Origin: a virus
Taxonomy: Duplodnaviria; Caudoviricetes
Reading direction: 5' to 3' (one strand)
Length of the DNA stretch: 44,096 nucleotides
Virus record (IMG/VR): IMGVR_UViG_3300037461_000433
Coordinates: 1-44,096 of that record
Part shown: positions 1-44,096 of the stretch, in pieces
How positions within the stretch are numbered: the first letter of the stretch is position 1
Layout: each line of letters begins with the position of its first letter
Position numbers and translations under genes: made by a program
The notes under the pieces: model-generated
What the model was told of the DNA's origin: nothing
Database searches by the model: none
What the model saw: only the letters and a program-made list of their open reading frames with translations

Positions 1-326
<326 letters not shown>

Positions 327-344
327 CCATATACCTCGAAGTTA

Positions 345-755
345 TTAAGCCGCCTGGATTATTGACATACGCGCGCGGGATATAACCGTGCTCGCCGCAT
401 TGGATCCCTGCCCGGTAAGTTTTAGCCGGACAAAGCCCGTCGCCGCGGGGGCGTAGGCTTTTATATGGTTGTTGGCGTTGACTACATTCGCATCAAAAAC
501 CGCCGCATCTTCTGGGACAACATAGTCTCCATCTGCGGATCCTTCCGTAGCTGGTTTTACGTTGGCCTGTTCAAGCTCTACCTTTACATCTATCGCCCCA
601 CTGGAAGCGAGTTTGTATTCAAAAGCATACGACGCGCCTTTTTCAGTAGGGTAAGAATACAGGTAAACAACTCCGGTACTCGCTACCGCTTTTGTCGTAA
701 CCCCCTCTAAAGCTAAAAAATCTACTACCTGACAATTAGGATTTCCTAAGTTCAT
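345..755 (-). CDS. Putative virion structural protein (beta-rich)
   Basis: ORF track 345-782. The better start is ATG 755 (MNLGNP), preceded by AAGGAGG. Lies in the late operon. Confidence 0.6.
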   Translation of the reverse strand: MNLGNPNCQVVDFLALEGVTTKAVASTGVVYLYSYPTEKGASYAFEYKLASSGAIDVKVELEQANVKPATEGSADGDYVVPEDAAVFDANVVNANNHIKAYAPAATGFVRLKLTGQGSNAASTVISRARMSIIQAA

Positions 756-1632
756 TCTGCGCCTCCTTAATGGCCTGTTCACGCTTTTTAATATTTTCTT
801 CTTTAGCGCGAAGCGTTAAGCGCGCTAAGAAGATGTCGTTTTCCTGGTCCTGCATTTGTTTAGTGCGATTAGATATGTCTGCCTGTATCGCGAGAAGTTC
901 TTTTTCTTTAGTGACCAAGGCGCTCTTATCCAACTGTATCTCCGCCAATTTATCGGACCACTCTCTAAGACGGTCAGCTTCAACCCCTTGCTTACGGGCA
1001 GTTTCAGCTTGAGACAACTCTGTTACGGATATTTGCGCGTTACGCGCGTTAAGAGCCGTCTCTTTTTGCTTGACCGCATCTTCTCTCACCATGACAGCAT
1101 TTAAGCGTTCAGTTAATCTGTCGTCGGCGTGTTTACAATTAACCTCGATTTTCTTTTCTAATTCTTTGAGTTCTTCTGTACGCTTGTCCAATGCTAAAGT
1201 TCGGGCAGTGTTTTCAACCTTAATCTTCTTATTTTCTACCACCCCTTTTTCCCACTCTTCGCGTTTTGTTTGATAAATGCCCGTCTTTGAATGAAACGCG
1301 ATATTGAGATTTTCTAGGTCTTTCGTTTTCTCAGCTATCGTTTCGTTGAGATCGGCTAACTCGGATGCCGCCAAATCCAGTTTGGCGTTCCGTTCGGCGT
1401 AAATATCCGACAGCTGCTTTTCAAGGGCTTCTAATCTTACCCTTGTCTCTTTACCAAAAGCAGCCCGAGCGTCCGCTATCTCTTTAGTGAGAGCTGCATA
1501 ATCCTTCTCTGCTAAAGATATGCGGTTCTGAAGGTCTTTTAGCACCGCCATCGTTGTTTCAGTCGGCGGTTCTTTCACCACCACGGTTCTTACTTCCGGC
1601 CGTCCATCAGCGTATCCGCCTGTCATTGACAT
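736..1632 (-). CDS. Long coiled-coil hypothetical protein
   Basis: 298 aa, E/K/L/A-rich heptad character. Confidence 0.65.
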   Translation of the reverse strand: MSMTGGYADGRPEVRTVVVKEPPTETTMAVLKDLQNRISLAEKDYAALTKEIADARAAFGKETRVRLEALEKQLSDIYAERNAKLDLAASELADLNETIAEKTKDLENLNIAFHSKTGIYQTKREEWEKGVVENKKIKVENTARTLALDKRTEELKELEKKIEVNCKHADDRLTERLNAVMVREDAVKQKETALNARNAQISVTELSQAETARKQGVEADRLREWSDKLAEIQLDKSALVTKEKELLAIQADISNRTKQMQDQENDIFLARLTLRAKEENIKKREQAIKEAQNELRKS

Positions 1633-1649
1633 GTTAGTGGCCTTTCTAC

Positions 1650-2825
<1,176 letters not shown>

Positions 2826-2863
2826 AACATTATCTCCTTATCTCCTTGTTATTACTGATAAAA

Positions 2864-2891
2864 AGTATACCACACATTACGGAAAAAGCAA
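2864..2891 (-). promoter_or_regulatory. Putative sigma70-type promoter TTGCTT-16-TATACT for the tail fibre block
   Basis: Read directly. The downstream TTTTATCAGTA is shared with the capsid promoter. Confidence 0.5.
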
Positions 2892-5800
2892 TTAGCCCGC
2901 CCCACCGCCGCCACTACCCGATTTCCCTTTTACAGCGTAGTTCGAGTAGTCGAGGAAGTATTTAAGCGCATCGGCGAACTCACCTTCAGTTATGGCCATT
3001 GCCCCTCTCATAACACTCCCTCCGTAACGTATCACTCCCGCCGGAGCCCCGGCAAATGGCGCGATAGTGTTTGACAACTCGCGTAGGGCATCCGCGAACG
3101 CTTCATATTCTATTCCGGAATCTATCATTTCACCCATTAACCGTATCGTATCCGTAGTATCTTTTATCCACGAACCTATTATTGTGTCGAGCCCGGCATC
3201 TCGCGATGACTCTCCCGCGGCTGAAGATATTACAAAGTCTACGAGATTTGTCAACGCGTCTCCGACTATAGCTATCGTCCCGTAGGGGCCTAAGATAGCG
3301 GCGCGAAGTTGTTTCTTATCTTCAAATCTAAACCCGTCTGCCAGAAATTGCCACAACATCGGCTGTATTATGTGATATATTGCGAGACGTTTTGCAAGTT
3401 CGGGGATACCTATACGCCTGGCGTTTATAAGCGCGTCCATCTCCGCCTCGAAGAATTGGTTAGGTGTTAAACGAAACGTCGTTAACAGTCGGACGATAGG
3501 GTTAGCGTCGAGAAAAACCGCAGGCATCTGTTCGAGGTCGGACGATTGCTGTGTTCTATTCGTAGCCCTTATGACTTCATCGAGCGCCCGTTCTGGCGAC
3601 ATCTTTTTTTGTTCTGTAAGATATTTATACTTCGCCCACCCACCGGCGTATATAGCCCCTCTATCCCCCGCCTTCATGAACCATAATAAAAATTCGTCCA
3701 CCTTCGGGTTTTGCTTCATGAAAAACGGATCGTCCTCGCGGGCCATGTCTTTAAGCATACGAAGGTCGCGGGTAAAGTTGTAGCCTCTACTTGTCATAAA
3801 GGGGTTATCCACCAACACCCTTATATCTCCGCTGGCGATAGCGCGGGGTAGATCCATAACCCCCTTTACAAAATCAACCGATGGCATCTCCGCGGCGTAT
3901 AGAAGAAAAGACGAAATCTGTTTTGGGAAACCCACTTTGGGGTTCGCGGCCAATACCCCTTTTACCCAATTTAAGCGCATCTTCTCTATCTTAGCCCACG
4001 TATTCCCCGCCACTTTTTGTATACTCCCGCGCACTAACGTATCGACAAGATACTCTACTCTCGACAACACGTTCTCGGAAGATGTCTGTACGATGAGATT
4101 TTTTACACGCGAATCACCGAAAATAGTTTTAAGTTCGGTCGCCGCTTTAGCCCACCCTATGAAATGGGTCATGTCCATTACATATTTGTCAAAGGCTAAT
4201 AGATCGTTGACGGGGAGTAATCCCGTGCCCTTTTTAGACAAGGGCTGTAGGGCTGATTTCGAATCAATAGACGGACGCATATTGGCTTCACCGAGCATAA
4301 CATCAATAATATGTTCACCAGAAATGTCAATAGTTGTAGAATAAAATGGGGTATAGAAGTCCCGATAAGGTAAGTTATACCCCTTTAACTGACGGAATAC
4401 ATTGTTTACGCGGGCGTATAACGCGTCGTATGTCTCGCGCTGGTACTTTATGAAAGCAAAATCTTGTTCGGTGAGGAACTCTTCTATCTCTTTAATGTGC
4501 TCCTCGGTGAAATAATTACCCCGCTCTAACCTTTGCCGACCTTCCGAACTCTGCCACTCCATCCATCTCTTTCGTGCTTCTAAACGGTTTAACGTGACCG
4601 CCTGTTCTTCCGTTCTTATTACGACAGTCGCGCCCTCTTCGTCAGTAGTTGTCTGCGTAGGCACTTCTATGCGTAGAGTTATAACGCTATCCGTATCGTC
4701 CTGTAACCTGCGCCGTACAGCATCGTCGTCTTTAAGGTTAAAAATCTCTTTCATCTTCGCCTGTATTTGAGTCATGTACTCTTGACGGATAGCTTCCGTA
4801 TAACGGGTAGCTTTCGTCGTATCGGTAATACGCTCTAACCGGCTCTTACCTAACTCTTGGCCCGTCGCACGCGCGAGTGTACGCATAAGTCCGGGAAATG
4901 TCCGCCACCCAGGAAGAAACCTATGTAAACCAAAAAACGATTGAGGCTTTACTTTTTGGTCAGGGGTCAGGACTTTTTCGCTTTTCTCTTTAAGCGCGGA
5001 CTTTAAGTCGAAGATAACATCATCAACCTTATCGGCGAGGTCTTTATTATACTTGGCGCGCTGTTGTTTGGCCTTGCCTACACCGTAGATATACGCCGAG
5101 GATATGTTGTCGTAGGCGGTAAGGAGTTGTTCTGTCGTAGGGAATACCGACTCTATCGTCAGTAAATCATTAGCCAAGAGGTCGAATACTAAGTCCCCTG
5201 TCGGCTCGAACCCCTCGATAGTCAGCGCGGGGTTAGCCTTCATCGCGCGTAATTTATCAAATACTGCTTGCGTATCCGGGTCTAATTTCACCCGGCGGTG
5301 CACTCCTTTACCTTTACCCTCGCTCTTTTCAAATATCTTGTTTATACCGGTGAGTATGGTCTTTTTTATATTTGCCTGTTCCATTTCAGCTATACGCATT
5401 TCGAGTTCAGGTAAACGCTTACGGAACTGACCTTCGGTCTGCGTAGACTTTATGGTGGCGAGAATACGGGTCTTTTGCTTATCCGTCAGGTAGTTCGCCT
5501 CAGTTGTCAACTTAGTGAGGTATGTCTGAAATGCCTTAATATCGTCCTTGGCAATAGCCCGCCCGGCGTTATACCCTTCCTTGAAACGCTGTATCTGTTT
5601 TTGCGCGTACATACGTCTTGCGCGGTTAAGCGTTCCCGCCTTTATCTTTACGGGCTTCGCGGGATCTATCTCAACGTCAGTTACTTCCCCCGCCATATCC
5701 CCCAGTAGATAACTATAGAGTTCTATCTGCTTTTCCTGAAGCTGTTCGCGGGTCGCTTTAAACTTGTTCACATCAGACTTCGCGGGTTGTTTCTGTGGTT

Positions 5801-7709
5801 CTGCTGGCTTTACAGTTTCTTTGGTAAGAACTTTTTCTCCTGTCAGTGCCAACTCTCCCGCGTATAGATCATCCAGTATATGCTGCTGTTTATCGGTAAG
5901 TTTCTCACCATCGAGGGCTTTTTGTAGTATTTTAAGAGTCTCTTCTCGCGTATACCCTTTATTCTGAAAATACTTAGGGTAACCGGATTTATTACCTGTC
6001 CAACCCGTAAAATATCCATCCTCATCTTTTATAGGGAACCGTTGAGGGGGTGTTGCCGAATCGATTTTATTGTAAATATCCATCAAAATGTCTTGCTTAG
6101 TCGATATGGCTTTTGCCCCGAAATTGAAATCTGTATCCACCTCCGCGTCAACCTTCCCCCCTTCTGTGGGGGACGGCGGTATAATCTCTTCCGCTTGTTT
6201 CGACAAGGACTTCTCGAGAGCTAATATCTCTGAAGCGAGGTTTTCTGCCCTTGCTTTTAACGCGAGATTGGCCATTTGGTCAACCTTTGGCTCGGGGGGA
6301 GTGGTAGCGTTAGGGGGTTCGCCGGGACGCTTAGTGGGAAGCCCCGCAGCGACCCTGGCCGCCTCTACCTGTTTGTCCACATACTCAAGTTCAGAGGGGG
6401 TAAAGCTACCCATGTCGGATAATATGTCAGTTACCTCAAGCGCCATACCGGAGATCCATTTATCCGCCACCGCTTTAGCGCGTTCTCTCGATAATCCGAA
6501 ATCCCTGGTTAATGTTTTCGTCACGTTCTTGTGAGTAGACATCGCTAACCCGCCTGCCGTAACACCGCCCATTACCGCGCCTATCCCGCCGGCGATAAGG
6601 GAGTCCAAGAGGACTTCAGTAAAGGTGTTTTCGTTGAACTCCTTAACCCCGAAAGCAGTTTCCAGAACACCTTGCATACCCTGTTGAGAGAACTCTTGGC
6701 TGAACTCTGTCAGAAGTCCTTTTCCTATAAACCTAAGTCTCCCGGCGCCCGCTTTTAAGAAATTACTCAAACCTACATACTCTAAACCACCTTCGGTTAA
6801 CCCGGAAGTGATACCTAAAGCTAAAGCCAATTCCCTTGTCTTTCCCGCGGCTCTCGCCCCCACATACTCCTCAGTGCCTTGAAACGCGCCGAATAGAACA
6901 GCGGGTATCTCCACCCCCATTGTCGTAGCTGCGCCGACCGCCGCGAAAATAGAAGTTGTTGCATCGGCGAACATCGTGGCCACGGGATTATTTTTCTCGC
7001 CCGCGACTATCTCGGGACGTATACTTTCGTACCTATCCTGCGCATTGTGATACCACGCCCACCCGACATTACGTATGTACCGACCTAAAGAGTCAACTTC
7101 TTTCGATAGCGGCAAATCCATCCCTAATTTCCGAGTAGGAAAAGCTCCACCTTCAGTTATCTCACCCATACGTTCTAATTCAGGGCCTGTCAACCCGTAT
7201 TTCTTAGCCTCTTCATCCCACACCTTAATGTCATCAGCGAGTTTAGCGTTTTCCATAGACGACATCAGTTCCGGGCCGTGTTCAGTTACGAAAGACGTCA
7301 ACATACGAGGTAACGTAGGGTTAAGAAACGCCGCGGTTTCAGACACGGCGCTTATGATAGGGCGTGTAAACTCAAAATCTTCAGGAGTTGTCAGGTTAGG
7401 ACGGATCCCGGTGCGTATGGTCTCACGTCTTTCACGTTCGGCGCGTATAGGGGATATTAACTTGTCTCCTAAGACCACAAGACCATTTTTAGCAACGAGT
7501 TTTTCGACCCCAAAAGTAAGGTTAGTCCCTATTCTGCCGAGATACTGTGTCACAGGGCTCGTTGTCTGTGACTTGTGATACTCTTCTTTGTCAATAGTGT
7601 CTACGGGGTGAAGAAGAGAAACCTCTTCCTCTGTCCGGTTGCCGAGAGTGTCAGGCTTTACCGAAGGTGTATTAGAAGCGACCTTAATATCGTCTAAACT
7701 CATAGCCAT
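2892..7709 (-). CDS. Large internal virion (ejection) protein
   Basis: 1605 aa, last of three ORFs after the tail tubular genes, as in podovirus gene order. Gly/Ala-rich hydrophobic segment near residues 250-390. No catalytic motif recognised. Confidence 0.7.
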   Translation of the reverse strand: MAMSLDDIKVASNTPSVKPDTLGNRTEEEVSLLHPVDTIDKEEYHKSQTTSPVTQYLGRIGTNLTFGVEKLVAKNGLVVLGDKLISPIRAERERRETIRTGIRPNLTTPEDFEFTRPIISAVSETAAFLNPTLPRMLTSFVTEHGPELMSSMENAKLADDIKVWDEEAKKYGLTGPELERMGEITEGGAFPTRKLGMDLPLSKEVDSLGRYIRNVGWAWYHNAQDRYESIRPEIVAGEKNNPVATMFADATTSIFAAVGAATTMGVEIPAVLFGAFQGTEEYVGARAAGKTRELALALGITSGLTEGGLEYVGLSNFLKAGAGRLRFIGKGLLTEFSQEFSQQGMQGVLETAFGVKEFNENTFTEVLLDSLIAGGIGAVMGGVTAGGLAMSTHKNVTKTLTRDFGLSRERAKAVADKWISGMALEVTDILSDMGSFTPSELEYVDKQVEAARVAAGLPTKRPGEPPNATTPPEPKVDQMANLALKARAENLASEILALEKSLSKQAEEIIPPSPTEGGKVDAEVDTDFNFGAKAISTKQDILMDIYNKIDSATPPQRFPIKDEDGYFTGWTGNKSGYPKYFQNKGYTREETLKILQKALDGEKLTDKQQHILDDLYAGELALTGEKVLTKETVKPAEPQKQPAKSDVNKFKATREQLQEKQIELYSYLLGDMAGEVTDVEIDPAKPVKIKAGTLNRARRMYAQKQIQRFKEGYNAGRAIAKDDIKAFQTYLTKLTTEANYLTDKQKTRILATIKSTQTEGQFRKRLPELEMRIAEMEQANIKKTILTGINKIFEKSEGKGKGVHRRVKLDPDTQAVFDKLRAMKANPALTIEGFEPTGDLVFDLLANDLLTIESVFPTTEQLLTAYDNISSAYIYGVGKAKQQRAKYNKDLADKVDDVIFDLKSALKEKSEKVLTPDQKVKPQSFFGLHRFLPGWRTFPGLMRTLARATGQELGKSRLERITDTTKATRYTEAIRQEYMTQIQAKMKEIFNLKDDDAVRRRLQDDTDSVITLRIEVPTQTTTDEEGATVVIRTEEQAVTLNRLEARKRWMEWQSSEGRQRLERGNYFTEEHIKEIEEFLTEQDFAFIKYQRETYDALYARVNNVFRQLKGYNLPYRDFYTPFYSTTIDISGEHIIDVMLGEANMRPSIDSKSALQPLSKKGTGLLPVNDLLAFDKYVMDMTHFIGWAKAATELKTIFGDSRVKNLIVQTSSENVLSRVEYLVDTLVRGSIQKVAGNTWAKIEKMRLNWVKGVLAANPKVGFPKQISSFLLYAAEMPSVDFVKGVMDLPRAIASGDIRVLVDNPFMTSRGYNFTRDLRMLKDMAREDDPFFMKQNPKVDEFLLWFMKAGDRGAIYAGGWAKYKYLTEQKKMSPERALDEVIRATNRTQQSSDLEQMPAVFLDANPIVRLLTTFRLTPNQFFEAEMDALINARRIGIPELAKRLAIYHIIQPMLWQFLADGFRFEDKKQLRAAILGPYGTIAIVGDALTNLVDFVISSAAGESSRDAGLDTIIGSWIKDTTDTIRLMGEMIDSGIEYEAFADALRELSNTIAPFAGAPAGVIRYGGSVMRGAMAITEGEFADALKYFLDYSNYAVKGKSGSGGGGAG

Positions 7710-7710
7710 T

Positions 7711-9312
7711 TTATTTCATAGCCCTTAATTTATCTTCAAGTTCTTTTGGTAAATCGAGTAGCGGCGATCCCATTTCGTCGTAACCAATACACTTGAACGC
7801 CCCATACGAGGTAGGCACTTCGACGCCTATCTGGTACTCTTGCGCGCCGGGGTTTAACTCCGCTTGGGTCATAAGAAAAGCCTTATCTATCATTTTCGCA
7901 TAATCAGCGGATATGAAAGCCGACATACCCTTCGCTTCAGACGCGACTACCTGTTCTACAAAATTACGAAACGTAGTGGCTTTGGCAGACATCTCTTGGG
8001 TCTTGTTCAGTTTCATACCCTGTACCCGTTTCACTATCTGTCCGTATTGAGAGTGAAGAGGATCCGCGCCTATCCCTAATATTGAAAACCCCGTCTGTTT
8101 GGCCGCGCCGGCATAAACATGAGGGGTCAATTTACGGGTTATTAAACTTTTCGATGCAGGGGTTATCCACCCTTCAGCGCTCGCTTCTTCAATTTCTGTC
8201 TGTAATTTAAGAAGGTCAGTTATAATACGCTCTGGTTTTACCCCTTTATCGAGTCTCGTCTCTAACGCCGCCCATTTAGAGTTGATACTATCAAGAACGG
8301 TCACATCATCTACCGCGGAGGCCGCCTTCTTCGACATCGCTGATTTTCTAAGGGCTGAGATATACTCTTTTGCCTCAAGAGACGATTTAGGGTCGTTAGC
8401 GATAGCCCGTTCAGTTGCCAATACTTCCTTTATCCCTACTTCGCCTTTCGAATATTTTTCTGCAAGGACGTTGAGCGATCCCGCGTCCTCGAAAGTTTTA
8501 TTGAGGTTCTTTCGAGCTTCGGCCGTAGCCTCGGCGTTCTTTGCGGCAGTCAGATATTTCTGTTTTTCGGTAGCAGTTATGGGTAAAAGGACTGAACCCC
8601 CATCATCAGTAGGTATCATGAATCCGTCATACACCCCACGTTCTAACTCTAACCCGAACTTATAGGGGTTTTCCTGTATCATGTTCGCCGCGTACGCCGC
8701 GAAAGCGTTAGCCGCCCCGTCTTTAAACTTCTCGTTTTTCACTTTGCTGTCGATAAGCGCGCCGGGAAGGGTATGCACGGTAGAATATAACGACGAAAGG
8801 TTAAGGCGAAGAGATTCAGGATCCGTCTGCTCTCCGGATATGAGTTCTATCTGCCTTACGGAGTCATCAACAGCAATGAGCGCATTTTCCTCTTGTTTCT
8901 GGAAAGACCAAGCCACGGCGTTCGCCGGCATCTGCTTTTGTATCGTCGTAGACGCCGCTAAAAAGCCATCTCTTACGCGAGCGTTAGGTATATCTTTCGC
9001 GAGGGCGTCGGCTTTTTTCTTAGCCACTTCCAATAGTTTTTCGGGATATTGCTCGGGGGTGTCGCTATGGAATTTACGGAGTTCTCTGGCTTCCTTCTCA
9101 ATATCTAACGAGTATCCTATCAGTTTATTATTTACCTGTTGTTCGATAAGAAGATCTTCTCTCTCTTTAAGCCGCCCTAAAGAGCTACGTAAGGTAGGTT
9201 CGATAGATTCGCGAACTGCCTGGGTAGCTAAAGCACCACTATCGTCTTTTTGCGCGGCGCCGACATAGGTCGAGGCTAATTGTTTTCTTTGGTATTCCGG
9301 TATAGAGCCCAT
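7711..9312 (-). CDS. Internal virion (ejection) protein
   Basis: Helical protein of about 533 aa. Likely start ATG 9312 (TAATG overlap with upstream stop). Supported by synteny. Confidence 0.65.
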   Translation of the reverse strand: MGSIPEYQRKQLASTYVGAAQKDDSGALATQAVRESIEPTLRSSLGRLKEREDLLIEQQVNNKLIGYSLDIEKEARELRKFHSDTPEQYPEKLLEVAKKKADALAKDIPNARVRDGFLAASTTIQKQMPANAVAWSFQKQEENALIAVDDSVRQIELISGEQTDPESLRLNLSSLYSTVHTLPGALIDSKVKNEKFKDGAANAFAAYAANMIQENPYKFGLELERGVYDGFMIPTDDGGSVLLPITATEKQKYLTAAKNAEATAEARKNLNKTFEDAGSLNVLAEKYSKGEVGIKEVLATERAIANDPKSSLEAKEYISALRKSAMSKKAASAVDDVTVLDSINSKWAALETRLDKGVKPERIITDLLKLQTEIEEASAEGWITPASKSLITRKLTPHVYAGAAKQTGFSILGIGADPLHSQYGQIVKRVQGMKLNKTQEMSAKATTFRNFVEQVVASEAKGMSAFISADYAKMIDKAFLMTQAELNPGAQEYQIGVEVPTSYGAFKCIGYDEMGSPLLDLPKELEDKLRAMK

Positions 9313-9749
9313 TATTCTATCCACCCTTTCGCGTCGGCATAGGATAAACCTGTTTTAGCCGCGTCTGCAAAGCCGCCGATAAGCGCGGCGCGCCCTTGCC
9401 CTTCTTGTATAGACGCTGTACGGTTACCATACTCTTTAAGTGCAGTACCACGGGCGCGCGTGGCGTCGGCTTCAGCTTTAGCCCATCTTTTTGTCTGCGC
9501 GAGAGTCACGACCGCCGAGCCGCCTATCTCAACTCCGCTGCCTATGTACATCATCTTTTGTTTCTGCGCGAAACGATTTCCGTCCTCTTCTATCCTAACG
9601 GCTTCGCGGTTAGCTTCAGCCTGTTGGATGTCAGAATACGATCTCGTCAATTCAGCCTGGGCGCGCGAGGAGTTTGCCTGTTGAACCCCTTGGTATATAC
9701 TCATCCCCATCCCGGCAACGGTCAGTCCTAACGCTATTTCAGCTCCCAT
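9312..9749 (-). CDS. Small internal virion protein (T7 gp14-like position)
   Basis: Hydrophobic Gly/Ala N-terminus, Q/A-rich helix, GSGVEIGGS motif typical of this class. Confidence 0.7.
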   Translation of the reverse strand: MGAEIALGLTVAGMGMSIYQGVQQANSSRAQAELTRSYSDIQQAEANREAVRIEEDGNRFAQKQKMMYIGSGVEIGGSAVVTLAQTKRWAKAEADATRARGTALKEYGNRTASIQEGQGRAALIGGFADAAKTGLSYADAKGWIE

Positions 9750-10188
9750 AGTTAAATCTCCTCGCCCAAATGTTGAAATCTTCTTTGAAACGGCTGTACT
9801 GTTTTAAGGTGCCTTCTAAAGTAAAACCCATAAACTCCATCCACGCGTTATGGAAATCGTCCGCGGGGGAGTGCGTCTGTAAACGGTGTATTTTAAATTT
9901 TTCAGCGTAAGTGTTCATCATCTGCCGAAATATTTTCACATACTCTAACTTATGTTTTTCTACGTATATAGATGGTATCTGCCAAACCTCGTAAACGCCT
10001 TCCCAAAGTGGTACAAGCCCTAAACACGTTATTATCTGCCCGTCTATCATAAGGGTGGAAGAAAACTCCATAGACGCATAATACTCGAGCATCTGTTGAG
10101 GAAGATAAGGGTACACTTTCTCGAACTCGTAAGGGCGCATATCCATTACTTTCAAATGCTCAGGATGAAAGGGTATTTTTTTTACCAT
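9739..10188 (-). CDS. GNAT-fold/T7 gp13-like assembly protein
   Basis: LWEGVYEVW...HRLQT...WMEFMGFTLEGTLKQY. Likely start ATG 10188. Follows tail tubular B. Confidence 0.7.
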   Translation of the reverse strand: MVKKIPFHPEHLKVMDMRPYEFEKVYPYLPQQMLEYYASMEFSSTLMIDGQIITCLGLVPLWEGVYEVWQIPSIYVEKHKLEYVKIFRQMMNTYAEKFKIHRLQTHSPADDFHNAWMEFMGFTLEGTLKQYSRFKEDFNIWARRFNYGS

Positions 10189-12728
10189 TATTCCTCGGTC
10201 ACGTTTACGTACGGTATTATTGCCTGTATAGTACAAGGTAACGGCTCAGATTGAACAACGTGTATAAACTTCTGTTCATCGTACCCATCCTTTAACAGTA
10301 CCGATTCAGCACCTGTAAAAAGTGGCGGCGGATTGCCCGTTCGATCGTTCGTCGTACGGAATACCACTTGTTCTAAACGATACTCATTTGTACCGTAACG
10401 AACGCCGAGTGTATCTCTTAGAAGTAGCCCCACCTTATCTACGATAGAAGTCCTCGTCATAGGATTACCAACGGCGGTCGTAGGATTCAAAGGCATTGTT
10501 TTAAGCCAACCGAGATACCCAAGCCCTACGTGAACCACCGTCGCCGAATAGTCAAGGGTTATAGACCCGTCGACTACCGTTTTTTGAGGGTGTACTGACC
10601 CATCTGTAACTACCGTAACCGTTTCCCCTTCCAGATGTTCAAGGTGATTTACTTCAGTTACCGTCAAATACCACCCGTCTGCCGGCACCGTAACAGATTC
10701 AAAATCCTCAAGTATAGTGCATACAACCTGGGTAGCCGAGGTAAATGCAGTTATTTCCGCCACCCCTGACTCAAACCCAGTAGTGTATTTACGCACTATA
10801 CGACGGCCTACGTCCGAGGCTGAGAAAAGATTACCCGCCGCAGTAAACGTAATGCCCGTTCCCGTTATAGCGCCAAGCGCCAATCCAAGTGATTGCGTGG
10901 TATCAAGGGTTAGTGATGAATCTACTCTTACAAATTGTTTCATCACTTCGCCCTGTACTTTTATAAAAGCGTCATAGTCTGAAGTTTCATTCCCCGTATA
11001 GAAATCATCGGAAGAAGGAAGCACTGGGTCGTCACCAAAATATTCCATATACCGCCGAGTCACACCTTCTATCTCACGCTCCACGACGAGCCAAAGCCTA
11101 TCAGAATTGTCAGAACGAGGTTCACCACAAGCGCTTAACACTTTAACCGCGGTACCACCGAGATAATGTGTGTGCCAGGCGGCTATCTTTTCCTGCTCTT
11201 TTGTGGATAGCCCTAAAAGAACGCCATCGTTTCGCACCGCCCATAGAATATTTAATCGCCCCTGTTGCAAAGCTAATTGTTTTATGCCTGTAACAGTTAT
11301 CTCGTCAGAGAGGACATTCAGATCTTCCGAACTATATGTATCCTCTAAAAGACTATATGCGAAACGGTTAACGATAAGCCCACCACGTTGAACGTAGAAT
11401 ATACTCGTACCTATACGCGCAGGGGCTATATCCTGTACCCCATAAAAATCGACAGGGGATACCGATATGTCGACTCCGGTGATGGGTTCAGTTTCAGATG
11501 CACCAAACGCTTTATATATCGCACCATATGTACCTATCGACAAGAATTTATTAGTCCCTGCGAACCAAGATATTTTATCAGCCGTGTTATTCTGCGAAGC
11601 TATCGGGAATATAACAGCGTCGTCGGCGTCTGAGCCAAGAGTATAGTCGTCAAAACGGGAAATGCCGGTATCGTCGGGGGCTCGACTACCGAATAGGGTT
11701 TCGGGGTCACTATTAGGACCCCCGTAAAATAAACGCCCGCCATAAAAAGCGACAGCACCGGGCATGTTCCCTTGCAGGAAGAGGTACCCACCGGAAGAGT
11801 AGGCTGTGTACCCGGTGCTGTTTATGTCAACAAGCGTATCAGGGTCTTTTAGGGAAAAAGTATTAGCCGTTAATTTTACTATAGAATAGGTGTTCCCATT
11901 TACCTGGGTCATGCCCACCACGCCGTATATCTCTATTATGTCGCCGGTTGACAACCCGTGGTCGGTAGAATTGACTACACAAGGGTTAGCTTGGGTTATG
12001 CCTGGCGTAGTAACTGACAACACAAATGGATCGGCTGTCCGAGTAAACGTCGATATAGTCCAACTCGTTTCCCCCGCTCTTATCAATTTACGCGGTTCGA
12101 AATCCGGATGAACGATGTACATTAAATCCGCTTTTTGAGCGTATTTAAGTTTGTCTAAATCCGCCGTGGCGTAAGGGGAAGTTACCTCATACACGCGTTC
12201 GATCGAACCGCCCGATGTAAAAGTAGTGAACCCGGAAGTATTTATGGCGTTACCATCGAGGTCTTTCAGAGAAAATTTATTGGCATCGACATAAACTACT
12301 AAATAGAATTTCTCGTTAAGTTCAACCATCCCACCGACATCACTTATAAAAATTTGGTCGCCGGTAGCGTATCCATGTGTAGTAACGGTGATTACACCAG
12401 GGTTAGCTTTAGTAATAACAGTAGGAGTTTTCGCATCCTCGGTTACAACACCGCCGTCTGAAAAAATACGGAACTTCCCATTGGAAAACGCGAGCGCGTA
12501 GGCTTGAGCGTCATTAAACACAAAGGGAATAAGATTAGTAACCCCGTTCAAACGGGTAGGCATTACGTATCGTGAACCGCCCCGATAAGATAAAGGCCCC
12601 TGTATCTCAGCAAGGAAATTGCGAAGTATAGACATACCCATCGGGTACGATGATAGGTCTATCCTTCCAAAAAGTTTTTTTGTTAGTAGACCGCCTGCGA
12701 AATTTATCAGCGGTGCGGTTCTTTGCAT
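10188..12728 (-). CDS. Tail tubular protein B (nozzle)
   Basis: NFAGGLL...GRID, AQKADLMYIVHP, AVAFYGGRLF, WAVRNDG, AWHTH, LEHLEGETV motifs. Two inserted ITxANP repeat domains. Likely start ATG 12728. Confidence 0.85.
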   Translation of the reverse strand: MQRTAPLINFAGGLLTKKLFGRIDLSSYPMGMSILRNFLAEIQGPLSYRGGSRYVMPTRLNGVTNLIPFVFNDAQAYALAFSNGKFRIFSDGGVVTEDAKTPTVITKANPGVITVTTHGYATGDQIFISDVGGMVELNEKFYLVVYVDANKFSLKDLDGNAINTSGFTTFTSGGSIERVYEVTSPYATADLDKLKYAQKADLMYIVHPDFEPRKLIRAGETSWTISTFTRTADPFVLSVTTPGITQANPCVVNSTDHGLSTGDIIEIYGVVGMTQVNGNTYSIVKLTANTFSLKDPDTLVDINSTGYTAYSSGGYLFLQGNMPGAVAFYGGRLFYGGPNSDPETLFGSRAPDDTGISRFDDYTLGSDADDAVIFPIASQNNTADKISWFAGTNKFLSIGTYGAIYKAFGASETEPITGVDISVSPVDFYGVQDIAPARIGTSIFYVQRGGLIVNRFAYSLLEDTYSSEDLNVLSDEITVTGIKQLALQQGRLNILWAVRNDGVLLGLSTKEQEKIAAWHTHYLGGTAVKVLSACGEPRSDNSDRLWLVVEREIEGVTRRYMEYFGDDPVLPSSDDFYTGNETSDYDAFIKVQGEVMKQFVRVDSSLTLDTTQSLGLALGAITGTGITFTAAGNLFSASDVGRRIVRKYTTGFESGVAEITAFTSATQVVCTILEDFESVTVPADGWYLTVTEVNHLEHLEGETVTVVTDGSVHPQKTVVDGSITLDYSATVVHVGLGYLGWLKTMPLNPTTAVGNPMTRTSIVDKVGLLLRDTLGVRYGTNEYRLEQVVFRTTNDRTGNPPPLFTGAESVLLKDGYDEQKFIHVVQSEPLPCTIQAIIPYVNVTEE

Positions 12729-12729
12729 A

Positions 12730-13374
12730 TTATGTCCCCGGGACGATAGTTGGGTCGGCGCGGTTAACCCCGCCGGAAGCATAGGCTCGTCTTGCGCCTA
12801 TAACTTTACTCCTTGTCACTCGCCGAGGAGGATTATCCTGGCCGTTGACAGCGCGGGCTTCAAGACGTATGTCGTGAAGCATATTGGCCATCGCCGTTCG
12901 GGTACTCTCTTTACCGGTAAACGAATAAGCCATGTTATACGCCATCTGCGCGGCTACATATCTCTTACACAACTCGTCCCACTTGTTAACTACGGTTTCG
13001 TCCTTGATGTAACCGATGTTTATACTCGACGCCCCGCCTTCATCTATCAGGATAAAACCACCCTCTATCTGATAGTCTTTCCCGACTAAAGTTTCCGTCT
13101 CTTCATCTATAAAACGAAGGCGAAGAAAATCGTTTGGCAAAGCATATTTGTCAGGATATCCGAATATGGGGGCCGTCGCATTACGAGATAGAATGGCGCG
13201 GGCTTTAGCAAAGTTCCAAGGATGGGCCCTTAGCACCTGTCGACGGCTTGTGTCGTACCAACGCGCGCATATCGTTTCTTCGGGAGTTTTAGGATCTCTT
13301 ATGTTCGTAGCGGGTTTTGCTTTTAGAAAATCAAGCCCCATGTTACTAATACCTACTTCATCGACTATATTCAT
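12730..13374 (-). CDS. Tail tubular protein A (gatekeeper/adaptor)
   Basis: LRAHPWNFA and YALPNDFLRL motifs. Position after the capsid genes. Confidence 0.85.
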   Translation of the reverse strand: MNIVDEVGISNMGLDFLKAKPATNIRDPKTPEETICARWYDTSRRQVLRAHPWNFAKARAILSRNATAPIFGYPDKYALPNDFLRLRFIDEETETLVGKDYQIEGGFILIDEGGASSINIGYIKDETVVNKWDELCKRYVAAQMAYNMAYSFTGKESTRTAMANMLHDIRLEARAVNGQDNPPRRVTRSKVIGARRAYASGGVNRADPTIVPGT

Positions 13375-13407
13375 ACAAAGGGCTCCTCAGTTTTGATTTC
13401 TGTGATA

Positions 13408-13446
13408 AAGGCGCACCACCGCCGAAACCGGCAGGCGATGCGCCTT
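13408..13446 (-). terminator. Intergenic hairpin after the capsid-accessory gene
   Basis: aaggcgca...tgcgcctt arms. Confidence 0.4.
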
Positions 13447-13465
13447 ACACTAAATACAAACTTCT

Positions 13466-13948
13466 TTACGCGGACTTAGCGAACAACGCGCGAACAGATA
13501 TGGTACCAGTTCCAGTACCCACCGTATCGGCGGTTATTGCCACGTCGTATTCTTTGGAACCAGCGTCTCCAGTTTCTCCAGCGAGAGAATATATCTGGTC
13601 GCCTATCTCGTCTATGGCGAGAGCGGAGAGTCCGTTCTGCTCAGAACCGAGAGCCTTACCAGCGCTAATGTCAGCGCTGTCCATAAATACATCTTTAACC
13701 TTTACCGCGCCACCGTTCTCGAGTGTTTCATACAGCCCGAGGTTATAACCGGTAGCCCCGGTTATAGCGTCGCAGTTGATGTCTATGCGTATAGGCACCA
13801 TGTTCTTGTTCACTTTGAACAGTCTGTAAATCGAACCATCACTGTCAGCGGCTGCCACTTCGAACTGTGCTGTCATGGCTATGACCTCGCCCCCGTGATT
13901 AGCGGTGCGTACAACCGTGTCCTGAACTTCAGCGTTAATAACTGCCAT
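13466..13948 (-). CDS. Putative capsid decoration/cement protein
   Basis: 160 aa, Ala/Gly/Asp-rich beta protein immediately after the capsid gene, with strong GGAGG. Confidence 0.6.
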   Translation of the reverse strand: MAVINAEVQDTVVRTANHGGEVIAMTAQFEVAAADSDGSIYRLFKVNKNMVPIRIDINCDAITGATGYNLGLYETLENGGAVKVKDVFMDSADISAGKALGSEQNGLSALAIDEIGDQIYSLAGETGDAGSKEYDVAITADTVGTGTGTISVRALFAKSA

Positions 13949-13978
13949 CGGAAACCTCCTGTGTTTAACTTAAAAGTA

Positions 13979-14002
13979 CCTCCCCGGGATCACCCGGGGA
14001 GG
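13979..14002 (-). terminator. GC-rich hairpin downstream of the major capsid gene
   Basis: cctccccggg-atca-cccggggagg, a perfect 10-bp stem followed by TACTTTT on the minus strand. Confidence 0.6.
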
Positions 14003-14015
14003 AGAATCTACATCA

Positions 14016-14897
14016 TTATACCGCTGTCGTCTGGACTTTCTGAACTCTTAGTTCGTCCGTACGTACAGCGCCTATTTCACCGAGGACCTGGATATAGGTG
14101 CTCTCTACATATCCGGGGTAATCCGGTATAACCTTTACGCTGAACTCTTTCGACATGCCATACACCATGCCGAGTGTGGATGCAGCGAAACAATCGCGCA
14201 CCGATGAAGCCACCGGCAACTGAGGGTTGTCGACTGCGCTTCCGAACACTATCAGGTCCATCCCGAGAACACTTACGACCTGACCTTTATCGATAACGTA
14301 GTTGCGGCTGAAATCGCCGGATGTCAACTGCGTGATGTTAAAAAGAGCTGTCTCTTCCTGCTCCGACAGACCGAGGATGATCTTCTCAGGCATATCGGTT
14401 CCAATCTCTTTTTTGCGGAAATTCTCTCTGATCTCGAGAAGTTTCGCGTAAGTAAGCCCTGCCGTAGCGTTTACAGTCCTGCCGCCGCCGCCCGCGAAAG
14501 TCACGGTAGACGTAAATCTACGGCCTGTTGCTACGGACGCAAACATGGAGTCTATACCTATTTTGTCCGCTTTTCTGTAGATAGCGAACATGCAATCTCT
14601 GACGAGCTTGCTCGAAGGGTTCTCAAACATCCCCCTGACATCGCGGTTGTCGACTATCAACTCGACAAGTACGCGGTCCCTTAACATCCTTCTGCGGGTG
14701 AACTCGGGGTTTGACGGATCGATACGGGGATTTCTTTCATTCACTGTCTTAGCTTCTACAACTCCGGTACCATCATACGACCACTCGTCTCCGGACATCG
14801 GGACGACTTGTATCTGACCCATAAGACGGGACTTCATCTGCTGCGCTTCTACATGCAGGAGATTACTGAACTGGGTTATTAGGACATTATCAATCAT
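14016..14897 (-). CDS. Major capsid protein
   Basis: QFSNLLHVEAQQMKSRL N-terminus, LTSGDF, GAVRTDELRV C-terminus (BPP-1-like capsid family). Follows the scaffold gene. Confidence 0.85.
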   Translation of the reverse strand: MIDNVLITQFSNLLHVEAQQMKSRLMGQIQVVPMSGDEWSYDGTGVVEAKTVNERNPRIDPSNPEFTRRRMLRDRVLVELIVDNRDVRGMFENPSSKLVRDCMFAIYRKADKIGIDSMFASVATGRRFTSTVTFAGGGGRTVNATAGLTYAKLLEIRENFRKKEIGTDMPEKIILGLSEQEETALFNITQLTSGDFSRNYVIDKGQVVSVLGMDLIVFGSAVDNPQLPVASSVRDCFAASTLGMVYGMSKEFSVKVIPDYPGYVESTYIQVLGEIGAVRTDELRVQKVQTTAV

Positions 14898-14944
14898 TTG
14901 ACGCCTCCATCGTATTTACACGAACAACATCATCTGCCAAAAAT

Positions 14945-15029
14945 GACGCTCCCCGCGCTACGACGGACGCCTTTACGCACGTGGGAAGGTGTGCGCCCCT
15001 TTGTAATCCGGATGCCGAAGCACTCCCCG
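14945..15029 (-). ncRNA. Candidate structured 5' leader of capsid mRNA with a twice-repeated internal-loop motif
   Basis: CGG-GGAG-UGC-UUCG-GCA-U-CCG and GGCG-U-CCG-loop-CGG-GGAG-CGUC flank a central hairpin. Confidence 0.45.
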
Positions 15030-15042
15030 AACTACTGATAAA

Positions 15043-15071
15043 AATATACACCATATTTTTCTAAAAGTCAA
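15043..15071 (-). promoter_or_regulatory. Putative sigma70 promoter TTGACT-17-TATATT for capsid
   Basis: Read directly in the intergenic DNA. Confidence 0.6.
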
Positions 15072-15077
15072 ATATAT

Positions 15078-15917
15078 TTACTTTTTTATCTCACGCATCT
15101 TCTTCATCAGCACGGCATTTTGGTCCATTACCTTCTGGTGATCGGCGTGCATAAAGTTGGTAAACGCCGGGTTCTTCATGAGTTCCCTCTGCGCTTTAGA
15201 CAGTTCCTCATACGTCGATGCTCCACCGCCTGCTCCAGAAGCTCCGCCCTTAAAACCATCCTCTTTGACATATTTTTTCACTATACCGTCAAGAGCTGAA
15301 GTGATTATGAGTAGGGAATCATTGTCAAGTTTATCGAGTTTCGCAGCAATATCTTTGTGGACATGCTCCTGTAAAAACTTTTTAGAGTTCGCCAATACCG
15401 CGTCTTTCTGATCACCAAAGATAGCCGCGGTGGCCTTATCGAACGCCGCGTCTGTCTCTTTGTTTTTGGCGAGGATTTTCTGCTGTTCACTATATAAAAA
15501 TTTCTCATACCCGAGTTGCAAACGCTTCGCCGCATCTTTAGGTATACCTGCATCGTGAAAAATAGCCTTAACAACTTTTTCAGCTTCAGGGTTACGCTTA
15601 GCGTCTTTAAGTTCGGGAAGGTTCTCAAACTCATAAGCGTCCGGTGAATCGGGAACGCCAATGCCTTTTCTAAACGCGGACAACTCTTCAGGGGTAGCTT
15701 TCTCCCCGGGGATAACTACCCCTTTTTTACCAACCGTGACATTGAGGTTATCGACGAACTTAAAAAAAGTATCGGGGGAAGTCATGTTCTGCTTAACCCA
15801 GTCCCGGCCCTGGTATTCCTGCGGTACAAAATTTATTAAATTCGGCGCCCCTGCGGCACCTGTCGCACCGCCGCCCGTCCCACCGTTTCCTCCACCTGCC
15901 GCTCCCGTAGCTCCCAT
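15078..15917 (-). CDS. Capsid scaffolding/assembly protein
   Basis: Gly-rich N-terminus, PGEKATPEE...GVPDSPDAYE motif, C-terminal HADHQKV. Upstream of capsid. Confidence 0.8.
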   Translation of the reverse strand: MGATGAAGGGNGGTGGGATGAAGAPNLINFVPQEYQGRDWVKQNMTSPDTFFKFVDNLNVTVGKKGVVIPGEKATPEELSAFRKGIGVPDSPDAYEFENLPELKDAKRNPEAEKVVKAIFHDAGIPKDAAKRLQLGYEKFLYSEQQKILAKNKETDAAFDKATAAIFGDQKDAVLANSKKFLQEHVHKDIAAKLDKLDNDSLLIITSALDGIVKKYVKEDGFKGGASGAGGGASTYEELSKAQRELMKNPAFTNFMHADHQKVMDQNAVLMKKMREIKK

Positions 15918-15920
15918 AGC

Positions 15921-16229
15921 CTATTTCTCCTCTTCCGTTTTAGGTTTTTCTGTTTCATTAGCCAAATCCAATTCGACTAACTTTATGACTTCCGGTGTCA
16001 TAAATTGACGTATATCTTTATAAGTATCGCATCTGGAAATGTTGTGCATGGTGGCTTGAAGGTCAACAGAACCTGATTTACCTATTACCACCGATCGACT
16101 GTGCAGACCACTTTCGCTGTAAAGATAGCGGAGTACGTTAAGGCCGCCTTTAGATAAAGCGGTTTCCGTAACTGACGCGAACATACGCTCGCGAAACTTT
16201 TTTAAACGATCGTCTAATTTTGTTATCAT
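15921..16229 (-). CDS. Small head-module protein (Bbp19-like position)
   Basis: GLNVLRYL motif, between portal and scaffold. Confidence 0.55.
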   Translation of the reverse strand: MITKLDDRLKKFRERMFASVTETALSKGGLNVLRYLYSESGLHSRSVVIGKSGSVDLQATMHNISRCDTYKDIRQFMTPEVIKLVELDLANETEKPKTEEEK

Positions 16230-17965
16230 CTTATCCGTGGTTGACCAGCGGCAGCAACGGCATTTTGAGCCTGGCCGATGTTGCGCGCCGCTTCCGTTTC
16301 GACTTTAGCCTTTTCAGCTTCCATCGCCTGCCTACGCATATCGTTGCGTGCCCTACGCCGAGAATTGGCTTCATCTACCGCGCGCATAATCTTTGACGGT
16401 GCGCCGCTTAAATCCCTTATGGCTTCCATTGTTTCATCAATATCCATTGTGTCAACAGCGTCCTCGCTTACCGAGGATATAGTAAGCATGGCGTTTACCG
16501 TATCAGTAACGCCTCTACGCTCTGACTCTCGAAGTAGTTGAGCCGCAGGGGATATATATGATATTTTATAAACATCACGTCCCTTTGCCATCGCCTCAAC
16601 AATTTCCGGCGGAATAATTATGGGGTCTATCCCATTTTTCTTTAGTAGTTCCTGTTTGGCTACATCATCTTTAGCCACCCCTAAAAGCCCCATCTCAAAA
16701 GTTATATTGAAACTTCTCTCGATGGCGGGGGTAAGCTGCTCATTAAATATTCGAGCGTAAGTAGCGGATAGGGCGTCAGCGCGAATGTCGTAGCGAATCT
16801 CCGCTTCACCGAGCGTCATCCTTGTCTTATTATTTAGATCATATAATTTATCAATGAGAAAATGCTGAAGGACTTCACCTTTAGTGTCCTCGATAATTTT
16901 TGAAACACTCTGGAGTTCCCCGACATCGAATATGACGCCTATCGGATTTTGCCCCTGTAAACGCCCGGACATATTGAGAACGGATAGCCCGCCTGCTGAA
17001 GTATCGACCGCCGCGGCGCCTAAGCTGCCATCGTCTAAAACGTATAAGGGGGGTTCGACTTTCTTTTCCGCACCAATAAGAAAAGCCTCTTTAAGTGCAT
17101 TTAGCTGCATGATCGCAGGGATAGCGTCCATCGCAGGAGAGCGCCCATACACTTCACCGGGAAGTTTATACCATCTGCTCGACTTTGCCGGAATATCTGC
17201 ATATCCACTCTCTTTAAGCAGATGGGGCTTTTCAACTTCAAAATGATAAGACGCGTAAGGAAGGGCCAGATTACTACTTGCGGGGGCCGCAGCTCTCTCG
17301 AGAGAATTGCGAGGCTCAATGGCCACGCATATTAAAACCATATCAAACTTGGATTTATCTTCACCGTATTTTTTCTTTACGTCTGCGCTGACATTCTCTA
17401 CCCCATAAGTATTGGCAACCTGCTCGACCGTTAGTTTCTGGTCGTAATAAAGGGTGTCAATGAACTCGTCTTTAGATTCAGCGAGGTAAAGAGATTGAAG
17501 GGCCCAACTCTTAAAAATAAGAGGGGTCTTGTAATCCCCTTGAAAAATACAAAACGTACCTGTTCCAAAAACCCCTTCTTCACAAAGTGTTTCGTGGAAA
17601 GCGAGTTCAAACCCCGCTTTCTCGGTTTCCATACATCCGGATAGTACCTTCGTTATATCTTCATAATATTTTTTGTTTTCCGCGCTCTTGGCCAGATAAG
17701 AAGGTGCTTCAAGACGAAACGTCCGGCCACCTGTTTTCCATAACGAACCCATTATCGCAGAGGCCATCGCTTGAAGAGCGCGAGATGCGGTAGAGTCGTT
17801 TATTGATCCGTCGTTTAGAAATGCGCCGGGAGAGATTTCACTACTAAATTGGGTTTTACGCTGATAGACGTATTGCCCGAGAATATCAAACTGACTATCC
17901 CAGGGTTGTCGGAGAGTTTTTAAATTCTCTCTTTTTTTAGCAAGATACGCGGCAGATTTCGACAC
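16226..17965 (-). CDS. Portal (head-tail connector) protein
   Basis: DSTASRALQAMASAIMG, VFGTG, RWYKLPGEVYGRSPAM, RMTLGE, ISYISP motifs. Confidence 0.92.
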   Translation of the reverse strand: MSKSAAYLAKKRENLKTLRQPWDSQFDILGQYVYQRKTQFSSEISPGAFLNDGSINDSTASRALQAMASAIMGSLWKTGGRTFRLEAPSYLAKSAENKKYYEDITKVLSGCMETEKAGFELAFHETLCEEGVFGTGTFCIFQGDYKTPLIFKSWALQSLYLAESKDEFIDTLYYDQKLTVEQVANTYGVENVSADVKKKYGEDKSKFDMVLICVAIEPRNSLERAAAPASSNLALPYASYHFEVEKPHLLKESGYADIPAKSSRWYKLPGEVYGRSPAMDAIPAIMQLNALKEAFLIGAEKKVEPPLYVLDDGSLGAAAVDTSAGGLSVLNMSGRLQGQNPIGVIFDVGELQSVSKIIEDTKGEVLQHFLIDKLYDLNNKTRMTLGEAEIRYDIRADALSATYARIFNEQLTPAIERSFNITFEMGLLGVAKDDVAKQELLKKNGIDPIIIPPEIVEAMAKGRDVYKISYISPAAQLLRESERRGVTDTVNAMLTISSVSEDAVDTMDIDETMEAIRDLSGAPSKIMRAVDEANSRRRARNDMRRQAMEAEKAKVETEAARNIGQAQNAVAAAGQPRIR

Positions 17966-17989
17966 GGGCGACGGTTCTCCTTTTTAGGT

Positions 17990-18048
17990 TATCGGGTGTT
18001 CGCCCGCCTCGACTAATAATATCCGAAGCGGGCGAATACAAACCGATA
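17990..18048 (-). terminator. Long intergenic hairpin upstream of portal
   Basis: ttcgcccgc...gcgggcgaa arms, extended by tatcgg/ccgata. Confidence 0.5.
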
Positions 18049-18054
18049 TTATTA

Positions 18055-18540
<486 letters not shown>

Positions 18541-18561
18541 TCCTCCAGTTTTGCGGGGTGA

Positions 18562-18834
18562 TTACTCCCCGACGAGTTTTGCCCCGCGCCTCGGGGCCGA
18601 GTTTAAAACCCCTGTCGGGGACGTATAAAAAGCACCTATTCGAAACATTCTTTTTGCGCCGAGCGCTGTCGACTCTTCATCAGACATCGTGCCAGAAGCG
18701 GGAACCGCTGCCGCAGATGGAGCCGATCCGCCCCCACTACCTTTCTGCGATGCTTGTGATGCGGCATATCCGCCGTACGCGGCTCCACCTACAAGAGTTG
18801 CGATACCCAGTGCTAATGCAAATTCAGAGCCCAT
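18562..18834 (-). CDS. Small virion protein upstream of portal
   Basis: Hydrophobic Gly/Ala N-terminus and TSPTGV...LVG C-terminus typical of the pre-portal small protein. Confidence 0.6.
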   Translation of the reverse strand: MGSEFALALGIATLVGGAAYGGYAASQASQKGSGGGSAPSAAAVPASGTMSDEESTALGAKRMFRIGAFYTSPTGVLNSAPRRGAKLVGE

Positions 18835-18888
18835 GTCTATATCCCTCGTTCAGTACCCATAAATTTCACTCCTGTATAAGTTACCAAA

Positions 18889-18916
18889 AGTATACCCTAT
18901 AATTTAAAAAAGTCAA
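18889..18916 (-). promoter_or_regulatory. Putative sigma70 promoter TTGACT-16-TATACT
   Basis: Read directly downstream of terminase. Confidence 0.5.
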
Positions 18917-20565
18917 ATAAAACTTATTGTGCCCGATGCAGACTGATTATCCCGCGCCCCACGGGTAAATCGTTTTATCGTCGATAAAGGGCTCGTTGTC
19001 CGTGACATCGGCGCCTCTTTTCTTTGTATACGTTGTTTTGTTCCGCTATTGACAGGGAAGGCAAAAGTGAGAGCTAACGCGTCCGCGATGTCCGGAGACT
19101 TCCCGTATTCTTCAATTATTTTTTCTTTCGGACGAAGGGTTAAAACCCCACGGCCTGTTGTCTGTTCTAGGGGCGGTATTGCCATAATATCGCTTACGAG
19201 TTCATCGTCGTCCGGGATACTCACTCCACCATCCATGAACCATTTCTGCATGTCGTCATACATTTCAGCGCGCTTGTTTAAATAAATATCCGGCTGCATA
19301 GGCGTCGATCCGAAATGTATCCCGGTAACATACGTACCGTATCCATTTTGCCGCAGGGCGTCTATCGTGCCATAGCCCATCCCCACATCGATAAAGCATT
19401 TCTGCACCGGCTCGGAATCGAGAAATTTCCCGATTATGCCGGCGAGTGTCATTTCGTCCATCGTCGCGTATTTAACTATCCTGACAAGTTGTCTGCCTCT
19501 TCGGAAAACAATTACCGTTCTGTCACCCGAGCGCGCCGGGTCAACACCCATAATAAGTGGCGCGATAGGATCCGGGGTTTTATTTACCCGCGCTTTCGCG
19601 ACAACTTCTCCGGGGACAAGTGTCTCACCGCTTGTTATAAACGCCTCTTGAATGGAACAGGGGTATTCACGTTGAAATTTCCAGACTTCCCCTCCGAACG
19701 CGTCTTGAATTTTTCGCCTGCGCCAATATAGTTGCGCGTCGGTAAGTTTATAAATATCCCGGAGTTTAACCTCTTCTTCCGTGAGAGAGAAATTCACAGG
19801 CAGAGGTTTTTGGTATTCGTCTTGCCAAAACCAAGGGAGAAACACGGTCATAAAATCAGATTCGGGATTAAGCCCTATCATCGCGAGTTTGTGAAATAAA
19901 TTTCCCATTCCTTTCGCCGTAGATTCAAATATTATTTCCGTACCCGGCGCATCGGCCACACCTTGTAGAACCCCGGTCATAATATCGTCGGTATTCGGCC
20001 AGAACGCGCACTCGCTGCCATGGAATTTCTGTATGGTCATGCTACGGCCTATGTCTGCGGACCCGGCAGTTCCTATCGAATACTCTGAATGAAGCCCTTC
20101 AAATTCAAGATTTTTTTGGTTGGATACTTTAACCGCGGGCTTAATTTCTTCAGGAGCGTTATCATAGAACCGCCCAACCATCTTAAAAAGATAATGTGTC
20201 GAATCGGAAATATGGGCGAGTATAAAAGTTGATACTCCTGAAGTCAACGACGTCTGATGAAAAAACCGAGCGGTTACATAGGTGCTACATCCCTGTTGCC
20301 GCCCTTTCACAACTACCGCACGGACACGGCCGGTACGTTTTCGTTGTTCTTCAAGCCGCTCATGGAGGTATCTCTGCGCCCGATTAAACACGAAAGGTAC
20401 AATCTCCCCGGCCCTGATAATTTTAGACTCTTCAGTAGTTTCACCGGACTTATGTGGTATTTTAAGACAGTGTTTACAATAAAAGGGGAGATCGGTTTTA
20501 AGACGCTGAAAGATCTTGAGGCGCTGTCCGGTGATCTCGGCATCGGTGTTAGCGGAGTTCGGCAT
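18913..20565 (-). CDS. terL: Terminase large subunit
   Basis: Walker A VKGRQQGCST, FHGSECAFW, ESTAKG, nuclease GVDPARSGD, SPDIADAL. Likely start ATG 20565. Confidence 0.93.
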   Translation of the reverse strand: MPNSANTDAEITGQRLKIFQRLKTDLPFYCKHCLKIPHKSGETTEESKIIRAGEIVPFVFNRAQRYLHERLEEQRKRTGRVRAVVVKGRQQGCSTYVTARFFHQTSLTSGVSTFILAHISDSTHYLFKMVGRFYDNAPEEIKPAVKVSNQKNLEFEGLHSEYSIGTAGSADIGRSMTIQKFHGSECAFWPNTDDIMTGVLQGVADAPGTEIIFESTAKGMGNLFHKLAMIGLNPESDFMTVFLPWFWQDEYQKPLPVNFSLTEEEVKLRDIYKLTDAQLYWRRRKIQDAFGGEVWKFQREYPCSIQEAFITSGETLVPGEVVAKARVNKTPDPIAPLIMGVDPARSGDRTVIVFRRGRQLVRIVKYATMDEMTLAGIIGKFLDSEPVQKCFIDVGMGYGTIDALRQNGYGTYVTGIHFGSTPMQPDIYLNKRAEMYDDMQKWFMDGGVSIPDDDELVSDIMAIPPLEQTTGRGVLTLRPKEKIIEEYGKSPDIADALALTFAFPVNSGTKQRIQRKEAPMSRTTSPLSTIKRFTRGARDNQSASGTISFI

Positions 20566-20941
20566 CGATGACCCCGTCGTTATCACCGCCGCATTTCTCT
20601 ATCTCGGCAATTTTATCGAGGAAACCTATAAGGGAAACATTCGTCGATTTTATCTCCTGACGTTGTAAAGGTTTACCTAAGACGCGATCGAGGAGTTCTT
20701 TCCGGGCGTCCGCATTACCTTCCGCCGCGTCAGAGATAAGAGTCGCTATCGCCGCTTGGAGGTTATTTTTCCCATATAGGCGTAACTCCCCACCCTCGTA
20801 GGGCGTGAGACACTCGTTTTCGACGCCGTTATTGGCTACATCTTCGAGAGAAACGCATTTCCCAACCGGGACAAGAACGCCGTTTTGGCGTTCTGTCCGC
20901 ACGTTGGTGATAGGTTTATCGGAGGAGGGCATCGTCGTCAC
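20549..20941 (-). CDS. Putative terminase small subunit
   Basis: AAEGNADARKELLDRVLGKPLQ motif. Directly upstream of terL. Confidence 0.6.
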   Translation of the reverse strand: MTTMPSSDKPITNVRTERQNGVLVPVGKCVSLEDVANNGVENECLTPYEGGELRLYGKNNLQAAIATLISDAAEGNADARKELLDRVLGKPLQRQEIKSTNVSLIGFLDKIAEIEKCGGDNDGVIDAELR

Positions 20942-21497
20942 CGGCGTCCTGTTTAACTTTTACATCGGGTCGTTTCGCTTTGGGGACCCCGGTGCCCGAA
21001 TCGATTTCAATGACATTCGTCGCGACACCGATACCCTCAAAACCTTTGTTGAGCATCTCGAGTTCGCGGTCGAGTTCTATTTTCGAAGCATACTTCTTGG
21101 AAATAACCTGGAACGCATCCGGGTCCTCTTTTGCCATTAAGACATGTTGACGCGCAAGTTCGAGGTCGGCATAGGTCGTGACATCGATTTGCAGTTTGTG
21201 CCGCCTGCAATACTCCTGAAGCTGAGCTATCGACTGGAATATGACAGGGAGTTCATCAGGGTCGAACGCGTGGCCGCTCTCGGGGGCTATCTCGTCGAGA
21301 TGCCAACTGTAAGGGGCGATCGCGTTGACATCTAATTTTTTGAGGAAGGGCATCAAGAGTTTCCCTTTTATCATTCCGAGCGGCGCGGAAGCGTCCGGCA
21401 AACGGAATGTGGCAATATAGCCTTTAAGGACCCTCTCGCCCTTCCCTATCTGAGTGATGTATTCTCCGTGCACTTTAGCCACGTAAACTTTTTTCAT
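20916..21497 (-). CDS. Hypothetical protein, first gene of the late arm
   Basis: 193-aa ORF with GAGGAGG RBS. Confidence 0.7.
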   Translation of the reverse strand: MKKVYVAKVHGEYITQIGKGERVLKGYIATFRLPDASAPLGMIKGKLLMPFLKKLDVNAIAPYSWHLDEIAPESGHAFDPDELPVIFQSIAQLQEYCRRHKLQIDVTTYADLELARQHVLMAKEDPDAFQVISKKYASKIELDRELEMLNKGFEGIGVATNVIEIDSGTGVPKAKRPDVKVKQDAGDDDALLR

Positions 21498-21565
21498 CGC
21501 ATTTCCTCCTCTTCATTTTTCCGGTGGTTTATTATAGACATACACAATGTATATCTTTGGTCATA

Positions 21566-21594
21566 AGTATACATTATGATTTAGGGTTTGTCAA
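21566..21594 (-). promoter_or_regulatory. Sigma70 promoter TTGACA-17-TATACT driving the late arm
   Basis: Near-consensus boxes read directly. Confidence 0.75.
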
Positions 21595-22023
21595 ATTTAT
21601 TTTTCTTTTTTTAGTATACTATATTATAATAGAATTATTCCTTTTCGCTATTTGTTATAGAGATTCGCGGGGGTGGTCGGCGCGGTGTGAGAGTTAAGAA
21701 TGTTTTCAGCGCGCAGAACTTCCTCCCCCTTTGGGTCGCCTGGGGGGCCTGGATATTCTATTCGCTGATTAGAATATTTATTTATATAGAGCCGGCCCGA
21801 TACAGGGTCATGGGTACACGTACGCGCCTGATGTATGGGTACAAGGTGAGGGCATGATCTCCGCGCGAGGTATAACAAATAGAGAATATACGGCGTGGCT
21901 TGACATTAGAGCGACGATTGACAAATAGCGAATGGTATCGCATGGGGTAAATTGAGCATAGCAAAAATGGAATATAGTGAATTTACCGTCGGACGGCCCG
22001 ACGACAAACCGATAATCGCAAAA

Positions 22024-22134
22024 TGTAAAATGTATATATGTATGTATGTATACCCTTTTTCCTATATAGTATATAAAAAATAATAAAAGTATAGGGCATA
22101 CAAAATATACATCTATACACATATACATTTTACA
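22024..22134. repeat. 29-bp imperfect inverted repeat (26/29) built from TATAC units around an AT-rich spacer; candidate origin or packaging site
   Basis: 22024-22052 versus 22106-22134, inside the ~930-bp noncoding region. Confidence 0.6.
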
Positions 22135-22352
22135 AGGTAATACCCTGTGTATACTACCAAGCAAATCGTTTGTTTTTCACCAAAAAAAATAATCTCAAAA
22201 AATAAAAATACCTAAAAAACGTGTTTTTTCGGATTTTAGTATACACATATACACTCAAATAATATTACCAAAAAATCCCAAAAAATCCCCTCCCGACGGC
22301 AAACAGCGAAAACAATACCACAAATACAGAAAACAAATATCAAAAATAACCA

Positions 22353-22380
22353 TTGACAAATAGCGAATAAATGCTATACT
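22353..22380 (+). promoter_or_regulatory. Strong early sigma70 promoter TTGACA-16-TATACT with extended -10 TG and A-tracts upstream
   Basis: Read directly. It overlaps the ORF-track ATG at 22371, which is therefore unlikely to be the real start. Confidence 0.8.
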
Positions 22381-22427
22381 TTTACTGTCCGGACAGATAC
22401 CACAACGCCGGACAGAAATGGGGATAT

Positions 22428-23009
22428 ATGGACTTCAACCGAATCAAAGGCCAAGAACACGCAAAGCGTGGCCTCGAAATTGCACTCGCCGGAGGGCATA
22501 GTGTTTTGTTAGTTTCACCACCACAAATAGACACGGAACGCTTGACAAAGGCCACAAGGGAGATAAATTCCTTGTTATCAATCCGCACAATGACACCTTG
22601 CCCATGCGGATATTTCACTGACCCTAAACACGAATGTACTTGTACGCCGGAGGATATTCACAAACATTTGGCACTTGAGGCCAAAAACGGCACGGCGGAC
22701 ATTTGCCTCGAGGTGCCTCGATTAAACACTGAAATGTTATCAGATAAACGCAGGGGAGAGGCTTCCGCCGTAGTTATTGAACGTATAAAACAAGCACAGA
22801 GCCGAGAAACACCCACAACGTGCGACAAAGAGGCCGACGAGTTGCTAAAGTTGGCTATATTAGAGCTTGGCATATCTTCCCACGCTTATGATAAAATTAT
22901 CCGCGTCGCCGGCACGATAGCCCAGCTTGACGATAAAGCGATAATCGAGGCACACCACATATCCGAGGCGATAAGCTATAGAAGTCTAGACCGCAATTTA
23001 TGGGGTTAA
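22428..23009 (+). CDS. Truncated ComM/YifB (Mg-chelatase-related) homologue lacking ATPase motifs
   Basis: IKGQEHAKRGLEIALAGGH, MTPCPCGY...CTC, AYDKIIRVAGTIAQL, HISEAISYRSLDR match ComM. Walker A is degenerate and the Walker B region is absent. Confidence 0.88.
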   Translation: MDFNRIKGQEHAKRGLEIALAGGHSVLLVSPPQIDTERLTKATREINSLLSIRTMTPCPCGYFTDPKHECTCTPEDIHKHLALEAKNGTADICLEVPRLNTEMLSDKRRGEASAVVIERIKQAQSRETPTTCDKEADELLKLAILELGISSHAYDKIIRVAGTIAQLDDKAIIEAHHISEAISYRSLDRNLWG

Positions 23010-23019
23010 ACACCTAACA

Positions 23020-23082
23020 GGCCGAAACGCCGGAGGCTTCATCTCTGGCGTATAGCGGTATAATTCCGCTACTGATGAGGCC
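23020..23082 (+). ncRNA. Hammerhead ribozyme, type II (HH1); predicted cleavage after A23052 (GUA)
   Basis: GGCC-GAAA-CGCCGGAG/CUCUGGCG-UA-UAGCGG/CCGCUA-CUGAUGA-GGCC: complete core and three stems. Confidence 0.93.
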
Positions 23083-23115
23083 AGAAGCCTTACAATATGG
23101 GGAGGGTATCAAAAT

Positions 23116-23379
23116 ATGGACGTAGCAGAGTTAAAAATAGAAGTATCGAGGCTTCACAAGCTTGACGGCGCAGGGGCGACTAAGGCGTTTGCAGATGTAG
23201 CGATTGCCGACGCCTTTGTTATTAAGGGATTGCGTATAATAGAGGGTAAAGACGGCTTATTCGTATCAATGCCGAGGGAGGAAGGCAAAGATGGCAAATG
23301 GTATAGTACCGTTATACCACTAAAGCGTGAAGTCAAAGACGAAATTGAAAAAGTCGTATTAGAGGTATACGGCGGATAA
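23116..23379 (+). CDS. spoVG: SpoVG-family nucleic-acid-binding protein
   Basis: KAFADVAIADAFVIKGLRIIEGKDGLFVSMP...DGKW...VLEVY. GGAGG RBS. Confidence 0.9.
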   Translation: MDVAELKIEVSRLHKLDGAGATKAFADVAIADAFVIKGLRIIEGKDGLFVSMPREEGKDGKWYSTVIPLKREVKDEIEKVVLEVYGG

Positions 23380-23386
23380 TACAAGA

Positions 23387-23459
23387 GGCCGAAATAATCC
23401 CGGCCGGGATAAACGGCCGGGATTATATATCGGGTACAATACCCGGTACTGACGAGGCC
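23387..23459 (+). ncRNA. Hammerhead ribozyme, type II (HH2); predicted cleavage after A23427 (AUA)
   Basis: GGCC-GAAA, perfect 12-bp stem III, UA, 9-bp stem I, CUGACGA-GGCC. Confidence 0.93.
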
Positions 23460-23495
23460 AGAAGCCCGGTTAATATATAGAGGAGGGGAAGCGAT

Positions 23496-24161
23496 ATGGA
23501 CTACGAAAAGCAGAGGGAAGTGGAACACGCGAGGAACGCCGAGATCCGCGCGAAGATCGAAAAGGCCGGGGAGATATTGAAATTCAAGGCCGAAAAGCCG
23601 GACGAGAACTCCAAATTTGATTGCCGGGTATACCTTAATAATGAGGCCGGGGAAAAGCTGTATATCTATTTTTCGGCCGGATATGGTAATAAACGCGTGA
23701 ATGTTTCCGGGGTATACCCACGGAACGCGGACGGAAGTTATGCCGGGGACGTCTACTATACCCTAGAGGAACGCGCAAAAGGTATCGGACAGGCAAATTA
23801 CGGACAAGTACCACACCCGACAATCACGATCAGCCCGGACAAAACGCCGGAGCAAATCGCCAGGGACATCGAAAAGCGGTTTTTGCCGGACTATCGCGAT
23901 TACCGCGCGCGCGTTCAAGCCGTCGTTGACGCGCATAACGATTATGAATCGACGACAGCCGCATCATTGTTGGCGGTAAAAGGCGCGCAGTTGACCGAAT
24001 ACGAAGCGCGCGAGCGTAAATTCTCGGCGTATGCCGTGCCGGAGGAGTACTCCGGCGCCAGGTATGAAGTAAAAGCAAGCCAGAAAGAGATCGATATAGA
24101 TATTCACAATATCACCATTGACCAAGCGCGCGCTATAATCGCGCTTATAACGAAGAAATAA
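23496..24161 (+). CDS. Early hypothetical protein (221 aa) flanked by HH2 and HH3
   Basis: ORF with GAGGAGG RBS. Its stop lies 3 nt before HH3. Confidence 0.8.
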   Translation: MDYEKQREVEHARNAEIRAKIEKAGEILKFKAEKPDENSKFDCRVYLNNEAGEKLYIYFSAGYGNKRVNVSGVYPRNADGSYAGDVYYTLEERAKGIGQANYGQVPHPTITISPDKTPEQIARDIEKRFLPDYRDYRARVQAVVDAHNDYESTTAASLLAVKGAQLTEYEARERKFSAYAVPEEYSGARYEVKASQKEIDIDIHNITIDQARAIIALITKK

Positions 24162-24164
24162 AGA

Positions 24165-24229
24165 GGCCGAAACGGCGCACGCCGGGAGGACGCGCGCCGT
24201 CTGGGCGTTATGCGCCCATTGACAAGGCC
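24165..24229 (+). ncRNA. Hammerhead ribozyme, type II (HH3), U3-A8 core variant; predicted cleavage after C24201 (GUC)
   Basis: GGCC-GAAA-CGGCGC/GCGCCG-UC-UGGGCG/CGCCCA-UUGACAA-GGCC. Confidence 0.85.
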
Positions 24230-24248
24230 AAAAGGAGGTGATCAGATC

Positions 24249-24371
24249 ATGGCAACGCTATTATATAGGATGATCGAAATATTATCCGGCCAGTACACCG
24301 GACGGCGGTTAATCGCCTATAAGATAGCGCAACGCGTCAAGATGTTTTTGTTAATATGGATCATAAAATAG
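24249..24371 (+). CDS. 40-aa small protein (MATLLYRMIE...FLLIWIIK), below the ORF-track cutoff
   Basis: Perfect AAGGAGGTGA RBS directly after HH3. Fills the gap to the next gene. Confidence 0.65.
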   Translation: MATLLYRMIEILSGQYTGRRLIAYKIAQRVKMFLLIWIIK

Positions 24372-24383
24372 GAGGGCGGCAGA

Positions 24384-24704
24384 ATGACAAAGGAAGAGAT
24401 GAAAAAAGCACTGGAAGCCGGGCAGATCAAATTGATCCGGGCCGGATCCGGGTATAGTAAAGAATATCGCGCAAGTTATGATCGATATAGTTTATATGTA
24501 GGCGATCATAAAATTGATCACCATAATACGCCGTGGATATCGGAGCACGCCTATTATGTCAAGAGATCCGAAACTTTATCGATGACGGTCTGGGGCATGA
24601 GCCAGGAATTTGAAGCGAAGTATGTCCTTGTGGGCCTGGTGTGTCCGGGAATCAGTTGTGAAGATAATAATCGCATAATGCGGCAGATTGCCGTGTTATA
24701 TTAA
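24384..24704 (+). CDS. Early hypothetical protein
   Basis: ORF with AGGAGG RBS. Confidence 0.7.
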   Translation: MTKEEMKKALEAGQIKLIRAGSGYSKEYRASYDRYSLYVGDHKIDHHNTPWISEHAYYVKRSETLSMTVWGMSQEFEAKYVLVGLVCPGISCEDNNRIMRQIAVLY

Positions 24705-24717
24705 AGGAGGGCGTCGA

Positions 24718-24894
24718 ATGATAATATGCCAGAATAGAGAAACAAAAAAAGTTAAGATATTTAAAAACGTAAAGGCGGTACTCCGTAATATCAATCGCGA
24801 TCGAAGCGCAGAATGGACGCCGTACACCGCGCGCGATTGGAAAGAGGGCCTGGCGCAGTTTACAGAATATGATCTTTTAAAAAGGGAGGGATGA
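24718..24894 (+). CDS. Early hypothetical protein (MIICQNRE..., INRDRSAEWTPY motif)
   Basis: AAGGAGG precedes ATG 24718 within ORF-track 24688-24894. Confidence 0.7.
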   Translation: MIICQNRETKKVKIFKNVKAVLRNINRDRSAEWTPYTARDWKEGLAQFTEYDLLKREG

Positions 24895-24898
24895 AGCC

Positions 24899-25573
24899 AT
24901 GCACGACGCAATGTATGAAGAGAAGTTCCATAATTTAACGATAAAGATATACCCGGACGACGACGCCCGGAGCCCGGACGAGGACGGCGACGACGGCCTA
25001 TTTTTAGTTGGCTACCACCGGGACTTTACCGTTGACCGAGGAAGCAGGGACAAGGAAACCGGCAAATATACGCCGGGGATAAGTCAAGAGTTGGCGCAAA
25101 ACATCGCGCGCGGCGGCGAGTACGAGGACGGCAGCGTATGCGACGAGGCGGCCGAGTATATTAAAAAGTATCACATCTTCGGCCTGGAGGCGTACATACA
25201 CTCCGGCGTAAGCCTTGCATTAAGCCGTGAAGGCAATTTTCCGGATCGTCAATGGGACGTGTCGCAGTTGGGGTTTGTTTTCGCCTCAAAAAAGGAATGG
25301 CGCATGCGTAAGTCGGCGGAGAAGGCCGCGCGCGGCCTTGTCGCGACGTGGAACGATTATCTATCCGGGAACGTCTACGGCTATGTTGTCGAGGACGCCG
25401 ACGGCGAGCACCTTGATTCGTGTTGGGGCTATTTTGGAGATTATAAAGAAGGCGCGCTAAAAGAAGGCCGGAGTATAGCCGAATGGCACTACAAGGATAT
25501 AATGAAGAAGCGCGCCGCGAAGGTAAAGTCCTACATCAAAAACCGCGTACCGCTACAATACCGGGAGGCGTAA
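24899..25573 (+). CDS. Phage early protein of unknown function
   Basis: YIHSGVSL, WDVSQLGF, YLSGNVYGY, DSCWGYFG motifs that I recognise as recurrent in phage early regions. Confidence 0.75.
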   Translation: MHDAMYEEKFHNLTIKIYPDDDARSPDEDGDDGLFLVGYHRDFTVDRGSRDKETGKYTPGISQELAQNIARGGEYEDGSVCDEAAEYIKKYHIFGLEAYIHSGVSLALSREGNFPDRQWDVSQLGFVFASKKEWRMRKSAEKAARGLVATWNDYLSGNVYGYVVEDADGEHLDSCWGYFGDYKEGALKEGRSIAEWHYKDIMKKRAAKVKSYIKNRVPLQYREA

Positions 25574-25574
25574 A

Positions 25575-25742
25575 ATGGTAAAAACAAAAGACGAAGCCCG
25601 GCAGGAGGCCATTAACTGGCAAAAATGGGCCAGCCAGCGGTCGTTAAGTTATGGCGAAATTGCCGAGTATGTAGCATACTTCTATAAACTGGCCCGAAAG
25701 TTTCATCTTGTCCGGGAGTTTAAAGAAAACGGTATAATATAA
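25575..25742 (+). CDS. 55-aa small protein (MVKTKDEARQEAINWQ...EFKENGII)
   Basis: GGAGG RBS. Fills the intergenic gap and is below the ORF-track cutoff. Confidence 0.75.
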   Translation: MVKTKDEARQEAINWQKWASQRSLSYGEIAEYVAYFYKLARKFHLVREFKENGII

Positions 25743-25761
25743 AAAGAGGAGGGCGTATAAA

Positions 25762-25977
25762 ATGTCACTATACTTCAAAGGCCACAGAAAAGAGATCATG
25801 CTTGACCAATTACGCGCGCAGGGGATAAGGCTTGCGCGCGCGACGCCATTAACTAAAGTCCGCGCCGTATATTATAGGGTATGCGACGCGAAGTTTTACA
25901 GCTTTTTAACGGAAAGCGTTTGCCCTCCGTCGGAAAGACGTGTCGCCGTCGGGAGAGTCCGCGCGTATTTTAAATAA
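25762..25977 (+). CDS. Small basic hypothetical protein
   Basis: GAGGAGG RBS, 71 aa. Confidence 0.6.
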   Translation: MSLYFKGHRKEIMLDQLRAQGIRLARATPLTKVRAVYYRVCDAKFYSFLTESVCPPSERRVAVGRVRAYFK

Positions 25978-25997
25978 AATATTTATTTATCCGGCTA

Positions 25998-26026
25998 TTG
26001 ACAAATAAAGAAAGGTAAGGTATACT
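25998..26026 (+). promoter_or_regulatory. Sigma70 promoter TTGACA-17-TATACT for the replication block
   Basis: Read directly. Confidence 0.75.
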
Positions 26027-26030
26027 AATC

Positions 26031-26627
26031 ATGCTTAGTAACAACAACAGCACACCCGCTACATGGGTAAAAATGGGGATCCTTATACTAATGTCGTTTG
26101 TAATTCCAATAACATTTACTATATTCGTTTATGTTGGCGAAGGCGCGCCGGTACCTCCTGGTGCATCGGAAACGTCGTCGGCGCCTACTTCTTCGGTAAG
26201 CACTTCCGAAATTCCCGGCGTCGTTATTGACCTCGACATAATAAAAGACATCGAAAGCGGAGGCAATCCTAAAGCCTTCAATAACCGCTCATGCGCAACA
26301 GGCGCGTATCAAATCACTCAAATATGCCTCGATGATTATAATACCTTCGGCCCGGGTAAAAAATTCTGTCATCTTCGCCTTTCGGACATGTTTATTGAGT
26401 CCGTAGGCCGCGAAGTCGCGGACTGGTATTTTAACGTCCGCATCCCGGCACTTCTAAAAGCCTTCGGTATTTTAGATAGCGTTGAGCATAGGCTCATTTG
26501 CTATAACGCAGGGATAAATTACCTGGCTAAGAAAAAACCGCTCAAAAAAGAGACGGTAAACTATATTGAAAAGTATTTCGCACGTAAACTAACGAAAGGG
26601 GATAAGGGTAGATATGGAACTCGATAA
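26031..26627 (+). CDS. Lytic transglycosylase/lysozyme-like protein with N-terminal transmembrane segment
   Basis: IESGGNPKA, GAYQIT and YNAG motifs; hydrophobic N-terminus and Ser/Pro linker. Start uncertain. Confidence 0.8.
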   Translation: MLSNNNSTPATWVKMGILILMSFVIPITFTIFVYVGEGAPVPPGASETSSAPTSSVSTSEIPGVVIDLDIIKDIESGGNPKAFNNRSCATGAYQITQICLDDYNTFGPGKKFCHLRLSDMFIESVGREVADWYFNVRIPALLKAFGILDSVEHRLICYNAGINYLAKKKPLKKETVNYIEKYFARKLTKGDKGRYGTR

Positions 26628-26808
26628 TAAGATTGACGTTGCAGAGGCATCAAAGTTGACAGGCTACACAAAACAAAACATCACGCATATGATAAGGAAG
26701 GGCACGTTGACGGCGTTGCGCCGGGGCCGGAAGTATTTTATTGATAAGGACGACATAAAGAATCTCATTAAGCCTGTAAAGACTTCTCAACCGCTTCCGC
26801 TTCAATAA
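26614..26808 (+). CDS. Excisionase-like winged HTH DNA-binding protein
   Basis: VAEASKLTGYTKQNITHMIRKGTL...GRKYFID. Confidence 0.8.
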   Translation: MELDNKIDVAEASKLTGYTKQNITHMIRKGTLTALRRGRKYFIDKDDIKNLIKPVKTSQPLPLQ

Positions 26809-26824
26809 TCGGCGCATACAGCTA

Positions 26825-28900
26825 ATGTTTAAACATATACAGGACTATAATTTAAAAGGATGGGCCACATTCCCCACGCATAACAAGATACCACCGGAAG
26901 GGTATTCTTGGAAAAGGTCAGAACCGGCCGCGTTTGTCGATGAAAAGACGTACGATACAGGCGAATACGCCGTCGTATTGCGGCCGGTCGACCTTGTTAT
27001 TGACATCGATCCGCGTAACTTCCCGGCAAATACGAACGTCTGGAAAGCTTTTAAGACCACATACGGCCTTGAAGGCATAGAGGAGAAAACTCTCGTCGTA
27101 CGTACCGGAGGCGGAGGTTATCATATATATCTAACTAAGCCTGAAAATGTTTTCGTACGTAAGCATATAAAAGAGTGGCCGGGTATTGACTTTATATCCG
27201 GGGATAAAGGCGCGTACGTATTAGGGCCCGGCTCAAAACATTCAAGCGGCGGCATATATAAGGTATTAAGAGGCGAGATAGGGCTCGTAAAAGAGGCGCC
27301 GACGGCCCTTTTAGCCGTGATAGAGAAGTCAAAGTCGGAGATAAATGAAGATGGCGAGAAAAAGAAAATTGAATATTCGGACGACGCGCAAAACATTACC
27401 CGTTATAAGGAGTACCTTATTGACTATGCGCCGCCGGCAGTGGAAGGTCAGAGCGGGGATCAGACGACGTTTAAGATTGCTTGCCGAGGGCGTGATTTCT
27501 CACTCTCACCTCAAAAGACTTTGGAGCTCATGCTTGAGCATTACAACACAAAGTGTACACCTCCCTGGAACCCGGACGACCTCGCCAAAAAAGTGCTTAA
27601 CGCTTATAAATATAGTGAAGATACGCCGGGGAAGAAAGATCCGAAAGCGGTATTTGATCACGTGGGAGAAGCCAACAACCTATATGACAGTTGGAACGAC
27701 GAGTGGGCGCTCAAAAAAAACGGGACCCCAATGCCGGTACTTATGAACGCCGTTAAATACCTTACACTGTGGAGCGAGATAAGTTCATGCGTCCGTTTTA
27801 ATGAGATAGCCTATGACGTAGAGGTAGTTGGTAAGTTACCCTGGCATGGGCGTCGGGCCGGCAAATATTGGAGTGACGAGGATACAGTACATTTGAAATA
27901 TTATTTTTCGACAAAGGTAAAGACGGAATTTCAGATACAATGCTTATTAGAGGCCATATATATTGTAGCCGCGCGTAAGCAATTCCATCCGGTCCGGGAG
28001 TATCTGAAATCACTAAAATGGGATGGCATTAAACGCTTAGATGAGTGGCTTACAACGTACTGCAAAGTAGAAAAGACCGAATATTCGACTACCGTAGGCA
28101 GAAAAACGCTTGTAGCGGCTGTAGGACGCATTTTTAACCCCGGCTGCAAGTTCGACCATGTACTTGTCCTCGAAGGCGCCCAGGCGATAGGAAAGAGCTT
28201 CACCTGCGCTATCCTGGGGGGCGAATGGTATGGGGATTTTAACGTAGACCCCACAAACAAAGATACCGTTGACGCTATGCGTGGTAAGTGGTTCATTGAG
28301 CTGCCAGAAATGTCCGTCGTTCGAAAAAGACAGGACATCGAAGCACTAAAGGCGTTTATAACACGCACCGAGGACCGGGTGCGCTTTGCGTATGCTCGAA
28401 AGACAAAAGATTTACCTCGTCAAAGTATATTTGTCGGTACGGTGAACCCGGATAACGTCGGGTATCTTGTAGACAGTACGGGGAACCGTCGTTTCTGGCC
28501 GGTCCTATGCACGCAAAAGATAGACACTGACGGTATTAAACGCGACCGCGATCAGATATTCGCTGAAGCATGTGCTGTTTATCAAGGCGGCGAGCCTTTA
28601 CATCTTGTAGGCGAGCGTTTACAGGGGGAAGCCGAGGCCGAGGCCCAGGACCGCGTTGAGCAGGATCCATGGGTAGAGATAATAGGCCAATGGAGCGACA
28701 ACGCCGAGTTTGACGAAGTAAATACGACGGTTATATACGAGCAAGTCCTTAACGGTGTAAAAAAGAACATCACCCGCGTCGACCAAATACGTATAGGTAA
28801 GGCACTCACGATCGCCGGGTGGTCCAAGAAAAGAGTGAGCACCGGATACATGTACTCCCGAGAGCCTCGAGTACATTTTTTAGGACTGACGGGTAAATAA
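26825..28900 (+). CDS. Primase-polymerase / VirE-type helicase fusion
   Basis: VIDIDPRN and RTGGGGYHIY (prim-pol); PriCT-like middle; PGCKFD, LEGAQAIGKS, DSTGNRRFWP (VirE). Confidence 0.9.
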   Translation: MFKHIQDYNLKGWATFPTHNKIPPEGYSWKRSEPAAFVDEKTYDTGEYAVVLRPVDLVIDIDPRNFPANTNVWKAFKTTYGLEGIEEKTLVVRTGGGGYHIYLTKPENVFVRKHIKEWPGIDFISGDKGAYVLGPGSKHSSGGIYKVLRGEIGLVKEAPTALLAVIEKSKSEINEDGEKKKIEYSDDAQNITRYKEYLIDYAPPAVEGQSGDQTTFKIACRGRDFSLSPQKTLELMLEHYNTKCTPPWNPDDLAKKVLNAYKYSEDTPGKKDPKAVFDHVGEANNLYDSWNDEWALKKNGTPMPVLMNAVKYLTLWSEISSCVRFNEIAYDVEVVGKLPWHGRRAGKYWSDEDTVHLKYYFSTKVKTEFQIQCLLEAIYIVAARKQFHPVREYLKSLKWDGIKRLDEWLTTYCKVEKTEYSTTVGRKTLVAAVGRIFNPGCKFDHVLVLEGAQAIGKSFTCAILGGEWYGDFNVDPTNKDTVDAMRGKWFIELPEMSVVRKRQDIEALKAFITRTEDRVRFAYARKTKDLPRQSIFVGTVNPDNVGYLVDSTGNRRFWPVLCTQKIDTDGIKRDRDQIFAEACAVYQGGEPLHLVGERLQGEAEAEAQDRVEQDPWVEIIGQWSDNAEFDEVNTTVIYEQVLNGVKKNITRVDQIRIGKALTIAGWSKKRVSTGYMYSREPRVHFLGLTGK

Positions 28901-28931
28901 GTAGGGGAGACAATGCTACGGGAGGGTAGAG

Positions 28932-29084
28932 ATGAAATATTTAATAGAAGATTTCAGTAAGGATAAAAATAGACCCGAATATAAAGTGGTCTGTGAAGAT
29001 GATTTGTTTGAACTGTTACAGGGTAAGCCAGATAACATTTCGGTTTATAGGTTACCAGAAACTTGTATTATAGATTGGAGCTAA
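28932..29084 (+). CDS. 50-aa small protein (MKYLIEDF...CIIDWS)
   Basis: RBS comes from repeat 1 and the stop lies inside extended repeat 2. Confidence 0.7.
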   Translation: MKYLIEDFSKDKNRPEYKVVCEDDLFELLQGKPDNISVYRLPETCIIDWS

Positions 29085-29103
29085 CCAATGCTACGGGAGG
29101 GAT

Positions 29104-29277
29104 ATGAAGAAGCCGACATCTAAATTCATACGAGATTATACAATAGCGAAGTTGTCAGAGGATGTGGCAGAGGCGACTAAATACCTATCCTGCTCACACG
29201 AATTTGAAAGGTATGGATTGAGTTATCGCTGTAAGAAATGCGGTTATTATTTTGGAACACAACTACACGGGAGCTAA
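29104..29277 (+). CDS. 57-aa small protein with a CxH...CxxC putative zinc site
   Basis: RBS comes from repeat 2 and the stop lies inside extended repeat 3. Confidence 0.7.
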   Translation: MKKPTSKFIRDYTIAKLSEDVAEATKYLSCSHEFERYGLSYRCKKCGYYFGTQLHGS

Positions 29278-29280
29278 CCA

Positions 29281-29523
29281 ATGCTACGGGATAAGATAGC
29301 GGAGATAATAGATAAATATTATTATCCGATAGACTGTAATCATAAGGCAGGAAGTCTTGGTATTTCTGACGAAATAATCTCGCTCATTATAGCGGAGGCG
29401 GTGCCAGAGGAGAAACAGGGCATAACTCATCATGGAGGAAGGCAAGACCCTTATTCGCTTACTGACCACGAGAAGATAGGACACAATTTGTGCAGGGCGA
29501 AGATGATGGAGGCGTTGGGGTGA
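29281..29523 (+). CDS. 80-aa hypothetical protein starting at the ATG inside repeat 3
   Basis: ORF track; GGGAG upstream. Confidence 0.7.
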   Translation: MLRDKIAEIIDKYYYPIDCNHKAGSLGISDEIISLIIAEAVPEEKQGITHHGGRQDPYSLTDHEKIGHNLCRAKMMEALG

Positions 29524-29525
29524 AA

Positions 29526-29615
29526 ATGATATGGGAAGAAATAAAATTATATATAGCCACAATATTATTTATTTACTGGATGAAGCCCTGGAAGAGAAGT
29601 AGAGAAGAAATTTGA
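29526..29615 (+). CDS. Possible 29-aa membrane peptide (MIWEEIKLYIATILFIYWMKPWKR...)
   Basis: Short ORF filling the gap before repeat 4, with a weak RBS. Confidence 0.35.
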   Translation: MIWEEIKLYIATILFIYWMKPWKRSREEI

Positions 29616-29655
29616 CAAATGGAAGATAACCAATGCTACGGGAGGGTAGTAAGGC

Positions 29656-31356
29656 GTGAAACTTTATAGTTTCCAAAAACAGGGTGTCGCGTTTTTAAAG
29701 GATAAGAAGTATGCCTTATTGGCTGATGATATGGGGCTCGGCAAAACCGCGCAGGCGATCGCCGCTACGAGAGATAGCGGCGCCGCCAATGCTCTTGTAA
29801 TATGTCCCGCGTCAGTTAAATATAACTGGGACCGGGAGATAGATATATGGGATCCCGGGAGTTCAAGGGCTATTATAAATAGAGCGTATGATTTAACAAT
29901 AAAGGGTAACCATAAGTACACCATCATAAACTACGACCTCATACATCGGGCTGACTTCGCGAAGATATTACTGAAAAAATCTTTCGATGTTCTTATATGC
30001 GACGAGGCGCATTACTTAAAGACGAGTAAAACAAAGCGCACACGTATGGTGTACAGTAAAAGAGGACTCGCCGATAATGCCGGTCGGGTATGGCTTCTCA
30101 CGGGCACACCCGTGTTGAATCGACCCGTGGAGATATACCCCATGCTCCGCAGGTTCATGCCCGACCGGCTCGGCAAATTCGCCGACTACATAAATTTTAC
30201 AAGGCGTTTTTGTGAAGGCCGGCGCACAAGATTTGGTTGGGACGACCGCGGCGCCTGTAATATAGAGGAACTCGCGGGGCTTCTTGACGGGTTTATGCTC
30301 CGGCGTATGAAGTCCGAGGTCCTTGATCAGTTGCCTGATAAGATATACCAAAAGATAATGTTTGACGCTCCGTCGACAACGGTTGAGCAGTTACTCGCGA
30401 AAGAGAAAAAACAACAGACCGGTATGGAGTTCTTAGGCACGTTCGCTACTCTTCGCCGGCAGTTGGGTATTGTTAAAGCCCCGCTTGTCGTTAAACACGT
30501 GTTAAACTTGCTCGAGGAAAAAGAAAAGATAATAATATTCGCACACCATAAGGACGTCATAAAACATCTTAAAAGCGCGCTCGTTGGGTTCAGGCCCGTC
30601 GTTCTTGACGGGGGACTGACACCTCTTCAGAAACAGGACGCTGTGGATACGTTTGTTAAAGACCATTTTTGCAGGGTGTTTATAGGCCAAGTTGACGCGG
30701 CCGGGATAGGGATAGACGGTCTACAAAAGGTGTCGGATACCGTAGTATTCGCTGAAATGCCCTGGGTGCCCGGGCAGATAAAACAGGCGATAGATAGGTG
30801 TCATAGGATAGGGCAGAAAAATAAGGTGCTTATACAATTCCTAATGATGAAAGGGGGGATAGATGAAGATATTTATGACGCAGTAGCGGAGAAGTCAAAG
30901 GTGGTAAAGAAGTTAATTAAGGTAACGGAGTATAACGCAGTAGAAAGGGAGGAAAGTATGTCAATAGAACAGTCCCTCGAACGCATAGCTGATGCGCTTG
31001 AGACGATGGCTAACAAAGTATCTGAAATAAGCGGCCCCACTAAAGTTGCCGAAAAACCAGTGAAGGCACCGGCGGCACCCGCGGCAAAGCTCGGTAAGAC
31101 CCCGGTAGTTGAACCCGTGGCTACGAAAGGCGCGTTTAAGAGCGCGAAAGAGCTCTTAGCGTACTGCAACAAGCAGATCCTCAGTATAGAGGATAAGGCC
31201 AAAGCCAAAAACACAGTACAGCGTGTCATGGCGGTCATCAAAGAGAACTACGGCGTAGCCACGCTCGCCGAGATACCCGCTGACAAGCTCGCGGAAGCTA
31301 AAGAGCTTTTCGACGGGGTAATCGCCGGTGACGACGGCGCGGACATGATAGGATAA
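29656..31356 (+). CDS. SNF2-family (SMARCAL1-like) helicase with in-frame C-terminal extension
   Basis: LADDMGLGKT, CDEAHY, LTGTP, QAIDRCHRIGQ. Confidence 0.92.
   Translation: MKLYSFQKQGVAFLKDKKYALLADDMGLGKTAQAIAATRDSGAANALVICPASVKYNWDREIDIWDPGSSRAIINRAYDLTIKGNHKYTIINYDLIHRADFAKILLKKSFDVLICDEAHYLKTSKTKRTRMVYSKRGLADNAGRVWLLTGTPVLNRPVEIYPMLRRFMPDRLGKFADYINFTRRFCEGRRTRFGWDDRGACNIEELAGLLDGFMLRRMKSEVLDQLPDKIYQKIMFDAPSTTVEQLLAKEKKQQTGMEFLGTFATLRRQLGIVKAPLVVKHVLNLLEEKEKIIIFAHHKDVIKHLKSALVGFRPVVLDGGLTPLQKQDAVDTFVKDHFCRVFIGQVDAAGIGIDGLQKVSDTVVFAEMPWVPGQIKQAIDRCHRIGQKNKVLIQFLMMKGGIDEDIYDAVAEKSKVVKKLIKVTEYNAVEREESMSIEQSLERIADALETMANKVSEISGPTKVAEKPVKAPAAPAAKLGKTPVVEPVATKGAFKSAKELLAYCNKQILSIEDKAKAKNTVQRVMAVIKENYGVATLAEIPADKLAEAKELFDGVIAGDDGADMIG
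30958..31356 (+). CDS. Probable separately initiated in-frame protein (MSIEQSLERIADALE...)
   Basis: GGGAGG precedes an in-frame ATG just after the helicase fold ends. Confidence 0.6.
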   Translation: MSIEQSLERIADALETMANKVSEISGPTKVAEKPVKAPAAPAAKLGKTPVVEPVATKGAFKSAKELLAYCNKQILSIEDKAKAKNTVQRVMAVIKENYGVATLAEIPADKLAEAKELFDGVIAGDDGADMIG

Positions 31357-31374
31357 TGAAAGGAAAATGCAAAC

Positions 31375-32517
31375 ATGGGGAACTCCGATCATTCCAAAAT
31401 AGCGCCGTCTAAGTCCGAGCGGTGGATGAAATGCCCGGGCAGTCTCATTCTTGAGGAAAAATGCCCGCAGCAAGAGTATTCACCGTACGCAGCTGAAGGT
31501 ACTGCCGCGCATGAAGTAGCCGCGCAGTGTTTACGCTCCGGGGACAATGCCGACACGTTCGTTGGTGAGAAAATAGAAGGGGGGGACCGGAAGTTCAAGG
31601 TAGACGAGGATATGGCTTCAAATATCCAGCTATATCTCGATACTATCCGCGCAGATATGGAAGAGGACGGGATACCACATTCTGAGTTACTTGTCGAAGA
31701 GGGTTTTGAACTCTTAGACATCAGTAATATGCTTTATGGTACTACTGACGCCGCGTTCATAAGCCCCTTCGGAAAACTTAGGGTGTATGACCTCAAGTAC
31801 GGACGTGGGACTTACGTGGATGTTGAGGATAACCCTCAACTCCTTATATACGCTCTCGGCGCATGGAAGGCGTCGGGTAAGATGACCGATGGTATAGAAC
31901 TCGTTATCGTACAGCCCCGCTTTCCGGGTGAAGAGCCCGTCCGTAGGTGCGTTTATTCCGCCGAACAGATGTTGAAGTTCGAGAAAGAACTTCGGCTCGC
32001 GGTAGGTAGAGTACACGATGGGGACACATCCCTAAAGACGGGATCGTGGTGTAAGTTCTGCCCCGCGGTCAGTATTTGCGACGCGAAACATAAAGAAGTA
32101 TTCGCGATTGTGCCCGCGGGTAACAAACTCCCGGAGCCGGCGGCCCTCAGTATCGAACAGATGGTTAAAGTGCTTCAGGCTTCAGAGGCGATAGCTGATT
32201 GGGCGGCAGCGGTACATGCCCACGCCGAGAGCCTGGCGAAAACAGGGCTTGAAATCCCCGGGTATAAACTCGTACAAAAACGAGGGAATAGGCGGTGGAT
32301 AGATGAAGCGGCGGTAGAGACAGCCTTCGTGGATCAAGGGGACGACATATATGAGAAGAAACTGAAGTCCCCAGCGAAACTCGAGAAGGTTGTTGGCAAG
32401 GAAGCAATACAGGAATACGTGGAGATTCCTGACAACGGGACGCAACTTGTGCCTAACTCGGCTAAAGGTGAGCCAATACAGGCAAATGCAGCCCAAGTGT
32501 TTGAAAAACTGTCATAA
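31375..32517 (+). CDS. DUF2800 Cas4/PD-(D/E)XK-like exonuclease
   Basis: RWMKCPGS, AAEGTAAH, GTTD...DLKYGRG, NPQLLIYALG, CKFCPAVSIC. Confidence 0.9.
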   Translation: MGNSDHSKIAPSKSERWMKCPGSLILEEKCPQQEYSPYAAEGTAAHEVAAQCLRSGDNADTFVGEKIEGGDRKFKVDEDMASNIQLYLDTIRADMEEDGIPHSELLVEEGFELLDISNMLYGTTDAAFISPFGKLRVYDLKYGRGTYVDVEDNPQLLIYALGAWKASGKMTDGIELVIVQPRFPGEEPVRRCVYSAEQMLKFEKELRLAVGRVHDGDTSLKTGSWCKFCPAVSICDAKHKEVFAIVPAGNKLPEPAALSIEQMVKVLQASEAIADWAAAVHAHAESLAKTGLEIPGYKLVQKRGNRRWIDEAAVETAFVDQGDDIYEKKLKSPAKLEKVVGKEAIQEYVEIPDNGTQLVPNSAKGEPIQANAAQVFEKLS

Positions 32518-32537
32518 TGACAGAGGAGAGTAATACA

Positions 32538-33131
32538 ATGGCAAAAAAAGAGTTCACAGGGGTTAACGTGACAACCCCGCTATGCCGGTTGGCATTTCCG
32601 GCACTGTTCGAGAAGAAGCCTAAGTTCGGGCAGACCGACGCAACAAAGGGAGAGTATTCCGTCGTTATGGTTTTTGATAAAGATGCGGACCTCTCTAAGC
32701 TCAAGAACGCGATAGTACAGGCCGCGAAGAACGAATTTGGCGGTAACGTCGACCTTAAAACCCTTGACCTCAAGCGTATCCGCGATGGCAATACGCTTGA
32801 AAGGGACGAGTTCAAAGATAAGTATATAATCCGCGCCAAGACTTCACTCGGTCAGCCGGGCGTTGTTGACGCGAAACTCAATAAGATCCTCGACCCGAGC
32901 GAGATATATTCAGGGGTGTACGTTCACGTCAATCTCACGGCTAAAGCCTACGCTCTGCCGCAAAAAGGGGTGACGTTCTACCTTAATCACGTCCAGAAGG
33001 TAAAAGACGGGGAGCCTTTCAGCATGCGCAACGCCCCGAAGGACGTGTTCGAAGAACTGGAGTTGAAGGCCGACGATGGTGTAGTAGACACCCAGGCTTC
33101 CGACAAAGAACTCGAAGGGATGTTCGGTTAA
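32538..33131 (+). CDS. DUF2815 single-stranded DNA-binding protein
   Basis: RLAFPALFE, RDGN, EIYSGVY, GVTFYLNHVQKVKDGEPF, acidic tail. Start ATG 32538 after GAGGAG. Confidence 0.88.
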   Translation: MAKKEFTGVNVTTPLCRLAFPALFEKKPKFGQTDATKGEYSVVMVFDKDADLSKLKNAIVQAAKNEFGGNVDLKTLDLKRIRDGNTLERDEFKDKYIIRAKTSLGQPGVVDAKLNKILDPSEIYSGVYVHVNLTAKAYALPQKGVTFYLNHVQKVKDGEPFSMRNAPKDVFEELELKADDGVVDTQASDKELEGMFG

Positions 33132-33134
33132 ACA

Positions 33135-35063
33135 ATGCGTAAAGTTCACATTGACTTCGAATCCCGGTCAACGGTGGACATCTGGCAGTCCGGCGTGTGG
33201 GTCTATTCCACACACCGGACTACCGAGATACTCTGCCTGGCCTACGCGGTAGACGACGGCCCCGTAAAGGTAATATCTTACGAGGACTTATTCACCTACC
33301 CCATGTCGGACCCATTTGCTGAGCTAAGAGAACTCGCTAACGACAAGGATACTTTATTTTATGCACACAATGCGCTTTTCGAGCAGTGTATTTGGCAACA
33401 TAAACTATCGCTTAAATATGGATTACCAAGGCTCCCTATTAACCGTTGGCGGTGTACAATGGCGAAAGCTCTATCTGTCGGACTTCCAAAATCTCTCGCC
33501 GAAGCAGGTGCGGCTCTTGGTACAAAACATCAAAAGGACTTACGGGGGCGTACAGTTATGCTTCGTCTTGCCAAACCTCGAGCCGACGGAAAGTTTGACG
33601 AAAGCCCTGCGCTCATTAAAGAACTCGAAGCGTACTGCGTCCGCGACGTCGAAACGGAAAGAGATATAGACAACACCTTACCTGAATTATCCGCGCACGA
33701 ACAGGTGGTGTGGTTCGAGGACCAGTTAATAAATATGCGCGGCGTCGCGGTAGATACAGTAGCTTTAGACAAGGCTCTGGCAATCCTCGGTAAAGAGACG
33801 GTGCGACTTAAAGGGCGTGTAAAAACCCTGTCTAACGGGCTATTAGATGGGACATCTCGGCGCCAGGCAACACTGGACTACCTCCGCCGTGAGCACAAAG
33901 TTATACTTCCAGATTTTACAAAAGCTACGGTTGAGAAGGCTATTGCGAACGGAAATATACCCGCCGCGGCCCTTGAGGTATTACAGATCCGACAGCAGTT
34001 GGGGCTATCATCCACTGCGAAATATGAAGCCCTTAAAGACGCTATTTGTTTGGACGGACGTCTAAGGGATACATTTATGTATTATACAGCGGGCACCGGT
34101 AGGTGGGGTGGGAAACTTGTACAGCTACAGAACTTGCCAAAAGGTAACTTTGACAGCGCCCTCGGCGCCGAGATGTTAAGGGAGTATGATTACGAGACAT
34201 TACTCTTTATGTACCCCAATATCATGGGTCTATTGTCGTCAAGCGTAAGAGGGATGTTCGTATCTTCCCCGGGGCATGACTTAATAGTGGCCGACTACTC
34301 CGCAATAGAGGCGAGAGTTCTTATGTGGTTTTGCGGGGAGGCGGAAGCTGTCAAAATGTTTGCTAACGGCGCGGACATATACGTGGACATGGCGAAACGC
34401 ATATCAAAGACCGCGCCAAGACAGCTCGGGAAGCAGGCGATACTTGCTTGTGGGTACGGGATGGGTCACGCTAAATTCTTGGCGACCTGCGCCACGTACG
34501 GTATATCTGTCACTCCGGAATTGGCTCAAACCGCGGTTTATGCCTACCGCAACACCTACCCTAAAGTTGTTGCTATGTGGGGCGTACAGGAACGCGCGGC
34601 AATACAAGCCGTCACGGAAGGGCGTAAGGTTATCGCAGGTAAAGTATCCTGGGAAGTGAGAGGCAATTTCTTATGGTGTACTCTGCCCTCAGGACGGAAA
34701 CTCGCTTATCATAAACCGGAGATCCGCGCCAGGGATACATCTGTGGGGGACCGCACCGGGCTATCCTACATGGCGGCGGATAGTATCACCAAAAAATATG
34801 TTAGAAAGGATACGTATGGAGGGAAGATTATTGAGAATATTATACAAGCTACGGCAAGAGATATACTTGCAGATGCTCTGCTCAACTCTGAAAAAGCGGG
34901 TTACCCTCCCGTCATGCACGTGCACGACGAAATCGTGGTGGAAGTCCCGGAGGGGGATGGTGACGTCCAAGAGTTTACAAAAATTATATGTGCAGTTCCA
35001 ACATGGGCTAAAGGTTGCCCGATAAACGCTGATGCGTGGAGAGGCAAGAGGTATCACAAGTGA
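33135..35063 (+). CDS. Family A DNA polymerase (APSE/SPO2-like)
   Basis: Exo IDFES and AHNALFE; TGRWGG; motif A ADYSAIEARV; motif B RQLGKQAILACGYG; motif C HVHDEIV. Confidence 0.95.
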   Translation: MRKVHIDFESRSTVDIWQSGVWVYSTHRTTEILCLAYAVDDGPVKVISYEDLFTYPMSDPFAELRELANDKDTLFYAHNALFEQCIWQHKLSLKYGLPRLPINRWRCTMAKALSVGLPKSLAEAGAALGTKHQKDLRGRTVMLRLAKPRADGKFDESPALIKELEAYCVRDVETERDIDNTLPELSAHEQVVWFEDQLINMRGVAVDTVALDKALAILGKETVRLKGRVKTLSNGLLDGTSRRQATLDYLRREHKVILPDFTKATVEKAIANGNIPAAALEVLQIRQQLGLSSTAKYEALKDAICLDGRLRDTFMYYTAGTGRWGGKLVQLQNLPKGNFDSALGAEMLREYDYETLLFMYPNIMGLLSSSVRGMFVSSPGHDLIVADYSAIEARVLMWFCGEAEAVKMFANGADIYVDMAKRISKTAPRQLGKQAILACGYGMGHAKFLATCATYGISVTPELAQTAVYAYRNTYPKVVAMWGVQERAAIQAVTEGRKVIAGKVSWEVRGNFLWCTLPSGRKLAYHKPEIRARDTSVGDRTGLSYMAADSITKKYVRKDTYGGKIIENIIQATARDILADALLNSEKAGYPPVMHVHDEIVVEVPEGDGDVQEFTKIICAVPTWAKGCPINADAWRGKRYHK

Positions 35064-35224
35064 GTCATAAACTCTCGAAACAGGTGCGCAAGGAAACACG
35101 TAGGCTTCTTGCAAAAAAGATAAACGACATATTGGGGTTGTCGAGGCAACTATCTTTACGGTCCCGCTTGTCGTTAGCGGTGAAGATAGTGCTAAAAACG
35201 AAAGGAGGGGAGATAAGAATATGA
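35060..35224 (+). CDS. Small basic hypothetical protein
   Basis: GTGA overlap with the polymerase stop and ATGA overlap with the next gene. Confidence 0.5.
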   Translation: MSHKLSKQVRKETRRLLAKKINDILGLSRQLSLRSRLSLAVKIVLKTKGGEIRI

Positions 35225-35670
35225 ACATAATAGGAATAGACCCCGGCTGGAGCGGAGGGGTTGCGTACTTAGGTAGACTCGGGACAGAGGCAAAAGGATT
35301 TACGAATATGACGGAGTACGATATTTGGAAAACGATAACTGAAATTTGTCATAAAGATGTTATCTGTTACATGGAGAAGGTCCACGCCATGCCCGGGCAG
35401 GGAGTGACGAGCATGTTCAAATTCGGGCATAACTACGGCTTTGTTAGGGCTTGCGTTATGTCAACCCTTACCCCCATAATAGACGTAAGCCCGATGAAGT
35501 GGCAGACAGCGCTCGGCTGTCTTACAAAGGGGGATAAGAATATAACAAAGGCAAGGGCGCAGCAGTGGTTCCCGAAAGTAAAAGTAACCCACGCTATCGC
35601 CGACGCTCTACTAATAGCAGAGTACGGCAGAAGAACTGAGGTAAAAGACGAAAGGATAAAATTTATATGA
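35221..35670 (+). CDS. RuvC-like Holliday junction resolvase
   Basis: IGIDPG, MEKVHAMPGQGVTSMFKFG, ADALLIAEYG. Confidence 0.88.
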   Translation: MNIIGIDPGWSGGVAYLGRLGTEAKGFTNMTEYDIWKTITEICHKDVICYMEKVHAMPGQGVTSMFKFGHNYGFVRACVMSTLTPIIDVSPMKWQTALGCLTKGDKNITKARAQQWFPKVKVTHAIADALLIAEYGRRTEVKDERIKFI

Positions 35671-37064
35671 AACTAAGCGTGGCGATGATTGTGAAAAATG
35701 AGGAGAGTTGTCTCGAGAACTGCCTGAAATCTTTAGAAGGGCTCGTAGACGAGATCGTTATTTGTGATACCGGGTCGAAGGATAGAACTGTCGAGATAGC
35801 AAAAAAGTACACCAACAAGGTATTCACAGATTATAAGTGGGAGGATAGCTTCTGTAAAGCCCGCAACTATGCCCTCTCAAAATGCACAGGGGACTGGGTT
35901 CTATCTATCGACGCCGACGAAATAATGTTAGATGGTGGTATCGAGAGTATCCGAAAGACCATCGCTGATAACCCTAACGAGTTTTCTCTGAGCGTCACCA
36001 TGCAAAATGCCGGCAACCCTAACACCACTAACTTATTCCCCAAAGTATTTAAGCGTTGTAAAGAAGTTTTTTGGATGGGTGCGGCGCATAACTACATAAC
36101 TAAACGCGCGAATATACACTCCGGCGCTACGATAGTGTACGGGTATAGCAAAGCCCACAAAGGGGATCCGGACAGAACCCTACGCATATTAAAGGCAGAG
36201 GTAGAGAAGGATAGAACTCTCGTAAGAGAAACATTCTATCTCGCGAGGGAATACTACTACCGCAAAGACTATACTACCGCAGTGTATTGGTACGACGAGT
36301 ACCTAAAGATAGCCACGTGGACCCCGGAGATAGCCGACGCTTACCTCATGCGCGCCCGATGTCTGTGGCAATTACAGAGGGGCGAAGAAGCCCGCCACTC
36401 ATGCTATAAAGCCATCCTTTACAACGCCGACTTCAAAGAAGCGCTTCTGTTTATGGCGGATATGGTACACACCCGTAACCGCGACAACTGGCTCATGTTC
36501 GCTGAGATAGTAGAAAATAAAAACGTGCTATTTGTCCGTAACCGCGCTGAGCTATCCCCGGACTTCTATGGTAAACTCCCTGATGGAGAGGCGCGATACC
36601 TTAATATCTACGAAAAAGTACAGGAACTCGTAGGTAAGACTACGGAAATCCTGGACATAGGCTGCGGCCCGAAGGCCCCCTTAGCTAAATACTTTGACAG
36701 TTACGATGGTTTCGATCTCTGTAAGAACCCTATGCGAATTGCAGATGCGTACGACCCTAAAAGTTATACTCGGATAGACTATTCCGGGTATACTTGTCTC
36801 GAGGTCCTTGAGCATTTATCGGACGATTTGAAAGTCCTCGCCAATATTCCAAAAGGTAAGCCGATAATATTTTCTGTGCCGTCCTTTTACTGCCCCGGGC
36901 ACGTTCGGGTGTATACGCTAAAGACTTTAACCTGGAGATTCCGTAATCTACTCGACATCCATTGGTCGACAAGATTTAATTGGTGCAAAGACAAACATCA
37001 ATGGGAGGAAGGGGGCGAGGAAACACCGGAGTACATAACACTTTGTGTCGCAGTTAAAAAATAA
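35667..37064 (+). CDS. GT2 glycosyltransferase + TPR + class I SAM methyltransferase-like fusion
   Basis: MIVKNEE, DTGSKDRT, ARNYAL, SIDADE; TPR-like FYLAREYY; LDIGCG, CLEVLEHL, SVPSF...HVR. Confidence 0.9.
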   Translation: MKLSVAMIVKNEESCLENCLKSLEGLVDEIVICDTGSKDRTVEIAKKYTNKVFTDYKWEDSFCKARNYALSKCTGDWVLSIDADEIMLDGGIESIRKTIADNPNEFSLSVTMQNAGNPNTTNLFPKVFKRCKEVFWMGAAHNYITKRANIHSGATIVYGYSKAHKGDPDRTLRILKAEVEKDRTLVRETFYLAREYYYRKDYTTAVYWYDEYLKIATWTPEIADAYLMRARCLWQLQRGEEARHSCYKAILYNADFKEALLFMADMVHTRNRDNWLMFAEIVENKNVLFVRNRAELSPDFYGKLPDGEARYLNIYEKVQELVGKTTEILDIGCGPKAPLAKYFDSYDGFDLCKNPMRIADAYDPKSYTRIDYSGYTCLEVLEHLSDDLKVLANIPKGKPIIFSVPSFYCPGHVRVYTLKTLTWRFRNLLDIHWSTRFNWCKDKHQWEEGGEETPEYITLCVAVKK

Positions 37065-37077
37065 AGGAGAGAATAAA

Positions 37078-37485
37078 ATGATATTGAAATTGAGGAAGTT
37101 GGATGAGATAAGCGCTACATTGAACAAGATATTACAAAAAGACATAGATGTGAAGTTGGCATATCGGATGCGTAAGATTACGCTAAAGATAATGGACGAG
37201 TTTAAACACGTCCAGGACGCTTCGCGCGACCTTTACAAAAAGTACGGGGAAGAAGCAAAGACTCCCGATGGTAAGCCGATGGGGAAGTACACCATCCCCG
37301 CCAAGAATAAAGATGCGTTTGAGAAGGACATAAATGCCCTCATGGACACCGAGGTCGATTTAGGTGGGGAGAAAATACCCTTCGCTTGTTTAGAGAGTAT
37401 GGATAAACTCTCTGCTGTAGACATCGCTAATCTCGATTCGATCGTTGAACCGCCTGAAGCGCCTGTCAAACCTATTAAAAAGTAG
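37078..37485 (+). CDS. Hypothetical protein (DUF1617-like)
   Basis: AAGGAG precedes ATG 37078; VKLAYRMRK...KKYGE...F..DINALMDTEV pattern. Confidence 0.55.
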   Translation: MILKLRKLDEISATLNKILQKDIDVKLAYRMRKITLKIMDEFKHVQDASRDLYKKYGEEAKTPDGKPMGKYTIPAKNKDAFEKDINALMDTEVDLGGEKIPFACLESMDKLSAVDIANLDSIVEPPEAPVKPIKK

Positions 37486-37493
37486 TCATAAAG

Positions 37494-37525
37494 ATACCCC
37501 GGCGGTGTTAACACCCCCGGGGTAT
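37494..37525. terminator. Bidirectional terminator between the convergent arms
   Basis: ataccccgg-c-ggtgt-ta-acacc-c-ccggggtat near-perfect palindrome with a T-rich 3' flank and an A-rich 5' flank. Confidence 0.8.
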
Positions 37526-37530
37526 TTTAT

Positions 37531-37776
37531 TTATTCCCCTGCGCTTTTCAGAATAGCCTTTATTTTATCGGCTAACTCTTTCGCCTTATCTTCTCCATAC
37601 TTTTTTGTGAAGGCTGTTATAAAGTCGTACAGACTTTTTTTGATACTTTCATCGAGCTTTCCCCATACGTCTTTCAGGATAGCCCTCAGCCACGGCAAGT
37701 CCCACGCATCTATCTTGTTATATGCGGGCTGGAACCACGCGGCTATCTTACTTAACTTCTTTTCTATTGCGTTCAT
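37531..37776 (-). CDS. Small hypothetical protein, last gene of the late arm
   Basis: AAGGAGG RBS. Ends at the terminator. Confidence 0.65.
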   Translation of the reverse strand: MNAIEKKLSKIAAWFQPAYNKIDAWDLPWLRAILKDVWGKLDESIKKSLYDFITAFTKKYGEDKAKELADKIKAILKSAGE

Positions 37777-37930
37777 CCTTCGCCTCCTTTGATTTAGCTA
37801 TGTCCGCAAGCGGATCCGTACGCACTTGGTCTGTCGGATCGAACGCCGGGCCATCGGTCCATGAAATAATAAAACCCTTCTCCGCCTGTTTCTTTAAGAA
37901 TTTATTTATATAATCGCCTAAACAGTTCAT
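37748..37930 (-). CDS. Small hypothetical protein
   Basis: ATGA overlap with the upstream gene (MNCLGDY start). Confidence 0.5.
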   Translation of the reverse strand: MNCLGDYINKFLKKQAEKGFIISWTDGPAFDPTDQVRTDPLADIAKSKEAKDERNRKEVK

Positions 37931-38148
37931 AACTCTTTCCTGAAAGCCATGTAAAACGCGTCCAGCCACGATATGAGGCGCGTTCTGAGCTTATTGTATG
38001 GCGCACTGCCTATTTGGGAGATAACCATGTTCCTGAGCCCTATGGCGCAGTCTTTGGCTAAAGACTTGGGGTCTTGGTTGTCCAACACATCAGTTACTGC
38101 CTTTGGTGCCAAGAGTCCGGCAAAGAACTTAGTTATATTTTGTCCCAT
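37927..38148 (-). CDS. Small hypothetical protein
   Basis: Tightly packed ORF with GAGG. Confidence 0.55.
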   Translation of the reverse strand: MGQNITKFFAGLLAPKAVTDVLDNQDPKSLAKDCAIGLRNMVISQIGSAPYNKLRTRLISWLDAFYMAFRKEL

Positions 38149-38410
38149 ACTTAGCCTCTGTTTTCTTCCATGCGTATATCTGGTAACATAGCTCTATGGC
38201 ACAGTTTAATACGGAGTCAGGTATCTTCTCTAAACCCCTTGCCTGAACCCGATCAGTTATGACCTGAAAAACTTTTTTACGCGCTTCTTCATTAGTGAAA
38301 TTACAGTTGCTTACCTCCCGTATGGTACACATAAGATCATCATAGATAGGGTGGATATACCTCCAGATAAAAAGTATTATCTGCCATGTACTTATTAGCC
38401 ATTTCCACAT
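38129..38410 (-). CDS. Small protein with hydrophobic N-terminus (possible lysis accessory)
   Basis: MWKWLISTWQIILFIWRY. Confidence 0.55.
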   Translation of the reverse strand: MWKWLISTWQIILFIWRYIHPIYDDLMCTIREVSNCNFTNEEARKKVFQVITDRVQARGLEKIPDSVLNCAIELCYQIYAWKKTEAKYGTKYN

Positions 38411-38413
38411 ACT

Positions 38414-38602
38414 CTAATAACCCTCCCTTTGTAGTTTGGTTTTCTTCTTATCAGCTTCTTCACGTTCGTAAAGCTGTTCAGCCCAGAGCCAATTATGTAA
38501 GCTGTCAGAAGGTTTATGGCATAGGAGAAGGTAGTTATGCCTACTCTCTGCGAGAAATCTAATACGTTCTTCTCTGGTCACGCCCTCACCTTCCTTACTC
38601 AC
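38414..38602 (-). CDS. DUF2934-like small protein
   Basis: EERIRFLA...NWLWAEQL pattern. Confidence 0.5.
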   Translation of the reverse strand: MSKEGEGVTREERIRFLAESRHNYLLLCHKPSDSLHNWLWAEQLYEREEADKKKTKLQREGY

Positions 38603-38955
38603 TTGTCTGCCCTCGCTTGTAGGGTTACTATCATCTGTTTCAGTTCGTCCATCTTGTCCGAAAGATTGTCGTATTTAAGTATCAGGGTCTGTATCTTGGA
38701 GGCAAGTTCGTGCCGTGCGTCTATATTCTGTCGCTCAATTCTATCCCTGTCCTCCTTGTCGTGCGTATGCTCCTTATTACAGATATCTGAGCGAACAAAC
38801 GATTCGTGGCAGAATTTCTTAAAGCCTTCAAATTGGTCTTTAGAGATGAAGGTTGTCTCCAACTTTCCAAGCATATAAGATACTCTCACAATAGCAAGGA
38901 ATAGACCAAGGACGTAGATTACAATATTGAGATAAAATTCAGTGGATAGGTTCAT
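38599..38955 (-). CDS. Single-TM plus coiled-coil protein, holin-like candidate
   Basis: N-terminal hydrophobic helix. Located after the tail genes. Confidence 0.55.
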   Translation of the reverse strand: MNLSTEFYLNIVIYVLGLFLAIVRVSYMLGKLETTFISKDQFEGFKKFCHESFVRSDICNKEHTHDKEDRDRIERQNIDARHELASKIQTLILKYDNLSDKMDELKQMIVTLQARADK

Positions 38956-38956
38956 A

Positions 38957-39199
38957 CTACATATCCGCCTTTATTTTATTCCACTTCGCCAGTTCAGTTT
39001 CCAACCGTGCGATTCTATTTTCTACCTGTGTTTTGGTCATATTAATTTTTTGTGTGCGAACCACGACTTCTTTGCCTTCTGCGTCAACAGCTTTCTGCAA
39101 CTGTGTTAGTTCATAGGTCGCTAGTCTGCCTTTTATTTCCTTGCCATCCACTACCTTCGCTTCTACTGCGGGTGATACTACTTTCAATAAATAATCCAT
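38957..39199 (-). CDS. Small hypothetical protein
   Basis: AAGGAGG RBS; C-terminal coiled coil. Confidence 0.65.
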   Translation of the reverse strand: MDYLLKVVSPAVEAKVVDGKEIKGRLATYELTQLQKAVDAEGKEVVVRTQKINMTKTQVENRIARLETELAKWNKIKADM

Positions 39200-39541
39200 T
39201 TACTCCTCCTTAATTTGTGCTATCTCTGCCGATACTACACTTACCTTATCTTGTAAATTCTTCAGGCTCGCTTCTTTCTCCGCAAGAACCTTAGCCGTCA
39301 AATCGGCTATGTCAGGCGGTGGTACATAAGGCTTATTGGTAACCGCCGTTGCAAGACGAGCTTCTATCTGGTCGTCTATATCAGCGAGCATAATGTCATA
39401 GTCCTTACCGCCAACCGAGAACGAGTAATCCCACTTATATTTGCCGTCCTTATAAACTTTAAATACAAAGGACAGCGACTTACCCATATTGAGGTCGCAT
39501 TGGAATCCACTTAACTCATAGACATATCCGTTTAGCTCCAT
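39200..39541 (-). CDS. Hypothetical protein (possible fibre chaperone)
   Basis: ORF downstream of the spike gene, GAGG RBS. Confidence 0.6.
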   Translation of the reverse strand: MELNGYVYELSGFQCDLNMGKSLSFVFKVYKDGKYKWDYSFSVGGKDYDIMLADIDDQIEARLATAVTNKPYVPPPDIADLTAKVLAEKEASLKNLQDKVSVVSAEIAQIKEE

Positions 39542-39671
39542 ATTGCTATCCTCTCGTTGTCATTACGATTTACAAATACATATCCTCCAGCAAGACAGAC
39601 TATTCCGTTATTTCCGTATTCCCACTCTACTGTATCATTCAGTTCCACAATGCTATCCGTTAGCCAAAATA

Positions 39672-41477
39672 TCATACTGCCTCCAATAGCACGTCATCCC
39701 AGTAAAGGGAGTGATTCGTGCTTCGTATTTGGAATACCATCGCCAGGACGCCATCAGTAGTAACAAGGTTATTCGCACAGCTCCAAGTAAATTGTCTCCA
39801 AGTAGTATCTAAAGGAGTCGCTTGAGTAATGCTATCCTCTGTTTTTATAAGCTTGCCGTTCAGTCTCCACTCTGGAATGATTGTACCAGTCCACCCAGCG
39901 TTGCTTGTCTTAATCCAGATGCTTAACTGTCTACCAGTTGCGTTCGGTGTATAGAATTTCACTACAGGAAATCTGGTGGTGTAATTTGTTTGGTTCGTTG
40001 CGTCATAAGTAAACTTCATTGACGGAGCGGAGGTGTGGACAGTCGTATCTGTAATCAGAGAACCAAACGGATAGTAAAGACCGTCTGGGAGTCCGAAACT
40101 ATTTTTAAATATGTAAAGTGGTTCGATGTTATTCGTACCAGATACAATATTATAGGCTTTTGCTATGCTCGGAGCGTCAATAGTGCAGTCAACCACCGAA
40201 ACAGTAGTAGCTCCAGGATGATAGATAGCGTATGTTGTAGGCGTAGTAAACGTACATCCCATTATTTTAACGTTAAAAGAATAAGAATCAGTTAAATAAA
40301 TACCATAACCGCAGTTTGTGAATGTGCAGTTCTCTATGTTCCATCCTTTACAACGACCCTTTATCCCAGCAGTAGAGCAAGAAGTGAATGTGCAATTTTG
40401 AATAACGGCATTTTGAAACGTATTTATTCCAAAGTCTATCCCAACAGTTGTGTTCGAAATGGCGAATCCACTTATCACAGTATCGTTATTTGTTCCAGTA
40501 ATTTCTATTGGGGTTGTGCAATTATCTATTACGTTTCCACTACAAGAAACAAGTGAAATTCCTGGGGTTAATATATTCAGTCCCCTAACACAATTGACCA
40601 TATAATTATTTGTTAGAACTATCCCTGCGGTATAAGCCGACCCAGCTATATTTATTAGAATACCAGCGATGCTTGCTCCTGATACTGGGACTATAAAGAC
40701 ACAATTTGTTATTGAAGCAGTTGTTGTGTAAATAAGTAATGAATAGGAATTACCGCTTAAACAAAAACAATGGTCAAATGTTGGAATTGATGCGTTAGAA
40801 GTAGAAACATTGATATAGTTATAAGTATAAAAGGTGCAGTAGCTACAATTTATTGCTCCAGTCGTGCAGTTAAAAACTATCTGTTGTTCAATGACATTAA
40901 ATTTTGAAACTGTTATTGCATAAGTGGTATTACTAAAAAAGTATTTCACCGTAGTTGCCCAATTAGCGTTATTTGATTTTACCCAAGTTTCCCCATCTTG
41001 AGTCGGTGAACCCGCCAGATTCCACCCACCACTAACAGTATGTCCAGCCACGGTAACTGTCATTGCGTTTCCAGCTGCTGGACCCGTTGTAACAGGCGTT
41101 ATCTGTAATGCACCAGTTGTATTTCCTGTTGTCCCATAATATCGGTTCACCAAAGTAATTGTGGTAGATGTGATAGAGGCTATCCTATAAAATGTCTCGA
41201 CAGCTCCATTTCCTGTGGCAGTAGGTTTACCAATATAATTTCCAGTAGCTAACACTCCAGTTAGGTCGGTTGAGGTAGAAACGCTAACAGAGTTATTTGC
41301 CCAGCCAAAAGTTGTAGCCGCACCAACCGTGGCGGCGGCAGTGGTTTTAGCGACACGAATATCGTGTGGTCCATTGACAATGCCGTCAGCTTTATTTAAT
41401 GTTTTGTACGGAGTCCCTGCCGTTCCGTCTCCAGTAGTATCATCACCACTTACAAGATCTACATAAATTACTGCCAT
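39672..41477 (-). CDS. Right-handed beta-helix (pectin-lyase-like) tailspike/receptor-binding protein
   Basis: YVDLVSGDDTTGDGTAGTPYKTL N-terminal motif; repeated I.NCTF.. strands; Thr/Asn-rich. Confidence 0.75.
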   Translation of the reverse strand: MAVIYVDLVSGDDTTGDGTAGTPYKTLNKADGIVNGPHDIRVAKTTAAATVGAATTFGWANNSVSVSTSTDLTGVLATGNYIGKPTATGNGAVETFYRIASITSTTITLVNRYYGTTGNTTGALQITPVTTGPAAGNAMTVTVAGHTVSGGWNLAGSPTQDGETWVKSNNANWATTVKYFFSNTTYAITVSKFNVIEQQIVFNCTTGAINCSYCTFYTYNYINVSTSNASIPTFDHCFCLSGNSYSLLIYTTTASITNCVFIVPVSGASIAGILINIAGSAYTAGIVLTNNYMVNCVRGLNILTPGISLVSCSGNVIDNCTTPIEITGTNNDTVISGFAISNTTVGIDFGINTFQNAVIQNCTFTSCSTAGIKGRCKGWNIENCTFTNCGYGIYLTDSYSFNVKIMGCTFTTPTTYAIYHPGATTVSVVDCTIDAPSIAKAYNIVSGTNNIEPLYIFKNSFGLPDGLYYPFGSLITDTTVHTSAPSMKFTYDATNQTNYTTRFPVVKFYTPNATGRQLSIWIKTSNAGWTGTIIPEWRLNGKLIKTEDSITQATPLDTTWRQFTWSCANNLVTTDGVLAMVFQIRSTNHSLYWDDVLLEAV

Positions 41478-41486
41478 ATTGTTCTC

Positions 41487-44096
41487 CTATTGTTCTATCT
41501 CAAAGGTTATTGATACTCTATACGCTCCTGAAACCGAGTCCACATTGAATCCTATAATATCTCCTGCCGTAACCGCAGTATTCCAGTCAGTAAGGGTAGA
41601 GTCAGTATTCTTAATAGCACTCGTTAAGGTAGGCTTCGTTCCGCCACCACCTATCATAGTATCTGCTACTGTCGGGGGATAATTAGCGTAAGTGTCTTTC
41701 CAAACATCAATAACGATAGAACTTGAAACTGGAGTCGCTGAACACTCTAATAATGTCCAAGACTTAATTGTGCCTGTGTAAGGGATAGTAACATAACCTT
41801 TGATACCAGTAGCGATAAGCGATGAACCGCCATCTATAATCATACCGAAAGAATGAGTTTTTACTCCACCGCCTCCATCTTCCCAAGACACTGTTCCTGC
41901 CCCGTCTGTCGTTAAAACTTGCCCAGCGTTACCGTCAGCGGTTGTGATGGAATATTCACCCATGTTTATATTAGCAAAATTAAAGAAATGAAAATCTTCA
42001 ATTCCATCTCCGCTAATATAAGGAAAAGGGACTGCTGTGTTGCTTCCACCATAACCAAAACCCATATAATTTCCTTGGTCATTCACAGCTAAAAAAGAAG
42101 CATAACCATCAGCATTTGTATTCTCTATACCTGCAACTCCGTTAACTTCGTTAGAAGATAAAGCAAATTTTAATCCCCCCAATAAACCAGAAGTATAAGG
42201 GACACTATAATCTAAAACAGGTGTAGTTCCATCACTTGCATAGAATATTCTGTTCCCCCAATCCAAAGAAAGCACCTCACTAGTATCATAAAAAGACCTT
42301 TCATCAGTTCCTAAAGCACTCACTCCCGAACTATCTTTTAAGGTTACTCCCCCATCCCAAGTAATAACCGCTGTTTCGTCTATGTTTCTAAAAATTCTTT
42401 GATAATAGTCTATGCTTTCATATCCAGAAGCGTCTTTAAATAAACCATTTCCCCAGTTAAGGCTTTCAGTAGACCCATCACTTGCATAAAGAATTCTGTT
42501 TTCCCAATCTAAACTAATATTTGGCGCACTATCAGCAAGTGTTCCATTATACAAATTTACGCCAATATTTTCAGCTACGCCTAATACACTATCAACTCCA
42601 GACAAAAGTTTATCATTAAACACTACATTGTTTTCATTAACCCAATTAAACATTTCATTACCACTAGCATTATACGCTATTCTTTCTTCCCAAGATAAAG
42701 AAGGACTACCGTCTGTTGTGTAAAGTATTCTATTATTCGGGTCTATGCTTAAAGCTGGAGTGCCTGCGTTGTCGTTGATACCGCCTACACCGAGGAAGCC
42801 TGTGGTGGTGAGATTCTTACTACCTAAATCCACGTCGCTCTTAGCACCCGCATAAGGAACGAATATATTTTGTAAATCCAGTGCGTTGATGTTTACAGCA
42901 AAGTGGGAGTTCTCCGCAGAGCCTACGTCTATACTTACCGCAGGGTCAGCCCCCCCAGCACCAGTTACAGTTGCCCACATTTTAATTACTAATCGGTCGG
43001 TAGTGAGTAATGGGACTTCTGTGGCTAAAGCAAGATGAGGCTCGAGTTCTTCCGATGTGGTAGAGAGAGTAACTACTTCCGATGCACCGAGCAAGGTTTC
43101 AGTCCCTGCTAAAACTCTTTTATATAATTCGTAATATAAAGTAACCGTCCTTGTAACGGATGCCGAGCGATAAGCGTGCATATGGACGTGGTAGATACCA
43201 GCGACCAATCTATCCAAAGCGGGAGAACCCGAAGCGGTGGCGAAGTTAAATATGTTTACCGCCGCACCTGTAGGTACTCCAGCACTAGTTACAGTTGCGG
43301 AAGCGTCCTCTGTAGTGTCCATTAAGTAATACTGAACACCACTCTCTATTCCTATATCCGAAGCGTCATTATGGAAGAACTCTGTTAAGGACAACGAAGA
43401 TACGGCTAAGTCGACATACTCTTTATTCACAAGTTGGTATTGTGAACCCTCGCCGTCTACGGTGATAGCCATTAGAGGGGGAACAGTACCGCCAGCGCCA
43501 AGTATATTTGTTGTGGTGGTAGTGCCTGTGGTGGTGAGGTCGTTGTCTACGAGGTCAACTGGCATATCTATCTTGAAGCCTAAAAGCTGACCACCACTAC
43601 CAACTGGCTTTGGGGAAAGGTGAAAGTAATCGTCCGTATCATCAAGTTGCCAAGCGATGTAATCAGAAGCGGAAGCGATTTGACCGCAATGGTAGAGTAT
43701 GGGGTTGTTTGTGGTAAAACCACTAACTCCACCAATAACCCAATTACCATCAGGGTAATTTATTGAACCGTATGTAAAATTACCAATATTAAAGTATATT
43801 GAACTGCCGTCTTTAGCATTGAGATAAGTAGCACCGCCGACAGCCTTGTCTTGTGTAAGGGCGTAGTTATCTGCTGTGAGGGTATCGTTAAAGCCTATCG
43901 CACCGTAGCCTGTATACATATCTCCTATTTGGACATAGCCTGAATCTGGGGAAGTTATGGTTTGATAAGCTGTTGGGGGGTTAAGATGAACCGATAAGGG
44001 GTCGTATTCAGTAGAAGGACCTGTAGCCCCTGTAGCCCCTGTAGCCCCTGTAGCCCCTGTAGCCCCTGTAGCCCCTGTAGCCCCTGTAGCCCCTGT
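41487..44096 (-). CDS. 3' part of the large mosaic tail fibre protein (begins at 326 across the junction)
   Basis: The frame is open from 44096 to 41487. [35 protein letters not shown] fibre motifs and SLDWxNRIxY repeats. Confidence 0.8.
44006..44096. repeat. Terminal overlap copy of 2-92
   Basis: Identical sequence. Confidence 0.85.

What the first reader, a model, noticed from the sequence alone, without database searches (positions are those of the whole stretch)
22428..23009. First early gene is a catalytically gutted mini-ComM, a candidate dominant-negative host-helicase mimic
Seen in sequence: 193 aa that keep the ComM/YifB pre-Walker segment (KGQEHAKRGLEIALAGGH), the CPCG...CxC zinc motif and the C-terminal lid (AYDKIIRVAGTIA...HISEAISYR). 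Relative to the family consensus as I recall it, GPPGxGK has become SPPQIDTE, the Walker B region and N-terminal Lon-like domain are absent, LLDRID has become NGTADI and SARAY has become SSHAY. The ORF is intact and sits right behind the strongest promoter, which is unlike random decay. Established: ComM is a hexameric helicase of about 500 aa promoting branch migration in natural transformation, and mobile elements often disrupt comM. Inference: it poisons the host ComM ring or acts as a decoy.
Basis: partly seen in the sequence, partly recalled or inferred. Interest (0 to 1): 0.75.

Follow-up and report, generated by a model that had tools for sequence, protein, structure and literature searches.

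The report
Phage mini-ComM, likely DprA-binding decoy
This phage gene is a shrunken, motor-less copy of the bacterial recombination helicase ComM, and related viruses appear to have built it more than once; it likely works by occupying the docking site on the host protein DprA that normally recruits the real helicase.

Summary
Window 22428-23009 encodes a 193-aa ComM lacking the Lon domain and about 103 residues of the ATPase core (Walker B, DNA loops). It is no decayed relic: 63 Omnitrophota-type and 67 mostly Chloroflexota-type proteins share the architecture, synonymous sites are saturated, and the matching Atlas clusters are 65-83% viral. The two sets likely arose separately (AU p=0.009), yet lost and kept the same positions (rho 0.78). 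Catalytic and ring residues decay. The zinc finger and C-terminal domain are kept, including L147 and R189, the inferred equivalents of ComM's published DprA-contact residues. YraN binding (0.2) and use by the phage itself (0.13) remain open. The likely host is Omnitrophota, whose spoVG-yraN-comM operon also supplied the neighbouring phage spoVG. Three type II hammerhead motifs separate the first genes. The scan reported the same family and the decoy idea before on another genome (e1-6179018). No paper found describes it.

The parts
22353..22380 (+). sigma-70-like promoter match, TTGACA-16-TG-TATACT, behind an A-rich stretch
   Evidence: 11/12, extended -10; for the rest of the window; activity not tested
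22428..23009 (+). mini-ComM gene, 193 aa (the upstream ATG at 22371 lies inside the promoter match)
22428..22514 (+). pre-Walker helix and strand 1 (aa 1-29), kept
   Evidence: mean retention 0.88 at 11 host-invariant positions
22515..22538 (+). degenerate Walker A (aa 30-37); the ~103-aa internal deletion follows within the next ~15 codons
22596..22658 (+). C4 zinc-finger insert (aa 57-77), kept
   Evidence: retention 0.96; four Cys invariant in both families
22824..23006 (+). Mg_chelatase_C domain and tail (aa 133-193), the proposed DprA-binding surface; L147 = 22866-22868, R189 = 22992-22994; arginine finger replaced by H152
   Evidence: PMC12012524
23020..23082 (+). type II hammerhead motif 1; predicted cut after 23052
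   Evidence: not scored by Rfam
23116..23379 (+). spoVG, up to 79.5% identical to SpoVG of the host-type spoVG-yraN-comM operon
23387..23459 (+). type II hammerhead motif 2; predicted cut after 23427
   Evidence: (25.2 bits, below the gathering score of 37)
23496..24161 (+). 221-aa ORF of no known family between hammerheads 2 and 3
   Evidence: no Pfam, PHROG or NCBIfam hit
24165..24229 (+). type II hammerhead motif 3 with the U3-A8 core variant; predicted cut after 24201
   Evidence: variant described in PMC3088659

Best explanation
The gene is a phage-captured ComM stripped of its Lon ring, ATPase core and DNA-binding loops, and it likely acts as a decoy that binds the winged-helix domain of host DprA, which would stop DprA from loading real ComM (and with it the YraN nuclease) on recombination intermediates. 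Shown: the architecture, selection, viral distribution, and which residues are kept or lost. From papers: DprA's winged helix binds ComM's C-terminal domain and recruits it. Inferred: that the mini protein is a ring-less monomer, that it binds DprA, that the host is Omnitrophota, that it is made early, and that the phage gains by keeping ComM/YraN off its own ssDNA or D-loop intermediates.
For: (1) Family. 63 homologues with near-full coverage were aligned with the query. A second set gave 67 minis among 120 listed hits. The three nearest Atlas clusters (~200 aa; 133, 94 and 142 members) are 65-83% viral. Mini architecture was seen in 8 of 17 viral loci, 8 of 80 metagenome loci and 0 of 80 cellular-genome loci. 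(2) Selection. Window against 10 mini and 9 host genes: pS 0.75-0.99 (saturated); C-domain dN 0.12-0.28. (3) Retention at host-invariant positions, 63 minis against 20 hosts: zinc finger 0.96, tail 0.94, helix ending ELGIS 0.90, against Walker A 0.48, SKISGPLLDRID 0.33, sensor-1 0.24, FNAHL helix 0.03. The SAR arginine is kept in 36%. (4) Replicate. The Chloroflexota-type set shows the same pattern (rho 0.78 over 92 positions; positions are not independent), and one clade of all minis is rejected (AU p=0.009). (5) The published DprA-contact residues ComM-Vc L455 and R497 (PMC12012524) map, through E. coli YifB L454/R496, to L147 (95%) and R189 (100%). (6) The tail 188-193 has low confidence in the monomer model, yet it is 82-100% conserved. 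(7) Putative hosts have the target: 38 of 44 genomes have DprA over the cut-off, and 30 of 30 fetched loci end in a winged-helix-like domain (Pfam DprA_WH in 2 of 2 tested). (8) Mini C-domains match different host subclades (60, 4, 3, 3 and 1 of 71), as expected of a species-specific interface.
Against: No experiment on this family was found. The Vibrio sequence was not seen, so the L455/R497 mapping rests on a +1 offset from E. coli YifB, and R497E only partly weakened binding in the paper. YraN is predicted to use the same Pfam domain (10.1101/558379), so conservation of this domain does not single out DprA. Nothing here ties the strongly kept zinc finger to DprA. 44 of 63 Omnitrophota-type minis keep GxxxxGK, more than a pure decoy needs. 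Part of the retention may be fold maintenance. No tyrosine integrase or serine recombinase was found in the window or in the three other near-complete carriers, so the usual motive of protecting a prophage from curing is weak and the benefit is inferred.
Confidence: 0.5

Rival explanations
1. It binds the host nuclease YraN, alone or together with DprA, and sequesters it or tethers it without a motor.
For: YraN-ComM binding was shown by two-hybrid (10.1101/2024.02.06.579203). A coevolution study pairs PF02021 (YraN) with PF13335, the domain kept here (10.1101/558379). yraN lies directly upstream of comM in 5 of 5 host-type genomes and is in 0 of 17 mini loci. The kept zinc finger needs an explanation.
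Against: I found no residue-level YraN site on ComM, whereas the two mapped DprA contacts are kept. The coevolution paper itself drew no conclusion on this pair.
Confidence: 0.2
2. The phage uses it positively, as an adaptor that captures DprA (with RecA) or works with the co-captured SpoVG for its own ssDNA protection or recombination.
For: spoVG from the same host operon accompanies the gene in 7 of 17 mini loci (6 distinct), adjacent in the window and L102 and one short ORF away in L103. Phage SpoVGs nest among host-operon SpoVGs. The carriers lack integrases and DprA.
Against: No added domain or new conserved surface that could bind a phage partner was seen in either alignment. Two Chloroflexota-type carriers have no spoVG.
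Confidence: 0.13
3. Dominant-negative subunit that enters and poisons the host ComM hexamer.
For: The model keeps the ComM fold (pLDDT 89.6; top Foldseek hit 8rxd, TMq 0.71). Many relatives keep a P-loop. Dead subunits poisoning AAA+ rings is textbook (recalled).
Against: The Lon tier is missing. The trans arginine (Legionella R463 = H152 here) is kept in 36%, the region holding sensor 3 is deleted in all, and SKISGPLLDRID is kept at 0.33. The best-kept domain does not contact its neighbours' copies in the ring.
Confidence: 0.12
4. Remnant of integration at comM, or a decaying captured gene with no function.
For: Mobile elements often split comM (PMC12378983). 3' comM fragments occur among the fetched loci (L127-L129, L133, L141, L168).
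Against: Those remnants lack the pre-Walker segment, while the minis keep both ends and lose the middle. Synonymous sites are saturated against host genes while the C-domain stays 72-84% identical. About 130 intact relatives were seen. The window has no integrase.
Confidence: 0.03

Closest known systems
ComM/YifB helicase (TIGR00368; Legionella ComM, PDB 8rxd; PMC11612176)
   Same: Pre-Walker helix, zinc-finger insert and Mg_chelatase_C domain; same predicted fold; 51% identity over the C-terminal 160 query residues to an Omnitrophota-type ComM.
   Different: No Lon domain, Walker B, DNA-binding loops or arginine finger; 193 against ~510 aa; 111.7 bits against the cut-off of 362.4; carried by phages.
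DprA-ComM recruitment interface (PMC12012524)
   Same: The ComM half of this interface is what the mini protein keeps best.
   Different: Described only for cellular full-length ComM; no viral mimic is mentioned in the sections read.
Mobile-element inhibitors of natural transformation: insertion in comM, RocRp, RokLS20, Prx, ComI (review PMC12378983, passages read)
   Same: A mobile element acting on the host transformation pathway; RokLS20 and RocRp are also derived copies of host factors.
   Different: These act by gene disruption, on regulation or on DNA uptake. None in the passages read is a protein mimic of the recombination helicase, and most carriers are integrative whereas these phages mostly lack integrases.
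Clustered hammerheads between phage genes, such as the triple around ardA (PMC3088659)
   Same: Three type II hammerheads separate single small genes, one with the U3-A8 variant.
   Different: Only the gene content differs. Hammerheads are not a family trait: 1 of 16 other mini loci has an Rfam hammerhead.

Membership tests
ComM/YifB (TIGR00368) | N-terminal Lon-like domain | tested here: not met
   alignment starts at host residue 192
ComM/YifB (TIGR00368) | Walker A GxxxxGK[ST] | tested here: not met
   SPPQIDTE in the window; intact in 26 of 63 and 3 of 67 relatives
ComM/YifB (TIGR00368) | Walker B glutamate, sensor 3 and DNA-binding loops | tested here: not met
   host motifs at 273, 304 and 319 fall in the deletion; Walker-B-like motif in 0 of 63
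ComM/YifB (TIGR00368) | arginine finger (Legionella R463) | tested here: not met
   H152 in the window; Arg in 36% of 63
ComM/YifB (TIGR00368) | zinc-finger insert and Mg_chelatase_C domain | tested here: met
ComM/YifB (TIGR00368) | score above the family cut-off | tested here: not met
   111.7 against 362.4 bits; host control 675.7
ComM/YifB (TIGR00368) | hexameric ATP-driven branch migration | not testable with these tools
   needs biochemistry; the motifs required are absent
DprA-binding ComM surface | residues equivalent to ComM-Vc L455 and R497 | tested here: met
   L147 (95%) and R189 (100%) via E. coli YifB with an inferred +1 offset
DprA-binding ComM surface | physical binding to the DprA winged helix | not tested
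comM integration remnant | one-sided fragment near-identical to host comM beside an integrase | tested here: not met
   both ends kept, synonymous sites saturated, no integrase
Type II hammerhead (RF02276) | core CUGANGA / GAAA / UH with three stems | tested here: met
   3 sites, one with U3-A8; 0 in 100 simulated genomes
Type II hammerhead (RF02276) | Rfam gathering score of 37 bits | tested here: not met
   one site scored 25.2, the other two were not listed
Type II hammerhead (RF02276) | self-cleavage | not testable with these tools
   needs in vitro transcription

The most novel reading that the evidence does not exclude
The DprA-ComM-YraN module, known only for natural transformation, also restricts phages in Omnitrophota and Chloroflexota by attacking ssDNA or D-loop intermediates. 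Non-integrating phages have repeatedly answered by carving the host's own comM into a DprA-plugging counter-defence protein that tracks each host's interface.
Probability: 0.25. Interest if true: 0.88.

Novelty: new variant of a known kind. Interest (0 to 1): 0.7.

Why it matters
If right, it is a phage protein inhibitor of the recombination step of natural transformation, made by the same deletion in phages of two phyla. It would imply that DprA-ComM costs phages something even without integration, which bears on the open question raised in PMC12378983 of why mobile elements target comM so often. The family also maps which ComM surfaces matter to outside partners (C-terminal domain, tail, zinc finger). 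It offers a small, testable tool for uncoupling DprA's RecA-loading role from its ComM-loading role.

Tried and rejected
The HMMER search of all representatives was not available either. The single-protein viral scan found nothing; the alignment scan did. Sequencing runs: one holder, possibly the source of this DNA, and no RNA holder listed; laid contigs showed no difference inside the gene. INPHARED phages: 13 records, none covering the query's first 32 residues. BFVD: one hit at E<=0.001, a 478-aa protein. Capsid search in 401 Omnitrophota genomes: 2 weak hits of 23-25% identity, so no related prophage confirms the host. Mini alignment in the same 401 genomes: no intact mini among the 150 rows listed, 649 rows unlisted. 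spoVG scan of viral contigs: 3 loci, one already known. Separate origins within the Omnitrophota-type minis are not supported statistically (AU p=0.147). Hammerheads as a family trait: rejected. A link to ShosTA: that paper has no mention of ComM. Supplement 2 of PMC12012524 showed only statistics rows for the two alleles; its SI appendix, which holds the alignments and models of the interface, was too large to read and may bear on the residue mapping. Literature: ten searches listed no paper on a phage mini-ComM; most subscription papers are outside the library.

Full report
Setting. The window is a 44,096-base virus record rated 100% complete. It carries a T7-type portal, capsid, tail and terminase on the minus arm, and Prim-Pol/VapE, SNF2, PolA and a resolvase on the plus arm. 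The gene is the first ORF of the plus arm, 47 bases behind a sigma-70 match that is the only one of four 11/12 sites with an extended -10. No tyrosine integrase or serine recombinase was found.

Anatomy. The 193-aa product matches the start of Mg_chelatase and Mg_chelatase_C and Legionella ComM 8rxd. Against host-type ComM L110 it begins at residue 192. It lacks about 103 residues between Walker A and the zinc finger (spacing 45 against 147-148), including the motifs at host positions 273, 304 and 319, and about 21 residues around FNAHLE. Legionella R463, the arginine finger in PMC11612176 (outline, passages and section 8 read), aligns to H152. An AlphaFold2 model from 64 sequences is confident (pLDDT 89.6) except for residues 188-193, and it matches 8rxd best (TMq 0.71).

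It is a family. Of 120 listed hits (184 in all) I aligned the 63 non-self hits with 92-100% coverage and left out the self hit and those with 70-83% coverage, taken to be fragments of full-length ComM. Locus scans gave the mini architecture in 8 of 17 viral, 8 of 80 metagenome and 0 of 80 cellular loci; L001 and L098 are the same DNA. Their neighbours are mostly small same-strand genes. A divergent member (L006) retrieved 67 more minis among 120 listed hits, most ending in a Chloroflexota-like YRP/YRR tail. The three nearest Atlas clusters are about 200 aa and 65-83% viral, on the few members with a record.

Selection. From the zinc finger onward, the window differs from 10 mini and 9 host genes at 0.75-0.99 of synonymous sites, while C-domain dN is 0.12-0.28. 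The one mini pair with a finite value gave dN 0.17 and dS 2.2.

Origins and host. A 192-row tree needs 4 changes of the mini label, 3 forced by starred branches. The window's clade of 64 rows nests among ComMs ending RNLWG, of which the named ones are Omnitrophota. On a 50-row subset, one clade of all 18 minis is rejected (AU p=0.009; long branches are in play), but one clade of the 16 Omnitrophota-type minis is not (p=0.147). C-domains of 71 distinct minis match different host groups. L003 is the clearest case: its tail and its SpoVG both side with host L027. In host-type genomes the operon is spoVG-yraN-comM, behind a putative sigma/anti-sigma pair (the sigma label is my reading of L110 and of earlier scan notes). 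SpoVG lies in 7 of 17 mini loci and YraN in 0 of 17; several loci are short. The window's SpoVG is up to 79.5% identical to host-operon copies. The host is therefore inferred; a capsid search in 401 genomes did not confirm it.

What is kept. I compared 63 Omnitrophota-type minis (10 named rows of other clades removed, duplicates merged) with 20 hosts. Mean retention at host-invariant positions was: zinc finger 0.96, terminal segment 0.94, helix to ELGIS 0.90, pre-Walker 0.88, Walker A 0.48, SKISGPLLDRID 0.33, sensor-1 0.24, FNAHL helix 0.03. The arginine finger is kept in 36%. A full Walker A survives in 26 of 63 and a Walker B in none. In the second family (42 YRP-type minis of the 67, against 32 hosts) the profile repeats, with rho 0.78 over 92 positions.

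Mechanism. PMC12012524 (outline, first part of Results, sections 8-10, Dataset S1 and rows of Dataset S2 read) shows that DprA's winged helix binds ComM's Mg-chelatase domain at L455 and R497, outside the hexamer and DNA interfaces, in a species-specific way, and that this recruits ComM. E. coli YifB has L454 and R496 at the same spacing, and these align to L147 and R189; the +1 offset to Vibrio is inferred. Host-type DprA has the winged helix in 30 of 30 fetched loci, with Glu in 20 and Gln in 10 at the likely E353 position. PMC11612176 states that the C-terminal domains do not touch each other in the ring. A protein that keeps this outer domain, tracks the host's version of it and sheds ring and motor parts reads best as a partner-binding decoy. 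I put DprA at 0.5. YraN binds ComM (10.1101/2024.02.06.579203, passages) and was paired with the same domain by coevolution (10.1101/558379, one passage), so it gets 0.2. Positive use by the phage gets 0.13, ring poisoning 0.12 and a remnant 0.03. The benefit is also inferred: the window and three other near-complete carriers lack integrases and DprA, although G427 is classed as a provirus and L102 has an integrase nearby.

RNA context. Three type II hammerhead motifs follow the first three genes, against none in 100 simulated genomes. Rfam scores one, below threshold. This arrangement and the U3-A8 variant are described in PMC3088659 (passages). They would release a near-monocistronic mini-ComM message; cleavage is untested.

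Novelty. It is not a ComM by membership. Host-factor mimics on mobile elements are a known kind (PMC12378983, passages), but ten library searches listed no mini-ComM. The scan's note e1-6179018 reached the same DprA-decoy reading on another genome. I had recorded this reading before seeing it, and it is not independent support. This report adds, from its own calls, the two-family convergence statistic, host-subclade tracking, spoVG co-capture and the YraN rival.

Noticed in passing
window 23020-23082, 23387-23459, 24165-24229: Three type II hammerhead motifs with identical GGCC/GGCC stem II separate the first three genes of the rightward arm; the third has the U3-A8 core variant.
   Followed up: partly
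window 23116-23379; L001, L002, L003, L102, L103: Phage spoVG genes nest among SpoVGs of the host spoVG-yraN-comM operon and travel with mini-ComM, while yraN is left behind; SpoVG's role in that operon is unexplained.
   Followed up: partly
window 21918, 22353, 25998: The motif TTGACAAATA occurs three times on the + strand; two copies are full promoter matches, suggesting a repeated early promoter.
   Followed up: no
window 21498-22350: An 850-base gene-free, A/T-skewed stretch between the divergent arms, with skipped repeats near 22026-22055; a candidate genome end or origin. The record has no terminal repeat.
   Followed up: no
L127, L128/L129, L131, L133, L141, L168, L172: 3' comM fragments or duplicated comM ends; L129 has recombinase-like ORFs just upstream. 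These look like ordinary insertions into comM and differ from the mini genes.
   Followed up: partly
L098 5983-12570: The mini gene ends a provirus-classed segment and abuts a helicase and two DNA methylase genes (type III restriction-like) on the opposite strand.
   Followed up: no
L105 403-1269; L007 5983-6897: Minis with longer remnants of the ATPase core (spacing 114 and 79), possible intermediates of the erosion from 148 to about 45.
   Followed up: no
window 23496-24161 and 24384-24704: Small ORFs with no convincing family hit and no homologue among the fetched loci; candidates for further host-takeover proteins.
   Followed up: no
window 35667-37064: Glycosyltransferase family 2 protein with TPR and weak methyltransferase matches, next to the replication genes; possible DNA or surface modification.
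   Followed up: no
L178-L213 (DprA loci): DprA in this Omnitrophota order is short (about 305 aa) and carries a conserved YxYNSLT segment just before the winged helix, a candidate extra contact for ComM.
   Followed up: no

Follow-up and report, generated by a model that had tools for sequence, protein, structure and literature searches.

Three type II hammerhead ribozyme folds in consecutive gene gaps of a tailed phage operon and their possible role in splitting the operon message

What three hammerhead ribozyme folds, placed in three consecutive gaps between the genes of one operon, might do for a phage is the question raised by the genome examined here (IMG/VR record IMGVR_UViG_3300037461_000433), the whole 44,096 nt of which is referred to as the window. 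A preliminary description of the folds had proposed that they cut the first transcript of the phage into single-gene mRNAs without host enzymes. The record is rated complete and is that of a tailed phage (Duplodnaviria; Caudoviricetes), and in Pfam and PHROG profile searches the minus strand was found to carry most of the genes for capsid, portal, terminase and tail, and the plus strand those for a primase, a helicase, an SSB and a DNA polymerase A. The 46 ORFs of the window scanned with profiles included no gene for an RNA polymerase. A single contig from one DNA sequencing run spans the window with two differences, both outside the ribozymes, though as this run may be the source of the window DNA the agreement is not independent support.

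The operon, which is labelled early from its position only, is preceded by a sigma-70-like promoter (TTGACA, 16 nt, TG-TATACT; coordinates 22353–22380, plus strand) with an extended -10 and 11 of 12 consensus positions, called by consensus match only, and its transcript is likely to start near 22387. Gene 1 (22428–23009, plus strand, as are all the genes that follow) encodes a short YifB/ComM-like protein of the Mg-chelatase family (193 aa) that consists of N- and C-terminal parts only, matching PF01078 (E 1.6e-14; residues 2–34) and PF13335 (E 6.4e-13). Gene 2 (23116–23379; RBS at 23099–23106) encodes SpoVG (87 aa; PF04026, E 1.2e-19), and gene 3 (ORF221; 23496–24161; RBS at 23480–23488) a 221-aa protein with no assigned function, which belongs to no Pfam or PHROG family and matches unnamed, largely viral clusters. 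Several small ORFs follow gene 3, beginning with gene 4 (24249–24371; RBS AGGAGGUGA at 24233–24241), a 40-aa ORF that is the first of the remaining polycistron and also has no Pfam or PHROG family. Relatives of ORF221 or of the YifB-like protein were not found in IMG/VR.

An internally shortened YifB/ComM-like gene was observed near spoVG in two different phages, the window (22428–23009) and phage contig L128 (5980–6657), where the gene is 51% identical to gene 1, and such a gene is perhaps a dominant-negative or repurposed version of a host recombination helicase. Since spoVG and the short yifB gene occur together on L128 with no hammerhead, neither of these genes needs one.

Other repeats were also found in the window. 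A TTGACAAATAGCGAA box occurs four times, at 21644–21658 on the minus strand and at 21918–21932, 22353–22367 and 25998–26012 on the plus strand (chance mean 0.10), in a divergent control region and at promoter-like sites, and is a candidate shared promoter or operator. A TA/CA-rich 29-nt inverted repeat with 90% complementarity (22024–22134) lies in the long gene-free stretch between divergent operons and is a candidate origin or genome end. Four exact plus-strand copies of CAATGCTACGGGA (28911–28923, 29086–29098, 29279–29291 and 29631–29643; chance mean 0.08) each continue into the following small gene's RBS or start, and are a second kind of gene-boundary repeat, possibly a cassette or a translational control site.

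Both strands of the window were searched with a type II hammerhead descriptor (GAAA, stem III, UH, stem I, CUGANGA or UUGANAA, stem II), which found exactly three matches, all on the plus strand and starting at 23020, 23387 and 24165. These are the three complete folds of the preliminary description, and in 100 dinucleotide shuffles of the window there were no strict matches and a mean of 0.01 loose matches (largest 1). A conserved A was found one base 5' of stem II in each case (23019, 23386 and 24164), and the boundaries first given therefore need to be extended by one base. Hammerhead 1 (23019–23082) has a GGCC stem II (23020–23023/23079–23082) followed by GAAA, stem III at 23028–23050, GUA, stem I at 23053–23071 with U at position 1.7, and the core strand CUGAUGA at 23072–23078. 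Hammerhead 2 (23386–23459) has stem III at 23395–23425, AUA, a long stem I at 23428–23448 with U at 1.8 and not 1.7, and CUGACGA at 23449–23455. Hammerhead 3 (24164–24229) has stem III at 24173–24199, GUC, stem I at 24202–24218 with U1.7, and the core variant UUGACAA at 24219–24225, in which a compensatory U3-A8 takes the place of C3-G8. Cleavage is predicted after 23052 (GUA), 23427 (AUA) and 24201 (GUC), in agreement with the RNA 5' ends expected earlier at 23053, 23428 and 24202.

The hammerhead core (C3-U4-G5-A6-N7-G8-A9, G12-A13-A14, A15.1-U16.1 and H17) is complete in all three copies, with U3-A8 in copy 3, as are the three helices around it with G10.1-C11.1 closing stem II, and in each the topology is that of type II, loops closing stems I and III and stem II being open. 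Consecutive pairs in stems II, III and I number 4, 9 and 6 in copy 1, 4, 12 and 9 in copy 2, and 4, 6 and 7 in copy 3. Folding z-scores were -3.7, -5.8 and -3.2 for copies 1, 2 and 3, none of 200 shuffles being as stable. The GGCC begins 10, 7 and 3 nt after a stop codon, and the end of stem II is separated from the next start codon by 33, 36 and 19 nt that include a purine-rich RBS, so the 3–10 nt spacing and the RBS after each fold were correctly described. The other strand is without GAAA, ruling out an antisense hammerhead. No type I, II or III hammerhead was found in the later gaps up to the promoter-like site at 25998, nor any of type I or III anywhere in the window, and "one per gene boundary" thus describes the first three gaps and not those that follow. 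The locus falls within the clustered phage hammerheads, in which at least two sense-strand hammerheads flank single genes or short blocks in a phage.

A 24-nt stretch is 92% identical between copies 1 and 2, and it is likely from their sequences that they arose by duplication, stems I and III then diverging while staying paired; a MAFFT alignment of all three was of no help for the stems. The view that the stems indicate selection on structure and not recent duplication was thus overstated, though they do differ between copies and remain paired. Copy 2 departs from the family in its longer stem I, AUA site and U at 1.8, and may cleave more slowly.

When compared with the Rfam type II model (RF02276, Hammerhead_II), copies 2 and 3 aligned over the whole model but at 25.2 bits (E 1.4e-4 in this genome) and 15.5 bits, below the gathering score of 37 bits, and copy 1 was not listed. 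The window copies share topology and core with RF02276, whereas a 4-bp stem II and a putative A-U1.7 contact stand in place of a short stem II with a pseudoknot, and they were filed as type II by topology and not as members of RF02276. Most type II hammerheads, though not all, are described as having a pseudoknot in which loop I forms at least four pairs with the tail immediately 3' of stem II (PMC3088659). In the window copies, the best complement to loop I forms 3–5 pairs including wobble, 13–18 nt downstream, and none is adjacent to stem II. An A(L2.4)-U1.7 Hoogsteen pair has been described after O'Rourke et al. (PMC11875169), and by analogy it is likely that contact between U1.7 and the A before stem II replaces the usual pseudoknot. 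The U3-A8 core is a natural covariation described as active (PMC3088659), and was seen in none of 188 unique viral-locus hammerheads, only the first of the two scans described below having allowed it.

A scan of IMG/VR with an exact pattern gave 127 loci from 11 of the 64 parts of the collection, from which about 770 stored stretches are estimated, and 103 of its 161 matches passed the strict descriptor. A bulge-tolerant descriptor returned 109 unique rows, compared with 2 matches in one shuffled copy of 488 kb, and removal of the three from the window and three with a 2-bp stem II left a family set that also numbers 103. The A directly before stem II was present in 102 of these 103 relatives and U1.7 in 91, neither position being fixed by the search pattern, and 10 of the other 12 were bulged with U at 1.8. 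The window copies follow this distribution, with the A in all three, U1.7 in copies 1 and 3 and U at 1.8 in copy 2. Among the 102 relatives with enough upstream sequence, the fold starts between -3 and 15 nt from a sense stop codon in 88, as against 7.6% at random positions, and in 47 the stop codon overlaps or touches stem II, or supplies or touches the conserved A. An RBS and ORF follow in 80 of 106 cases, and the downstream genes are small and mostly unnamed, with any PHROG match in 15 of 62 and a named function in 2.

No locus carried hammerheads on both strands. In the 48 contigs for which at least 4 kb was fetched, 12 contained between two and nine copies and 36 a single copy. One 67.6-kb contig (L012–L014) was observed to carry an array of nine, all of type II with almost the same stems and each in a gene gap of its own. 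No type II hammerhead was found in 3 spoVG phage loci, 80 spoVG genome loci, 68 yifB metagenome loci or 30 pattern loci from the phylum Omnitrophota, and matches to a loose hammerhead pattern over 301 Omnitrophota genomes proved to be noise.

A further feature of the family is a tail complementary to the catalytic core, defined in this analysis as an N'UCAG able to pair with CUGAN and lying in the 20 nt that follow stem II. It was found in 44 of the 103 relatives, compared with 6 further downstream and 1 upstream, and in these 44 the base at N7 and its tail partner were C:G in 28, U:A in 14, A:U in 1 and U:U in 1. In a second scan the tail was required, with N7 (C or U) and its partner (A or G) left free and stem II left open. 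This pattern, for which about 1600 stored IMG/VR stretches are estimated, gave 99 hammerheads among 128 unique matches. Stem II takes many different sequences among the 99, of which 94 keep the A in front of it and 90 keep U1.7; about two thirds to three quarters of sampled pattern matches fold as hammerheads. Of 78 new hammerheads, 51 have the tail after stem II, with 20 C:G, 26 U:A, 4 U:G and 1 C:A (p 2.5e-9), whereas the 29 matches that are not hammerheads have 15 U:A, 7 U:G, 4 C:A and 3 C:G. Covariation persisted with one sequence for each of 57 clusters (p 2e-10), and in the four clusters that hold both N7 states every member covaries. In the N'UCAG relatives, the predicted median probability of stem II falls from 0.99 to 0.01 when the tail is included, the tail hairpin and the active fold being mutually exclusive. 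In the other 27 of the 78, the core-complementary stretch was observed to overlap the 3' strand of stem II (GAUCAG or GGUCAG), an overlap that in L142, L145, L152, L154, L175, L190 and others gives one strand two exclusive partners.

The N'UCAG tail is absent from copies 1 and 2 of the window, and in copy 3 a UCAG is present but would leave N7 in a C:A mismatch. An alternative tail, GGC-CAGAA-GCC, occurs in copies 1 and 2 and not in copy 3. In copy 1 the predicted competing hairpin (GAGGC/GCCUU; 23077–23091, plus strand; -7.4 kcal/mol) would take the 3' strand of stem II, lowering the stem II probability from 0.99 to 0.09, but as 98 of 1000 tail shuffles were as stable it is not significant alone. 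In copy 2 (GGC-CAGAA-GCC; 23456–23469, plus strand), where CCGG would also be able to take the 5' GGCC, the probability falls from 0.99 to 0.04, with 34 of 1000 tail shuffles as stable. In the 59 relatives without N'UCAG, tail pairing was not above that in shuffles (25 of 200 reached the mean), and the wider view first taken, of back-pairing in almost every tail (91 of 106, compared with 60 in shuffles), was dropped, the signal being confined to the 44 N'UCAG members. A DNA operator palindrome was also ruled out for the tail, the spacing varying from 0 to 11 nt and U:G exceeding C:A. The core-complementary tail is therefore solid for the family and only suggestive for the window copies. It was not found in the open full-text literature searched, including the accessible part of PMC3088659; a short-string search of the supplementary files of PMC3088659 also gave no match, though the alignment dataset or figures there may hold the tail unremarked.

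Genome loci match the window SpoVG at 70–81% identity, with 17 among the top 18 carrying the label Omnitrophota, and on the basis of this one gene the host is probably a member of that phylum. RNA enzymes were sought in 37 Omnitrophota genomes at least 80% complete from the order of the five SpoVG-nearest genomes tested. In this probable host order, RNase E/G was found in 36 of 37 genomes, RtcB in 33 and SpoVG in 35, whereas full-length RNase III over the cut-off and RNase J were each found in none of these incomplete genomes, three partial matches to the RNase III catalytic domain being recorded. The idea of processing without host enzymes fits the RNase III result. In the phylum sample, RNase III is present in 81 of 151 genomes. 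Several RtcB matches in the genomes of the order were observed in open frames of about 900–1000 aa, which may be inteins or fusions. Agrobacterium, Azorhizobium and Clostridium have RNase III. Arrays of hammerheads are described in these genera also (PMC3088659), so the absence of RNase III is not a general reason for arrays.

The explanation that fits these observations best, and which is on the whole probable, is that the three folds self-cleave during or soon after transcription and so split the operon message into separate pieces. In this scheme, of which we infer the cleavage, the transcription start, the stability and the purpose, host RNA polymerase would start near 22387, and each fold would close once its last GGCC leaves the polymerase, with the U1.7-A Hoogsteen contact standing in for the pseudoknot. 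Cutting would give pieces of about 666 nt (yifB-like), 375 nt (spoVG) and 774 nt (ORF221) and a polycistronic rest, the 4-bp stem II allowing the cleavage products to part. Processing into single-gene mRNAs is accordingly retained as the best reading with a narrower scope, as only spoVG and ORF221 would become single-gene messages. Each upstream piece would carry a cyclic phosphate after a terminal stem III hairpin, and each downstream piece would have its 5'-OH at the foot of stem I. Behind stem I, copies 1 and 2 would form a second hairpin, masking what remains of the core strand and keeping the pieces from being joined again. Where a host has RNase E/G but lacks RNase J, such RNA ends would be slow to decay, and each gene would for this reason gain its own stability, as well as its own translation start, uncoupled from the preceding gene. 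The 5'-end route of RNase E is reported to be weak on 5'-OH RNA, and direct entry to bypass 5' ends (PMC4191395). The arrangement would be a natural counterpart of the RiboJ insulator.

In favour of cleavage, the folds, the core, the placement between stop codon and RBS and the family-wide conservation were all observed. Triple hammerhead arrays are described as cleaving in vitro in three tandem arrangements, and one of them in E. coli (PMC3088659), and a phage hammerhead site is described as coinciding with a mapped transcript end. Against it, copies 1 and 2 with their tails are mostly outside the active fold in nearest-neighbour folding, a method that ignores tertiary stabilisation, the active fold lying 1.1 and 1.7 kcal/mol above the minimum, respectively. 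For copy 3 the minimum-energy fold is the active fold. In the accessible text of PMC3088659, 4 of 18 consensus hammerheads are given as inactive.

Alternatively, the folds might be attenuator-like switches in which cutting depends on whether or when the upstream gene is translated. Given the size assumed for the ribosome footprint, a ribosome stopping at the end of the upstream gene would hide the A-GGCC-GAAA strand, leaving the core or the stem II strand to be captured by the 3' tail. The closeness of stop codons to the folds (within 15 nt in 88 of 102 relatives, and at stem II in 47) is as such gating would have it but may reflect genome compaction, and the covarying core-complementary tail, seen in 44 of 103 relatives and replicated in 51 further sequences and 57 clusters, is explained equally well as a fold of the product after cutting. 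In addition, the window copies are without the canonical tail, their own hairpins giving p values of 0.10, 0.03 and 0.20 for copies 1, 2 and 3, and the 59 relatives without N'UCAG are no better than shuffles. Gating is hence doubtful, and the same holds for its extension, in which the pieces released could further circularise as single-gene mRNAs in a host with RtcB and without RNase III and RNase J. RtcB ligates 5'-OH to 2',3'-cyclic phosphate ends. That RtcB, or a chimeric hammerhead, ligates the excised 375-nt spoVG and 774-nt ORF221 pieces into circular single-gene mRNAs is improbable, even with RtcB in 33 of 37 genomes and a palindromic GGCC stem II in all copies from which the piece ends can in principle rebuild a full hammerhead, as spliced or circular products were looked for by Perreault et al. 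2011 and, in the accessible text, none were found (PMC3088659). In modelled junctions the tail hairpin also beats stem II, and a refolded closed junction would cut again.

Little more can be said for a decay timer, in which cleavage would sever the first genes from the rest and shorten their expression. The precedent is glmS, where cleavage is described as leading to degradation, and engineered ribozymes can lower expression. RNase J drives glmS mRNA decay, and it was found in 0 of 37 genomes of the probable host order, while both new ends would be hairpin-capped, which makes this proposal unlikely too. It is very unlikely that the ribozyme-RBS unit is a mobile cassette boundary at which short shared stretches allow gene swaps, cleavage being incidental or selfish. 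The flanked genes are indeed small, unrelated and mostly unnamed (15 of 62 with a PHROG match, and a function named for 2), the 24-nt stretch is common to copies 1 and 2, and spoVG and the yifB-like gene look host-derived, but efficient recombination would call for longer shared stretches and less diverged stems, and the retention of catalytic and tertiary positions and of a compensatory core swap points to selection on RNA activity. Copy 3 could also be a degenerate fold, with its TTGACA serving as the -35 box of a promoter, a reading that would fit both the -35 consensus and the lack of U3-A8 in 188 viral-locus hammerheads (of which only the first scan could have revealed it). No promoter-like site was called there, and with stems, GUC, the A before stem II and U1.7 intact and an active minimum-energy fold, this is scarcely credible.

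The T7 early mRNA offers a familiar parallel, host RNase III cutting one transcript into gene-sized messages with terminal hairpins. There a protein enzyme leaves a 5'-phosphate and a 3'-OH, whereas in the window ribozymes are predicted to cut, and full-length RNase III was not detected in the probable host order. The proposal of self-processing is plausible but is not new, having already been published with experiments by Perreault et al. 2011, who found hammerheads in prophages on either side of single genes or short blocks and suggested that they process transcripts into operon- or single-gene mRNAs (PMC3088659). The window resembles the clusters in the accessible part of that paper in having several sense-strand hammerheads between small variable phage genes, in its triple array, and in the type II and U3-A8 forms. 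It differs in being a free tailed phage with a probable Omnitrophota host, and in that all of its copies are type II with one palindromic 4-bp stem II and no loop I pseudoknot. Neither the stop-codon abutment nor the core-complementary tail of the relatives is mentioned in that part of the paper. RiboJ, as described in PMC6206723, likewise places a hairpin and then an RBS behind its hammerhead, gives the message a hairpin at its 5' end and raises mRNA about twofold, but is synthetic, derived from sTRSV and placed after a promoter, whereas the window copies lie between genes. Ribosome termination structures are also stable folds right after a stop codon that insulate the next gene from re-initiation, though unlike hammerheads they are described as non-catalytic and without sequence conservation (PMC7518266). 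A further paper (PMC13725137) deals with eukaryotic RNA viruses.

The role of phage hammerhead clusters is still called open in the accessible text of reviews (PMC6765202, PMC6155905). The locus leaves this role unsettled but makes the question testable, through the host nuclease set and the covarying hairpin of relatives. That hairpin suggests an off state under selection, with a fold formed after cutting as an equal explanation. In the probable host, both the T7 route through RNase III and the glmS decay route through RNase J appear closed, and RtcB is present. The hammerhead family is large, lies below the Rfam threshold and offers natural insulator parts.
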